Below are positions 1-64,000 of a stretch of DNA of 64,000 bases, in pieces. Under the pieces are notes generated by a model. That model worked only from the letters and a program-made list of their open reading frames with translations, did no database searches and had not been told where the DNA came from. Source of the stretch: Carcharhinus amblyrhynchos (taxonomy: Eukaryota); NCBI GenBank assembly GCA_965287045.1, contig OZ336883.1, positions 34,534,001 through 34,598,000 of the forward strand. The letters run 5' to 3'. Each line of letters starts with the position of its first letter. Positions within the stretch are counted from its first letter, which is position 1. The translations under genes and the position numbers were made by a program.

Positions 1-218
1 TGTCTGCGAGGGTTTCCTCCGAGTGCTCCGGTTTCCTCCCACAGTCTAAAGATGTGCTGGTTAGATTGACTGGCCATGCTAAAAATTGCCCTTAGTGTCC
101 TGAGATGCATAGATTAGTGGGTAAATATGTAGGGATATGGGGGCAGGGCCTGGGTGGGATTGTGGTTGGGACAGACTCGATGGGCCAAATGGCCTCTTTC
201 TGTAGATTTTCTATGATC
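1..218 (+). mobile_element. HE1-type tRNA-derived SINE (cut by the window start)
   Basis: Core gggtttcctcc...cccacagtc.aaagatgtgc.ggttag and CR1-like tail ggcctctttctg...ctatga. Confidence 0.85.
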
Positions 219-288
219 TTTTAGCAGCAGTATCCTGGGGATTTAATCTTTAATTCCTGGAGACGCCAGGAGAATCCTGGAAAGTCCT

Positions 289-626
289 GGGGCAGCATGG
301 TGGCACAATGGTTAGCATTGCTGTCTCGCAGCAGCAGGGACCCAGATTTGATTCTGGTCTTGGGTGAATGTTCATCTGGAGTTTTCTCCCCGTGTGTGCG
401 TGGGTTTCCTCCCACACTCCTAAGATGCGCAGGTTAGGTGAATTGGCCATGCTAAATTACCCTTATTGTCCAAAGATGTGTGGGTTAGGTGGACTAACCA
501 TGGAGCATGTGCGGGATTATGGGGATTGGAGGGGGGGCGGGGGTCCTGGGTAAGGTGTTTTTTCGGAGAGTCCGTGTAGACTCAAAGGGCCAAATGGCCT
601 CCTTCTGCACTGTAGGGATTCTGTGG
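289..626 (+). mobile_element. HE1-type SINE
   Basis: tRNA-like head, core and tail ggcctccttctgcactgtagggattct. Confidence 0.88.
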
Positions 627-1367
627 TTAAGTTGGGAACGGTTAGTAGTAGTTTAATAAGACCAGGCCCTCAATTTAGGAAAATAGTCATGCTGGCACCA
701 AAGCTCCATCAACTTTGCCTGTTATAGATTAGATTCAGCATTAAATAACTTGAGCAATAAAAGCTAGTAATGGGGCAGCTGGAAATGACAGCAAGATTCA
801 GCTACCAATGGTGGAGTAAAGTGGGGGTGGGTAGGGAGATGGACAATGGGCAGAGGAAAAGCGAGATTGTAAGGCTCAAGGAGTTTGGGAAGGAGCAATT
901 TAAGTACAACATGGAGAATTTTAAATTTGAGGTGCTGGAGTATTAGGGAACAATGTGGCCAAGGACTAGCCTGATGGGCTTGAGTGGCATTTATTGCCAG
1001 ATTGAGTATGGATGACAAACTTTTGGTTTTACAGAAGGGATGTTGGATGGCAGCTAGGCATTGAAGAGCTGAGTCTGGAGGTTCAGTGGAAGATGATTGA
1101 AGAAAATGGGTTGGAACCAGACAGTCTTCATGACAAAGGAGAATGAGCTGGGCGGCTCAGGATTAATTGGATATTTTAGTCGTACACAATTTATATTGAG
1201 ACAATAGCTGGAGAGGGAGTTGGGTTGTTAAAGGTTAAGAGACTCCATGGTTGAGGACAAAGACAATGTGGAGGCAAAAGGGATTTCCTGTATCACCTCT
1301 TTTAAAATAGGCCCATCGTGTATTGTACACAAATGCTGGCACTGCACCCACTGAGGCCTTGGGTTAA

Positions 1368-1680
1368 GGCAGAAGGCACAGTGGTTAGCACTGTTGCCTC
1401 ATTGCGCTGGGAACCTGGGTTCAATTCTGGCCTCGGGCCACTGTCTGTGTGGAGTTTGCACGTTCTACCTATATCTGCATGGTTTTCTTCCAGGTGCTCC
1501 AGTTTCCTCCCACAGTCCAAACATGTGTGGGTTAGGTTGATTGGCTATGCTAAATTGCCCGTTAGTGTCAGGGGAGTTAGCAGGATAAATGTGTGGGGTT
1601 GTAGGAATGGGTGGGATTGTGGTTGGTGCAGACAAGGTGGTCCAAATGGCCTCCATCTGCACTGTAGTGATTCTATGGAT
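1368..1680 (+). mobile_element. HE1-type SINE
   Basis: A box ggcacagtgg, B box ggttcaattc, core and tail. Confidence 0.88.
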
Positions 1681-1980
1681 CCTAGTACAGGGTGAAAGAT
1701 GGTAGGAAGGGGACCATGGGTCTGGGGAGGTGTCACAGGACCAGATGACAATGAGGTGCCACAGCAAGGGTTTGGGGCTGGCTTTCAGCATTCCAACCGT
1801 CAACCCCTCACCAGGTCCCTTGATCAGGCACTAAGTGGCTTTCGACAAGAGAGACTTAGGGAACCTGCAAATAAACACACCAGTGTAGGCCTTGCTGCCA
1901 CAGGCCTAACAGAGGTGGAGGCAGGATGATGGTGAAGTCACCACCCATCCACCTGACTAAATACCCCTTCCACCAAACTT

Positions 1981-2192
1981 GTGCCTGCGTGGGTTACCTC
2001 CAGGTGCTCTGATTTCCTCCCACACTCCAAACATGAGCATGTTGTGTGACTTGGCCATGCTAAATTTTGCCCTTTCGTGTCAGGATGGTTAATAAGGTAA
2101 ACGTGTGAGGATAGGGCCTGGATGGGATTGTTGTCAGTGCAAGGTCAATGGGCCAAATGGCCTCCTTCTACATTGCAGGGATTCTATGATTC
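1981..2192 (+). mobile_element. HE1-type SINE, 5'-truncated
   Basis: Core and tail only. Confidence 0.8.
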
Positions 2193-2624
2193 AATATTTG
2201 CAGCTGATAGCATCCAGAATAGCTCTATAGAAGAGAGAAAAGTGGGCCAAAGACAGGCCTGTGGGAATCTCCCACAGTAGCTGTGTGGGGATAAGAAAAG
2301 AAGCAATATAAATAAAGTAGCAAATTAAAACTGCTGTCCTATCACACACAAACTATCTAATAATTTGAATTAGACAACCTTGAATTAAAAGTCTAAATGA
2401 AAAGTAGATTTAATTTTACCGGACTGATTGAGTTGTAGTTTAACAATAGACTTGCACGTCCAATTTAAACTACAGTTATTCATTGATAAATATTCTATTC
2501 AAGCACATCTGGTTTGTTTCTTTAGTTAAAAACACTTGTTTTAAGTCAGAGTGACCATCATTTTAACATATGGCATGTTTCCAAAGTTGTAGTGAAATAC
2601 AGAATGGTGTTAATATATTCACCT

Positions 2625-2638
2625 CCACTAGGTGGTGC
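2625..2638 (+). promoter_or_regulatory. Candidate CTCF site
   Basis: CCACTAGGTGGTGC closely matches the CTCF core CCAC(C/T)AG(G/A)(G/T)GGCGC and lies in unique AT-rich DNA. Confidence 0.4.
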
Positions 2639-2863
2639 TCTGCAGCAGTAAAGCTGGAGATTTATTGCCTGAGATGAACCAGGCTGTTACCTAAACATCT
2701 CAAAAATGGTTTTCTTGAATTGTTGATGATTACGAGTTAAATAAAACAAAGCAGATCTATAAATGGAAATAGGGATTAAATTATCGCAGGTTCATATCTC
2801 TGAAACAATTCCATTTCATCTGATTTGGTAGACGCCACATTTTTAAGATTGAATTTGATAATC

Positions 2864-3048
2864 GTAGATTGCCTACAAAAGGCCACTTGGCCCATCGAGT
2901 CTGCCTCACTCTTCTAATCTCCCTAACCTACACATCTTTGGACACTAACGGGCAATTTAGCATGGCCAATCTGCCTAACCCATACATCTTTTGAAGAGTG
3001 GGAGGAAACCCGTGCAGATATGGAGAGAATGTGCAAACACCACAGACA
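2864..3048 (-). mobile_element. HE1-type SINE, partial
   Basis: Antisense core gcaatttagcatggccaatc..cctaacc. Confidence 0.78.
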
Positions 3049-3051
3049 CTT

Positions 3052-3177
3052 AAGCTGGAACTCTACCACCTCGCCCTCCATGGAATCAGAGCGGGTGAGG
3101 GTCCGACAGCGGAAATCTCTATTGACCTCGGGCGGGACTTTCAGGTCTCGGCCGAGCGAGGCCATGAAATCCCACCC
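3052..3177. mobile_element. MITE
   Basis: Shares ttgacctcgggcgggactttc and a terminal aaatcccaccc with 11536-11662. Confidence 0.62.
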
Positions 3178-4151
3178 TAAATATCCGAGCTCCAAAGTAA
3201 ACGTTGGAACAGTTTTTGAAGGAGGGTCAGAGGATTCATTGTACAATATCGTAGAAATAGCTTTCATTTTCATACCATCGTATTTCCCTGTTTCACTTCA
3301 TTTTTTTTTAGTGAGGCCACCAGAAAATACTGAAACTGATATTGACCAGAGAAAGGCTAAATGATTGTGTTATCGGGGCACTCGGAAGCTTCTCTGCCAA
3401 ATACTAAAAAGAGGGCGATAAACTGGGGCAACTTTTCATACCACTTCTCAGGACACTCAGATTAGCAAAGTGGTTTTTAACTTTTGTGCCTCGCTCTAAA
3501 TACCACTCTCAAATTGTGTAAGAAGAAGCTGTACCATGCTTGGGAGAGTACCCTCCTGACCATCTGGGGAGGGGGTGGTGTGTGGGGGTGGCCTTGATGG
3601 TCCCCCCGTGCACTCCAGCAGGGCCGCCAGCTCCATGTTAACGGGGAGCTATAGTAAACCCCGCTGGAGTGAAACCTGTCTAGCCGGGTGGGGAGACAGA
3701 CTCCAGCCAGCCTGGAAATTTCAGTCCCTGCTAATGGGATTCTAATTGTATGTAAATGAGGATTACCATAATTTATTCAGCTCCGTACCAGAAATCGGCA
3801 CGGAGTTGACGGTGCCAGAGCTCTGACTGCCAGGGGCTCGCAATGGCTGTGACACCCATTGGGGAGCCCGCGAAATGGCCTCCACTTGAGTCTCCCATCC
3901 CTGCTGTGCTCAACGCACCAAATTAACCAGCGGAGTCCAACAAACCATAAGTTCCCATTGCCAGGGCCGGATCGAGGCTTGAATCTCCACGCTGGTTCTT
4001 CCCCTGCTGAAACCCCTTCATTTGTGCTTGTGATAGGTGCCATCTCCAGAAGCCATCAAAGCGATCACAGTAATAAATAGGAAAGTAAAACCCCACCTGA
4101 TGCTTATCACAGCTGGTCCACAATACAGATGACTAACCATTGACCAAGATC

Positions 4152-4790
4152 TGGGGTGGGATTTTCCCATCCTGCTGCACTGCTTTGGTAGCACAGCAGG
4201 CCGGGGGATTCAAGCAGAGGCCATTTCGCAGGCTTCCCGCTGGGCATCACAGCCTCCACAAGTCTCCGGCAGTTGGATTTCCAGCGCTGCCATCTTTGCA
4301 CCAACTTCTGGTGCAGAGCTGAATAAATTATGGTAATCCTTATATACATTCAATTTGAATTCCATTAGCAGCCCCAGGACTGAAATCTTTGGCCCACTAA
4401 GGGACGGGGCCTAAGGGTGGCAGGGCCTAATGGATGATGGGGCCTCGGGGGGAGATTGGTGGGGGGGGTGGGATTGTGGCAGGATCCTGCCCCTACTCTG
4501 CATAGGGATCATGAGCAGAGGCAGGGAGGCCAGTGATCAGGAGGCCGATTACTGCGCATGTACCGATCCCGGCACTGACAGATCAGCCCGTGTACAGTGG
4601 CCCACTCGGCACTATGCTGCCGACCTCTCCAGCGGGAATAGGCCCCCTCCAGAGAATTTTCCTGGGATTCACGCTAATGCATTCTGTGGTGGGCAGAGTG
4701 TGGGAGATTCATTTGGAAACTCTCGCTGTAAAAAAAAAGCAGGATTTACTCCAGTTCTTATGCAGATTTGATAGTTAGAATTTTTTTCCC
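4152..4790. mobile_element. Larger non-autonomous DNA-transposon-like element
   Basis: Begins ggggtgggattttccc, the same terminus type as the MITEs. GC-rich, with an inverted partial relative at about 3560-3840. Confidence 0.5.
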
Positions 4791-4834
4791 CACTGGACTT
4801 CCAGGTTGCTCTGTGGAAATCAAATTAGGCTTCT

Positions 4835-5372
4835 AGAATCATACAATGGTTACAGCATTACAACAGAGGCCATTTGGTTGGCATTTCAGTGCTGGCTCTG
4901 TGAAAAAGAAATGAACCTACTAACCATTCCGCTACCTTTCCCCGTAACCCTGCAAAATCTTCCTTTACCGATAATGATCCAATTCCCATTTGAAAGCCTC
5001 AATTCTCCCTCCCTCTTCCACAATCACAGGCAGTGTGTTCCAGACCCTAGCTATTCGCTAAATGAATAAAATGTTCCTCCTGTCACTAATTGCTTCTTTT
5101 CCAATTATCCTAAATCTGTGCCCCCTGCTTACTTTCGCCAGTGGAAACTCTTTCTCCCTCCCTACTCCATCTAACCCCCCTCATGATTTTGAATACCTCT
5201 ACCAGATTTCTTCTCAACCTTCTCCCCTCCAAGGAAAACAATCCCAACTTCTCCAATCTTCCTATGGAACTGGAGTTCCTTGTTTCAGAAACATTCTTGT
5301 ACATCTTTACTGCACCCTTTCTAATGCAGCTGCATCCTTTCTAAAGTGTGGGGCCCAAAACTGGACACAGTA
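4835..5372 (-). mobile_element. CR1 LINE 3' fragment
   Basis: RLEKLGLFSLEGRRLRRNLVEVFKIM in ORF 5110-5304. Confidence 0.85.
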
Positions 5373-5670
5373 GCCCCGCGGAGGCTGAGGAGAATCTCAC
5401 CCCCGGTTCACGCTGTCTGTTCAGGAATGCTTTCTCCCCCCACCCCGGCTGGGATTCTCCAGTGATGCTGAAAGTGAATGGGGTTTAGGCTGGAACGCCC
5501 AATTCTCCGTTCTGACTTGCAGCGGGATGGCCATGGGTGAGATTGGAGTGTTCTACCTCCAGTGTTTTGTACAACTTTATCCTCAATTGCTTGCTTTTGT
5601 ACAGTGTGCCCCTGTTGGTAAAGCCCAGGATGCTTTATTAACCACACTCTCGCTCTTTCCAGCCGCTGCC

Positions 5671-6705
5671 TTTAATTTGATTTATTATTGTCACATGTAT
5701 TACTATTCAGTGAAAAGTATTGTTTCTTACGTACCACAGAAACCCTACAGTGCAGAAAGAGGCCATTTGGCCCACTGAGTCTGCACCAATCACAATCCCA
5801 CCTTGGCACTACCCCCTACATATTTACCTGCTAATCCCTCTAACCTACACATCTCAGGACATTTAAAGGGTAATTTTAGCATGGCCAGTCAACCTAACCT
5901 GCACAGCTTTGGACCGTGGGAGGAAACCAGAGCACCTGGAGGAAACCCACGCAGGCACAACAAGAATGTGCAAACTCCACACAGACAGTGACCCAAGCCG
6001 GGTCCCTGGAGCTGTGAAGCAGCAGTGCTAATCAATGTGCTACCGTGACGTACTATACAGGCGAAGCATACTGTTCATAGAGAAGGCAAGGAGGGGGTGC
6101 AGAATGTAGTGTTACAGTCATAACTAGGGTGTAGAGAAAGATCAACTTAATGCGAGGTAGCTCCATTCATAAGTCTAATGACAGCAGGGAAAAGAGCTGC
6201 TCTTGAGTCAATTGGTACGTGTCCTCAAACTTTTGTATCTTATTCCCGACAGAAGAAGGTGGAAGGAGTATGTGCGGGGTGCATGGGGTCCTTAATTACA
6301 CTGACAGCTTTTCCAAGGCAGCAGGAAGTGTCAATGGGTGGAAGGCTGGTTTGTGTGATGGATTGGGCTTCGTTCACAACCATTCGTAGTTTCTTGCAAT
6401 TTTGGGCGGAGTGGGAGCCACAACTGGCTGTGATACAACCGGAAAGGATGCTTTCTGTGGTGCATCTGTAAAAGTTGGGGGGAATCATAGTGGACATGCC
6501 AAATTTCCTTAGTCTTCCGAGAAAGCAGAGGCGTTGGTGGACTTTCTTAACTATGCTTTTGGCATGGGGAACTAGGACAAATTGTTAGTGATCTTTGACA
6601 CCTAAAATCTCTCAGCCATATCTACTTTGTCACCATTGATGTGGACAGGGCCATATCCTCCACTACGCTTCCTGAAGTTGATGACTATCTTCTTTGTTTT
6701 CAATT
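5671..6705 (-). mobile_element. Rex1/Babar-type LINE 3' fragment interrupted by an HE1 SINE
   Basis: NFYRCTTESILSGCITA (6240-6497). The 3' end lies at 5671-5728 and the SINE occupies 5737-6047. Confidence 0.85.
5737..6047 (-). mobile_element. HE1-type SINE inserted in the Rex/Babar fragment
   Basis: Full antisense copy with TSD acgtac(c/t)a at 5729-5736 and 6048-6055. Confidence 0.88.
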
Positions 6706-7080
6706 CCTTCAATGCACATTTACACCCAGGTCCCTGTGCTTGTCTTCACTTTTAGAATTGTAGCCTTTGTTTTATACTGTCTCTCTGCATTACACACGAT
6801 TACTCTGAAGATTTGCACCGGGCCTTTATTCACTGCAACTTTCATTGCAGTAGCACTAATGTTGCTGCTCTGATAGTTTCCTTAGACACCAGAAAGGAAT
6901 CCTGTGAATAAGAATAGACATTTTCCCCCTCAAGACATTCAAGGGTACATCTTTTAACAATGTGTTGCCAAGGCAGATGAAAATCCTGTCTTTACACTTT
7001 GCTGAGTTCCCTGCATTCCCCCTCCATCAAAAGACTATCCTGTCAGCACAGTGCTCTGGCTGCAGGGTCCCTGGATTTAA

Positions 7081-7367
7081 AGTTTATCTATTAGTGTCAC
7101 AAACAGGTTTACGTTAACACTGCAATGATATTACTGTGAAAATCCCCTAGTCGCCACATTCCAGCGCTTTTCAAGTACACTGAGGGAGAATTTAGCATGG
7201 CCAATGCATCTAACCAGTACGTTTTCTCGGACTGTGGGAGGAAAGCAGAGCATCCGCACGTGGACACAGAGAATGTCTGTGCCGAGTCTGCACAGTGACC
7301 CAAAGCCGGGAATTGAACCCAGGTCACTGGCACTGTGAGGCAACAGTGATAATCACTGCCCCATACC
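7081..7367 (-). mobile_element. HE1-head SINE with alternative (Rex/L2-like) 3' tail
   Basis: Same head and core as HE1, but it ends ggattttcacagta...cattgcagtgttaa...tgtgacactaata. Confidence 0.82.
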
Positions 7368-7811
7368 AGAATACATCAGAGCAAATTTAGACATCTACCA
7401 AACCAGAGGGAGTGGTGCCTGATGTATATCACTGTATGCAATGAATTACCCAAGGTCTATCAAAGCGTGAGTAAATTGGACTCACGTAAGTATTCCTGAA
7501 CGGAGTGCTGCCGGATTTCCTCTTGCATATTTGAGTGCTGTAACTTTTGGTACAATCAGGAAATAGCTTTTGAATTTCTGTACATACTACATCAAAGTTT
7601 ACATCCTGTCAAATGGAGATGGGATTCCTAGCTCCCCCCTCCCCCAGAGGTCCCACTAACAGCAATGAGAAAATAACACAATCATTTGTTGTTTAGTCAT
7701 TCAGTTAGTTGCATAGAGCAACTTTAGCTGTTCAGGATTTCTAGGCAGTTGATTTTAGACGTGAGGGCCCAGGCTTAGCTGTGGGAATGATGATGAGGCT
7801 AATTATTTTTA

Positions 7812-9590
7812 TTCAGGTTTGGGATGTGAGCATCCCTGACGAGGCCAGCATTTGTTGCTCGCCCTGAATTACTCTTGAGGAGGTAGTGATGAGCCACCAC
7901 CTTGAACCACTGCAGCTCATCTGGTGTAGGTACATCCGCGAAGCTGTTAGGGAAAGAGTTCCGTCACTTTGATCCAGCAGCAGTGAAGGAATGGTGATAT
8001 ATTTCCAGGATGTTGTGTGGTTTGGAAGGAAACTTGCAGTGGGCTCTGCTCCCATGCATCTGCTACCCTTGTCCTTCTAGGTGGTAGTGTTTGGCTCTGG
8101 AAGGAACCATCAAAGGCGCCTTGGTGAGTTGCTGTTGTGCATCTTGTAGATGGTGGATACTACTGGCACTGTGTGGAAGTGACGGAGGGAGTGACTGTTT
8201 AAGGTGGTGAATGGGATGTTGATCAAGTGGGTTGCTTTGTCCTGAGTGGTGTTGAGTTTCTTCAGCGTTTTTGGAGCTGCGTTTATTCAGTCGAGTGGAG
8301 AGTATTCCATCATTCCTGACTTGTGCCTTCTAAAAATTTTAAGAGGTTATTTATTAATCACTAGGCTTACATTAACACTGCAATGCAGTTACTTGGCTTT
8401 TGGATATGAGGACGTGAGTTACTCATTGCAGAATTCCCAGCCACTGACATAACCTAGACAGCTGGTCTAGTTAAATTTCTAGTCAATGGCAACCCCAGGA
8501 TGTTGAGGAGGTGGAGGAGTCAGTGATTATAATGTCATTGACTATCAAGGGAAGATGGTTATAGTCTCTCTTGTTAGAGGTAGTCATTGCCAGTGGGCCT
8601 AATGTTACTTGCCTTTTATAAGTCCAACCCTGAATGTTATCCAGCCTTTGCTGCATGCAAGCATAGAGTGTTTCAGTATCTGAGGAGTTGCAAATGGCAC
8701 TGAATATTTTTGCCATTATCAGCAAATATCCCCGGTAATGATGGAAGAGAACTTGTTGATGAAGCAGCTGAAGATGGTTGGGTTTAAGACACTACCCTGA
8801 GAAATTCCAACATTGACGTTCTGGGGCATTATAATTGACCTCTAACCATCACACCCATCTTCCTTTGTGTTGAGAATGACTCCAACCAGTGGAGAGTTTT
8901 CCCCCGATTCCTAATGAATTCCGTTTTGCTAGGACTCCTTGATGTCACACTCAGGCAAGTGTTGTCTTAATGTCCAGGGCAATAACTCTCATCTCTTGAA
9001 CTTTGCTCTTTGGTCATGTTTGGAGAAAGACTGAATTGGCCCTGACAAAACACAAATGGAGAATTGGTGAACAGCTTGTTGCTAAGTAAGTGCCACTTGA
9101 CAGGTCTGTGAAGATACTTTCAATCACTTTGTTGATGATCAAAACTAGACTGGGCAGTATTTGGCCCAGTTGGATTTGTTCTGCCTTTTGTGGGCGCGAC
9201 ATTCCTGGATAATTTTTCACATTGCCAGTGTTGTAGCTGCACTGAAACAGCTTGGCTAAGGGCACAACTAGCACTGGAACACAAGTCTTCAGTAGTACAG
9301 CTGTGATCTTTTCAAGGCCAAAAGTCTTTGCTGTATTCATAGCCATCAGCCATTTCTTGCTGTTACGTGGAGTGAATTGAATTGTTTGAAGACTGGCACC
9401 TAAAAGGGACTTGAAGAGGAGGCCAACATGGATGATCCGCTCAGTAGTTCTGGCTGAAGATGGTTACAAATGCTTTAGCCTTACCTTTTGCTCCGACACA
9501 CATTGGGCTCTCCCAGCGTTAAGGATGGGGATACTTTTGGATCCTCCTTTGCTGGTTGGGTTAACTATTATTATTCATGTACTAATTGGA
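7812..9590 (-). mobile_element. Decayed LINE, same family as 25850-28800
   Basis: VPLAKLFQCSYNTG (9014-9346), MQQRLDNIQGW..KRQVT (8483-8725) and the same 3' UTR. Confidence 0.8.
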
Positions 9591-9726
9591 TAGCAACTGC
9601 CGATGAGCACACGTGCATTTAGCAGTAGAATTAAAAATCTTGAAGTTACTGTGTGCAATGCCTCTCCATAACCTGCACGAAAGGAGAGCTTTGCCATCTG
9701 GCTCCCCATTCAAATGTATTAAGCAT

Positions 9727-9990
9727 TATTTATTTGTGTCACAAGTAGGCTTACATTAACACTGCAATGAAACCGCCACACTCTGGCATTTGTTCGGGTA
9801 CACTGAGGGGAAATTTAGCATGGCGAATGCACCTAACCAGCATGTAGGAGGAAACTGGAGCACCCGGAGGAAACCCATGCAGACACGGGGAGAACATGCA
9901 AACTCCGCACAGACAGGGACCAAGCTGGGAATTGAACCCGAGTCCTGGCGCTGTGAGGCAGCAGCGCTAACTACTCTGCCACCGTACCAC
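9727..9990 (-). mobile_element. HE1-head SINE with alternative tail
   Basis: Same structure as 7081-7367. Confidence 0.82.
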
Positions 9991-10540
9991 CCACGTAGCT
10001 TCAATACTAACTTTGTGGATAGTGACGAAACTGACTACAAAATGTTATGGTTTGATCATTATTAGTCACTGACAAGTAACTTCGTTGGTACTGAAAATGA
10101 ACTTTAACAAATGTCAAATTTTATCCCTTCAGCTGTGAACTAATATTGAAGATTTAAATTTTTTAACTTCTACTTTGTATTTCATCTCTCCCCCTTCCTT
10201 GATCCAAAAACATTCTTGCCCTCTCCTTATTTCAGTCTCTGTACTTGATTTGCTATTGACTTCACTATTCTGACAGTTCATGCATTAGACAACACTGCTC
10301 ATTAATCAGTTCCCAATCTAATTGTTTAGGTAAGTACATGGTTGCTTGCCTTGTTCACACAGATACACCACACCAGTTAGATACTCTGCTGACAACAACA
10401 TCCTGACTTGATGGGCTGAATGTGTTCCTTCTACACTGTAGAGATTCTATTTTCTATGATTCTTGCGATTAATGCCCAAGTTGACTTGAGACTTCACGGC
10501 ACAAGGTTAACTAGTTAAATATCAGAGCTGGTCTCCCTTC

Positions 10541-10883
10541 AGAAAATCCCTACAATATAGAAGGAGGCTGTTCGGCCCATCATGTCTGCAGTGAAGCTCC
10601 AAAAGAGCAGGGTACCCAGGTCCATCCCCCACCCCCTTGATCTCCATAACCCAGTGCATTTGCCACGACCAATTCTCCTAATCTACACAGTTTGGGAGAC
10701 AAAGGGGCAATTTAACATGGCCAATTCACCTAACCTGCAAATCTTTGGAGTGTGGGAAGAAACCGGAGCACCCGGAGGACATGGGGAGAACATGCAAACT
10801 CTGCACAGCCAATCACCCAAGGCCGGAATCGAACCCTGATCCCTGCGCTGTGAGGCAGCAGTGCTAACCACTGTGCCACTGTG
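10541..10883 (-). mobile_element. HE1-type SINE
   Basis: Antisense head (gcagcagtgctaaccactgtgcc), core and tail. Confidence 0.85.
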
Positions 10884-10939
10884 TTTTTGTTGAGAACACA
10901 ATTAGATCAATTTTTGTGTCAAAACTTTGTGAATGGTAA

Positions 10940-11480
10940 GGTAGCGTATAAAATGGTTAGTTAATGCAAACATTTTGGTTTGAAAGGAAAGTTAGGCAGA
11001 GGCAATATAATTGTGAGGTGTAATGTTAATGGAGGTACAGGAACAAAGAGATTCAGATGTTTACATCCACAAGACTTTGAAGGTTCAGGGGAATTGATGA
11101 GGCTGTTTTTAAAACAAATAAAAGCTTACTGGTTCTTTACTTTATACATAAAGGTACATAGGAAAGAAAGGAAATATGCTAAATCTTTATAAATCAGCAG
11201 GGATAATGAGTCCAATTCTGGGCTTCACAATTTAGGAAGGCTGGCATGACTACAGAGATTTATGCGAATGGTATCAGAGATGATGGTCCTCAGTGATGTG
11301 ATAAGAAAATGGATGCAGATGCAATAGAAACTTTCAAAAGCGAACTGGTTAAATATGTGAAGGGGGAATTTGCAGGGCTATAGGGAAAGCCCTGCCACAG
11401 GAAAAAAGCAGGGCTTTGAGACAACTAGCTCCTTCAATAGCCTTCACAGGCATCATAGGCCATGTGGCCTTCTGCTGTGC
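10940..11480 (+). mobile_element. Highly decayed CR1 3' fragment
   Basis: Remnants of EQRDLGV and VQFWASQFRK plus a CR1-type 3' UTR. Confidence 0.6.
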
Positions 11481-11535
11481 TAAATTGGTTGAATAATCCA
11501 AAAATAGTCCAAATAGTTAACAATCTAGAGTCATA

Positions 11536-11662
11536 GGGCGGAATTTGATCATCCCACCAGCCGCAGGAATCGTAGTGGGTGGAACACGGACAAAGCAAAA
11601 GTCCGTTGACCTTGCGTGGGATTTTCCGACCTTGGGATGAACGCAGCTGGAAAATTCCACCC
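11536..11662. mobile_element. MITE
   Basis: TIRs gggcggaattt / aaattccaccc. Related copies at 3052-3177 and 26028-26137. Confidence 0.7.
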
Positions 11663-11845
11663 CTGGAATTTGACAGCACAGAAAGGGGCCCTTTGGTTCC
11701 TAGTGTCCAAGCCAGCCATCAAACACCTATCTATTTTAATCTTATTTTCCAGCACTGGTCTGTAGCCTTGTATGCCATGGCATTTCAAATGTTCATCTAA
11801 ATTCTTCTAAAATATTGTGAGGATTCCTGCCACCACCATCCTGTG

Positions 11846-12156
11846 TGCAGCACGGTAGCACAGTGGTTAGCACTGCTGCTTCACAGCTCCAAGGACCTGG
11901 GTTCGATTCCCGGCTTGGGTCACTGTCGGTGTGGAGTTTGCACATTCTCCTTGTGTCTGCGTGGGTTTCCTCCCACAGTCCAAAGATGTGCAGGTTAGGT
12001 TGATTGGCCATGTTAAATTGACCATAGATGCATAGGTTAGAGAGGATTAGTGGGTAAAATATGTACGGATTGGGGGTAGGGTCTGGGTGGGATTGTGGTC
12101 AGTGCAGACTCGATGGGCCGAAGAGCCTCTTTCTGTACTGTAGGGTTTCTATGATT
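11846..12156 (+). mobile_element. HE1-type SINE nested in CR1
   Basis: A box tagcacagtgg, B box ggttcgattcc, tail ctgtagggtttctatga. catcct occurs on both flanks. Confidence 0.9.
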
Positions 12157-12213
12157 CATCCTCTCAGGCAGTGAGTTATAGATTCCTACCGCCCTCTGGA
12201 TGAAAAATCTTTT

Positions 12214-13268
12214 AGAACATAGAACACTACAGCACAAACAGGCCCTTCGGCCCACGAGTTGCGCCGAACACATCAACACCCATCTATAACCCCCAATCCC
12301 ATAAAACCCCATATACTCATCCAGAAGTCTTTTAAAAGACCCCAGCGAGTTCGCCTCCACCACCACTGACGGCAGCCGATTCCATTCACTCACCACCCTC
12401 TGAGTGAAAAACTTACCCCTAACATCACTTCTGTACTTTCCTCCCCGCACCTTAAACCTGTGTCCTCTCGTAGCGACCATTTCAACCCGGGGAAATAGCC
12501 TCTGAGAATCCACCCTATCCATTCCTCTCAACGTTTTATAAACCTCTATCAGGTCACCTCTCAACCTACGTCTCTCCAGGGAAAAGAGACCCAGCTCCCT
12601 CAACCTAACTTCATAAGGCATGCCTCCCAGTCCAGGCAACATCCTTGTAAATCTCCTCTGTACCCTTTCAATAGCTTCTACGTCTTTCCTATAGTGAGGC
12701 GACCAGAACTGCGCACAGTACTCCAAATGAGGCCTGACAAGGGTCTTATAAAGTTGCAGCATTACCTCCCGACTCCTAAACTCAATCCCTCGATTTATGA
12801 AGGCCAGTACACCATACGCCTTCTTGACCACCTCTTCCACCTGCGAGGCCGATTTAAGAGTCCTGTGGACCCGGACCCCAAGATCCTTCTGCTCCTCAAC
12901 ACTACCAAGACTCCTGCCCTTGATAGTGTACTCGTTCATCCCGTTGGTTCTGCCAAAATGGACGACTACGCATTTATCCGCGTTGAAGTCCATCTGCCAC
13001 TTCTCCGCCCAGTCCTGCATCCTATTTATGTCCTGCTGCAACTTTTGCCGTCCTTCCAGACCATCCACAACACCACCGACCTTCGTGTCATCAGCGAACT
13101 TACTTACCCATCCTTCCACTTCCTCATCCAGATCATTTATGAAAATGACAAACAGCAAGGGTCCTAGAACAGATCCCTGGGGCACTCCACTGGTGACTGA
13201 CCTCCATTCAGAAAAAGACCCATCCACAACCACTCTGCCTTCTGCAGGCAAGCCAGTTCTTGATCCAC
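12214..13268 (-). mobile_element. Young 5'-truncated CR1/HER1-type LINE (RT C-terminal half and 3' end)
   Basis: Open frame with GVPQGSVLGPLLF, KFADDTK, LVRPHLEYCAQFWSPH and LFSLERRRLRGDLIEVYK. CpGs are retained. TSD-like aa(a/g)tctttt at 12205-12213 and 13269-13277. Confidence 0.92.
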
Positions 13269-13317
13269 AAGTCTTTTCCTCAAGTCCCCTCTAAGTCTCC
13301 TGCTCCTGTACCCTATA

Positions 13318-13457
13318 ATGTGGGTATGCCGGCGTTGGACTGGCGTAAACACAGTAAAAAGTCTGACAACACCAGGTTTTAGTCCAAACGATTTATTTGA
13401 TAATAATCTATTATCAAATAAATCGTTTGGACTAAAACCTGGTGTTGTCAGACTTTT
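13318..13457 (-). mobile_element. Miniature Penelope-like fold-back insertion (perfect palindrome plus tail, 14-bp TSD)
   Basis: Arms 13356-13405 and 13409-13458 are perfect 50-bp inverted repeats with a 3-nt loop. The tail 13318-13355 is the reverse complement of the 57378-57417 tail type. Perfect TSD tcctgtaccctata at 13304-13317 and 13458-13471. Confidence 0.8.
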
Positions 13458-14888
13458 TCCTGTACCCTATACCCAGTTTAGCCATAACTAAAACGCTTCA
13501 ACCCAGCAATATCCTGGTGAAGCTCCTTTGTGCCCTCTCTAGAGCAATCACATCCTTCCTTTAGTGTGGAGACCAGAACTGCACCACCTGTGACCTAACA
13601 ATATTTTATATAACTAAGTTTAAGTTTATTAGTGTCATAATTAGGCTTGCATTAACATTGCATTGAAGTTACTGTGAAAATCCAACATAATCTCCCTGCT
13701 CTTATATTTTATGCTTCAGCTAATAAAGGCAGGTTTCCTATGTGCCTTCTTAACCACCTTATCTACCTGTCCTTCTATCTTTGGACATGCGCCACAGGAT
13801 CCCTCTGGTCCTCCTTTCTTACCAGCGTCCTACTGTTCGCTGTGTATTCCCTTGCCTTGTTAATCCTCCCAAGATGCATCACCTCATACTTTTCAGGGCT
13901 AAGTTCTATTTGCCACTGTTCTGCTCATCTAACCAGCCCATCCATATCGTCCTGTAAAGTAAGGCTTTTCTCTTTGTTATTTACCACACTACCAATTTTC
14001 GTGACATCTGTGAACTTACTGATTATAGCCCCCACGTTCCCATCTAGCTCATTAATGTACACTACAAACAGCAAGGGATCCAGCACTCATTCCTGTGGTA
14101 CACCACTGGACACCAGGCTTCTAGTCACAGAAACAACCTTCAACCATCACCCTATGCTTCCTGCCACTAATTTTGGATCCAGTTTGCCAGACTTTGTTGG
14201 ATCCCACGGATTCTTACCTTTTTGACCAGTCTCCCATGCAGGACATTAGCAAAAGTCTTACTGAAGTCCAGTAGACGGCATCAACTGCACTGCCCTCATC
14301 TACACACTTCATCTGAAGATTCAATCAAATTTACTGGATGATCTCCCCCTGACAAAGTCATGCTGACTATCCTTGATTAATCCTTGTCTCTCCGAATGGA
14401 GATTAATTCTGTCCCGCAAACTTTTTTTCCAACAATTTCCCTATCGCTAGTATTAGACTCACTGACCTGTAAATACCTGGTTTTTCCTTACTTCGAATCC
14501 AGTTAGCACTTTGGGAAAGCACAACTGTTGAACAGTTCCAATTTAATTTTGAAATACTGCCTTGAAAACATTGATCTTAATTTGTGAAAGTCTTTACATG
14601 GGCCAATGGCAAAGCACTTTCTGTGCAAATTTTTAAAAATGTATTTTACTTTCCACTATTTATCTCAGGATATAATGTTGTTATGACTAAAGGGGTTTGT
14701 CAATTGCTTTCATTCCTTTGGTTACCAAAATTGTAAATTTGTTGTGAAAACTCTTTATTAAGTGATGTAATTATCATAGAATTGCAACCTTAAATCCAGC
14801 TTGTCCCCCTACAGCTCGGATTGATTTTAAACATTTGCTTAATTTTTGTACAGCGTGACTTACGTTTCTGAGCCTTTTTGCATTGTAG

Positions 14889-15020
14889 GACATTGGACAA
14901 TGTGACCTACAGTATCTAGAGGACATGACAGCCTGCTGTTCAGACCTGGAGATGATCAGTGCACTGCCAAATGTTACTCCCCTGCCTCAGGATGGCACCA
15001 AGACGCTCATCCAAACCAGG
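14889..15020 (+). CDS. Internal coding exon of an uncharacterised CLBA1/aftiphilin-like gene (DIGQCDLQYLEDMTACCSDLEMISALPNVTPLPQDGTKTLIQTR)
   Basis: Acceptor cctttttgcattgtag, donor agg|gtaaga. 132 nt = 44 codons, with only one open frame (phase 0). KTLIQTR recalls the KALIQTK motif of CLBA1 (C14orf79), from memory. Confidence 0.65.
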
Positions 15021-15141
15021 GTAAGAGAAAATATACATTGTAGATACTAAATTTGAAAACGTCTTTTTTTAAAATCTGCGTATATTAAATATAAAACTCT
15101 TGCCAAGCAAAGTTTTAATGGGCAGAATTTTACCCATTTTT

Positions 15142-15308
15142 TGGCAGCATGGTGAGCATTGCTGCCTCTCAGTGCCAGGGACTCAGGTTCAATTCCCGGC
15201 TTGAATCATTTGAGTCTGTGTGGAGTTTGCATGTCCTCCCCGTGTCTGCATGAGTTCCCTCCGGGGTCCCTTATTTCCTCCCACAGTCCAAAGATGCGTG
15301 GGTTAGAG
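15142..15308 (+). mobile_element. HE1-type SINE, 5' half
   Basis: Head and core, truncated after ggttag. Confidence 0.8.
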
Positions 15309-16033
15309 TGATATACGCTCCTCGGAGTTCCTTCCCTCAATGTCACAGTCATAATTCACGCCAGTCTACCCTCACACCAACATGAATGGATTATCTTACA
15401 GTGCGGGGGGGTTGGTGATGGATGGATGGATGATCAAATGTAGAGGCCTGCTGATGATATTCAGATTTATTATAATGGTTCCCAATGTTGAACATGCTCT
15501 TTTTTTAGATTCTTTCAGCTTTTTCTCTATAGTTTGTGTTTTGCTCAGTGTGGGTGAATCCTGTTGTGAGGAAGGACAAACTGCAGCTTAACTTGTCCTG
15601 TTGCTCAGCTCTGGACAACTGGCTGTGGGATATGTAAGAGTTCAGATTCATCAGGGTATCTGTGGGGTTAACAGTCTTCAGTGAGTTCACACACCACCTG
15701 CACCCCACCAGAACCTGGGGACACACATCTTTCTCCATGGTAACCTTCTGGCTACATTTGCCTGCTATAGGTCAAATTGAGCACATGGTATACACTGGGA
15801 GAATCCAGAGCAATAAGTTCCTTGTAGCATTGGCTATTTTCAGTATCTCTTACTAAATAAAGTGTGATCACTCCCCCCCCCTCAATCTGATTGAGGTGTT
15901 ATTTGTTCCTGTATGTGGGATATCCTGTGTCAGATGAGATGGGACCTGTTGAACCTTTGAGATGCCAAGTAGCTTGGGATGATTTGGGGGTCACACAACA
16001 AAAGCATTTGCCACCTGATGGAGGTTTAGTTTT

Positions 16034-16218
16034 GTTTATTTATTCGTGTCACAAGTAGGCTTGCATTAACACTGCAATGAAATTGCTGTGAAAGTCCCCC
16101 TAGTTGCCACACTCCAGCACCTGTTCAGGTACACTGAATGAGAATTTAGCATGGCCAATGTCTTGCTGAACTGTGGGAGGAAACCAGAGCACCCGGAAGA
16201 AACCCACGCAGACGCCGC
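16034..16218 (-). mobile_element. HE1-head SINE with alternative tail, 5'-truncated
   Basis: Tail and core only. Confidence 0.78.
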
Positions 16219-17624
16219 ACTGAGAGTGATGGAGAACAGTGGTGGAGAGTATTGGGAGAAAGACTTCCTTTTCCTTTTTATGATCTGTTGTTGTTTGCTG
16301 CTGTTTTTGCCCATCTTTGACCCCTTCTGATTGAGCTGTTGGTTGCTCTTCCCTGGATTTGCTCTTTCTCACCATTCCCAACTCTTTCCCTACCTACCTG
16401 TCGACAACCAATGTTGCCCTGCTCCATCTAGGAAGGGCATTTTCTGTAACTTGTCTAGGTACTTCAGCCATGGTGGGATCTATGGATTATGTACTATTGC
16501 TTCGCCCGTATTAGAGGAGGAAATACTTAAATGTAAGAAAGGAATGCAATTGCTGAAGGCACAAAATTTGAATTCTGGGACTGGCACACCCAAGGAAAGA
16601 GCCATGGCCAGTTTCTGTCCTTCCTGAAAGCTGTACTTCCTCAGTTCTGCTGTCGACTTTGTAATTACTATTTTGCACTTTTTTGCCAATGCTTCTATAT
16701 TCTTTTTGTAAAGTGGATACAAGAACTAGAATAGGATGCCAAGTTTGTGAGCAATCTGATTCAAGCTGATAGAGGCCAGGGAGGGGAGTGAATCAGTGGC
16801 AGTTGTAAAGTTTGTGCCAAGGCTGATGACAATGGGTTGAATTTAAAGTGGGTGATGAGGGATTCGGCTACTGGTTGGAGAACCAATGAGAGGCTCGTCT
16901 CACTGAAGTCCAAAAAAATTAAGTGGCCCCTCAGGCATTTGACTGGCCAGCGTCAGGCCTTCCCTGGGATTAAGGACCCCAATTGCCAGAACTCATGCCT
17001 GCAAATAGCTGCTGACCAATCGGAGGCTGACAGCTCTCCATTGCCAATAGCACCACTGCCAACAGTAATGCATTGAAGCCTTTACTGGAGTTAGTCACTG
17101 GATCCCTGGACGCAGGTGAGTGAGGACAGGCTAGGGTTTAAGGGGGACCCAAGAGGGTCAGAGGCCAGGACATGGATAGTTTACAGCACCCAAACCCCTT
17201 CCCCAAATCTGAGTCCCTCGATCATGCACAGTGACGTACCCCTCCCCCATCAGCTTCTGGACGGCCTTTGGAGGCACGGGGAAACTATACAAATCCTATT
17301 TAATCCTGGAGCTGCCGTTAATTTGAGTTCAGGAATAATTGGCTCGTTAATTGGCCTTCACCTTGAGCGGGCAAGCTTCTCACAGGGGCCCCTTCCCCAC
17401 CCCGACTTACTTGTAGTATATAGCTGGAAGAATTGTGATTGATCCAGAATAGGAAGTTGGACAAGCCACCCAACAATGCAGACAGTGGAGGGGTCATGAA
17501 AGTTGAAAGAAGATGGATTTATGAGGTGCCTATTAAAGCCATTGATAGCTACAGTGAATTGGGTACATTGGGAATCTGGTAGTGGTGTGTGCAGTGTCTC
17601 TGTCTGCCTTAAGCTGATGGTTGA

Positions 17625-17652
17625 CCCCCCCCCCCCCCCCCCCCCCCCCCCC
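17625..17652. repeat. C28 homopolymer
   Basis: 28 consecutive C. Confidence 0.95.
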
Positions 17653-17739
17653 ACTTTTGACCCTTGATCCGTGTTGCTTTGAAGGCCATTCTCACTGTGT
17701 GACATTCGGGTACAGTCAGTGACTAGCAGCAATTCCTGT

Positions 17740-18600
17740 ATCATGTCTGTGATACCTTAGTTGAAGATTCCAGTTGCCTCAAGCTGAAAAGTTTATTATG
17801 TGTTCTTTATTTGATATATAGTCCATCAGCATTTCCATCACATGTCCCAGAAAAAGAAGGGTATACTGAAAAGCAGAAGGATCATGACATACCCCTACAT
17901 CACACCACTTGTTATGTCAAAGGGGTCAATATATTCACCACAGTTGGTAACTCTGACCATCATTCCACCATGAAATTACTGTATCTGACTTACAACTCTA
18001 CCAGGACATCCAAGTTTGGCTAAGATTTTCCACCAGGCCCCTTGATTGGTTGTGTCAAAGGCCTTCATGAGGTCAACAAAGGCACAATACAGACTCCTAT
18101 CTGTTGCCCAGGGCACTTCTCCCATATTTACTGGAGGTGGAATCATATCACAGTCCCTCCATCATTCCTGAACACACTTCAACTTTCCATCAGCACACAT
18201 TCTTCTATGTGGCTCATCAGGCTGTTGAATAGAACTTTTGTTGGAATTTTACCAGCTACAGAAAGCAGGGAGATTCCTCTGTGGTTGTCACACGCAGGTC
18301 TTTGTATTAATTAGCAATCAGGGCCTCTTGAAGCTCCTGAGGAATAGTTTGTTGATGCCACATTGTGTGATATAAGTGTGAGTTTGACGAGCAGATATAC
18401 AAATTTCTCCTTGGATTCTGGACATTTCAGTGAGGTTAGGGATCTGATGGCTTTGACATGAGAGGTTTGCTGTCCAGGTCAACACAGTTGAGCCAATCTG
18501 AAAGTTTGTCTGTAGCTACCCCATTTACAGTGGATAGCTGGTTCAATACACCCCAAAGAGCTCAGCCAGCACCCTGATAACTATCCAGTCTGTCACAGGA
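17740..18600 (-). mobile_element. Decayed RTE-like RT fragment
   Basis: Minus strand reads AFVDLMKAFDT at about 18050-18085. The surrounding sequence is degenerate. Confidence 0.6.
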
Positions 18601-19233
18601 TTGATTTAATTTGATTTATTATTGTCACATGTATTAACATATTGTGTGCTATAGAGACAAAACATAACATTCATAGAGAAGGAAACGAGAAAGTACAGAA
18701 TGTAGTGTTACAGTCATAACTAGGGTGTAGAGAAAAATCAACTTAATGCAAGCTAAGTCCATTCAAAAGTCTGACAGCAGCTGGGAAAAAACTGTTCTTG
18801 GGTCGATTGGTACGTGACCTCAGACTTTTGTACCTTTTTCCTGAAGGAAGAAGGTGGAAGAGAGAATGTCTGGGGTGCGTAGGATCCTTAATTATGCTGG
18901 CTGATCCACTGAGGCAGCGGGAAGTGTAGACAGAGTCAATGGATGGGAGGCTGGATTTTGAATTGAATTGGGCTACATTCGTGACGTTTTGTAGTTCCTT
19001 GCAATCTTGGGCAGAGGAAGAGTCATACCAAGCTGTGATACAACCAGAAAGAATGCTTTCTATGGTGCATCTGTAAAAGTTGGTGAGAGTCGTAGCTGAC
19101 ATGCCAAATTCCCTTAGCTTTCCGAGAAAGTAGAGGTATTGGTGAGTTTTGTTAACTATAATGTTAGCATGGGGGGACCAGAACAGGTTGGTGGTCACCT
19201 GGGCACCTAAAATCTTGAAACTCTCAACTCTTT
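18601..19233 (-). mobile_element. Rex1/Babar-type LINE 3' fragment (DUF1891-like region)
   Basis: ORF 18743-19198 reads LYFLGKLREFGMS...LTNFYRCTIESILSGCITAWY...LLPSGKRYKS...NSFFPAAVRLLN. The 3' end is gtgacaataataaatcaaa. Confidence 0.85.
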
Positions 19234-20567
19234 CTATGAAGTAGAAAGGGGAACAAGTGAATAGCTGTGTGGGAGAGGAACAGTCTTCAGGGTTTTAGAG
19301 AAATTCCTCAGCTTGTATTGGTCAGCATAGACATGAAGCTCTCTGGCCTGTTGCACCCACCCTGTCCCTTGCATCCTGTGCAGCTTTGGAAAAAGGTGGT
19401 CTTCCCTCACCAACTCATCTGCTACCCTGGTCTGGTTTGGCCTGCAAACTGGCACAGTTACCAGAGTGTGACCACTGCTGTGTACAAGCAGCCATGGGTA
19501 AGAGCACATTGAATATGGAGGACAAGGTGACTCTTACAGAAGACACTACCACTGACGCAAACCTCACACATTCAATTTATACAGAGGCTGTAACGTAGCA
19601 AAACATCCCCAGGTACTTTACAGGAGCATCATCAAATGTCATTTCCCACTGAGCCACACAGGAGCAGTTAAACCAGAGGAGGTTTGACTAAAGGGGTAGG
19701 TTTTCTTTATATAGAGATCTTTGAAAGAGGGTGGAATTCCAGAGCTTTGCACCATGGCAGCTGGAGGCAAGAGACCTGTGGGGGAGCAATCCAAGTGAAG
19801 GATGTCCCAGAGACCAGAATGAGGACTGTGGGGTTGAAGGAGACTACAGAGCTAGGGAGAAACAGGGATAGTTAGAAAGCGTACTTCTCACCGCTTAAGC
19901 CTTCAGCAGGGAATTCCAGATAGTCTAGGTAGACAAGCAGCTAGCTCTTATTCTCACTTAACTGGTGTATTTATAATAGATTTCGGATCACTCCATAATT
20001 CTCTACATAGACAGGTTATGCCATTTAAAGTACCTTGTGCGATGAACATACATCAAAAGTATACTAAGTTTTCCAGGAATTAAGATATTCAAGATGGTGG
20101 AAATGCTTCATTTTGGAAAGAATTATCTGTACGTTAATTCAAGTTTAATAACTCCAGAAAGATTGTTTTTATCTGATCTCCATAGAATGCCTTAGTTCAA
20201 GCCTTCAAAGCCTGATTACTCAGTCACTTTCTGGCCTATTTCTTTTTGGTCCTTGGAGTGAGACTATTTCTGCTGTAAGAAAGCTCATTAATCATGGCTT
20301 CAGTCACCTAATTTTAGCCATGACAGAGGAGATTACATTGTGTTCTCTCAGACTGCCTGAGTATTCAGCACTTTCATCAGGTTTGTCCACGTTGTTAGGT
20401 GAGGCTTCTTATTCTGTAGTTTTTTTACTTCCTTTGCTTTGAAACCTAATACTGACATTTCATATTGTACTTTCTGGAACTTCAGAGGGAAACCATTAGA
20501 AGATTTTATAGCTTAAAATCTAAATTAAAGCATTTAGACAGGGCTGTTTAAAATCCTATATTCATTG

Positions 20568-20881
20568 GGCACAGTGATTAGCAGTGTTCATCACAGCTCC
20601 AGGGACACGGGTTTGATTCCCAGTTTGGTTGACTTGTGTGAAGTTTACACATTCTTCCTGTGTCTGCGTGGGTTTCCTCCAAGGGCTCCAGTTTCTTCCC
20701 ACAGTCAAAAGATATGCGGGTTAGGTTGATTTGCCATGCTAAATTGCTCCTTGGTGTCCCAAGATGTGTAGTTAAGGGTAAAGACCTGGGATCGTGGGGA
20801 TGGGGCCTGAGTGGGGTGCTCTGTGGGAGAAATGGTGCAGACTTGAATGGCTTCCTTCTGCACTGTAGGTGTTCTGTGATT
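20568..20881 (+). mobile_element. HE1-type SINE
   Basis: Head, core and tail. Confidence 0.85.
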
Positions 20882-21815
20882 AAGAAGTGCATCAAATTGC
20901 CAATCAGTGACTATATTTATTTATTTGACCAACAATGTTTACTCTCTGGGCATCACCTGAACTATTCAAATGTGTCAAAACATATTTTCTTTTTATTGTG
21001 TGGTCTATGTTGGGTGTAGCAACGTATCACAAATTCAGTCTCCGGTCCAGAGAGTAACCAAGCTCGACTTGAATCGAGATGGCAGAAAGAGACTTGCAGG
21101 AAGTGCCCTATTCAGTGGGGAAGGGTGGGGAAATTGGTCAGCTGCTTATTGTTCAATTCCACCTTCTAGACAGCCCTCATTTGCTGGTGGCCCATAAAAT
21201 GGGTAGCGTATAGAAAGGGATTCATACCTTTTTGTATCAAGGAGGAAGACAACTATGTCCTCATTCATTTGGTTTTCCCATCTTGTGATTGGAAACTCCT
21301 CTGTTGTATTGAATGCGCGAACGTTGGTCATTCCACTTCTGTATTGAACATAGAACAGTACAGCACAGGAACAGGCCCTTCAGCCCACAGTGTTGTGCTG
21401 AACATTCCATTCTTCTTCATGTTCTGATCCATTTAAGTAGGCTAGAAACTGCATTCCTATGATGTTAAACATGCCAGCTTTTCTTTAGTTGATTTTCCTG
21501 TCCATCAGCGCGGTAATTTGCACAGCATGCTTTCCCCAGGTAGGAACTTCCTGACTTAGCTCACGCTGTGTTAATCAGATGAGGCATCTCCCTGGAGGGA
21601 GAGAAGAAATTCCTGAATGAAGAAATCAAATAGCAATTACTACCTCAGGGCAAGGTGGAAGGGGGAATGTTCTCAAAGTACGCTTGTGCAAAAATTGAAT
21701 TACCATATTTGAAAGGTTAAAGTCGCCCTTGCTGTAAATGTTGACACTTCAGTACTGTACACTGTAAAGATCCTGCTGAGTTATATCCATCAGCTTTTAC
21801 ATTGTTTAATTACAG

Positions 21816-21953
21816 ATCCCCGTCACCCCTCTCCCAAGAACTGGCCGAAGCTTTGCACATCGACTAGAGACTGTATTTATCCAGTGGTTACAGATGAATG
21901 GAAATCGAGTACGAGAAGTCCCAAGGATCAAGAGAAATTCGTTGTTTTTGTGA
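21816..21953 (+). CDS. Terminal coding exon of the same gene (IPVTPLPRTGRSFAHRLETVFIQWLQMNGNRVREVPRIKRNSLFL*)
   Basis: Acceptor cttttacattgtttaattacag. Phase 0 matches the 14889-15020 exon. CpG-retaining coding-like sequence ends in TGA at 21951-21953, followed by an AT-rich 3' UTR-like tract with AATAAA at 22855 and 23074. Confidence 0.62.
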   Translation: MPVTPLPRTGRSFAHRLETVFIQWLQMNGNRVREVPRIKRNSLFL

Positions 21954-23344
21954 CACACAATTGCAAACGTTCATATTTCATACTTTTCCCTCTAATTCTT
22001 TACTAACTTGTTTCAAACAATTTATCTAAATTTTAACTTTTTATATTATTTGGATCATTCAGCATCACATTTAAATTCTGTATACTTAACATTTCATTTT
22101 ATTGGAATTCAGTTACAGCACAGGTAATTTAAAACAAGTCTAATTTACAAACGTACAAAGAATTGGGAGCAGGAGTAGGCCACTTGGCCCTTTGAGCCTG
22201 CTCCCCCATTCAATAAGATCAAGGCTGTTCTGATTGTTGCCTCAACTCCACACTCCGCCTTCCTCTGATAATCTTTGAATTTAACAGATTGCCTTTAACA
22301 ATGAACTTTTTTCAGAAGTTTTTCATTCTGAGGATGTTGATGCCACTTGCATAGCTGTCCTTGTTTACCCATCCCTAAGTGCTGTGAGAAGGTTCAGGGA
22401 CCCTTTTCTCAAACCATAGAAGCAGTTTTAAACCAACTGGCCAACTTACGCCGTCACTCCTGAGGGTAGCTCATTGTCAAGTTCACAAGCCAACTTTTCT
22501 TCCCGAGGGGACATTGGTGAACTGGTTGGCATTTTTCCAACAACCCAACAGCTAAATGGTTGCTTTTATCGATATTTGTTTGCAGATAGTTAAAAACTGA
22601 AGCCAAATTCTCAGCTGCCACGGTGGCATTTAAACTCAAGTTGCTGAGTTATCCATTCAGTTTCTGTATATGTAGGTCAATAACATAGCCATTACACGAC
22701 TGTACCCCTATGATGTTTTGGGGCTTGATTTAATATGTGACTACTCATTTGCAATATTAATGTGAAGATTGGACTGTTATTTTATCAGTGCAAAGTGATT
22801 TTGAGTGCATATCAATGCAAAACTAGAAGTCTAACTCAGGAGAATACCCAACAGAATAAAGTGATGTCTGAGGTTCCCACTGTGAAAGGTGACTCTTCAA
22901 AGGTTTGGGGTTTTTTTTACAGAACCTAGTGTAACTTCAGTCTTACAGGACCAAAGTGCAGTTTCATTCTTATACTAGTGTCAATTTAATGGAGCTGCTT
23001 CATAATATAAGAACTTCAAGCAGTGAATACTTGCTGGTGTTTCCTGTATTTTGGTTTATGTTACCGCTGTACTAATAAAAATTTGTAATCACAATATTGT
23101 AAAGTCATTTGGTGCAAGAGAAATAAAATCAGAAGTGTTGGTTTATTTGGCTTCTATACATAATAAGTTCCTAAACCACAGCTACTGTTGGATTACACAC
23201 ACAATGACAAACATTTCAATTTTGATTTAATAGTAACAAAATACATGTTTTTCTGCAATTATATTATCTCCATGGGTCACTATGTATGAATTTTGAGTCG
23301 ACTGATTCTGATTTAAATTTGGCTTCTGCATAAACACATCTGCA

Positions 23345-23666
23345 GTGGCACCGTGGTTGGCACTGCTGCTTTTCAGTGCCAGGGACCCAGGTCAAATTCC
23401 AACCTCAGATCACTGTCTGTGCTGGATCTGCTTGTTCTCCCTGTGTCTTTGTGGGTTTCCTCTGTGTGTTCTGGTTTCCTCCCACAGTCCAAAGATGTAC
23501 ATATTACATAGACTGGCCATGATAAATTGCCCCTTAGTGTCCCAAAATATATAGGTAGAAGGATTAGCAGAGTAAATACATGGTGTTATGGGATAAAGTT
23601 GATTAAGAGTTGGTGCAGACTTGTTGGGCTGAATGGCCTCCTTCTGCACTGTAGGGATTCTATGAA
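23345..23666 (+). mobile_element. HE1-type SINE
   Basis: Head, core and tail ctgcactgtagggattctatga. Confidence 0.85.
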
Positions 23667-24537
23667 TCAGCTATACCAAGATATCTTGCAGTTCCTTAAT
23701 TTGTGAATATTAGCAAATTAAATTTCTGGTCTCAAATTTTAATGAAAAAAAACTGAATTTTTAAAGAAGGTCCTGGAATCATTTCCACATGTATTATTCC
23801 CATCTGTTGTAATACCAAATTTCCAGTATAATTTTTGAAATGTGAACGTGCTTTACAGGATGTGAGCAGATAGCAAATGTTACTACAGCTTTCTAAGTAT
23901 GCAAAACTTTTCTGTGCATTTCTACGTAAAGCTGCTCACTGCTGGCATTGCAATGTTTGTTTGAATAGAATCAGTTTGGTAGACTGCTGGCTTATTTCTA
24001 GCAGTAGAAATGTAATGGTGTATAGTGAAATGACACTAACACTTTGAGTTCCAGCAGTGCTAGGTGGTGAAAGAAATTTGCGTTAATTAAATATGAAAAT
24101 GCCCTCCTAAACTGACATTTTTAATATTGTTTAGAATTGTTTTAATGTCCTGTGAATCATTAACAGATTATGTAACGGATGAAGTTGTAACCCTTAATCC
24201 CAAATTTTCTGCCCTCTTCTGGCTTTTAGGAGACTAATGGATATCACCTTGCATCCAAAACACTATTTGGTATTCTCTTACTTATAAACTTTTCAATGTA
24301 AGCATCTTTCATGTTCTTGGAGCTGAAACATTCATCAGGAACAGAGCAATGCAAATGTTTACAGCCCATCACCTACTCAATTCATTTTAATATTTTCTGT
24401 AAGGCACTCTACTAATTGATGCGCACCAATTGGATTAGAATGAAAATTGAAGCAGTACACTAGCCCACCATACCACATTTTGGCATCTTTAAACAATTGC
24501 TCCAACTTCTACTTGAGAAATATATATATCCTGGTGG

Positions 24538-25060
24538 AAGGATATGTTGGCCTTGGAGGGAGTGCAGAGAAGGTTCACTAGACTGATACCGGAGATGAGG
24601 GGGTTGGACTATGAAGAGAGACTAAATAGACTGGGTCTGTACTCGTTGGAGTTTAGAAGGATGATCTTATAGAGATGTATAAGATAATGAAGGGGATGGA
24701 TAGGGTAGAGGTAGAGATTTTTCCTGCTTAGAAAGGATAGCAGGACTAGAGGGCACAGCCTCAAAATAAGGGAGGGGGGGGGGGTGCATGGCAGTTTAGA
24801 TCGGAGTTGAGGAGGAACTTCTCCACTCAAAGGGTGGTGAGTCTCTGGAATTCTCTGCCCGTTGAAGTGGTGGAGGCTACCTCGCTGAATATATTTAAGT
24901 CACGGGTAGATAGGTTTCTGATAGACAAGGGAATTAAGGGTTATGGAGAGAAAGCGGGAAAGTGGAACTGATCGACTTCAGATCAGCCATGATCTTATTG
25001 AATGGCGGGGCAGGCTTGAAGGGCTAGATGGCCTACTCCTGCTCCTATTTCTTATGTTCT
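24538..25060 (+). mobile_element. CR1/HER1-type LINE 3' fragment, same subfamily as 60302-61135
   Basis: Encodes LEGVQRRFTRLIPEMRGL and ends with ggcctactcctgctcctatttcttatgttctta. Confidence 0.88.
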
Positions 25061-25209
25061 TAAATCTAACTCGCCCAAAAACATCACCTCCTGTACATTG
25101 TCCTGAACATTGCACCTCTACCACCACATTGCTTCCCTCAGCAATCCCACTATGAATTACTTTCATCTTTGCTGACGTACATTGACTTCCTATCCTCCAG
25201 TAGATTACA

Positions 25210-25502
25210 GTATCAGTGGTTAGCACTGCTGTCTCAGAATGCTAGGGACCTGGGTTCAATTCCTGGCTTGGGTAACTTTGTGTGGAGTTTGTAAGTTCTC
25301 CCAGTGTCTTCATGAATTTCCTCTGGGTGCTCCGGTTTCGTCCCACAATCTGAAAGACGTGCTGGTTAGGTGCATTGGCGATGCTAAATTCTCCCTCAGC
25401 GAACCCGAACAGGTGCCAGAGTGTGGCAACTAGAGGATTTTCACAATAGCTTCATTGCAATGTTAATGTAAGCGTACTTGCAACACTAATAAAATAAATA
25501 AA
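25210..25502 (+). mobile_element. HE1-head SINE with alternative tail
   Basis: Ends gattttcacaatagcttcattgcaatgttaatgtaagcgtacttgcaacactaataaaataaa. Confidence 0.82.
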
Positions 25503-25849
25503 ATTAAATATTCAGCTGAGAAGTATTTTCGCTGCCTTGTCCCAAACTGGTTTTGCAACCTTCACCAGCTTTACAGCCCATCCATTCCTCTGACTCTGAC
25601 TTCCTGCTCAAGCTTCCCTCCTCCTTCAGCTCCCTCTTTGAAACTACACCATGCAAATTACACCACCTCTGTTCTTTCATCTTCACCTTCAATAGCCTCC
25701 CAAAATAGATCTTTGCCCAAGCTTTACTAGCTTCTCACAACTCACCTACAAAACTACGTACTTTTCCTCCTCTCACTGGCTTGGGAAACTTTTCAACATT
25801 AGGGGTGTGGGAGTCTTCAGTGTGCATTTGAAACTTGACTGCATAATTC

Positions 25850-28800
25850 TAGGTGATGTCACTGAGGGCCAGCATATGGATGAGAAATGGAAGGATCAAT
25901 TCCAGATGTAACAATTCAGGAGTGGGAAGAGAATTTTTTTTATATGGTAAGTTTAGTATTCACTATCCATCATAAATGTCCTTCAGAAAGTAGTGGTAAA
26001 CCACCACCTTGAATTGCTGCAGTCCTAGGACTGAGTTTTCCCACCCAGCCTTCCACAGGAATCATAGCTTTCGGGACTGTTGACCTCAGATGGGATTTTC
26101 AGACCTTGGGGCGAGTGTGACCGGAAAATTCCGTCCCATGTGTTGTACTTGCATCCAATGTGCTGTTGGGAAGGGAGTTCCAGGATTTGTGACAATGAAG
26201 GAATGGCAATATAGTCCCAAGTCAAGATGGTGTGTGGCTTCAAGCAGAACTTGCAGATGATGGTCCTCCTATGCATCTCTATCCTATCATAGTTATTGTT
26301 ACATCATGTACACATAAGAGTGCATCTGCTGCCCTTGTCCTTCCAGGTGGTAGAGGTCACAATTCTGAAAGGTAATGTCAAAGGTACATTGGTGAATTGC
26401 TGCAGTACATCTTGTAGATGATACACATTGCTGCCATTGTGCGTCAGTGGTTGATGGATGGGTTGCAACTCAAGTGGGCTGCTTTGCCTTGGATGATGTT
26501 GAGTTTCCTGATTGTTGTTGGAACAGTATCCTTCCAGGCCAGTGGGGAGTATTCTATCACAGTCCTGACTTGTGCCTTGTAGTTGGTGGACAGGCTCTGG
26601 AGAGTCAGGAGGTGAGTTACTTGCTGCAGGATTCCTAGCCTCTGACCTGCTGTTGTAGTCACAGTGTTTATGTGGCAGGTCTAGTTCTGTTTCTAGTGTA
26701 CAGAAACTCCCGGGATATTAATGGTGTGGTTTTCAGTCAAGATAATGAATGTCAAGGTGAGATGATAAGATTCACTCTTGTTGGAGATCTCTGGCACTTA
26801 AGTCGTAAATAACACTCTCACCACGTATCAGCCTGAAAGGTGTTCAGGTCTTGCTGCGTGTGGCACAGATTGCTTCAGTATCTGAGGAGTCGCAAATGGT
26901 GCTGAACGTTGTGCAATCATCAACAAAAATCGGACCTCATGATGGAAGGAAGATCATTGATGACATTGCTGAAGATGGTTGAGCTCAGGGCACTACCCTG
27001 GGAGAGAGATGATTGATCTGCAATAACCACAGCCAATTTCCTTTGTGTTAGGTCTGACCCACCAGTCTTTGCCCTTATTCCCATTGACTCCAATTTGCTC
27101 GAGCTCCTTGATGCCACACTTGATCAAGTGTGGCATCCTCGATATCAAGGACAGTAACTCTCACCTCACCTCTTGAGTTCAGTTCTTCTGTCAGGTCAGG
27201 AGCTGAGTGGCCCTGGTGGAACTCAAACTGAGCATCAGTGATCGGGTTATTGCTGAGTAAATGTTGCTTGATAGCACTATCAATGACACCTTCTACCACT
27301 TTGCTGATGATTAGTAGGAGACTGAAGGCGTGTTAATTGCCAGGTTGGATTTTTCCTGCTTTTCATGAGCCGGAAATACCTGGGCAATTTTCCATACTGT
27401 TGGGTAAGTGCCAGTGCTTTAGTTGTACTGCAACAGCACAAGTCTTCTGTACTAATGCCAGAACATTGCAGGAGCCCATAGATTCTGCAGTATCCAGTGC
27501 CTTCAACTATTACTTGATATCAAGTGGAACTAATCAAAATGGCTGAAGACTGGCACGTGTAATGCTGGGGACCTCTGGAGGAGACTGAGATGGTATTTCT
27601 GGCTGATTGCAAATGCTTCAGCTTTATTTTTTGCACTGATGTGCTGGGCTCCCCGATCACTGGGGATAGAGACATTTGCAGAGCTTGCTCCTCCATTTAG
27701 GTGTTTAATTGTCCACTGCCAATTACAACTGGATTTGATAGGACTGCAGCGATTAGATCAGATCTTTTGGTTGTGGGATCACTTAGCTCTATCAAATGCT
27801 GCTTCCATTTTTTTGCTATGCAACACAATAGAGGGTTAACGTGAAGATGGGATTTTGTCTGCACAAGGACTGTATGATGGTAACTCCTACCAATACTGTT
27901 ATGGATAGAGGCATCTATGACAGATTGGTGAGGAAGTGATCAAATAGGTTGTTCCATATTGTTCGGTCCCTCACCACTTGTCACAGACCCAATCTATGAC
28001 TTTTAGGACTCAGCAAGCTCGGTCAGTGGTGGTGTTACCGAGCCATTCTTGATAATGGACATTGAGGTCACCACCCGGGATACATTCTGTGCCCTTGTTA
28101 CTCTCAGTGCTTCTTCCAAATGATATTCATTATGGAGGATACAGATTCATTAGCTGAAGGGGGGCAATAGGTAATAATCAGCAGGAAGTTTCCTTGCCCA
28201 TGTTTGACCTGATGCCTTAAGACTTTATGGGGTTCAGAGTCAATTTTGAGGACTCCCAGGGCCATTCCTTCCTGACAAGTATCCCAATTTCCCCCCATCT
28301 CTGGGGGGTCTATCCTGGCAATGAAACAGAACACACCCAGGGATGATGAAGTTGGTATCTGGGACATTGCCTGTAAGGGATGATTCTGTCAGTGTGACTA
28401 TATCAGGTTTGGCTAGTCTATCGTCATTCCAATTTTGACACAACTAACCAGCTGTTAATAAGGAGAACTTTGCAGTGTCAACAGGGCCGGTGTGCCATTG
28501 GTGTTTCAAATGCCCCAACTGATTCTTGGCAGGCTGTCTGGTTTCATTCCTTTTATACTTTGTAGTGATTTTATTGAGTTGAGTGGCTTGCTAGAGGACA
28601 TTTTTGGAGCCAACCACATTGCTGTGGGTCTGCAGTCACAGGAAGGTCAGATCAGATAAGCATGGATGATTTCTTTCCCATAATGGAGGGGGCATCAATG
28701 AACCTGGTGGGTTTTACTGTGACCTGATTTTTATTAATTGAATTTAAATTCCATTAACAGCTGGGATGAGGTTTGAACCCACATTTACCTGGGCTTCTGG
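25850..28800 (-). mobile_element. Long decayed LINE of a second CR1/L2-group family (endonuclease and RT remnants)
   Basis: Endonuclease-like PDIVTLTESSL...IPG...QDRP...GG (28240-28443), RT QFEFHQGHSAPDL...VLDI (27075-27299) and AGQRLGIL...YKAQVRTVIEYSPLAW (26444-26662). Confidence 0.82.
26028..26137. mobile_element. MITE nested in a LINE
   Basis: Same family as 11536-11662. Ends ggaaaattccgtccc. Confidence 0.62.
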
Positions 28801-29179
28801 ATTGCTCATCAAGTGATATTAGCCGTATGCCACTATCTCCCTATTGTTGGAGCTCCATTCATTAGAAAATAGAGAGTGCCATTGCACTCCTGACCAGCGC
28901 CCCTGACCTATGCCTTGTAGATGGTGGTAAGACTTTGGAAAGTCAGGAGGTGAATGGCTCACAACAGGATTCCTAGCCTCTGATCTGCTGTTGTCGCCAC
29001 AGTTGTTATATGACTGGCCCAGCTCAACTTCTGGTGAATGATAAACCACCTCCCCCTCCCCCTCAAGGAAGTTGTTAGTGAAGACTTCAGCAACTGTAAT
29101 GCCACGGAATGTGGAGGGGAAATGGTTAGATTCTCTCTTGATGGGGATGGCTATTGCCTGCTACTTGTGTGAAGAAGGC

Positions 29180-29890
29180 ATATATTGCTAATGGATACTT
29201 TGAGTGAGTGGGCAAAAATCTGTCTGATAGAGTATAATCTGGGCACTTTGTTCACCGTGACAGGAAGAGTAAAAAAGCTGAGTATAACTGAAGCAGACAA
29301 TGACTGCAGAATGTGAAGATGCAGACGGATTGAAGTGTTTTCATGCATGAGTCACAAAAAGTTAGTGTGCAGATGCAGCATGTAATTAAGAAGGCTAATG
29401 GAATGCTACTGTTACTACAAGAGGAATTGAACATGAAGGAAATGATGTTATGCTTCAGCTATACAGGGCATTAGTGAGATCACATCTCGAATACTGTATG
29501 TTGCTTGGTCTTTTTTAAGGAAGGATGTAAATATATTGGAGGCCATTCAGACTGGAATGTATGGTTTATCTTATGAGGAAAGGTTGGAAGGCTGGGCTAT
29601 TTTCCACTGCAGTTTAGAAGAATGAGGAATAACTTGATTGAAGTATATAAGATACTGAATGGTGCTGACATTGTGGACATTGAAAAAAATGTTTCCTCCA
29701 GTCCAGAAGTAGAGGACACGGTTCTAAAATATCAGATTAGCCTTTATAGGATAGAGATGTGGGGAAATCTTTTCACTCGGAGAGTTGTGCAACTTTGGAA
29801 CTATGCCTCAGAAGGCAGTGGAAACAGACTGCCTGCATTTTAAGGCTGAGGTAGATAGATTCTAATTCAGCAAAGGATTGAAAGGTTGTG
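29180..29890 (+). mobile_element. Decayed CR1 3' fragment
   Basis: IKKANGML, LQLYRALVRSHLEYC and RRMRNNLIEVYKIL motifs. Confidence 0.8.
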
Positions 29891-30837
29891 TCAGTGCTGC
29901 CCAATGGCACCATCAACAACAGCTTCCATCACTTTGCTGATGATCAAGAGGACATTGAGGGGGCTGTAGTTAGTTGGATTGGATTTATCCTGCTTTTTCT
30001 GGACAGGACATTAAAATCATTGAGTTCCCCTATGAATTGAGTACAGCAGATTTTCCCTAACATGAGAACTTTCATAAATAAACAAGAAGGATAATAACTA
30101 TAAGAACTAAAGTCTGCAGGTGTGAATGTTTGGAAGCTGTAGCCAGGAGTAAGTAAAACTATTAGCTGTAATTGGATATCAATGACTTCAGAACAAATGT
30201 ATACTTGTAATTAGTATATGCAAAATACTTGTAAGGTAACCAGAAGTATAATTACTTATGCCACATATCACACAAGTCGTCTGTACACCATGTTATGGGA
30301 GGCAGACTTCCCTGCTATAGCTTGAATAAAGGCTGATTTAAAACTCCAAAATCTCTGTCTGATCGGTTGGTGAGAATGAGGGACAGGGATAGCTGGACTG
30401 TTATTGTCTGCTGCCAAACAGTCATACTAAGGACGTCCCTGGAAAAGTTTCCACATTGCTGGGTGAATGCCAGTATTTTATTGTAATGGAACCACTTGGG
30501 TAGTGGCATGGATAGTTCTTCAACACTATTATCAGAATATTGCCTTTGTTTCTTGATATCATGTGGAGTGAATCAAATTGGCTGAAGATTGGCATCTGTG
30601 GTGCTGGGGATATCAACTGGATGATGATGTTTGCAAATGCTTCAGCCTTATATTTTGGACTAACATGCCAGGCTCCCCTATCTCTAAGGATGGAGCTATT
30701 TGTGAATTCTCCTCCTGTAGTTAGATGTTTATCCTCCACCACCATTCTTATTGTGGCAGGGCCACAGATCCAATCTGTTGGCTGTAGCAGAGCTTAGTTC
30801 TGTCTACCACATTCTGGTGTTTGGCATGCAAACAGGA

Positions 30838-32210
30838 GTTGACTATTTGCAGATGACTATGTGGTTATACATCAAGGAAAAACTCAAGACCGTAACAATA
30901 TGCTGCATGATGATCTGATAGAATTGCCCGTATGGCATGATCAATGGGAGATGGCATTCAATGCCAAAAATACTACGTCCTGCATAACACCAATAAAAAG
31001 GATCCGCCAACAAAGTTCGGTTATCTAATTCTCCAATAGATCAATCCACATGCAAACTTGTGGGTTCAACGTCAAATCAGTCTTCACTGGGGATTCGACA
31101 CTCAGCAGATAACATCCAAAACACACTGGGTTCTTGGATTTCTGGGGAGGAATCTTTGCTATTAGAACAAAAACATCAGAACTATGGCATACCAAGACAT
31201 TTATCCATCTATTCTGGTAGGAGGCAAGTTGTGTGCAGGATCCTTGTTTGCTGACAAATATAAATAAGATTGGAGTGGTCCATAGACATTGTGACAACAC
31301 TGAACCTTTAAGAATAGTATTTTAGTGTTTCACTGCAGGATATTTCAAGCAGGCCCTAGCATTTTATTGGTGCCATGTTGTCTGTAACTGGTATCCTTTA
31401 TTGCTACTAAGGCCATGCAAATGACGTCATGTTTATTTTTAATCTGGACTAATATAGGGTCCTGTGGTTTTTAATGTCCTTTGGGATTGCTGAGTGGAAC
31501 CTGACTGAGGATCATTGACAGGTCAGGTGATATGCCTGGGAACAGCTTTTTTTTTCTTTTACGGAGTGTCCCAGGATTTTAGTTTCATTGTTCAGTCACT
31601 ACTAGAAGCCGGTGGAAGAACACAGTATCTCTGTCTCTCCAGATGCTTTCTGGAAGTTCCAAGACTGTTGAGCCTTGGAGAATTGATTCAATAGTCAAAG
31701 GAACAATTCACATAGATGTTAAAAAGCTGCAAACCCAGCATCCCGTCAGCATATTAGTTCTGTGCCAAGACTGAAGAAGGTTGTATGTCTGTGGGATGGT
31801 GTTTAACTTGGAATAGCAGAGATAGGTCAGCTGTTAGAAGTTATACTGTGTCATATTTCAGTTTCATAATTGGAAAAATTTGTGCTTATTCCTTTTGTTA
31901 TATTATAATATGGGAAATACATCAATGTCACATCCTTCACCAAAGATTCGGAATGGAAATCACTCCAGTAAAGAAGGGAGAGAAATAAATGGACCAATGT
32001 TCTGTAACATATAGAATGGACTGGTGGGAATTGACAGAATTAAATACACAGTGCCCTCAACAGAGACAAAACATGAGGGGGTCGTTCACACAAACTACAA
32101 ATACCATTTGTCCCCAAGAGAGTGTATCAACAATCTTCCTTCCCAATGACAATCCCACAGTGAAACTTGTCACAGTCCCATCACTGGAAATCTTCAGGAG
32201 TTATCTTTAG
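30838..32210 (+). mobile_element. Decayed non-LTR retrotransposon of a distinct CR1/L2-group family, split by an insertion at about 31290-31910
   Basis: LFADDYVV...LHDDL.EL..W..QWEMAFNAK (from 30843), VLGFLGRNL, ASCVQDP and INKIGVVHR. It resumes at about 31920 with VTSFTKDSEWKSLQ*RR. Confidence 0.65.
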
Positions 32211-32304
32211 ATCATTTCTATTTAAAGGTTTTTATTATCAGGATAACCAGTTCAGCAGGTCCTGCCTGGTTTAGTTAGCGTTAGCCCTGTAAATGCTAAG
32301 TTTT

Positions 32305-32604
32305 AAAGTATATTTATTAGTGTTACAATTAGGCTTATATGAACATTGCAATGAAGTTACTGTGAAAATCCCCTAGTCACTCTGTCTGGTCATTCAGTGA
32401 GAATGAGGGTCAGGGATAGCTGGATACTGAGGGAGAATTTAGCACGGCCAATGCACCTAACCAGCATGTCTTTCGGTCTGTGGAAGGAAACCAGAGCACC
32501 CGGAAGAAACACATGCAGACAAGGGGACAGTTTGCAAGCTCCACACCGCAGTGATCCAAGCCAAGTGAGGCAACAATGCTAATCATTGTGCCACCATTTC
32601 GCCC
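32305..32604 (-). mobile_element. HE1-head SINE with alternative tail, carrying a 45-bp foreign patch
   Basis: Same structure as 7081-7367 except for 32380-32424. Confidence 0.78.
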
Positions 32605-32769
32605 ATATGCTGGCAGAATATGGATATTAGTCTATGATGCCAACACAACTAAAGAAGCATGCAGTTTTGTTTTAGTTTCACCAGATCAATACTTCAATTT
32701 TACTTGTGCCTGATGGAACACCCTCCTGCACTCCTACTAAAGCAGGGTTAATCCCTTGGCTTGATGGTG

Positions 32770-33557
32770 CGATGGTATTGAGCCATTTTCATTTAGCAGC
32801 TGTTGACTAACTGGATATTGTAGCCTTAAACTTGGTACACATTGTACCTTAAAATACATCAGACCCTGCCTTAGGGCAGAGGTGGAACCCTGTTGAAAGA
32901 TTTTTAACAAGATACAGATCAGAGAGATAGTTGTTGGCTGCAACTCAGCTGGAAAAGCTGGGACTATGTCTGTGTATAAAGGCTGCTGTGTAGCCTGGAC
33001 AACACATTGGGACACAGTTTTGAAGAAGGTCGGCTCACATGGAAAAGGTAACTAAGAAAACTGGATCTGGGAACAAAACTGAGAGGTCCAGAATAATGTG
33101 CCTTTTGGTGAGGATCGTACCTGTGGGGTTCAAGTTGATTCAAGCCACTGTCAGCTGGAAATCAGATTGACTCTTTGAAGGAGAGGAGCTGAAATCCTTC
33201 ATGAGGGAGACAGAGTCTGAATGGCTTTGTAACTCTCACTGATCCCTGAAATCAGAGTGGGCTACTAAGTAAATTAGCATAATTGGTCTTTGCTTTCTCT
33301 GCCATTTAACGTGAGTTCGTCGTTCATATTCAACCACAGTTTGCCAGTTAATGCATGTTTATTTCATGTTAATTCTAGATGTTAGAGTATAAGATAGCTA
33401 GTATTGAATGTTTGCTCTGTTGACTCTTTTATAGTAAAAAAATCTTCTGTTGTCTAAAACCTTGGAATTTTGAGGTTTGACTCTTTTAATTAAGAAACTG
33501 GGATTTCAAATTTAGTCTATTTTAAACAAGTCATTGGTCCCTAGCCAGATCATAATA
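32770..33557 (+). mobile_element. Possible solo LTR
   Basis: TATA-like gtataaag and terminal ccagatcataata, similar to gggatcgtaaca ending 38310-38544. The family is not identified. Confidence 0.35.
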
Positions 33558-33572
33558 ATGGCAATAAGTGAC

Positions 33573-33820
33573 GCTTACATTAACACAGCAATGAAGTTAT
33601 CGTGCAATTCCCCTAGTCGCCACACTCCGGCATCTGTCTGGGTCAATGCACCTAACCAGCACATCTTTCAGACTGTGAGAGGAAATCGGAGCACCTGAAG
33701 GCAACCCACATAGACACGGGGAAAACACGTAAGCTCCACACAGACAATAACTCAAGCCGGGAATCAAACCCAGGTCCCTGGCGATGTGAGGCAGCAGTGC
33801 TAACCACTGTGCCACCACGT
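33573..33820 (-). mobile_element. HE1-head SINE with alternative tail
   Basis: Same structure as 7081-7367. Confidence 0.8.
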
Positions 33821-33829
33821 CACCCTGAG

Positions 33830-34860
33830 GTGTATAGGGTGAGGGATTCCAGGCCATGAGGTTACAGACAATGTTTGAATACACTTCTGCTGCTGGCCCA
33901 AAGTGCCTTATGGATGCCCAGGTTTGAGCTGCCAGATCAGTTTTGAATTGATCCCATTTAGCACAGCAGTGGAAGATATGAAGATGAGACTAGGCCTTCA
34001 CAAGGACTGTCTGGCAGTCACTGCTACAAATACTGTCATGCATCAGTCACAGATAAGTTAGTCAGGTCCAGATCAAGCAGGTTTTTCCCCTCTTGTTGGT
34101 TGTCTCATCACTTTTTATAGGCCCAGACTGGCAGATACGTTCTTTAGGGTTTACTCAGCTTGGTCATAATGGTGCTACTGAGACACTAATAGTGATGAAC
34201 ATTGCATTCCCACACCCAGAGTACATTCTGTACCCTTGCCACCCTCAATACTTCCTCCAAGTGCTGGAGGAGTATTGATTCATCAGCTGAGGTAGAGTGG
34301 ATAGGTAATAATTAGTAGGCAGACTTTTCCAGCCGGTGGAACAAGATGGTGATGGTGGTGACTGGGGCATTGGCTGTAAAGTATGATGTAGTATGACTAT
34401 GTCAAGCTATTGCTAGACTAGTCTGTAAGATAGCACTCCCAACTTTCGTACAATGCCCCAGATATTAGTGAGGACGACTTTGCAAGGGTGGATTTGGCAT
34501 TATCATTTCCGTTAATTCAATGGCAGGTGGTCTGTCCAGTTTTTAAAAAGATGTTTCTGTAGTTAAGAGTCAACTGCAGCACATGGAGGCCAGACCAGGT
34601 CAGGATGGCAGATTTCCTCCTCCTAAAGGATATTTTGAGAACCAGAAAGGTTTTTTTTTTAAACAACAATTAACAATAGTTTCATGTCACAATTACTCAG
34701 ATTAGCTTTTAATTCCAGATTTTATTAATGAAATTTAGTTTCCACCACTTGCCATAGTGATATTTGAAGTTGTGTCCCCAAAGCATGAGCCTGGGCCTCT
34801 GCATTGCCAGTTTGAGACGTTATCACTATGCCACCATCCCTCCATTGCAGGTGATTCTCT
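33830..34860 (-). mobile_element. Decayed LINE fragment (endonuclease region), same family as 25850-28800
   Basis: Collinear nucleotide similarity by eye to 27850-28850, e.g. agtacattctgtacccttgcc and gactatgtcaag. Confidence 0.65.
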
Positions 34861-37134
34861 GACTATAACTGGAGAGATAAAATGAAAGCAGACATGTTTA
34901 CTCTCACCAAGTGGGAAAATGGAGCAAAAGTATCCGGGGAGAATGGTGTGGCTGAACATGTCAAAAGCTGCAGGCACGTTGAGAGGAACAGCTTACCATG
35001 AATGTATTTTGTGATTTTAATAAGGGCTATTGCAGTACTGTGGCCACAGTGCATTGACAGCAGAGGAAACAGATGTTCATTTTGGTAATATGAAATCAAT
35101 GAAGTGAACCACACTACCTTGGGTGGTATTGTACATTCTTGCAGCTGCACTTGTTCAATCAAGTAGTACATTTTCCATCACCAAATTTCCGAAGGACCTT
35201 GCTGTGATGGAGAGATGAAGGGTGGGAGGTGAACCAATCAACACAGAGAATCCATCTTCTGCTCTGATTTTATGGCTGATATCACTAGGCCAGTTAAGTC
35301 ATTGATCAACGGTGACCACCAATATGTTCATGGCAGGTGCTTGGAAATGCTGATGCCTCCCTTATTACCTGGCACTTAAGTAGCACGAGTATTACCAGTC
35401 TCTTGACAATCCAAGTCTGAATGTTGTCCAATTCTGCTGGACGCTGAAGTGTGCAGTTGCACTTATGAACTGAGTTAAGCGATATGAACAGCTTCATTCT
35501 TGATAGATAGAAGGTCTTTGATGAAATAGCCGAGACTATTCTCTGAAGAAACCCTCCAATCTTTTAGGGCTGCAATGATTGAACTCCAACAACCACAACT
35601 CCTTGTCTTAGGTATAACTTCATGCACTGGAGTGTTTTCCTATTGACTCATTACATCACCTTCACTGCCCTCAGTTTTACTAGGGCTCCTTCACTGTTTG
35701 AACAATACTCTAAGTTGAGGGTATTCAGCTCTTGTATCCAAAACCTGGATCAGGATTCAGATGAGGTCTGGCGTTGAGCAGCTCATTGGTGAGGCGGTGC
35801 TGCTTCATGGGGAATTATCATTGGGAGGAGACTGTTTAGTGGAGTGATTGGTTGGGTTAGACATTGTGGGTAAGGCATAAGTATTGGATAATGCTATTGG
35901 TACACTGGAACAACTTTGCTAGGGACTGGGGAGCAATTCAGTCAAATGTTGTTCAAAAATAGTGTAGCATTGGCAAGCTGCCTTCCCTGAAGAACATGGG
36001 TGAACCAATAGGTTTTTATGACACTGGTGCAATTACCACAATGGGTGAAAACTACTATTGTTCACTTTATGAAGCTAGCCTACAAATTGCAAGATTTATT
36101 GAATTTTATTTCATAATTGGAGCATTCCAAAGAGCTACTATGGCACTGAGAGTCTAACCACACCAGCTGAACTGGAATAGTTCAAGAAGTCAACACATCC
36201 CATTAAAGAATTTAAAAAAAACATCCAAACTGGCCTCATACATGCTGCAAAATTCTAACTTACACCAGTAGAATTTTAACCTCTGTGTTGCTAGTTCAAC
36301 ATCATAACCATTAAGTTATTATGTCCTAGTCTGTTCCACCTACGTAATTGTATGTGCAACAACAGTGTAGATGTGAATTTACAAAAACATTCATTTTTCT
36401 TCAGGTTTCTGGGGAGGGAGTAAGAGGGGGGGAACCCAGCAGCAGAGGGATGGGGGCTGACGTGGGGCCAGCAATCAGAGGCCGGGACTGGCCATCAGGA
36501 GATCAGCGATAGGGTGGGGGAGGTGTGGAGATTGGGGGCAGCGATTAGGAGGCAGGCAATGTCAAAGTACAGGGGATGTCAACCTAAGGCCCCTCCCCCA
36601 AATACACTGCTGCCAGCCTTGCCAGTAGATTTGGGTGCTGCCTTTTGATCCTGTACTACTGCCCCCCCCCAAACATGAATCATCCAACAGCGTCTCTAAT
36701 GCATAGTGCACCCCATAACTTCATTTCAGTAGCTCATCCAAAAACGAGGGGGAAACAACATCCTGTTCCTCCCCACTGGGCACTTAGAATGGGGAAAAAT
36801 CATACCTGCAGTCCTGGAGGTCATGTGTACATGGCAGTGGAATCATGTCTTTCAGGCAAGATTCCACACATCCTGCAAACAACTCAACTGAGGAAAAAGG
36901 CTGCAACGACAGTGATTGTATCCATAAGCACCGATTTACAAGCATGAGAGAGTGTTAAGGGTATACTGCCACGTGGCAGTCAGAGATTACTGGCATTATT
37001 TTCAGTGCACAGCCCATTGTTCATCTTGGAACTTGCAGTCCCACTTTATTTTGCACTTAATGTCACATTTCATTTCATAGCAAGTGTGGGCTTGTTTGTG
37101 GATGCTTGTCTCACAACCTTAAAAGGGGTGAAAA

Positions 37135-37212
37135 ACACAGGTCTGGCAGCATGTGTGGAGAGAGAAAAACAGAGTTAACACTTCAAGTCCAATATGACTC
37201 TTCTGCAGAACT
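37135..37212 (-). mobile_element. Second PLE-type pseudo-LTR fragment with a decayed hammerhead motif
   Basis: Minus strand reads GTT-CTGCAGA-AGAGTC-ATATTG-GACTT-GAAG-TGT-TAAC then tctg...ccacacatgctgccagacctg. A related plus-strand piece lies at 49254-49466. Confidence 0.55.
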
Positions 37213-37992
37213 TGTGTTGGGCACAAGGAAATGTATCTGAAGTGAACTTAAAAATCATACAGATGCACTCATTTGGTAACTTTTTCAACAAGGTGCTCAA
37301 AACATGGAAACAAATTGTGTTGAATATTAGTTGATAGAACCTGCACAATCCACTCATTTTGAAAAAAATATTTTCAATGAGCACGGCAACGTTCCACCTC
37401 ATTAGACCATGTCTTCCACCGCGATGATTAACTCTGTGGTAAGCATCACCTCATGTGGCTCAGGAGCCCCACTCTGGCACGGCTGTATCTGCTGCATTTC
37501 CCCTGGGCTGAAAAGGTGCATGATTCATTGGCCTCTGTTTTCTTTGGGCCCTCTTCTCAGCCAATTAAATTTTTTTGCTTCTGTTCTCCTCTTCCTCTAA
37601 ACAGTCAGCCTCCAAAGGCCATGGATGTCAGCCACTGTCTCCCAGTTGTCAGTGTCAATGTCTACCATCTTCATATCTCACTTCCAGATGGCCTTATGGC
37701 AGAGATATGGACATCCAGGAGGTCATACCCCATAACCAATTCACCATGCAGGTGATATGGCTGTCATCTATCTGACAAACAGGTACCACTGACTTAGCAA
37801 TGAGTGTATGCTTTTGAAATTAGCACACCCCAGGACCTTTGGCTTGGTAACGCTGGTCTGCCAAGAGATGCCAAAGATACAGCAGAGACAGAGAAAGTGG
37901 AAATTGTTCAGCCTTTCCTCCTGCCTAGCAAATATTATTCAGGAGTCACCAAAGGAAGCAGGGCACTGAACTCAAGCTTGGGAGACTCTCAG

Positions 37993-38155
37993 TTTGATTT
38001 GTTGTCACATGTATTAGTATACAGTGAAAAGTATTGGTTCTTGCATGCTATACAGACAGGGCACACCATTCATAGAGAAGGAAATGAGTGCTTGCAGTGT
38101 TACAGTCAGAGCTAAGGTATAAAGGTCAACTTCATGGAAAGTAGCTCCATTCAAA
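37993..38155 (-). mobile_element. Rex1/Babar-type LINE 3' end
   Basis: Matches 18601-18770 (tttgatttgttgtcacatgtattagtatacagtgaaaagtattg). Confidence 0.75.
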
Positions 38156-38726
38156 AAGTAGGTGGCTGTTGTTCCATATTCAACTTGGACATAACAGCTG
38201 CAGCTTTAACAATGTGTGTATCGGCTTCAGTGTGATGTGACAGACTGTTGGTGATTATGCAGTGTAGGTCTGTGAAGCTATCAACCACCTCTAGTATCAC
38301 ATCAGAAATCCTGATAGAAGACACCTGGATCGTGAAATGAAAGGGAGGGAAGAACGCAAGAAAATTACAACACCAAAAGGAAGTGCTACTGGACAAAGCA
38401 CTGGAGCTGCAATCTGACATTCCCAGGTCTTGATATACTTCAACTCTAGGGTCTTAAAATAACTGGCTCGTGAGACAGTTGATGCACTAAGAAGAGCAAG
38501 AACTGATTTGATTAAAACATAGCGGAGTGGGAGGGATCGTAACAGGGGGCTGGGGAGAGGGCGTTTCCTGTTGTGAAAATAATCTACAACTAGATGTCAC
38601 TGATAAATATAAGGATTTATTCATTTAAGTCAGATGAGGACTTTTTCCCTTTTCAGAGGGCCACACGTCTTGAAGCTTTAAATATTTTAAAGGCAGAGGT
38701 AAGTAGATTCTTGATAAGCAAGGAGT

Positions 38727-38748
38727 GGGGGGGGGGGGGGGGGGGGGG
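38727..38748. repeat. G22 homopolymer within a CR1 3' UTR remnant
   Basis: 22 consecutive G. Confidence 0.95.
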
Positions 38749-41700
38749 CGCGCACAGAAGGTGAAGCTGAGATTTCAATAAATCATGGCTGATCTGATTG
38801 TATGGTGGAGCAGGCTCAAGGTGTTGAGTGGCCTATTCCTGCTTCATATGACATTTTTCTTCCTGAAGCTGATGTCAAATCAGACTCTTTACAGGTGTGA
38901 GTCAGTACATTTGCCACTGCTTATTTGCCCCAGTATGAAATGTTAGCACATTGTCAGCATAGGGCAACTATGGAATAGAAAAAATGGCACATCTTTTCCT
39001 TGGATCTTGAGCTAACGAGGCTGAATAGCTTCCTGTTAGTTCTGGGAAGTCAACATGCTCTGTAGATTGCTTGCAGGCATAGGGTAGCAGCAAAGTGAAG
39101 AAAACGCAGAAGTGTGTCAGCACCAGAACACAACTTGTCTGACTTCACTGTGGATCTCAAAAGTTTCCAATGCTGCCCCATTCTTGCTGACAATTTTGTC
39201 ATGGAGAGAGGAGATCACATCCAGCAGCTTCTGCAGGCAACCAATTTTCTCCAGCAGCTTAAAATAGACCATCAGTGCTCACATGGTCAAAAGCCTTAGT
39301 GAGATTGGCTAAGGCAATATCTAGTGGGTCTCCTTTGCTCAAAGCATTTCTCTGACGGTTGCCAAATTAAGACAATCATGTCAATTGATGATGATCTTCT
39401 AGTTCAAAACCAGACTAGAAGAATTGGGGATAGACGTGCTCTGCAAGGACCAGCAGGCTGACAAGGTAAACATGGGTAAAATGTTTTTCCCCCACAATGC
39501 TCAGCAGCGTGTTGGCTCATTAGTTGTTGCAATCACTGCAGTCATCCTTGTTCTTGTACAGGATCACATATTTTTGCATCACATACATCCTGGGGAACTA
39601 CCCTCTGCCCTCCAGCAGCAATGGAGACATTTGTGCAGAGGCTGCAGGAGTGCCAGTTTCCTGTGCTTGATGAGTTCTGGTGTATAGCATCAGCACTTAG
39701 AGCTTTGCAACCAAATCAATAAGCTCCTCCATTACAGGTTTGATATCCAGCTGCGCCATGACAGGAAAGCTTCTTATAGTGTCTAGAGCTTCCTCAGTGT
39801 TGGCATTATCACTAGAGTAAAACTCAAGGTGGCATTCTACTCATCTTACCAACTGTTTATTTTAATCAGTAATGACCTCCCCCGCCTTTGTTTCCAATGG
39901 AACCATTTACTTTGCCGATTTTGATCCCTTCATACATTGCCCAAACATCCTGTTTTGAAAAGCAAATGGATATTCTAGTAGAGTTGTAACCAGCAGTCAC
40001 TGGCATCTAGTAGCTGGTTGGACTTTATTCTGAGTGGCTCTTGGTGCATTCAGTTTCCTTGCTCAAATCTCTTGTAATTAATGAGAACAGGCTGCTAGGG
40101 TTCAATGATAGGTTCCATCACAGTGATGTTAGACTCAAACCAGTCAACATTTTTCCACTCTTGCCTTCCATTTGTTGAGAATTATAGGTATTATAGATGG
40201 TGTCTTGAACTATGTTCCATTTTCTTCTATTCTGTGTAGGAATGCCTGAGTGCTAGCTTTTATCTACTTAGGCAGTATGGGCAATGTTGATACAGGGGGA
40301 TGGTATTTCTGCTCTGAATGAAAAACCAAGGGTTGAACCCACACCCTGGTATATCCCAGGAGTAATCTATATCACAGTCAGTGCTGTGGTAGCTGCAAGA
40401 TGAGAATTCTGCTCAGGGTGATCAATGTTCTGATCTTGGATATCTCCAGGACACCTTGTGGCATGGTTTGTGCTGAAAGGAAGGTTTAGTTGCACAAAGC
40501 TCAAGGTAGCAGCAAAGCTCAAGTCATCTCTGTCCATTCCCATTTACCTTTACCAAACCACAATGTCCAAGCAGGAGGGCCATGCCTCATGGTCTGCACC
40601 CCAACCCCTGTTGAAATCCCCCAGTAGGTAAAAGGTGTATGAAAAACATTTTCAATCACAAATTAGCGATTTACCTAAACTTTATTTTGAACAAAAAGTT
40701 TGAAAAAAATAGCAAGTTTTTCAGTAAACTGACCTGTTACAACAGTATTGCAAGAGGAGAAAATGAATACACAAATTACTTTGAAATTTCTGCAGTTGTC
40801 ATTCAAAACTTCTCATTTAAAAATAGAACAGTTCATGCAATAAGAACTATAGTCACACCACACATCTCCAGCAAATCATAATTTCCATGGCATCATATTA
40901 TTATGATTTACAACATAACTTAAATCTCAGCTCTGCTGGAATAAGCGGGAACCAACCAAAACAGAACATTAATGCAAACATGCTGAAAATTCTGTGTAGA
41001 TTGCAGTCTAATAATGGAATTGGTCTTGCCTTTTTAATTCCTGTTTTTCAGACATTTTCATCAAATGTAAAATCCCGAATAGTGAAACTACAAAAGGCAA
41101 ATTTATCCCCTTTATGTAAGTAATGACATATGGTTTTGGTTCAATCCCCAATCCATTTGATTGGTAGTAGGCGTTCAGCATGAACAAAATGATTTAAACT
41201 GGTTAAAAATCTGGAAATTTAAAACTGAAATGATGTACGCAGAATGGGACTAGGATAGAGTCCTAAATGGTCAGTTAAAAGAGTACTGTTTTACATACCT
41301 CAGGAAACTTACATGTTGTCACTTCCTGATGACGCATAGTCATAACTCCCACAGACTTCCTCTCAACACTCATGAGGTTATTTTTATAATTATGCACAAA
41401 TTGAACAACATATCGAAAGTTAGAGTTTGGACATTTGAGCCTTCACCCCAATTGTTCCAAATATTTTAGTTTCTCCAAAATGTTGAATATGCGAGTTTCT
41501 TTAATTTTGAAAGACTTGTCACATTCCAGAAATATTTTTCTTCTAAATAATCATTTTTTTTAAAATCAAGACGTTCTGCTTTCTCCACTTGCCATGGTAA
41601 AACACAAAAATCGATTTAAATATTTCAGAATAACTTCCTGTTAAATACCACAACTAAATAAACCTTACTTTGAAGAAAATCTTAAGCTACGCTAAGTTAC

Positions 41701-42769
41701 AATATATTATCATAATAAATGTTCCAATTCATACTGTGCTGCCTCCAGTTTCACTGAAGCAATCATATATATCTAACCAGGTACATGAGTTTCAACAAAA
41801 TCTTCAATTTTAAATATCTAATCTAAAAGTGTTTAAAGCAACCGTAGGTAAGTAACTAATGAAAACACACACAATTCTATGAAACTCAAATGACACTGAA
41901 TACCATCTGTTGTAAATATAAGTTACCTCAAGTTTGATACCACAAAAAAAATGTATTAATTTCACTGAGATACTTGTAACCAAATTGAGAGATCAGACAT
42001 GCTTTTAACATTTGACAGAAAGGAACAAACATGCATCCAAGTGAACTGAAAATAAAATGATACAAGTGCTTATAGTGGTCAAATGTATTATTTAATTATT
42101 TGGGGAGGGTGCGCAAGGGGATGGTTGATGATGATGGGAAAGAGAATTTTGGTTCCAGCATGATAGAAATCCACTTAAACAAAAAAAAGTCATAATTTGA
42201 CCTTTAATGTATAATACACAATCCCAATAATAGCTGCTGATCTCCCACTATAAGGGAGGATTAAAGGTGAAGTGTAATTCACACCTCAGTCTGACGCACT
42301 ACAATAAAGATGCCAATTGACTTCACACTAAATATACTTGCCCAGAAAGCTAAATATCCAAATATCATGGATTGCACTGCAACTTAAAAATGAAATGAAC
42401 CGCAATATAATCAAATAATTCATCTGGAACTGCCTTGTTGATATGCAACTGGCTGATGAATGGGTCACTTTTATCCAAGATTCACTGCTGCTCCCAACCC
42501 TCCAATAGAAATCAAGAAAGGACCATCCAGAATTCAACCAAACAGGGTTCAGTTAATGCTATTATCCCATTACTATTAAGATTATCCTTTCACTTATGCC
42601 ACAGAGACTCGGATAACATCACCTTTCAGTCAGACTGTCATGGATGTGCCCGTTAGGTAAAAGAGAAGTATTGCCAAGTCTTGAGAACTTTACTAAGGAA
42701 GCATTTGCATTTAGAGAATACCTTGCTCACTTCACAACTTTTGACTGTGAATTCTTTTGTATCCTGTTC

Positions 42770-43508
42770 CATGGTGTGTAGCAAGGTCCAGGCAACGATG
42801 TCTCCAAAAAAAGGGGGAAGCTAACCTTTCCCTTTAACATTCAAGGGCAATAACATTGCTGAATTCCCCACCAAGCACCTCCTGGGGTGACCAGAAACTT
42901 AACTGACCCATCCACATAAATACTGTGGCTACGAGCGCAGGTCAGAGGATGGGAATTCTGTGGTAAGTAACTCGCTTCCCAACTCCTCAAAGCCTGTCCA
43001 TCATCTGTAAGGCACAAGTCAGGAATTTGATGGAATATTCTCCACTTGCATAGGCTCCAACAACATTCAAGAAATTCAACACCATAGTGGACAAAGCGAT
43101 AAGCTTTATTGGCATTCCATCCATACTTTAAACATTCACTGCATTCAACACCAACACACTATGCTGCAATATGCACAATCAATAAGATCCACTACAGCAA
43201 CTTGCCAAGCTTCTTGCTAAACACTCCAAGCCCAGATCTCTAACCTGAAAGAATAAAGTTAGCAGACACATGGAAACACCATCACCTGTAAATCCCTCCA
43301 GTAGCCACTCACTGGCTTGGAAATATATCAGTGTTCCTTCACTATCACTGGGTCTAAATCCTGGAATTCACTTCCTGGCAGCACTGTGGTGTATTTACCA
43401 TACAGACTGCAGTAGTTCAGGAAGTCAATTCACTACCACCTTCTCAAGGGCAAACAGGAATGGGCAATAAATTCTGGCTTTGCCAGCAACGTCAATATTC
43501 CATTAAAG
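42770..43508 (+). mobile_element. LINE 3' fragment, same family as 25850-28800
   Basis: Encodes AGQRMGILW and KAQVRNLMEYSPLA. Ends ttctcaagggcaaacaggaatgggcaataaattctggc. Confidence 0.8.
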
Positions 43509-43559
43509 AAAAGACTTATTAAACTGTTTTTAGTTATTTATACGAATGATAGATATCAG

Positions 43560-45290
43560 GTAGATGTCGCAAGTGAGAATCTAGCTGAATATGGAAAAGT
43601 TCAGAGGGAAAGTAACATAAGCAAATAGAGAGCATGCAAAGAACCTGGCAGCTAGTATAAAAGTCTTCTATAGTAGTAAAATAAATTTTTTAGTATAAAT
43701 AGTAAAAATGATAGTAAAAGTTGGGGCGGTGCCTAAAAGCGTATTTAAGCAATGGTGAAAGAGGACATGGCTGAGGTACTAAATGAACATGCTGCCTCTG
43801 TCTTTACTAAAAAAAGGTGTTGCCAAAGTGAAAGAGGAAATGGCTTTGATGCTCGATTGGATGAAAATTAGTTTTGGAAAGAGGTGGCCACAATCATTTG
43901 ATGTTCCTAAATACAGGGCTGGCGCCAGAGTATTGGAGAAATTTAAATATTTATTCAAAACAGACTGCAAGGCTACCAGTCAGTTTAGTCTCAACGGTAG
44001 GAAAGCTTTTAGGAATGATAATCTTGGACAAAATTAACAGTCACTTGGACAAGTGTGGATTAAATCAGAGAAAGTCAACATGGATCTGCTTAAAGGAAAA
44101 TTGTATTTAATTAACTTGACTGAGTCGTTTTGCTGAGATGACAGAGCACTGATGAGGGTAGTGCAATAGATGTGGTGTACATGGATTTCCAAAAGCATTT
44201 GATAACAGGTTTGTCAGCAAAGCTAAAGCTAGCAAATAAAAGGGACAGTGGCAGCATGAATACAAATTTGGCTGAGTGAGGAAACAGCGTAATGAGGAAC
44301 GGCTCTTTTTCAGACCAGGGGAATATATGCAGTGGGATTCTCCAGGGGTTGGTACTTGGATCACTGTTTTTCTTCATCTATATTAGATCTATACGCAGGG
44401 AACATCTCAACATTTGCAGACAATACAAAACTTGGAAGTACGATGAAGAGAATAGTGATAGACATCAAGAGGACATCTGCAGGCAGAATGGACAAACATT
44501 TAGGAGCTGAGCTTAATGAAAGGAAATGTGAAGTGATACATTTTAGTAGGATGAACGAGGAGAAGCAATGTAAAATAAATAAAACAATTCTAAAGAGGTG
44601 TCAGGACCAGAGAGACCTGAGATATGGGCATAAATCATGGAAGATGACAGGGTAGGTTGAGAAAGTGGTTAAATAGACATTTAGGATCCTGGGTTTCATA
44701 AACAGGCAAATAGTACATAAGCAAGGAAGTTATGACAAACCTTTAAAAACACTGGCTGAGCCTCAACTAGAGTAATTTTGTTCAATTCTGGACACCACGC
44801 TTTAGGAACGATATGAAGTCATCAGAGAAGGCGCAGAAAAAAATGATGAAAATAAGTTCCAGAGATGAGGGACTTCAGTTAAGTGGCTGGAGGAGATAAG
44901 CTGGGGCTGTTCTTCTTTGAGAATGTTGAGAGAAAATTGATAGATAAGTTACAAAGTCATGAGAGGTCGGTAGATATGGTGAATGAGCCAAGGACCAGAT
45001 GACACCAATTTAAGATGACTGGTAAAAGAACCAAAAAGGCAACATAAGGAAAATCTGATTTTTAAAAATGCAGCATGTGGTTAGAATCTGGAATGCAATG
45101 CCTGAAAGCAAAATGCAAGAAAGTTTGGTAATTCCTTTTGAAAGGAAATTGGATAATTATCTGGAGGAGAAAATATTGTAGGATTTCAGGGGAAGGGCAG
45201 CAGAGTGGGGCTAGTTGAGTTGCACTTGCAGAGAGCCAGCATGAACACAAAAGGCCAAATGGTCTTCCCTGCGCTGTAACCATAGGATTG
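43560..45290 (+). mobile_element. Decayed CR1 LINE (RT region to 3' UTR)
   Basis: Frameshifted motifs PVSLVSTVGKLL, DVVYMDFQKAFD, QGLVLG, TFADNTKLG and KCEVIHFSR. Confidence 0.85.
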
Positions 45291-45439
45291 AAGGATAAAA
45301 GTTAGTTGGGATACCAAGAGAATGCTTCTGCTCTTCTTTGAAGAACAGCATAGAAACTTTTGCACTAAAAAGCTAAGCTGGTTAATGAATGGAGCAGAAG
45401 GCCAGAGTGAGAAAGAAGGAACAACAAATATACAGCTCG

Positions 45440-45750
45440 ACATCCCAAAGTGCTTTACAATTAATTACTTTACGAAGTGCAGCCACTGTTATATAACCAA
45501 ATGTAGCAGCACAATTTAAGCACAGTTGGACCTCACAATTGCTAATTTACTAGATAATCTGGTTAATAGAGGAATATTGGTCAGAATGCTACAAGAATGC
45601 TCTGCTCTTATCCAACTAATAACATGGGATCTGCAACATCCCTGAAAAGGCCAAGGTTTAGCATCTTACCTGAAAAATCTGGCAACTCCAAGAATTTCTC
45701 TCAGTATTAGGGTAAACTGTCAGTCTAGATTGTGTTCAAATCTGTAGGGT
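45440..45750 (-). mobile_element. Ancient Deu-domain SINE remnant (SacSINE1/AmnSINE1-like)
   Basis: Degenerate blocks cccaaagtgctttaca, gctcttatcc...catgggatct...catcc, ggtttagcatcttacctgaaa..tggcaactcc and gtcagtctagatt appear in the order recalled for antisense DeuSINEs. Confidence 0.55.
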
Positions 45751-46471
45751 TTTGTGGTGACAGGGGAAGGAGCTAGGTAGATAATTGTAAATGTTTACAT
45801 TAAATGTCTTTATAATGATTGGGGATATCCTCCATGTTGCTGGCTTCATTTCTAAACACCACATATCAATATAACGGAGGAAAGAGACACCATGTTTTAG
45901 GACATGCTGATATCAGCATCAATCTTATGGTGTAATTCAATTTTGTTTCTACACAATTAAACACCATCTCTCCCCTCAGTTATATCTGTTCCAGGATTTG
46001 ACAGTAAGTCCAATCAAGAATTTATATTATTATTTCAGAACATAAAGAAATATAAATCTAAGCAAGAAAGATGCAACATTAAATCAGCAAAAATTTTCAT
46101 CTCAGCATTCAATGACAATGTGATAGCTATATTTGGGGCACTATATTAGAACATCTAGCTCAGTGCACAAATTGTGAAAACTGGTTCACCCAAATAATTA
46201 CAATTGCCACACGTTAGAGCTCCTGAACCAAATGATATCTTTGTTCAGGGTTCCACATGTATTTCCTCATTCCCACCATCATGTACATTCCTTTATGGTA
46301 GTCTTTCATCAACAGAATGGCTTTGGGTAGTTGGACAGTTAATCTCACAGGAAATACATTGAAATAAAAAAAAGCAATACATTTGTTTACAGGTCAGATG
46401 TCAGAATATCTACAATTACAGTACTGAAAAAAAACCAAACAAGAAATCTTCTGACACAGCTGAAGAAGATT

Positions 46472-46659
46472 GGCCACAATTCTCCAGCCGTTCATGCCGG
46501 CAGTGCACCCCCGCCCGCGGGTTTCCCACCGGCGTAGGGGTGACGTCAATGCGAATTCCCATTGACAGTAGCAGGACCAAAGAATCCTGCCACTAGCAAG
46601 TAACATGCCACCTCCGGCTGGTGGGACACAGGCGACTGGGAGGCCAGAGAATCTCGCCC
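46472..46659. mobile_element. MITE (GC-rich, short TIRs; probably PIF/Harbinger-derived)
   Basis: TIRs ggccacaattctc / gagaatctcgccc. 3-bp flanks att / ata. It is a GC-rich island in AT-rich DNA. Confidence 0.7.
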
Positions 46660-46959
46660 ATAGTTGTTGAATGTGCACAGTTTTAATTGAACATAAATAC
46701 TCAATTCAAAATAAATCCCAAAATCAAACAAGTCACTGTTGAGTCAATAGGTTTTCAGATAACTGATGAGTTACAAATAGAATTGGAATAAAACTAATCT
46801 ACGTCATAAATATTTAAATCTATCTTCACATTTAAAGAAGAAAAAAAATCTTTTTGCTCTGGATAAATTAAATTCCACTCCCCCTTGAACATTTATCTAA
46901 ATTAAAAAACAGAAGCTGCATCTGCTCATGTACAGCACATTCTTAAAAAAAAAGAATGC

Positions 46960-46965
46960 TTTATT
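46960..46965 (-). promoter_or_regulatory. Candidate polyadenylation signal (AATAAA) of the SERTA-domain gene
   Basis: tttatt on plus is AATAAA on minus, about 750 nt after the stop codon. It ends an AT-rich repeat-free stretch and is followed by U-rich sequence. Confidence 0.45.
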
Positions 46966-47711
46966 GTTAGATCTTGGGAGAGGTAGTGTAAGTGAAATCC
47001 AACAGCAAAGTCTGTCAGACTGGAACTAAAGACCAAACAAGACAAACAACAAACATAGAGATTTAGAGTATAAAATTCTAAAAAAATAAATAGTTTAAAT
47101 GTAATATAAAACATTCTTGTAACCTTTTGATAAAGGTGCCTTTGTTGGTACAAGAATACCATATAAAAACATTCTGCAAGGAAACAAAACACACCATGTG
47201 CTTCAGTCAATAGAATAAAACTGCTCATCAAAAATGTCCTTCGGAAAATTAGTTCCGTCCACACTTCGGATCTGGATGCTGTAAAACCGTAACTATCAAA
47301 AGATGTACAGAAACACAAAATACTGCTTAGTCTCTATTAATGGTTTAGTTGATTAAGTTAATGTTCAGTGTGTGGCAGCAGTTCATTAATTTCTTAAAAA
47401 CAATCTTATCCCATAAAAAAATAACCTAAACGGTTACAGTCACATTTCTGGATCTCAAGCCAGAAGTTGTCATTACTAGCAAAGAGTTCACTTGTCATGA
47501 TTCACGTGCTAATTATTTGCTTGTTTTCTGGAGATTTTTGTATATGACCTTTAAAAAGTTGAAAACTACACTGTTCAAACTCTTCCAAGATTTATAAGAT
47601 TGAATGCAACTTGCTATACAGTGGCTGTTTTCATCACTAATGGTACAGATGAAGCTGTTTTAAGTAAGTAGGAAGACAGGCATCCAAAATGTTGAAGCAC
47701 CTAGTGACGAA

Positions 47712-48551
47712 TTAGGATCCTACAAGAATCTCCATGATATGGTCCAGGTCACTCAAATCCACTCTGCAGATCTGAATGGCATTCACAGATGTAGAGTTGC
47801 ATAACTGAAAGGGTTTAGAAACTTCATCCACATTAGCTGGTGGTGATCTAGCAGGTGTCAATGGAAGTAAGCACAGATCTGAGTCATACATGGATGTGTC
47901 AATGTCTTCAAATATGTCATCGAAAGCAAGGTCTGTTAGGTAACTCGTTGAATTTGTGATTTCAAAAGATCCAAACACAGTTTCTGCAGGCTTAATTTCC
48001 TGCGGTCTGTCTCCCAAAGATATCTCTGTGTTTATGTCACCCTCGCCTGCAGATGTTGGACAGGGAGATGGGCTAATATCCTCCATAAAATCCAAGTCTT
48101 TGAGGATTGATGAAATGGCAGATGACATGTCATCATCTGAAACCACCACTAAAGAGTTCTCAATCTGACTCTCTGAAAAATCTGAAGAACTATTCAAATC
48201 AAGAGAGTTAGTTTGAACAGATGGTGTTCCAGTTAATTCAATACTTGCCTGAGATGCTGTGTAAGTATCTGGAATTGGACTTGTTCCATTGCAAATGTTA
48301 GATCCTTCATGGCTGCTTTCTTGTCTCATTTCTTCCTGGATCTGCCGTACAGTATTTGCAATGAGAACAGAACGATGCAGGTTTGGTTCTACCAGCATCC
48401 TACAACTTTGCAATTTGATGAGGCACATATTGAGTACTAACTGTCTCTGCAAAGTATAGGGCAGCCCTGGGTTCGAATCAAAGGCACCAGGAACACCAGC
48501 CATATTTTCTTCGTAATCACTAAGCTTGCGCTTCAGTCCTTTAGCCAACAT
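47712..48551 (-). CDS. SERTA domain-containing protein (SERTAD2-like / CDCA4 paralog, TRIP-Br/SEI family), 279 aa, single coding exon
   Basis: Intact ATG-to-TAA ORF. It has the N-terminal KGLKRK motif, the SERTA domain (YTLQRQLVLNMCLIKLQ...LVEPNLHRSVLIANTVRQIQEEM), the FEI..S.SYL.DL..DDIFEDIDTSMYD block and the family C-terminus DLSDLDHIMEILVGS. A strong splice acceptor (TTTCTTTCCTTTTTCCTAG, AG at 48557-48556) lies 4 nt upstream of the ATG. The exact paralog is not certain. Confidence 0.93.
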   Translation of the reverse strand: MLAKGLKRKLSDYEENMAGVPGAFDSNPGLPYTLQRQLVLNMCLIKLQSCRMLVEPNLHRSVLIANTVRQIQEEMRQESSHEGSNICNGTSPIPDTYTASQASIELTGTPSVQTNSLDLNSSSDFSESQIENSLVVVSDDDMSSAISSILKDLDFMEDISPSPCPTSAGEGDINTEISLGDRPQEIKPAETVFGSFEITNSTSYLTDLAFDDIFEDIDTSMYDSDLCLLPLTPARSPPANVDEVSKPFQLCNSTSVNAIQICRVDLSDLDHIMEILVGS

Positions 48552-48687
48552 GAATCTAGGAAAAAGGAAAGAAAGTGAATAATTGTTGTCAATTTATTTT
48601 AATTAATGTGACCTGAAGAAACTATATTCAGCAATGAACAGTAAACTGGTATTTCAATTAGCATCACAGACATTTAAAGACATTTAG

Positions 48688-49240
48688 TTCATAAGTAATA
48701 GGAGCAGAATTAGGCCATTTGGTCCATCAAGTCCACTCCGCCATTCAATCATAGCGGATATGCTCCTTATCCCCATAACCTTGAACCCATTACCAATTAA
48801 AAGTATGTCTAACTCCTCCTTAAAATTTACTCACTGTCCCAGTATCCATCGCACTTTGGGAAAGTGAATTCTACAGATTTACAACCCTTTGGGAGAAGTA
48901 GTTTCTCCTTAACTGTGTTTTAAATTTGCTACCCCTTATCCTAAGACTAATGACATCTCATCCTAGAATGCCCCACCAGCGGAAGCATCCACCCCACCTC
49001 TACTTTATCTATACCTTTTTATCATCTTGTATATCTCAATCTGATCTCCCTTCATTCTAAATTCCAGACAGTATTGGCCCAAGCCGTTCAATCTCTCTTC
49101 TTACGACAAACCCCCTCATCTCTGGGATCAATCCAGTGAGCCTCCTCTGAATTGCCTCCAATGTCATTACATCTTTCCTCAAATAAGGGGACCAAAACTG
49201 TGCACAGTACTCCAGGAGCAATCTCACCAATGCCTTGAAC
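48688..49240 (-). mobile_element. CR1 3' fragment in the intron of the SERTA-domain gene
   Basis: ggggaccaaaactgtgcacagtactcc (antisense of EYCAQFWSP) and a CR1 3' UTR starting cataag...ggagcagaattaggcc. Confidence 0.8.
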
Positions 49241-49275
49241 TTAGTGCAATTTTCAGGTCATAAACCTGAAATATT

Positions 49276-49391
49276 GGACAGGAGTTTCCAGCCTAGCTCG
49301 CCCGAAATCAGAAAATCCCGTCTGATCGTGCCACGGTCTGCCCTTAGCCCACCCCAATCCCCATGGCGGATGGGATGGTAAAATTCACCTC
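49276..49391. mobile_element. MITE inserted in a PLE-type fragment
   Basis: Degenerate TIRs with 3-bp TSD att at 49273-49275 and 49392-49394. Confidence 0.6.
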
Positions 49392-52300
49392 ATTAATCCT
49401 GCTTCTATTTCCACAGGTGCTGCCAGACCTGCTGAGTATTTTCAGCATTTTCTGTTTTTTTATTTTAAGATAATAATTTTGTCTGTTAACAAAGCACGGG
49501 GAGTAATCACTTTGCAAGTTTGGACTCCCAACAATGAGCATCTCACAACAGGAGTTGATGTTAAGACGTTCAGAGGCATATCTGCAGTTAATCTTCTGTC
49601 TGTTTAAGTTAATTGATAACTGCCCCAAATACACAAAGCTCACAGAAAGTACAACTCAAAAGATGGCTGCCTTTATAAAAAAGAAAAAAAAAATCAGTCT
49701 ATCATTTTCCTACACCAGATTCAGCGTTGCCTAGTCCAGTGAGTTGCAAACTTTATTGTATTGGGAAATCATTCCTGGGAACGCAAGCCCTGACTTTAGA
49801 AGGATCATCAGCTTTTTAAAAGGATATCAATGCTCTCATTAGTAAACAAATAACAAGAATAACATGCTAGTACATCAGAAAAACTGAAATATGATCACAT
49901 AGCTGAAATCTGATGACACTGCAGTCCTTAAGAGTCAGACTGAAAATTGCAGTGATATCAGTTCAACTTCTTCAAACGCATATTAATTGACTCATTGTAC
50001 GCCATTAGAAGATTCTTCATTGAGCCTCTTTAATGGATGTAGGAAAGATTTCAATCTAGAGATAGCTAACAGTCTAGCTGCATGCAGCACCTGGGTACAT
50101 TCCTGCTGTCACATGCGATATTCTTTTAGTTATAATCATCAGACCACAATGGGAACTAGTTTTGACTTGTATAATGTTACCTTACTACAATTTATATTCT
50201 AAAACCTTTTCCCATGAGCATATTACAAGGTTGGATCATAGTGGAGTGGCAGTATTATGATCCAGAAACCATAATTCGACACTTTATTTGAAATGAATTA
50301 ATTATAGGAAACATAAGAGAGTGAGCTGCATTTGCATTTGTTAGTGCCATTCCCATTTTAACAATCAGCAGTAAGTATCCAATATACAAAATTGATAACT
50401 AGGTAAAGGCCAACTGGTCCAACCAGCCTGCTCCACACATCCTAAATAGACAGTTCTTGCCTCTCTTTATGTAATGCACGGAAAGTGGTAAAATAACAGA
50501 AAATACCAGGGCCAATAAAAGGAAAAATAATCCAGGAAATTTCTCTCCTACTGCCAATAAACTGGGTCCAGGAGATCATTTGAACCATCTGTTATCTGTA
50601 AATTCACTTACCTATGATAAGCTGTGATTACCCCAGTCAAGAATTGATCCATCTGCCTCTTGAAGGTGTACAGAGTGTCAGCAACCACCACATCCACCAG
50701 CAAAGAGAAACTGCCTAACATCCAGTTTATTCCTATCTTTATGTTCTTTGAACTCATGACGCTGCTCCCCCTCAATCTGTTAAATGGGGTTAATGTGACA
50801 ACATTTTTATTTACTGGGCCGGCAGACAGCAAAAGTCACGGAGTGTCTGTAATTCAGGATCGGGAGGCAGTGGGGTTTGGGAGGGATTGAATTCACGGTG
50901 GTTGGAGAGGGGGACGAGGTGGGTTGTTGTGAGATCAGAAGGAGATTGATGATCTGAGGAGGAGGATGGTCAGGTGTCTCAGTGGGGGAATCAAAAGGCC
51001 CAGAGACTTTTGATTGGGAGGAGTTAGAAGCTGCACAGGGAACTTGAGGCCTGGTATGAGTGTGTGTTTGCATGTTGGGGTGGGGTGGGGTCACTGGCCT
51101 ACTTTTCAACCTCAAAAGCACATATGGGCGGGTTGGAGGCGGATTTGAGTCAAACAGACTTCGCAGACACCTCCCCATCAGCTAAACCATATTTGCCCCA
51201 TATTTGAAGGGGTAGGGGACAGAAAATTCCACCTCCACATCTATGTTAATTAAGTGAATTTAAACTCCTTTGCTGTCATCATGGGATTTGAACTCATATC
51301 CACAGATCATTAGCCCAGATCCCTGCATTATTAGTATAGTAATCGAATTGCAATGGTAGCATAATGGTTGGTGTATAAATAAGTAAATAGGCCAACACCT
51401 AATGTCAATTAACAAAATATAGACAAACAAACAATCTGGTCATTACCAAGGCTGTCGCTATGCAATATTTATGCAAGAATATATGATGGAAAGCAAGTGA
51501 AAAACTGAATCTAGTGCTGTTTAGTTGCTGAAATGGTGTGGCAGCAGATGTACTATTGAGGCTATGAGGCATGGAAATTGAATCATCCTTCATTTTTTAA
51601 ACCCAGAATACAAGATACATTCTGGATTTCTTCCATTTTATATGTAGGCCAAAGAGCCCTGGAGATTACTGCGAGCAACCTCTTAAAAGGAGTTTCAACC
51701 AACCATGATGTATCAATCGTGAATTCAGTTTCTTCGTTCCCATTTTAACAAAATGATTCTCTCTAATACTTTAAGAGACCATTTTCCAGTCCCATTGCAT
51801 TAATCAAACAATTGTGACGAAGGTTTTTTCTACACAAGAACCACATTGGGAGCAATGTGTTCCTTCACTATGCACAGTCCGTTATACTGCGTAATCCCTT
51901 AAAGATTGCCACACAGCCAGGAATATGCACATTTTATGGGAAATTCTGCTGGAGTGTGGCCTGCTTGTTCCCTGGGTGGTACAATTCAGATTATGGTATA
52001 GCTGCGCATCCATACAGCCCGGATGCTTTGAATGAGCCTCTTTTATCCACGATTCTTAATCAGGAACATGACCACAGCAAATCAGGTGGCTCTTTACATA
52101 AGAAAGTGTTGTGACCAAGGCATATACTAGATAGCTGAGACAGCAATTTAACAGTTGCAAAATGCAGACAATGTAATGAAACCAATTCAGGATCATGTAT
52201 ATTTTACTCTGTATAATATCCATTTCCTCTTTGGGCACAATTGGCAATCTGGGCATAAATTGTGCTCAAGAGTTGTGATTTTCTGAGCCAAACTGTTTGC

Positions 52301-54424
52301 TTAAACAATTTGTACGTCACCAAATGTGAAACTTTCCTTCACACAATTGCAATTGGGCAACATTTTAGGATGTGAATTTTTAGTGTTAAAAAACTGTCCT
52401 TGATACATTAAGGTGCATTGTAAAATCAGAATATCCAGTCCAGCACACAATTTTAACCAACTGAAAAAGGCTTAAGGAAAACCAGACAAAGCAACTTACC
52501 AGTATCGTTGGTACATAGTAGTCTCTTAGCAAATTAAGAACAAAATATTTTTAAAAGCTTTTAAAAAGATGTCTTGAGTCTGATAGAAGTTTAATTTGAA
52601 GGGCTGCTGATTGAACCTGTTTGCAGACAATTAATGGAAACTCACTGTTGTGATTAACTCGATTGGGGGGCATGGCTAGTTTCATGGGCAGTGCAATATT
52701 TTTAAACGAATACACAAGATTGTAGAAACTCACACATGCTTTTGTGCTGATTTGGCCAATTATCAGTAAATTGCACTAGAAGTATCAGCACAAACTAGTG
52801 GAAACTCGACTACTAGGTACATACGCACTTCACTGAGTGAGTGGAAGACTTAAGATTAAAGCAAATGTTCTTAAGAGCAATTGATAACCATTAGTCTGAT
52901 ATCCATTTGATATAGCATTGATCAGAAGCTTTCAAATGCAAGATATGTTAGGCACAATTTATTATTTTTCAAGAGATTTTAAGACAAAATTCTTATTGCT
53001 TTTCTTTTATTTATTATCTGCTTGCTGTACGAGAGGGGAATTTGTAGCATTTATCCATAGTAAATTAGGTATTTCCAGGACATGATTCTTCTTGCAATAT
53101 CATAAACACACTACTATTTAAGATTAAGGACTCACTTTTTGCTGACGATTTTTAATGCAAGCTTTACAAGCATCTCTCCTGTAACAGAAAAAGTAATTCT
53201 AACACCTAATTTAATCAATAAATTATCAAATCGATCTGTAGTCGTAAAACAGAAAATGAGTACTATAGAGCTTTCCACCAATCAGTATAGCAAAAATGAG
53301 ATGACAAACACCTTGATATGTTTTGGCAACAGGATAACAGAAACTCACTTGTTATAGTTTTACTGACAAGTTCTAGGGAAGTTGCCCCATCTCCAGTGAT
53401 AACAGACAATTGCGGTGAATAAAAAGGATGAACGTGCACGTTTTAATTCAGATTCAAGACCAATAAAGTAACCTTAAAAAAGGAGCATAATTTGGAGAAC
53501 TACAAAATTTAGATTCTTAAATCACCTGTGCTAATCATGTCACTAGCCAAATCGTAAAAAGCTAATAAGTTGACTGCGTGTACATTTAGTTTACCATACA
53601 ACCACTATCAGAAACCTGGAAAGAAGTGAACCCAGACAGTAAGATGAGAGAGTTTACCAAAGCGCTAATTTGCTTAATTCTCGCATTTTCACCACTTCAG
53701 TGCTGAAGCTATGTTGCTTGCTACAGTTTATAAAGTTAAGTATTTGATAATAAGGAAAAATAAAACACGTTACGCAGGACAGTTTTGTTGGAATCTCAAA
53801 AGCCCATTTAAATAGGTCTGTTACAAACACTGGAATTCAACAAAGCACTTAATGCAGACCGGGTAATGGACTTTCAGAACAGAGCCTCAGAATACTTTCA
53901 CTGAATTTCTACGCATTTTCCAAATTAATCACAAAACAAAATTCAGTAACTCTGAACTTCACATGATAATAACTACAAATAATCTGGCCTGATACATCGA
54001 AATCAAGGCAAACAGTAGTTAGGTAATTTAAACTACTTGATCTTTGTTTATGACTGATACTTAGAGGTTACTCTTTACTGCCCCTATGCATATTTACCTA
54101 AATCAAATAATGTTTAAATCAATACTGCTCTTTCCTACAAAAGCACTCCCCTTCTTCTTGTAATTATCAATTGTTTATAATGTCCAGGCAGAACAATTCC
54201 TACCCAGATTACTGTATGCCTTCACATACATGGGGTGTACAGTAAACAAAGAAGTCTGTCTGACTGAATCTTTTTAAAGCCATAACAGAATTTGGACTAA
54301 CCCTTGCTTGCACCACCGTCTCTTTTTAGGTCTCCACACGATCTTATTATAAGCAAAGTAACAATCTAACAAAGAAACAGATATTTTTGATAATTAGTGC
54401 AAATGCTACACAATAAAAGCTTAC

Positions 54425-54875
54425 CTTGCTCCAAAGTGCCACAGTTTTTATTTCCAAATCTTTGGAGTTAGTGTGGCAGTACATTCTGAACATTTCAAAT
54501 AAAAATGAATCAGTCCTCGGTTGGTTTTTAGAGCAGTTTGTGTGTGCAGGCTAGAATTCTCCACTTGCACTAACTGCCATGCAGCTGTCCTGCTTTTTTC
54601 AGACAGCTGACAAACAGCAACTGCACAAGCACAATGACGCAGAAGACTAAGCTGCCGTGGAAAGGAGTGGGCTTGAAAAAGTAGGTGGAGCTTTGTGGCT
54701 TGCAGTAGTGTCCATCTCCAGCTTGGTGAAACAGTCGGAGAGAACTGCTCAACAAGCAGACAGGGCCCCAACTGCGCTATTCCAGAAATGCTGACAGTGT
54801 CTCTAGCATGTCCACTAACAGCAGCTTGTTTAAGCAATACACACTGCAATCCACTTGGATACTGTATAAAGATTA
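54425..54875 (-). other. Probable 5' UTR exon of the SERTA-domain gene
   Basis: Minus-strand donor AAG|GTAAGC (GT at 54424-54423). Acceptors CTCTTTTTATTTCAG (AG at 54877-54876) or TTTCTTTGTCTCCAG (AG at 54892-54891). The interval is repeat-free and more GC-rich than its flanks. Confidence 0.55.
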
Positions 54876-55307
54876 CTGAAATAAAAAGAGCTGGAGACAA
54901 AGAAACAGGACATTTAAAAAACTTATTTCACAACTGGGCTCCCATTTAGGATGTTTCTGTTTTAGTAGAAAACATGCAAGGCAGTTCCACTATACAAAAT
55001 TCTAAAAATATTTATTTAAAGAAAGAAATCTAAGAATTGTAAAGCATTCATGGAAAAACTCTTGCTTTTGCTCTGTTTAAATAATGTACAACTCTGTTAA
55101 CAGTAAAGGTCTTTTACATTGACGAGAACACTGGGTTAAATGAGATAGCTATAGTAACCAAACAGGTGAACTGAAATCAACAAGCAGACTCAAAAACAGA
55201 TTATAGAAATGCAAAGATTCCATTATTTGTACAAAAGGTCTTCCATATGGCCAGCAGGAATACAAACTTGTCTCTGAGTGAGTCCATGTGTCTTTTTCAT
55301 GTACCAG

Positions 55308-55634
55308 GGTGACACGGTGGCACAGTGGTTAGCCCCACTGCCTCAGTGCCAGAGATCTGGGTTCGATTCCCAGCTCATGTCACTGTCAGTCTGGAGTTTG
55401 CACATTCTACTTGTGTTTGCATGGGTTTCCTCCGGGTGCTCCGGTTTCCTCCCACAGTTCAAATAGGTGCGGGTTAGGTTGATTGTTCAATGCTAAATTA
55501 ATCTTAGTGTCAGGGGATTACTAGCAGGGTAAACATGAGGGGTTACAGGAATCAGGTCTGGACGGGAATGGGTTTGTGATCGGTGCAGACTCAGTGGGTC
55601 AAATGGCCTCCTCCTGCACTGTAGGGATTCTATG
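55308..55634 (+). mobile_element. HE1-type SINE
   Basis: Head, core and tail. Confidence 0.88.
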
Positions 55635-55942
55635 GTGATTAACTCCACAAATTAATTGAGAGGTGTATGAATGATTACAGTCTGCCAGGCACAGTAACCA
55701 TTCCAAGCCTGTACTCTATCTAAATTGTTAATGCCTGCAACTTATGTAAAAATATATGTTTATTTAAGAAAATGGAGAAATTGATGGAACAAGTACATTT
55801 AAAAAGTCACATGGACTCACCTAGAAACATGTATATATTTCTGCTGGCCAAATGGAAGACCTTGGTACAGATAATGGAATCTTCGCATTTCTATGAATTT
55901 GTTTTTAAAGGGATTATGGTTAAATTCAAATAGCTGAACATA

Positions 55943-56274
55943 CAGTATGGTAGCACAGTGGTTAGCACTGTTGCTTCACAGCTCCAGCATCCTGGGTTCG
56001 ATTCCCGGCTCGGGTCGCTGTCTGTGTGGAGTTTGCACATTCTCCTCGTGTCTGCATGGTCCTCCAGTTTCCTCCCACAGTCCAAAGACGTGCAGGTTAG
56101 GGTTAATTGGCCATGCTAAGAAATTGCCCCTTAATGTCCAGGGATGTGTAGGTTAGAGGAATTAGTGGGTATAATATGTAGGGATATGGGGATAGGCCCT
56201 GGGTGGGATTGTGTTCGGTGCAGACTCGATGGGCCAAAGGGCCTCTTTCTGCACTGTAGGTTTCCATGATTCTA
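55943..56274 (+). mobile_element. HE1-type SINE
   Basis: Head with intact A and B boxes, core and tail. Confidence 0.9.
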
Positions 56275-57069
56275 CATTTTAATGCAATTAGATTGAGGGA
56301 ATGTTAAATGCATGGATCACTTGCCATCATAAAACCCTACCCTACTTTCATTCCATATATTTACAGTTTACTTCTTTGGTGGCAACTTTAAACATTACCC
56401 TCTAGGCATTAAGGAATGAAATATGATTTTTAATAGTTCATACAATTTAATTTTTTTAAAATTGATTAGAAGTTTACAATTAATAGGGTTCATAAAGATA
56501 TTTGGGGTGATTCTCCAGGACCACTAGCCCCAGTTGTGATTCTGATGGCCTACTGAATCGGGTGAGGGAGCCAGATCAGGATTCTTGCCGGGTGCCAAGC
56601 CCATTGAGAGTCTCCTGGCCTGTTGCGCCTGGTGAGATCAGGTTATCACCCTGATCAGAACTCATTTAAATCCATGTCACAGAGTATCACAAAATCCCTA
56701 CAGTGCAGATGGATGCCATTCAGCCCATCGAGTCTGCATCGACTCTCTGACAGAGCATCTTACCCAGGCTCAATTATAAATACTTCAGATTTTCGCAGCA
56801 TGGTTTTCTTCAGTCCACACTGCAGTTATCTAATTGATTTGTCCTGCTCTTTCTCACGCCTTAATTTTTAAGGGTTTATCAATTGCTCCCTTAGTACATT
56901 CCCCTTATTACTCTATGGAATTAATCCTAGTTTTTGCGATTGATTAAACGTGCCATCTCGACGGACATCCCACTGAGTCTGTAATTCGACATAATTTCCA
57001 TGGTTCCACCATTGTCAGAAGTCTCACAACACCAGGTTAAAGTCCAACCAGTTTATTTGATAGTAAACC

Positions 57070-57105
57070 CACAAGCTTTCAGAAACGCTGTTCCCTCGTC
57101 AGGTG
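57070..57105 (-). ncRNA. Minimal type I hammerhead ribozyme motif (mirror copy)
   Basis: The reverse complement reads CAC-CUGACGA-GGGAAC-AGC-GUUUCU-GAAA-GCU-U-GUG. Confidence 0.65.
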
Positions 57106-57289
57106 TGTGGAAGGTTCTGTTCAGAGACGGGGCATATAAGGGCATACACAGTTTACAGAATACTGATTAGAATGCGAGTCTTTGCAGCTAACCTGCTATT
57201 CAAGTTAGCTGTGAAGACTCGCATTCTAATCAGTATTCTGTAAAGCGTGTATGCCTTTATATGCCCTTCTCTGATCAGAACCTTCCACA

Positions 57290-57324
57290 CACCTGACGAG
57301 GGCACAGCGTTCTGAAAGCTTGTG
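57290..57324 (+). ncRNA. Minimal type I hammerhead ribozyme motif (PLE-type)
   Basis: CAC-CUGACGA-GGGCACAGCGUUCU-GAAA-GCU-U-GUG: core CUGAnGA and GAAA, stem II, palindromic AGCU stem III, CAC/GUG stem I. Confidence 0.65.
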
Positions 57325-57609
57325 GGTTTACTATCAAATAAACTGGTTGGACTTTAATCAGGTGTTGTGAGACTTCTTACTGTGTTTACCCCAGTCCAAC
57401 GCCAGCATCTCCACATCATGTCCACCGTTGTCAACAAACAAGCAAGTTGTAGACTACTACAGAAGGCACCAAGCGTCAGCCATATACTTTGGAGCTGGAG
57501 TCACAGGTCAGACTGAGTAGGTTTCCAGTTGTTGAAGGGCAGGCATTAGTGGGGGAGTTGGGTTTTCGCAATAAATCGAGAAGCTATATCACATAAGCCT
57601 CAGTGACTC

Positions 57610-58160
57610 TGCAACTTCAGGACCACACCTGGAATACTGCGGACAGTTTGGTTCCCAAATCTAAGGAAGGATATACTGCATTGGAGGCAGTCCAGAGAAG
57701 GTTCAGTAGGCTGTTCTGGGTACAAAAGTATTTTCTTATGAGGAGAAGTTGAGCCTGTATTTGTTGAAGTTTAGAAGAACGAGAAGCAACCTTATTGAGA
57801 TATATAGGATTCTCAAGGGTTTGACAGGGTAGATGCTGAGAGGTTGTTTCCCCTTATGGGAGAGTCTCGGACCAGAGGGCATAATCTCAGTGTAAGGGGT
57901 CACCTATTTAAAATAGAGATGAGGAGGAATTTGTTCTCTGAAGATAATGAATCTGTGGAATTCTTTACTGCAGAGGGCTATAGCGGCTGGGTCGTTAAAC
58001 ATATTCAAGGACGAGATAGGCAGATTTTTAATCCATAAGAGAATCAAGGGTTATGGGGATAAGGTGGAGTTGAGGATTATCATATCAGATCGGTCAAGAT
58101 CTCCGAGTGACGAGTAAACTCGATGGGCCAAATGTGTTACTTCTACCTCTATGTCTTATG
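57610..58160 (+). mobile_element. CR1 3' fragment
   Basis: RPHLEYCGQF, LEAVQRRF and FPLMGESRTRGHNL. Confidence 0.82.
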
Positions 58161-58714
58161 CTCATGTCTCAATCAGGTTTGAGCTTCTTGCACATGTCCT
58201 AGGCCACTCTCAGTTCCAGCAATCATCATGTTGTGCCTCATTTTACACTCTGGTCCTATTCTGTACAACAATGCAGGATCCACAAGACTGCACAATGGGT
58301 TTCATCCATTTGCCATGCACAAATACTAATTAGAATGCCTCCATTCATAAAGCAAAGGATAGGTTTAATCAAACAGCACTCCTAATAACTCAACAAGCCT
58401 TTACACCAGTCAAAATCACACACAGTCACACACAGCAAGTCTCTGACCCAGCCATAAATCTGAAGTAAATGAAGGATGAGTGGAACCTTAAGAGCTGGAG
58501 GATAATATATCCCATTACTAGGCTCCTGTAAGTTGTTAATCCTATTCACCAAACACCTGAAAAATCGTAGCATATTGTAATACTCCTCACACCATCTTCT
58601 CTGATCTATGAATTTCTGCAATAGTAGCTATAGCCCTTGAATAAAGATCCCCTCCAGTCAGCTCTCTGCCCATAGCTGCATTTCAAGTTACTAAGCAAGG
58701 GAAAAGGACTCCTT

Positions 58715-59420
58715 GAACACAAGAATTAGGAGCATGAGTAGGCCATTCTGCCCTTTAGGCCTGCTTCGCCATTCAATAAGATCGTGGGTGATATGATTCT
58801 GGCCTCAACTCCACTTGTTTGTCTGTCCCCCATAACCTATGATTCCCTTGTTGATCAAAAGTCTGTCTAACGCAGCCTAGAAATATTCAATTACTCAGCC
58901 CCCATTGCCTCACTGGGTAAGGGAATAACTTCCTCCTCAGAGAACCATTGAAAGGTTACAGGACAGAAGGAGGCCATTTGACCATCTTGCCCAGTCCAGA
59001 AAGGGCTCATCTGGGATTTCAATCCAGGACCTTGCACGTTTCTGATCTGAAATACTCATGTCAGTCTTAAATGGGAGACACTTAACTTTGAAGCTGTATC
59101 CCCTAGTTCAGGACTCCCCCACAGGAGAGAAACATCCTCTCAGCATCTGCCCTGTCAGTCCTCTCAGAATGTATGTTTCAATACAATCATCTCTTATTTT
59201 CTTAAATTCCAATGGATAAAGGCCAAAACTTTCCTCAGAAGATAACTTCTGCATCCGAGGAATCAGCCAAGTGAACTTTCCCTAAACTGTTTCCAAAGCA
59301 ATTATATCCTTTCTTAAGTAAGGTGACCAAAACGGCACACAGTGCTCCAGATGTAGTCTCAATAAGGGCCTGCACAACTGTAGCAACACTTCTCTACACT
59401 GATACTCAATTCCCCTTTCA
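58715..59420 (-). mobile_element. Decayed CR1 3' fragment
   Basis: CR1 3' UTR (gaattaggagcatgagtaggccattc...) and antisense RT-terminal motifs. Confidence 0.7.
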
Positions 59421-60301
59421 ATACACACTGTTATGTCCAGTGAAGGCATGGCTTAGTCATCACTTTAAACAGGGACTGTGCTTGTATCAAAACTTCTGGA
59501 AATTTCTTTTTATCTTTTTTTAAATGCACACGAACCAGGTGGTTAAGATGGCTGCCCAGAGTCAGGTGACTTTTGGAAATTCAAAACAGACAGTATCAAG
59601 CTTCTAGAAAGTTCCTAATTGAATCACCCTGGGTGGGGAAAACCCCCACCACCCCACCCAGACAGCACTCTGTGAAATTCACAATAACCACTGTTCATAT
59701 TTTACTCCAAACTCTCAATGAATGGCCGGTTAGACGGCATGGCCTGAATTTTGCAGATGGTGAGGGTTGGCCAGAAGAGGTACTGCAGCATCATGCCTGG
59801 GCCTACACGCAGAGAGCCATTGTGAGGTACAAGGCAGGGGTCCTGTCTGTGTGTGTGTGTGTCCCATGAGGGGAGGGTGCTCCCAGAAGGGGCTTCTGAT
59901 AAAGGTGCTCCCCTTCTCCTTCAAGCTTGAGGTTCTTCATTTTTTCTGTTTCCCCACATCAAAATATCCAGCATCCACTAGCCTGAAAATTGAGGCTGTG
60001 GGGGAAAAGGCCCTTAAGTGGTCATTAAATAGTAAGGAGATGTCCTGGGCTAGGCACAAAAAAAAAGGTACAGCTTCCATAGTGTATGCATGTCCGAATC
60101 TTCCCCTTGCATGTGGATGTGCTCTGTGTTTTGGAGATAGGTGATTCATAGCCTCTGCCCAGTTTGCATCACTGATGATCGGCCACAGGACTGCACTAAT
60201 TTTACGGGAGGTGGGAAGGTTGAGGAATGAACCAAAATGCAATTTCCATCCAGCATAATATGCGACGCCTCTCAAGCATTCTCTTCTTTGAGCAGAAGTG
60301 T

Positions 60302-61135
60302 CATAAGAACATAAGAAATAGGAGCAGGAGTAGGCCATCTAGTCCTCTGAGCCTGCCCCGCCATTCAATAAGATCATGGCTGATCTGAAGTGGATCAGTT
60401 CCACTTTCCCACTTCCTCCCCATAACGGTCAATTCCCTTGTCTGTCAGAAATCTATCTGCCCATGATTTAAATATATTCAGTGAGGTAGCCTCCACCACT
60501 TCAACAGGCAGAGAATTCCAGAGATTCACCACCCTTTGAGTGAAGAAGTTCCTCCTCAACTCTGATCTAAACTGCCCCCCCCCCTTATTTTGAGGCTGTG
60601 CCCTCTAGTCCTGCTATCCTTTCTGAGCGGGAAGAATCTCTCTACCTCTATCCTATCTAGCCCCTTCATTATCTTGTAAGTCTCTATAAGATCCCCCCTC
60701 AGCCTTCTAAACTCCAAGTACAGACCCAGTCTATTCAATCTCTCTTCATAAGCTAACCCCCTCATCTCCAGTATCAGCCTAGTGAACCTCCTCTGCACTC
60801 CCTCCAAGGACAATATATCCTTTCTCAAATGCGGTGACCAAAACTGCACACAGTACTCCAGTTGCGGCCTCACCAGTACCCTGTACAGTTGCAGCAAGAC
60901 CTCCCTACTTTTATATTCTATCCCCCTCGCTATAAAGGCCAGCATCCCATTCGCCTTCTTGATCACCTGCTGCACCTGCAGACTGGGTTTTTGCGATTTG
61001 TGCACAAGGACCCCCAGGTCCCTCTGCACCGTAGCATGCTGCAGCTTTTCGCCCTTTAAATAATAATCCCTCCTACTATTATTTCTACTGAAGTGGATAA
61101 CCTCACATTTGCTAACATTATACTCCATCTGCCAG
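60302..61135 (-). mobile_element. CR1/HER1-type LINE 3' fragment (fairly young)
   Basis: ORF 60556-61128 reads MEYNVSKCEVIHF...QRDLGVLV...LVRPQLEYCVQFWSPH...RRLRGDLIETYK. Short tandem 3' terminus cataagaacataagaa. Confidence 0.92.
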
Positions 61136-63280
61136 GTTAAGCATAACTGACTTGATCAGGAGAAGACCAGAAGGACTTGACCATACCTGAACGTTCTAAC
61201 GGAACTTGGAGAGAGCACGTAAGCATCAAGAGGGTCAGAGCCACTGACGATGGGGAGCTTGGCCATTCACTGAATAATGATTCCTCCATCGATTGGAAAC
61301 CTTAGGGTGAAGTGTGCCTCCATCTTGGAGACAGCTGATGCTGTCACTTGCGCTCTCCCTTTTCACTTGCATGCATCTCAGGAAGAGACCAAGGCCTGCG
61401 GGGGAGGAAGAGGTGGGGGTGTTTGTCCTTTCCCAGCTCCAGCCAAAGCTAGAGACGAGCCAGGGGGGAGAAGCCCAAAGCATTTAAGGCAGCACTGTGC
61501 TCACTTGCACTCTCCACCAGTTCAGGTACGCACACAGCGATAGGGATTAGTGCTAGTTCAGGAGGACGTGCACAATCTAGTGGTCACCAAGAGAGGGCAA
61601 GTTAAGTCAAGCTTCCCAGCTCTTAGAAGTAGCATGTGTGAGGTTCCAGTCTGACGAAGAGCCTCAGGAATTGGCCTTCCAACTCTCGGTAGAGAGTCAG
61701 CAAGAGGCGAGGGAACAGCAGAAAGAGCTGTTGGAAGCCATCGACAAAATGGCACACAAGTTGGAGTCTGTCTGTCATCTCTTTGAAGTGGTCCACAGTT
61801 GTTCATGTATATTGAGGACTCCATGGGGAGAGTGAAAGCTGCCATGGATGCCCTTGTCCAGCAGCATGCAGACCTATACTCCACCGCTGTTACCATGGGC
61901 GAGCTCATGCAATAACAACACCAGAGAGGAATGGGGCGCCTTGACATTGCTCTAGGTATGCTGTCCCCTCAAGGGGGCAGGCCAGGGCCCTCCCACGTTC
62001 AAAGGGAGGAACGGCAGCAGCTGGAAACCACTGTGCCATTCACTCAGGGCTCTGAGGTAGTCTACTCCTTCAGAGTTCCCTCAGCCTATGATCCCTTCAA
62101 CTTCATCCTCTGTTGGCATGGAAGCAGCAGCTGGCCCATTGGTGGAAAGCCAAAATAAGCCAGGCCCTCAAGGCCTCTGCTGTCCAGCGATCAGCCACCA
62201 TGTCAAAGGTAACAGAGTCATCAACACCACAGGCTGCCTCCACCCCTGCAGCAGATTACTCAGCAACACTTAGAGGTACTTATAAGCCTAGAAAATATAG
62301 TGGTTGCACAGATGAACGTTGTCACTATTATATGTAAATATATTTGCAAGGCCCACCCTTCTCCCATTCCCACCATGCCCGCCCATCCACCCCATCTCAG
62401 AGGCACCCCAAGTGATTCTAGTAGGAGAAGGGTCTTTGACAGGGCCTTTCACAGCCTTATGCAAGCACTCCCCCAAGTGCAGATTCTCTGACCATCACAC
62501 TCATCTAACTGTCCTGAGCTTTTGCAATGCTGCTAGTGGGGATTCGTGTCCAGTTTTTCATCTGACCTGCTCAGCATCTCTCGCCTACTCATTCTCCTGC
62601 AGTACCCGCGTCCGTCCAACAATGGCTGCAATTACTTTGTTTTGCGGCCAACCCCATCCACCCCACTCCCCAATCCTCCTCATCGCATTCCCCCCATCCT
62701 GCACCATCTAAGACCTTCCCTCCATTTCCCTTCTACCCAACCCTTCTTCCTCAGTGTTCTGGTGAACGTGCACATTGCCTCTCCAAAAACACCTCCTCCC
62801 TATCCAGTGACCTCCTAGACTGCCAAAGTACACACCAGCCTCCAAGTCCCCACCAACCATCCTCACCACCCGTCTGTCACTATTGACACGTACTCAGCCT
62901 CATGCCCCATCAGCTCTCTCTGTCCCCTCTCACACTTCCCATTTCTTCCTTCCATGCCCACCCTCTGTTCACTCCCCAGGAAGCAGACACTAGGCAGAAC
63001 TTTCTCATTTTCTGGCAGAGTGGCCCAGCAGGTGGAAGCCACTGGTCCTAGGGGGCAGCTTCCCTCAGTGTATTTTTAGTGTCTTAGAGAAATCACAGTG
63101 AAAGGATGGGTCCAACCACATCACCCCAGTGGGCTCTGATTCCACCTGCATCTTCAGCAACTTAAGGTTTTGAAAGATCAGGGCACCATTTTAAAGGGCA
63201 CACTGATACAAAGAATTAAAAACATAACCCCCAGCCCCGTAACAGAATTCCTTGCATCACCCCCATGGAGCCTCTGGTAC

Positions 63281-63580
63281 ATTGGCAAAGTGGTTAGCAC
63301 TGCTGCCTCACAGTGCCAGGGACTCAGGTTCAATTTTGGCCTTGGGTCACTGTCTGTGGAGTTTGTATATTTTCTGCTTGGGTTTCCTCCGGTTGCTCCA
63401 GCTTCCTCCCACAGTCCAAAGATGTATGGGTTAGGTGGATTGGCCATGCTAAATTGACCCTTGTGTCAGAGGGATTAGTAGGATAAATGAGGGGTTATGG
63501 GGATAGGGCCTGGGTGGGATTGTGGTCAGTACAGACTTGATGGACCAAATGGCCTCTTTCTGAATGTAGGGATTCTATGG
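63281..63580 (+). mobile_element. HE1-type SINE
   Basis: Head, core and tail. Confidence 0.85.
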
Positions 63581-64000
63581 TCCATGGTCAGCCAGATAAT
63601 TGACACCTCACCCATCACTGCCAAACTCTCCCACCATGTAACCCCCTAGAAGATGTTCTTTATTACATCAACTACAAAACTGGATGTAGTGCCTGGTCAA
63701 ACTTAAATTTTTAAAACTGTCTGAAATGGAGAATGGATGGCCTGGGCAACAGAGGCTGGTAGTTTTGTGCGGAGAGTTACAGTACGAACTGCCATTATCA
63801 GTCTCAGGCACAACATAAAAATATTACCAATGATTTTCAAAAAAGCGTTTGATAGCTACTTAGTACTTAATAGCTTCTTAGTACAGAATAAATGTGTAAA
63901 TTCTTCAGCATTTCAGCAGTTTAAGGGGTACATTTTCAATTGTATAATCTAAGGCGGCAAAGTAGTGAGTGACATTTCATTCACACAGCACTAACAATGT

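Follow-up and report, generated by a model that had tools for sequence, protein, structure and literature searches.

A 64,000-nucleotide stretch of the Carcharhinus amblyrhynchos genome (contig OZ336883.1, positions 34,534,001 to 34,598,000; hereafter the window) contains a 403-bp insertion that folds back on itself and carries a hammerhead ribozyme motif on each strand. This locus raises the question whether such a hairpin is a mobile unit in its own right, a regulatory RNA or ribozyme for a neighboring SERTA-domain gene, or the ordinary product of the integration of a Penelope-like element (PLE). We put at about 85% the probability that it is a 5′-truncated insertion of a Neptune-type PLE, in which the 3′ end of the element is present twice within a target site duplication (TSD), once in sense with the tail and once inverted without it, with the hairpin likely built during insertion. 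The features in question are the following, with positions given in the window.

57005-57017, + strand: left TSD, 13 bp, matching 57421-57433 at 12/13 positions
57018-57203, - strand: inverted, tail-less copy of the PLE 3′ end, corresponding to about -44 to -230 from the 3′ end of the parent, as mapped on L062/L063
57070-57105, - strand: minimal type I hammerhead of the inverted arm, core intact, G10.1·U11.1
57193-57203: hairpin loop of 11 nt, which is the last 11 nt of the inverted copy and can close further to 5 nt
57204-57420, + strand: 5′-truncated copy of the PLE 3′ end (pLTR) in sense orientation, covering about -217/-220 up to the 3′ end
57290-57324, + strand: minimal type I hammerhead of the tailed arm, core intact, G10.1·U11.1, with one stem II mismatch and a 1-nt loss
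57377-57420, + strand: unpaired PLE "tail", 44 nt
57421-57433, + strand: right TSD, 13 bp
13306-13471 (insert 13318-13459), - strand: another fold-back of this family, with an insert of 142 bp and a TSD of 12 bp without mismatch
47712-48551, - strand: coding exon of the SERTA-domain gene (a neighbor, not part of the element), Pfam SERTA 6.9e-18

Layout of the insertion

The insert (57018-57420, 403 bp) lies between two copies of the sequence TCCACC[A/G]TTGTCA, which differ by one mismatch. None of 20,000 random 13-mers of the window has such a partner at that spacing. As assessed by BLAST, the two arms (57018-57192 and 57204-57376, ∼175-178 bp) are 91% identical with 2 one-base gaps, and the fold energy of the insert is -313 kcal/mol (z = -40.5 relative to 100 shuffled sequences). 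Coordinates and arm alignment thus bear out the 403-bp insertion, 13-bp TSD, inverted arms, and 11-nt loop of the original prediction, and the unpaired tail that it described is present, although at 44 nt and not 43 bp. Loose ends of other copies cluster at 57417-57420 in four public runs.

In EN+ PLE, complex insertions have been described that consist of an inverted 5′-truncated copy, a 30-40-bp tail on one end, and a TSD (PMC8557442). All of these are found at the window copy, where the inverted 5′-truncated copy is at the 5′ end. The arrangement, with head-to-head inverted pLTR, a one-sided tail, and a TSD around the whole, therefore resembles both these insertions and Pen2/Pen2a of Adineta (PMC3846280), whereas the TSD is longer (13 bp, compared with 8-10 bp in Adineta) and the tail is 44 nt.

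A second fold-back of the same family in the window, at 13318-13459, is too short to contain a hammerhead. Its arms share variants that are absent from the copy at 57018-57420, and it adjoins a truncated LINE RT fragment (12037-13290) at the 5′ end of the latter.

The parent element and its family

The insertion belongs to an abundant family. A search of the 2.9-Gb genome with the insert returned 5,112 candidates, the best 40 of which were scored, and exact matches to a 35-nt pattern from the tail number 3,534 (0 for the control), which sets a lower bound on the family copy number. Longer copies, of which L062 and L063 served as natural references for mapping arm ends, run 5′ into coding sequence. 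One of them, L067, is a 3.9-kb insertion with a 12-bp TSD and the same layout as the window copy. Its inverted arm (∼815 bp) starts at -44, like the left arm in the window, and its 3.1-kb tailed arm contains RT (Pfam RVT_1 7.8e-12), thumb, a cysteine (CxxC) linker, and a GIY-YIG-type frame, followed by a pLTR that is 80-86% identical to that of the window copy. This continuity between the pLTR and RT and GIY-YIG frames upholds the proposed derivation from a PLE, and L067, together with the tail-pattern matches, supplies the ORF-bearing partner and the copy number that had been called for. The RT/endonuclease frames seen in longer copies are all broken, and the sense copy in the window (57204-57420) has no ORF because both halves have been cut down to about 200 bp.

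The class of the parent can be proposed from its coding region. The linker preceding the GIY-YIG region reads CCNLCKTC in L062 and CHSNLCKTC in P0005/P0001. Of 52 candidate homologues of the endonuclease piece, 21 have E ≤ 1e-10, and the named ones are shark proteins, which display a DKG motif, RT, CX4CX2C, and VYLI...WYIG; P0005 has DKG, RT, CHSNLCKTC, and VYLI...WYIG. The Pfam GIY-YIG match to the endonuclease region is below threshold (E 0.15), the EN fragments have no match in Pfam, and the RT fragment has no meaningful match in the PDB. Atlas features lead to GIY-YIG clusters with scores of 0.95-0.96, 18-22% of whose members are annotated, and it is from these clusters and the motif that the endonuclease appears to be of the GIY-YIG type. 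The parent copies and the shark homologues share with Neptune PLE the succession of RT, CX4CX2C, and GIY-YIG (PMC8557442). A CX2-5CxxC linker marks both Neptune and Nematis PLE (PMC8557442), and going by this linker the parent is probably Neptune-type.

Six annotated shark isoforms (P0009, P0011, P0013, P0014, P0015, and P0020, including septin 5a, XRCC5, cytochrome P450, PPP1R12A-like, and others) contain a piece of the PLE endonuclease frame, and these pieces are either exonised fragments or annotation artefacts. In a limited literature collection, a search for Penelope/Neptune among shark-genome transposable elements returned no paper, and a search for Penelope-like, hammerhead, and shark returned one review; supplements may bear on published shark hammerheads. 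Repbase/Dfam, we presume, very likely contain this shark PLE family.

Each insertion most likely forms its own fold-back

The original prediction viewed the insertion as a non-autonomous PLE derivative. In its strong form, this would mean that the 403-bp hairpin is transcribed and retrotransposed as a unit by PLE protein. About 40 top matches of similar size (the best 40 of 5,112) speak for such a unit, as does L011, a copy with the same three mapped ends as the window copy, and pLTR-bounded cargo is mobilisable by PLE proteins (PMC3846280). Family copies sampled in different ways give a different picture. In the first 30 tail matches on contig 1, taken in chromosome order and reduced to 27 independent copies by dropping L081-L083 (duplicates of L080), an inverted arm is present in 25/27 (24 mapped, plus L084). 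These copies form a continuous size series, with tailed arms of 50-215 nt and inverted arms reaching -57 to -364, and the fold point differs for nearly each of them. Even among 20 mapped look-alikes of the window copy (L006/L007, with a tail on both ends, were left out), the tailed arms start, counting from the 3′ end, at -201 to -278 and the inverted ones stop at -175 to -245, and the hairpin center varies from copy to copy.

An arm tree of 19 look-alike 400-bp fold-backs (162 columns, with low signal; L006/L007 and L028 excluded) points the same way. The distance between arms is 0.067 within a copy compared with 0.114 between copies, and between copies it is equal whichever arms are compared (tailed-tailed 0.117, inverted-inverted 0.111, tailed-inverted 0.114). 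Arms of the same copy are sisters in 7/19 look-alikes, five of them strongly supported (the window copy at 97/83), and are not resolved as pairs in the other 12; no clade of left arms or of right arms is seen among the 19 copies. Because fold points differ, and because arms pair within a copy and never by side, a new fold-back most likely arises with every insertion, whereas a hairpin copied as a unit would show the reverse pattern of arm distances.

We therefore consider a self-copying fold-back exceedingly unlikely and already largely refuted; the PLE origin of the derivative stands, the copied unit is not supported. The top matches were picked for likeness from 5,112 candidates, and the agreement of L011 with the window copy, from which it differs in subfamily variants and TSD, is expected given thousands of copies, selection for likeness, and one short overlap. 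The only identical fold-backs, L080-L083 (G000:C1:5.34-5.52 Mb), also have identical flanks and TSD and go back to a stretch of at least 1.5 kb that was duplicated segmentally or in tandem. Not every member of the family is folded back: in a third, older-looking set, found with the last 91 bases of the window copy, only 13/29 other copies have an inverted self-match within 1.5 kb. One copy, L006 (G000:C36:14681402-14681834), is a fold-back with a tail on both ends instead of the usual one-sided tail.

Two other classes of element were considered. A MITE-like fold-back element has one fixed structure and fold point across copies, and mapped ends and arm tree show varying ones. Non-LTR retrozymes are likewise short, non-coding, hammerhead-bearing, and derived from PLE pLTR, and are reported in one cartilaginous fish in the text covered (bioRxiv 10.64898/2026.07.22.740005), a 2026 preprint that derives animal retrozymes from pLTR. 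However, they are head-to-tail tandems, whereas the window copy was inserted once, in head-to-head form and with a TSD; the unit is not directly repeated in 56500-58000, and thus no head-to-tail tandem of hammerhead-bearing units is found there.

How the insertion may have been made

The simplest reading of this geometry, and one that we regard as reasonably probable, is priming from both cut ends and joining of two cDNAs. In brief, (i) the GIY-YIG endonuclease would cut both target strands ∼13 bp apart, (ii) each cut end would prime reverse transcription on element RNA, one at the tail end and the other ∼35-45 nt inside, and (iii) both cDNA copies would stop after ∼200 nt and join at a 1-5-nt overlap. 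The hammerheads would be passengers from the pLTR. In vitro, purified PLE protein indeed nicks and extends both strands, with two start sites separated by the tail (PMC11167929). The proposal resembles L1 twin priming in that, in both cases, each end of the target is inferred to act as a primer and the two resulting cDNAs to be joined. In the limited literature collection, the two papers returned on Penelope-like elements and twin priming do not, by their titles, deal with PLE mechanism. In the 5′ inversions produced by L1 twin priming, the inverted part is a further upstream, non-overlapping stretch. In contrast, the inverted part of the window copy repeats the 3′ end, which generates a palindrome.

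The alternative is that the palindrome arose by self-priming (fold-back) of one template strand, after which endonuclease or repair trimmed the tail from one arm. Self-priming has been proposed for the palindromes of Adineta PLE, on an antisense template (PMC3846280), and the tail has been ascribed to EN-mediated resolution (PMC8557442). It would also account for the variants that are common to both arms of a copy and for the short overlaps at joints, which are seen at 9 of the 24 mapped chromosome-order copies and measure 1-5 nt in the window copy. The position of the arm ends bears on both readings. In the window copy, the tail-less arm extends ∼10-13 nt further 5′ than the tailed arm, because the loop is parent sequence in antisense, and the tail is on the tailed arm only; neither arm therefore contains the other. 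Among the 24 mapped copies the tail-less arm is further 5′ in 15, so that in these, too, neither arm includes all of the other; the tailed arm is further 5′ in 6, and the two are about equal in 3. That either arm can be longer counts against self-priming, although self-priming followed by later trimming of either arm also fits unequal arms. The joints, which besides the overlaps comprise 13 with filler and 2 that are flush, count against it as well, with the proviso that filler may be overcounted where references fit poorly. Finally, the inverted arms start between -25 and -57, with 18/24 in the narrow band from -35 to -43, which is where the second RT start site observed in vitro would place them. 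Arm geometry thus favors two-ended priming, and we see self-priming as a possible but rather unlikely origin.

Six copies (L087, L100, L101, L102, L022, and L023) continue beyond the usual 3′ end with an identical short extension (GACT), which suggests a further RT start site 4-5 nt downstream. With odds that we judge to be only slightly better than even, a more general proposal can be made, namely that the inverted duplicate is the default integration product. A dimeric PLE enzyme would prime from both strands at two tail-separated start sites, every insertion of hammerhead length would silence its hammerhead by its own antisense, and the thousands of short palindromes would be a genome-scale readout of start sites, stop sites, and end-joining.

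The hammerhead motifs

A single motif of the form CAC-CUGACGA-stem II-GAAA-GCU-U-GUG had been predicted on each strand, and the two were found at 57290-57324 (+) and 57105-57070 (-). Both have CUGANGA and GAAA cores, a UH cleavage site, and a palindromic helix III, which identifies them as minimal type I hammerheads of the PLE kind, as had been proposed. They share with the minimal hammerheads (min-HHR) of metazoan PLE pLTR, for which opposite-strand pairs 100-700 bp apart were already reported, the type I core, an extra nucleotide after A9, and a palindromic AGCU for helix III (PMC4209133). On the other hand, stem II (4 bp) and stem I (3 bp) are shorter than in Schistosoma, and both motifs have G10.1·U11.1 instead of the conserved G-C (PMC4209133).

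A comparison of 92 family motifs, whose rows are related, with both arms of a copy counted and with duplicate-strand loci and L061-L076 left out, indicates that the hammerheads are real family features. Stem II pairs 10.2-10.4 are Watson-Crick in 82, 80, and 78 of 92 motifs, compared with 71, 52, and 50 in shuffles, a level that 0/5,000 reach. As judged from these sequences, stem II is kept by compensatory change, with variants such as GGAA/TTCC, GGGG/CCCC, GAGG/CCTC, and GGAG/CTCC preserving the pairing. The G10.1-C11.1 pair is G-C in 65/92 and G·U, a CpG-type change, in 21/92, so the G-U pair noted earlier at the base of stem II is a genuine departure from the commonest state of the family. 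Hammerheads decay in genomic copies: the core is intact in 42/92, and core plus G10.1-C11.1 in 26/92.

A working ribozyme within the hairpin, as originally envisaged, finds no support in the folding. As the arms are head-to-head, each hammerhead is transcribed after its own antisense in either direction. The core bases of both motifs are predicted to be fully paired (P(unpaired) < 0.003), and opening to the ribozyme fold would cost 71 (+) and 65 (-) kcal/mol; the same holds for a transcript that stops at the motif. Both hammerheads are therefore predicted to be inactive, and likely idle, because of the duplex with the other arm, the need of a dimer for helix III, and the loss of G10.1-C11.1. 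If transcription began within the loop, the resulting RNA would have an exposed hammerhead. Published min-HHR do not cleave as monomers and are weakly active when dimeric (PMC4209133), and the Anolis min-HHR needs protein (PMC11167929). Rfam covariance models give no hammerhead at the window locus, only sub-threshold microRNA-hairpin matches, which is uninformative because they also miss 10/10 other family loci chosen for well-kept cores.

In two copies, L010 and L021 (central 400 bp), the arms differ at only 1/157 and 2/162 columns (median 8%, P about 2e-4 each) yet have in common 8 and 13 differences from the family majority, some of which break the hammerhead core. This reflects either gene conversion between the arms or recent insertion from sources whose hammerhead was already dead.

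The neighboring gene and the insertion site

The SERTA gene that had been placed next to the element is real, as assessed by its Pfam match, but its coding exon, which we take to resemble CDCA4, lies at a distance of about 8.5 kb. The ATG of this exon is immediately preceded by a splice acceptor. Upstream of the exon, the window contains a single strong donor-like site on the minus strand, CAAG|GTAAG at 54425, ∼2.6 kb from the element, and the element would thus be upstream of the gene or in an intron. The unique stretch that ends at this site (54426-54950, - strand) is a candidate non-coding first exon. From 44 kb in the window to 20 kb beyond its end, no clear CpG island is found. The public runs listed for the locus include no RNA run, which bears neither way on expression.

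In three other organisms, contigs run from unique flanking sequence into the ends of the element for 20-28 nt (56902-57042 and 57393-57704), which hints weakly that the insertion may predate the split from those organisms. Over 56300-58300 in four public runs, the matches listed include no empty orthologous site and no joint across the insert, and no contig bridges by 31 letters; summed contig depth over this interval is not a copy number.

Could the copy now act as a regulatory hairpin for the SERTA gene, whether as an editing substrate, a small-RNA source, or a ribozyme? The duplex is very stable, the element lies ∼2.6 kb beyond the donor-like site described above, and the contig overlaps, below the 31-letter bridging rule, hint at the insert in related organisms. 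We nevertheless find this very unlikely. The arms have diverged at 8/161 columns, which is within the range of other copies (median 8%) and does not suggest that pairing has been maintained, the genome has thousands of equivalent hairpins, and the ribozyme is predicted to be masked by folding.

Implications

The window copy is an ordinary truncated insertion of a very common PLE, and both its layout and its opposite-strand hammerheads match what is already published (PMC8557442, PMC3846280, PMC4209133). As one of thousands it matters little by itself, with one caution, that such hairpins score as microRNA-like or ribozyme-like in RNA scans without being functional. The family is useful as data on PLE integration. 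In the text covered, how PLE acquire their tail and inverted ends is still described as undefined (PMC8557442), and the two start sites on both strands shown in vitro are not tied to inverted insertions (PMC11167929). With the arm geometry measured here, two-ended priming can be tested across the genome, and the remaining value of the finding lies in the junctions of this family as a test of how PLE integrate.
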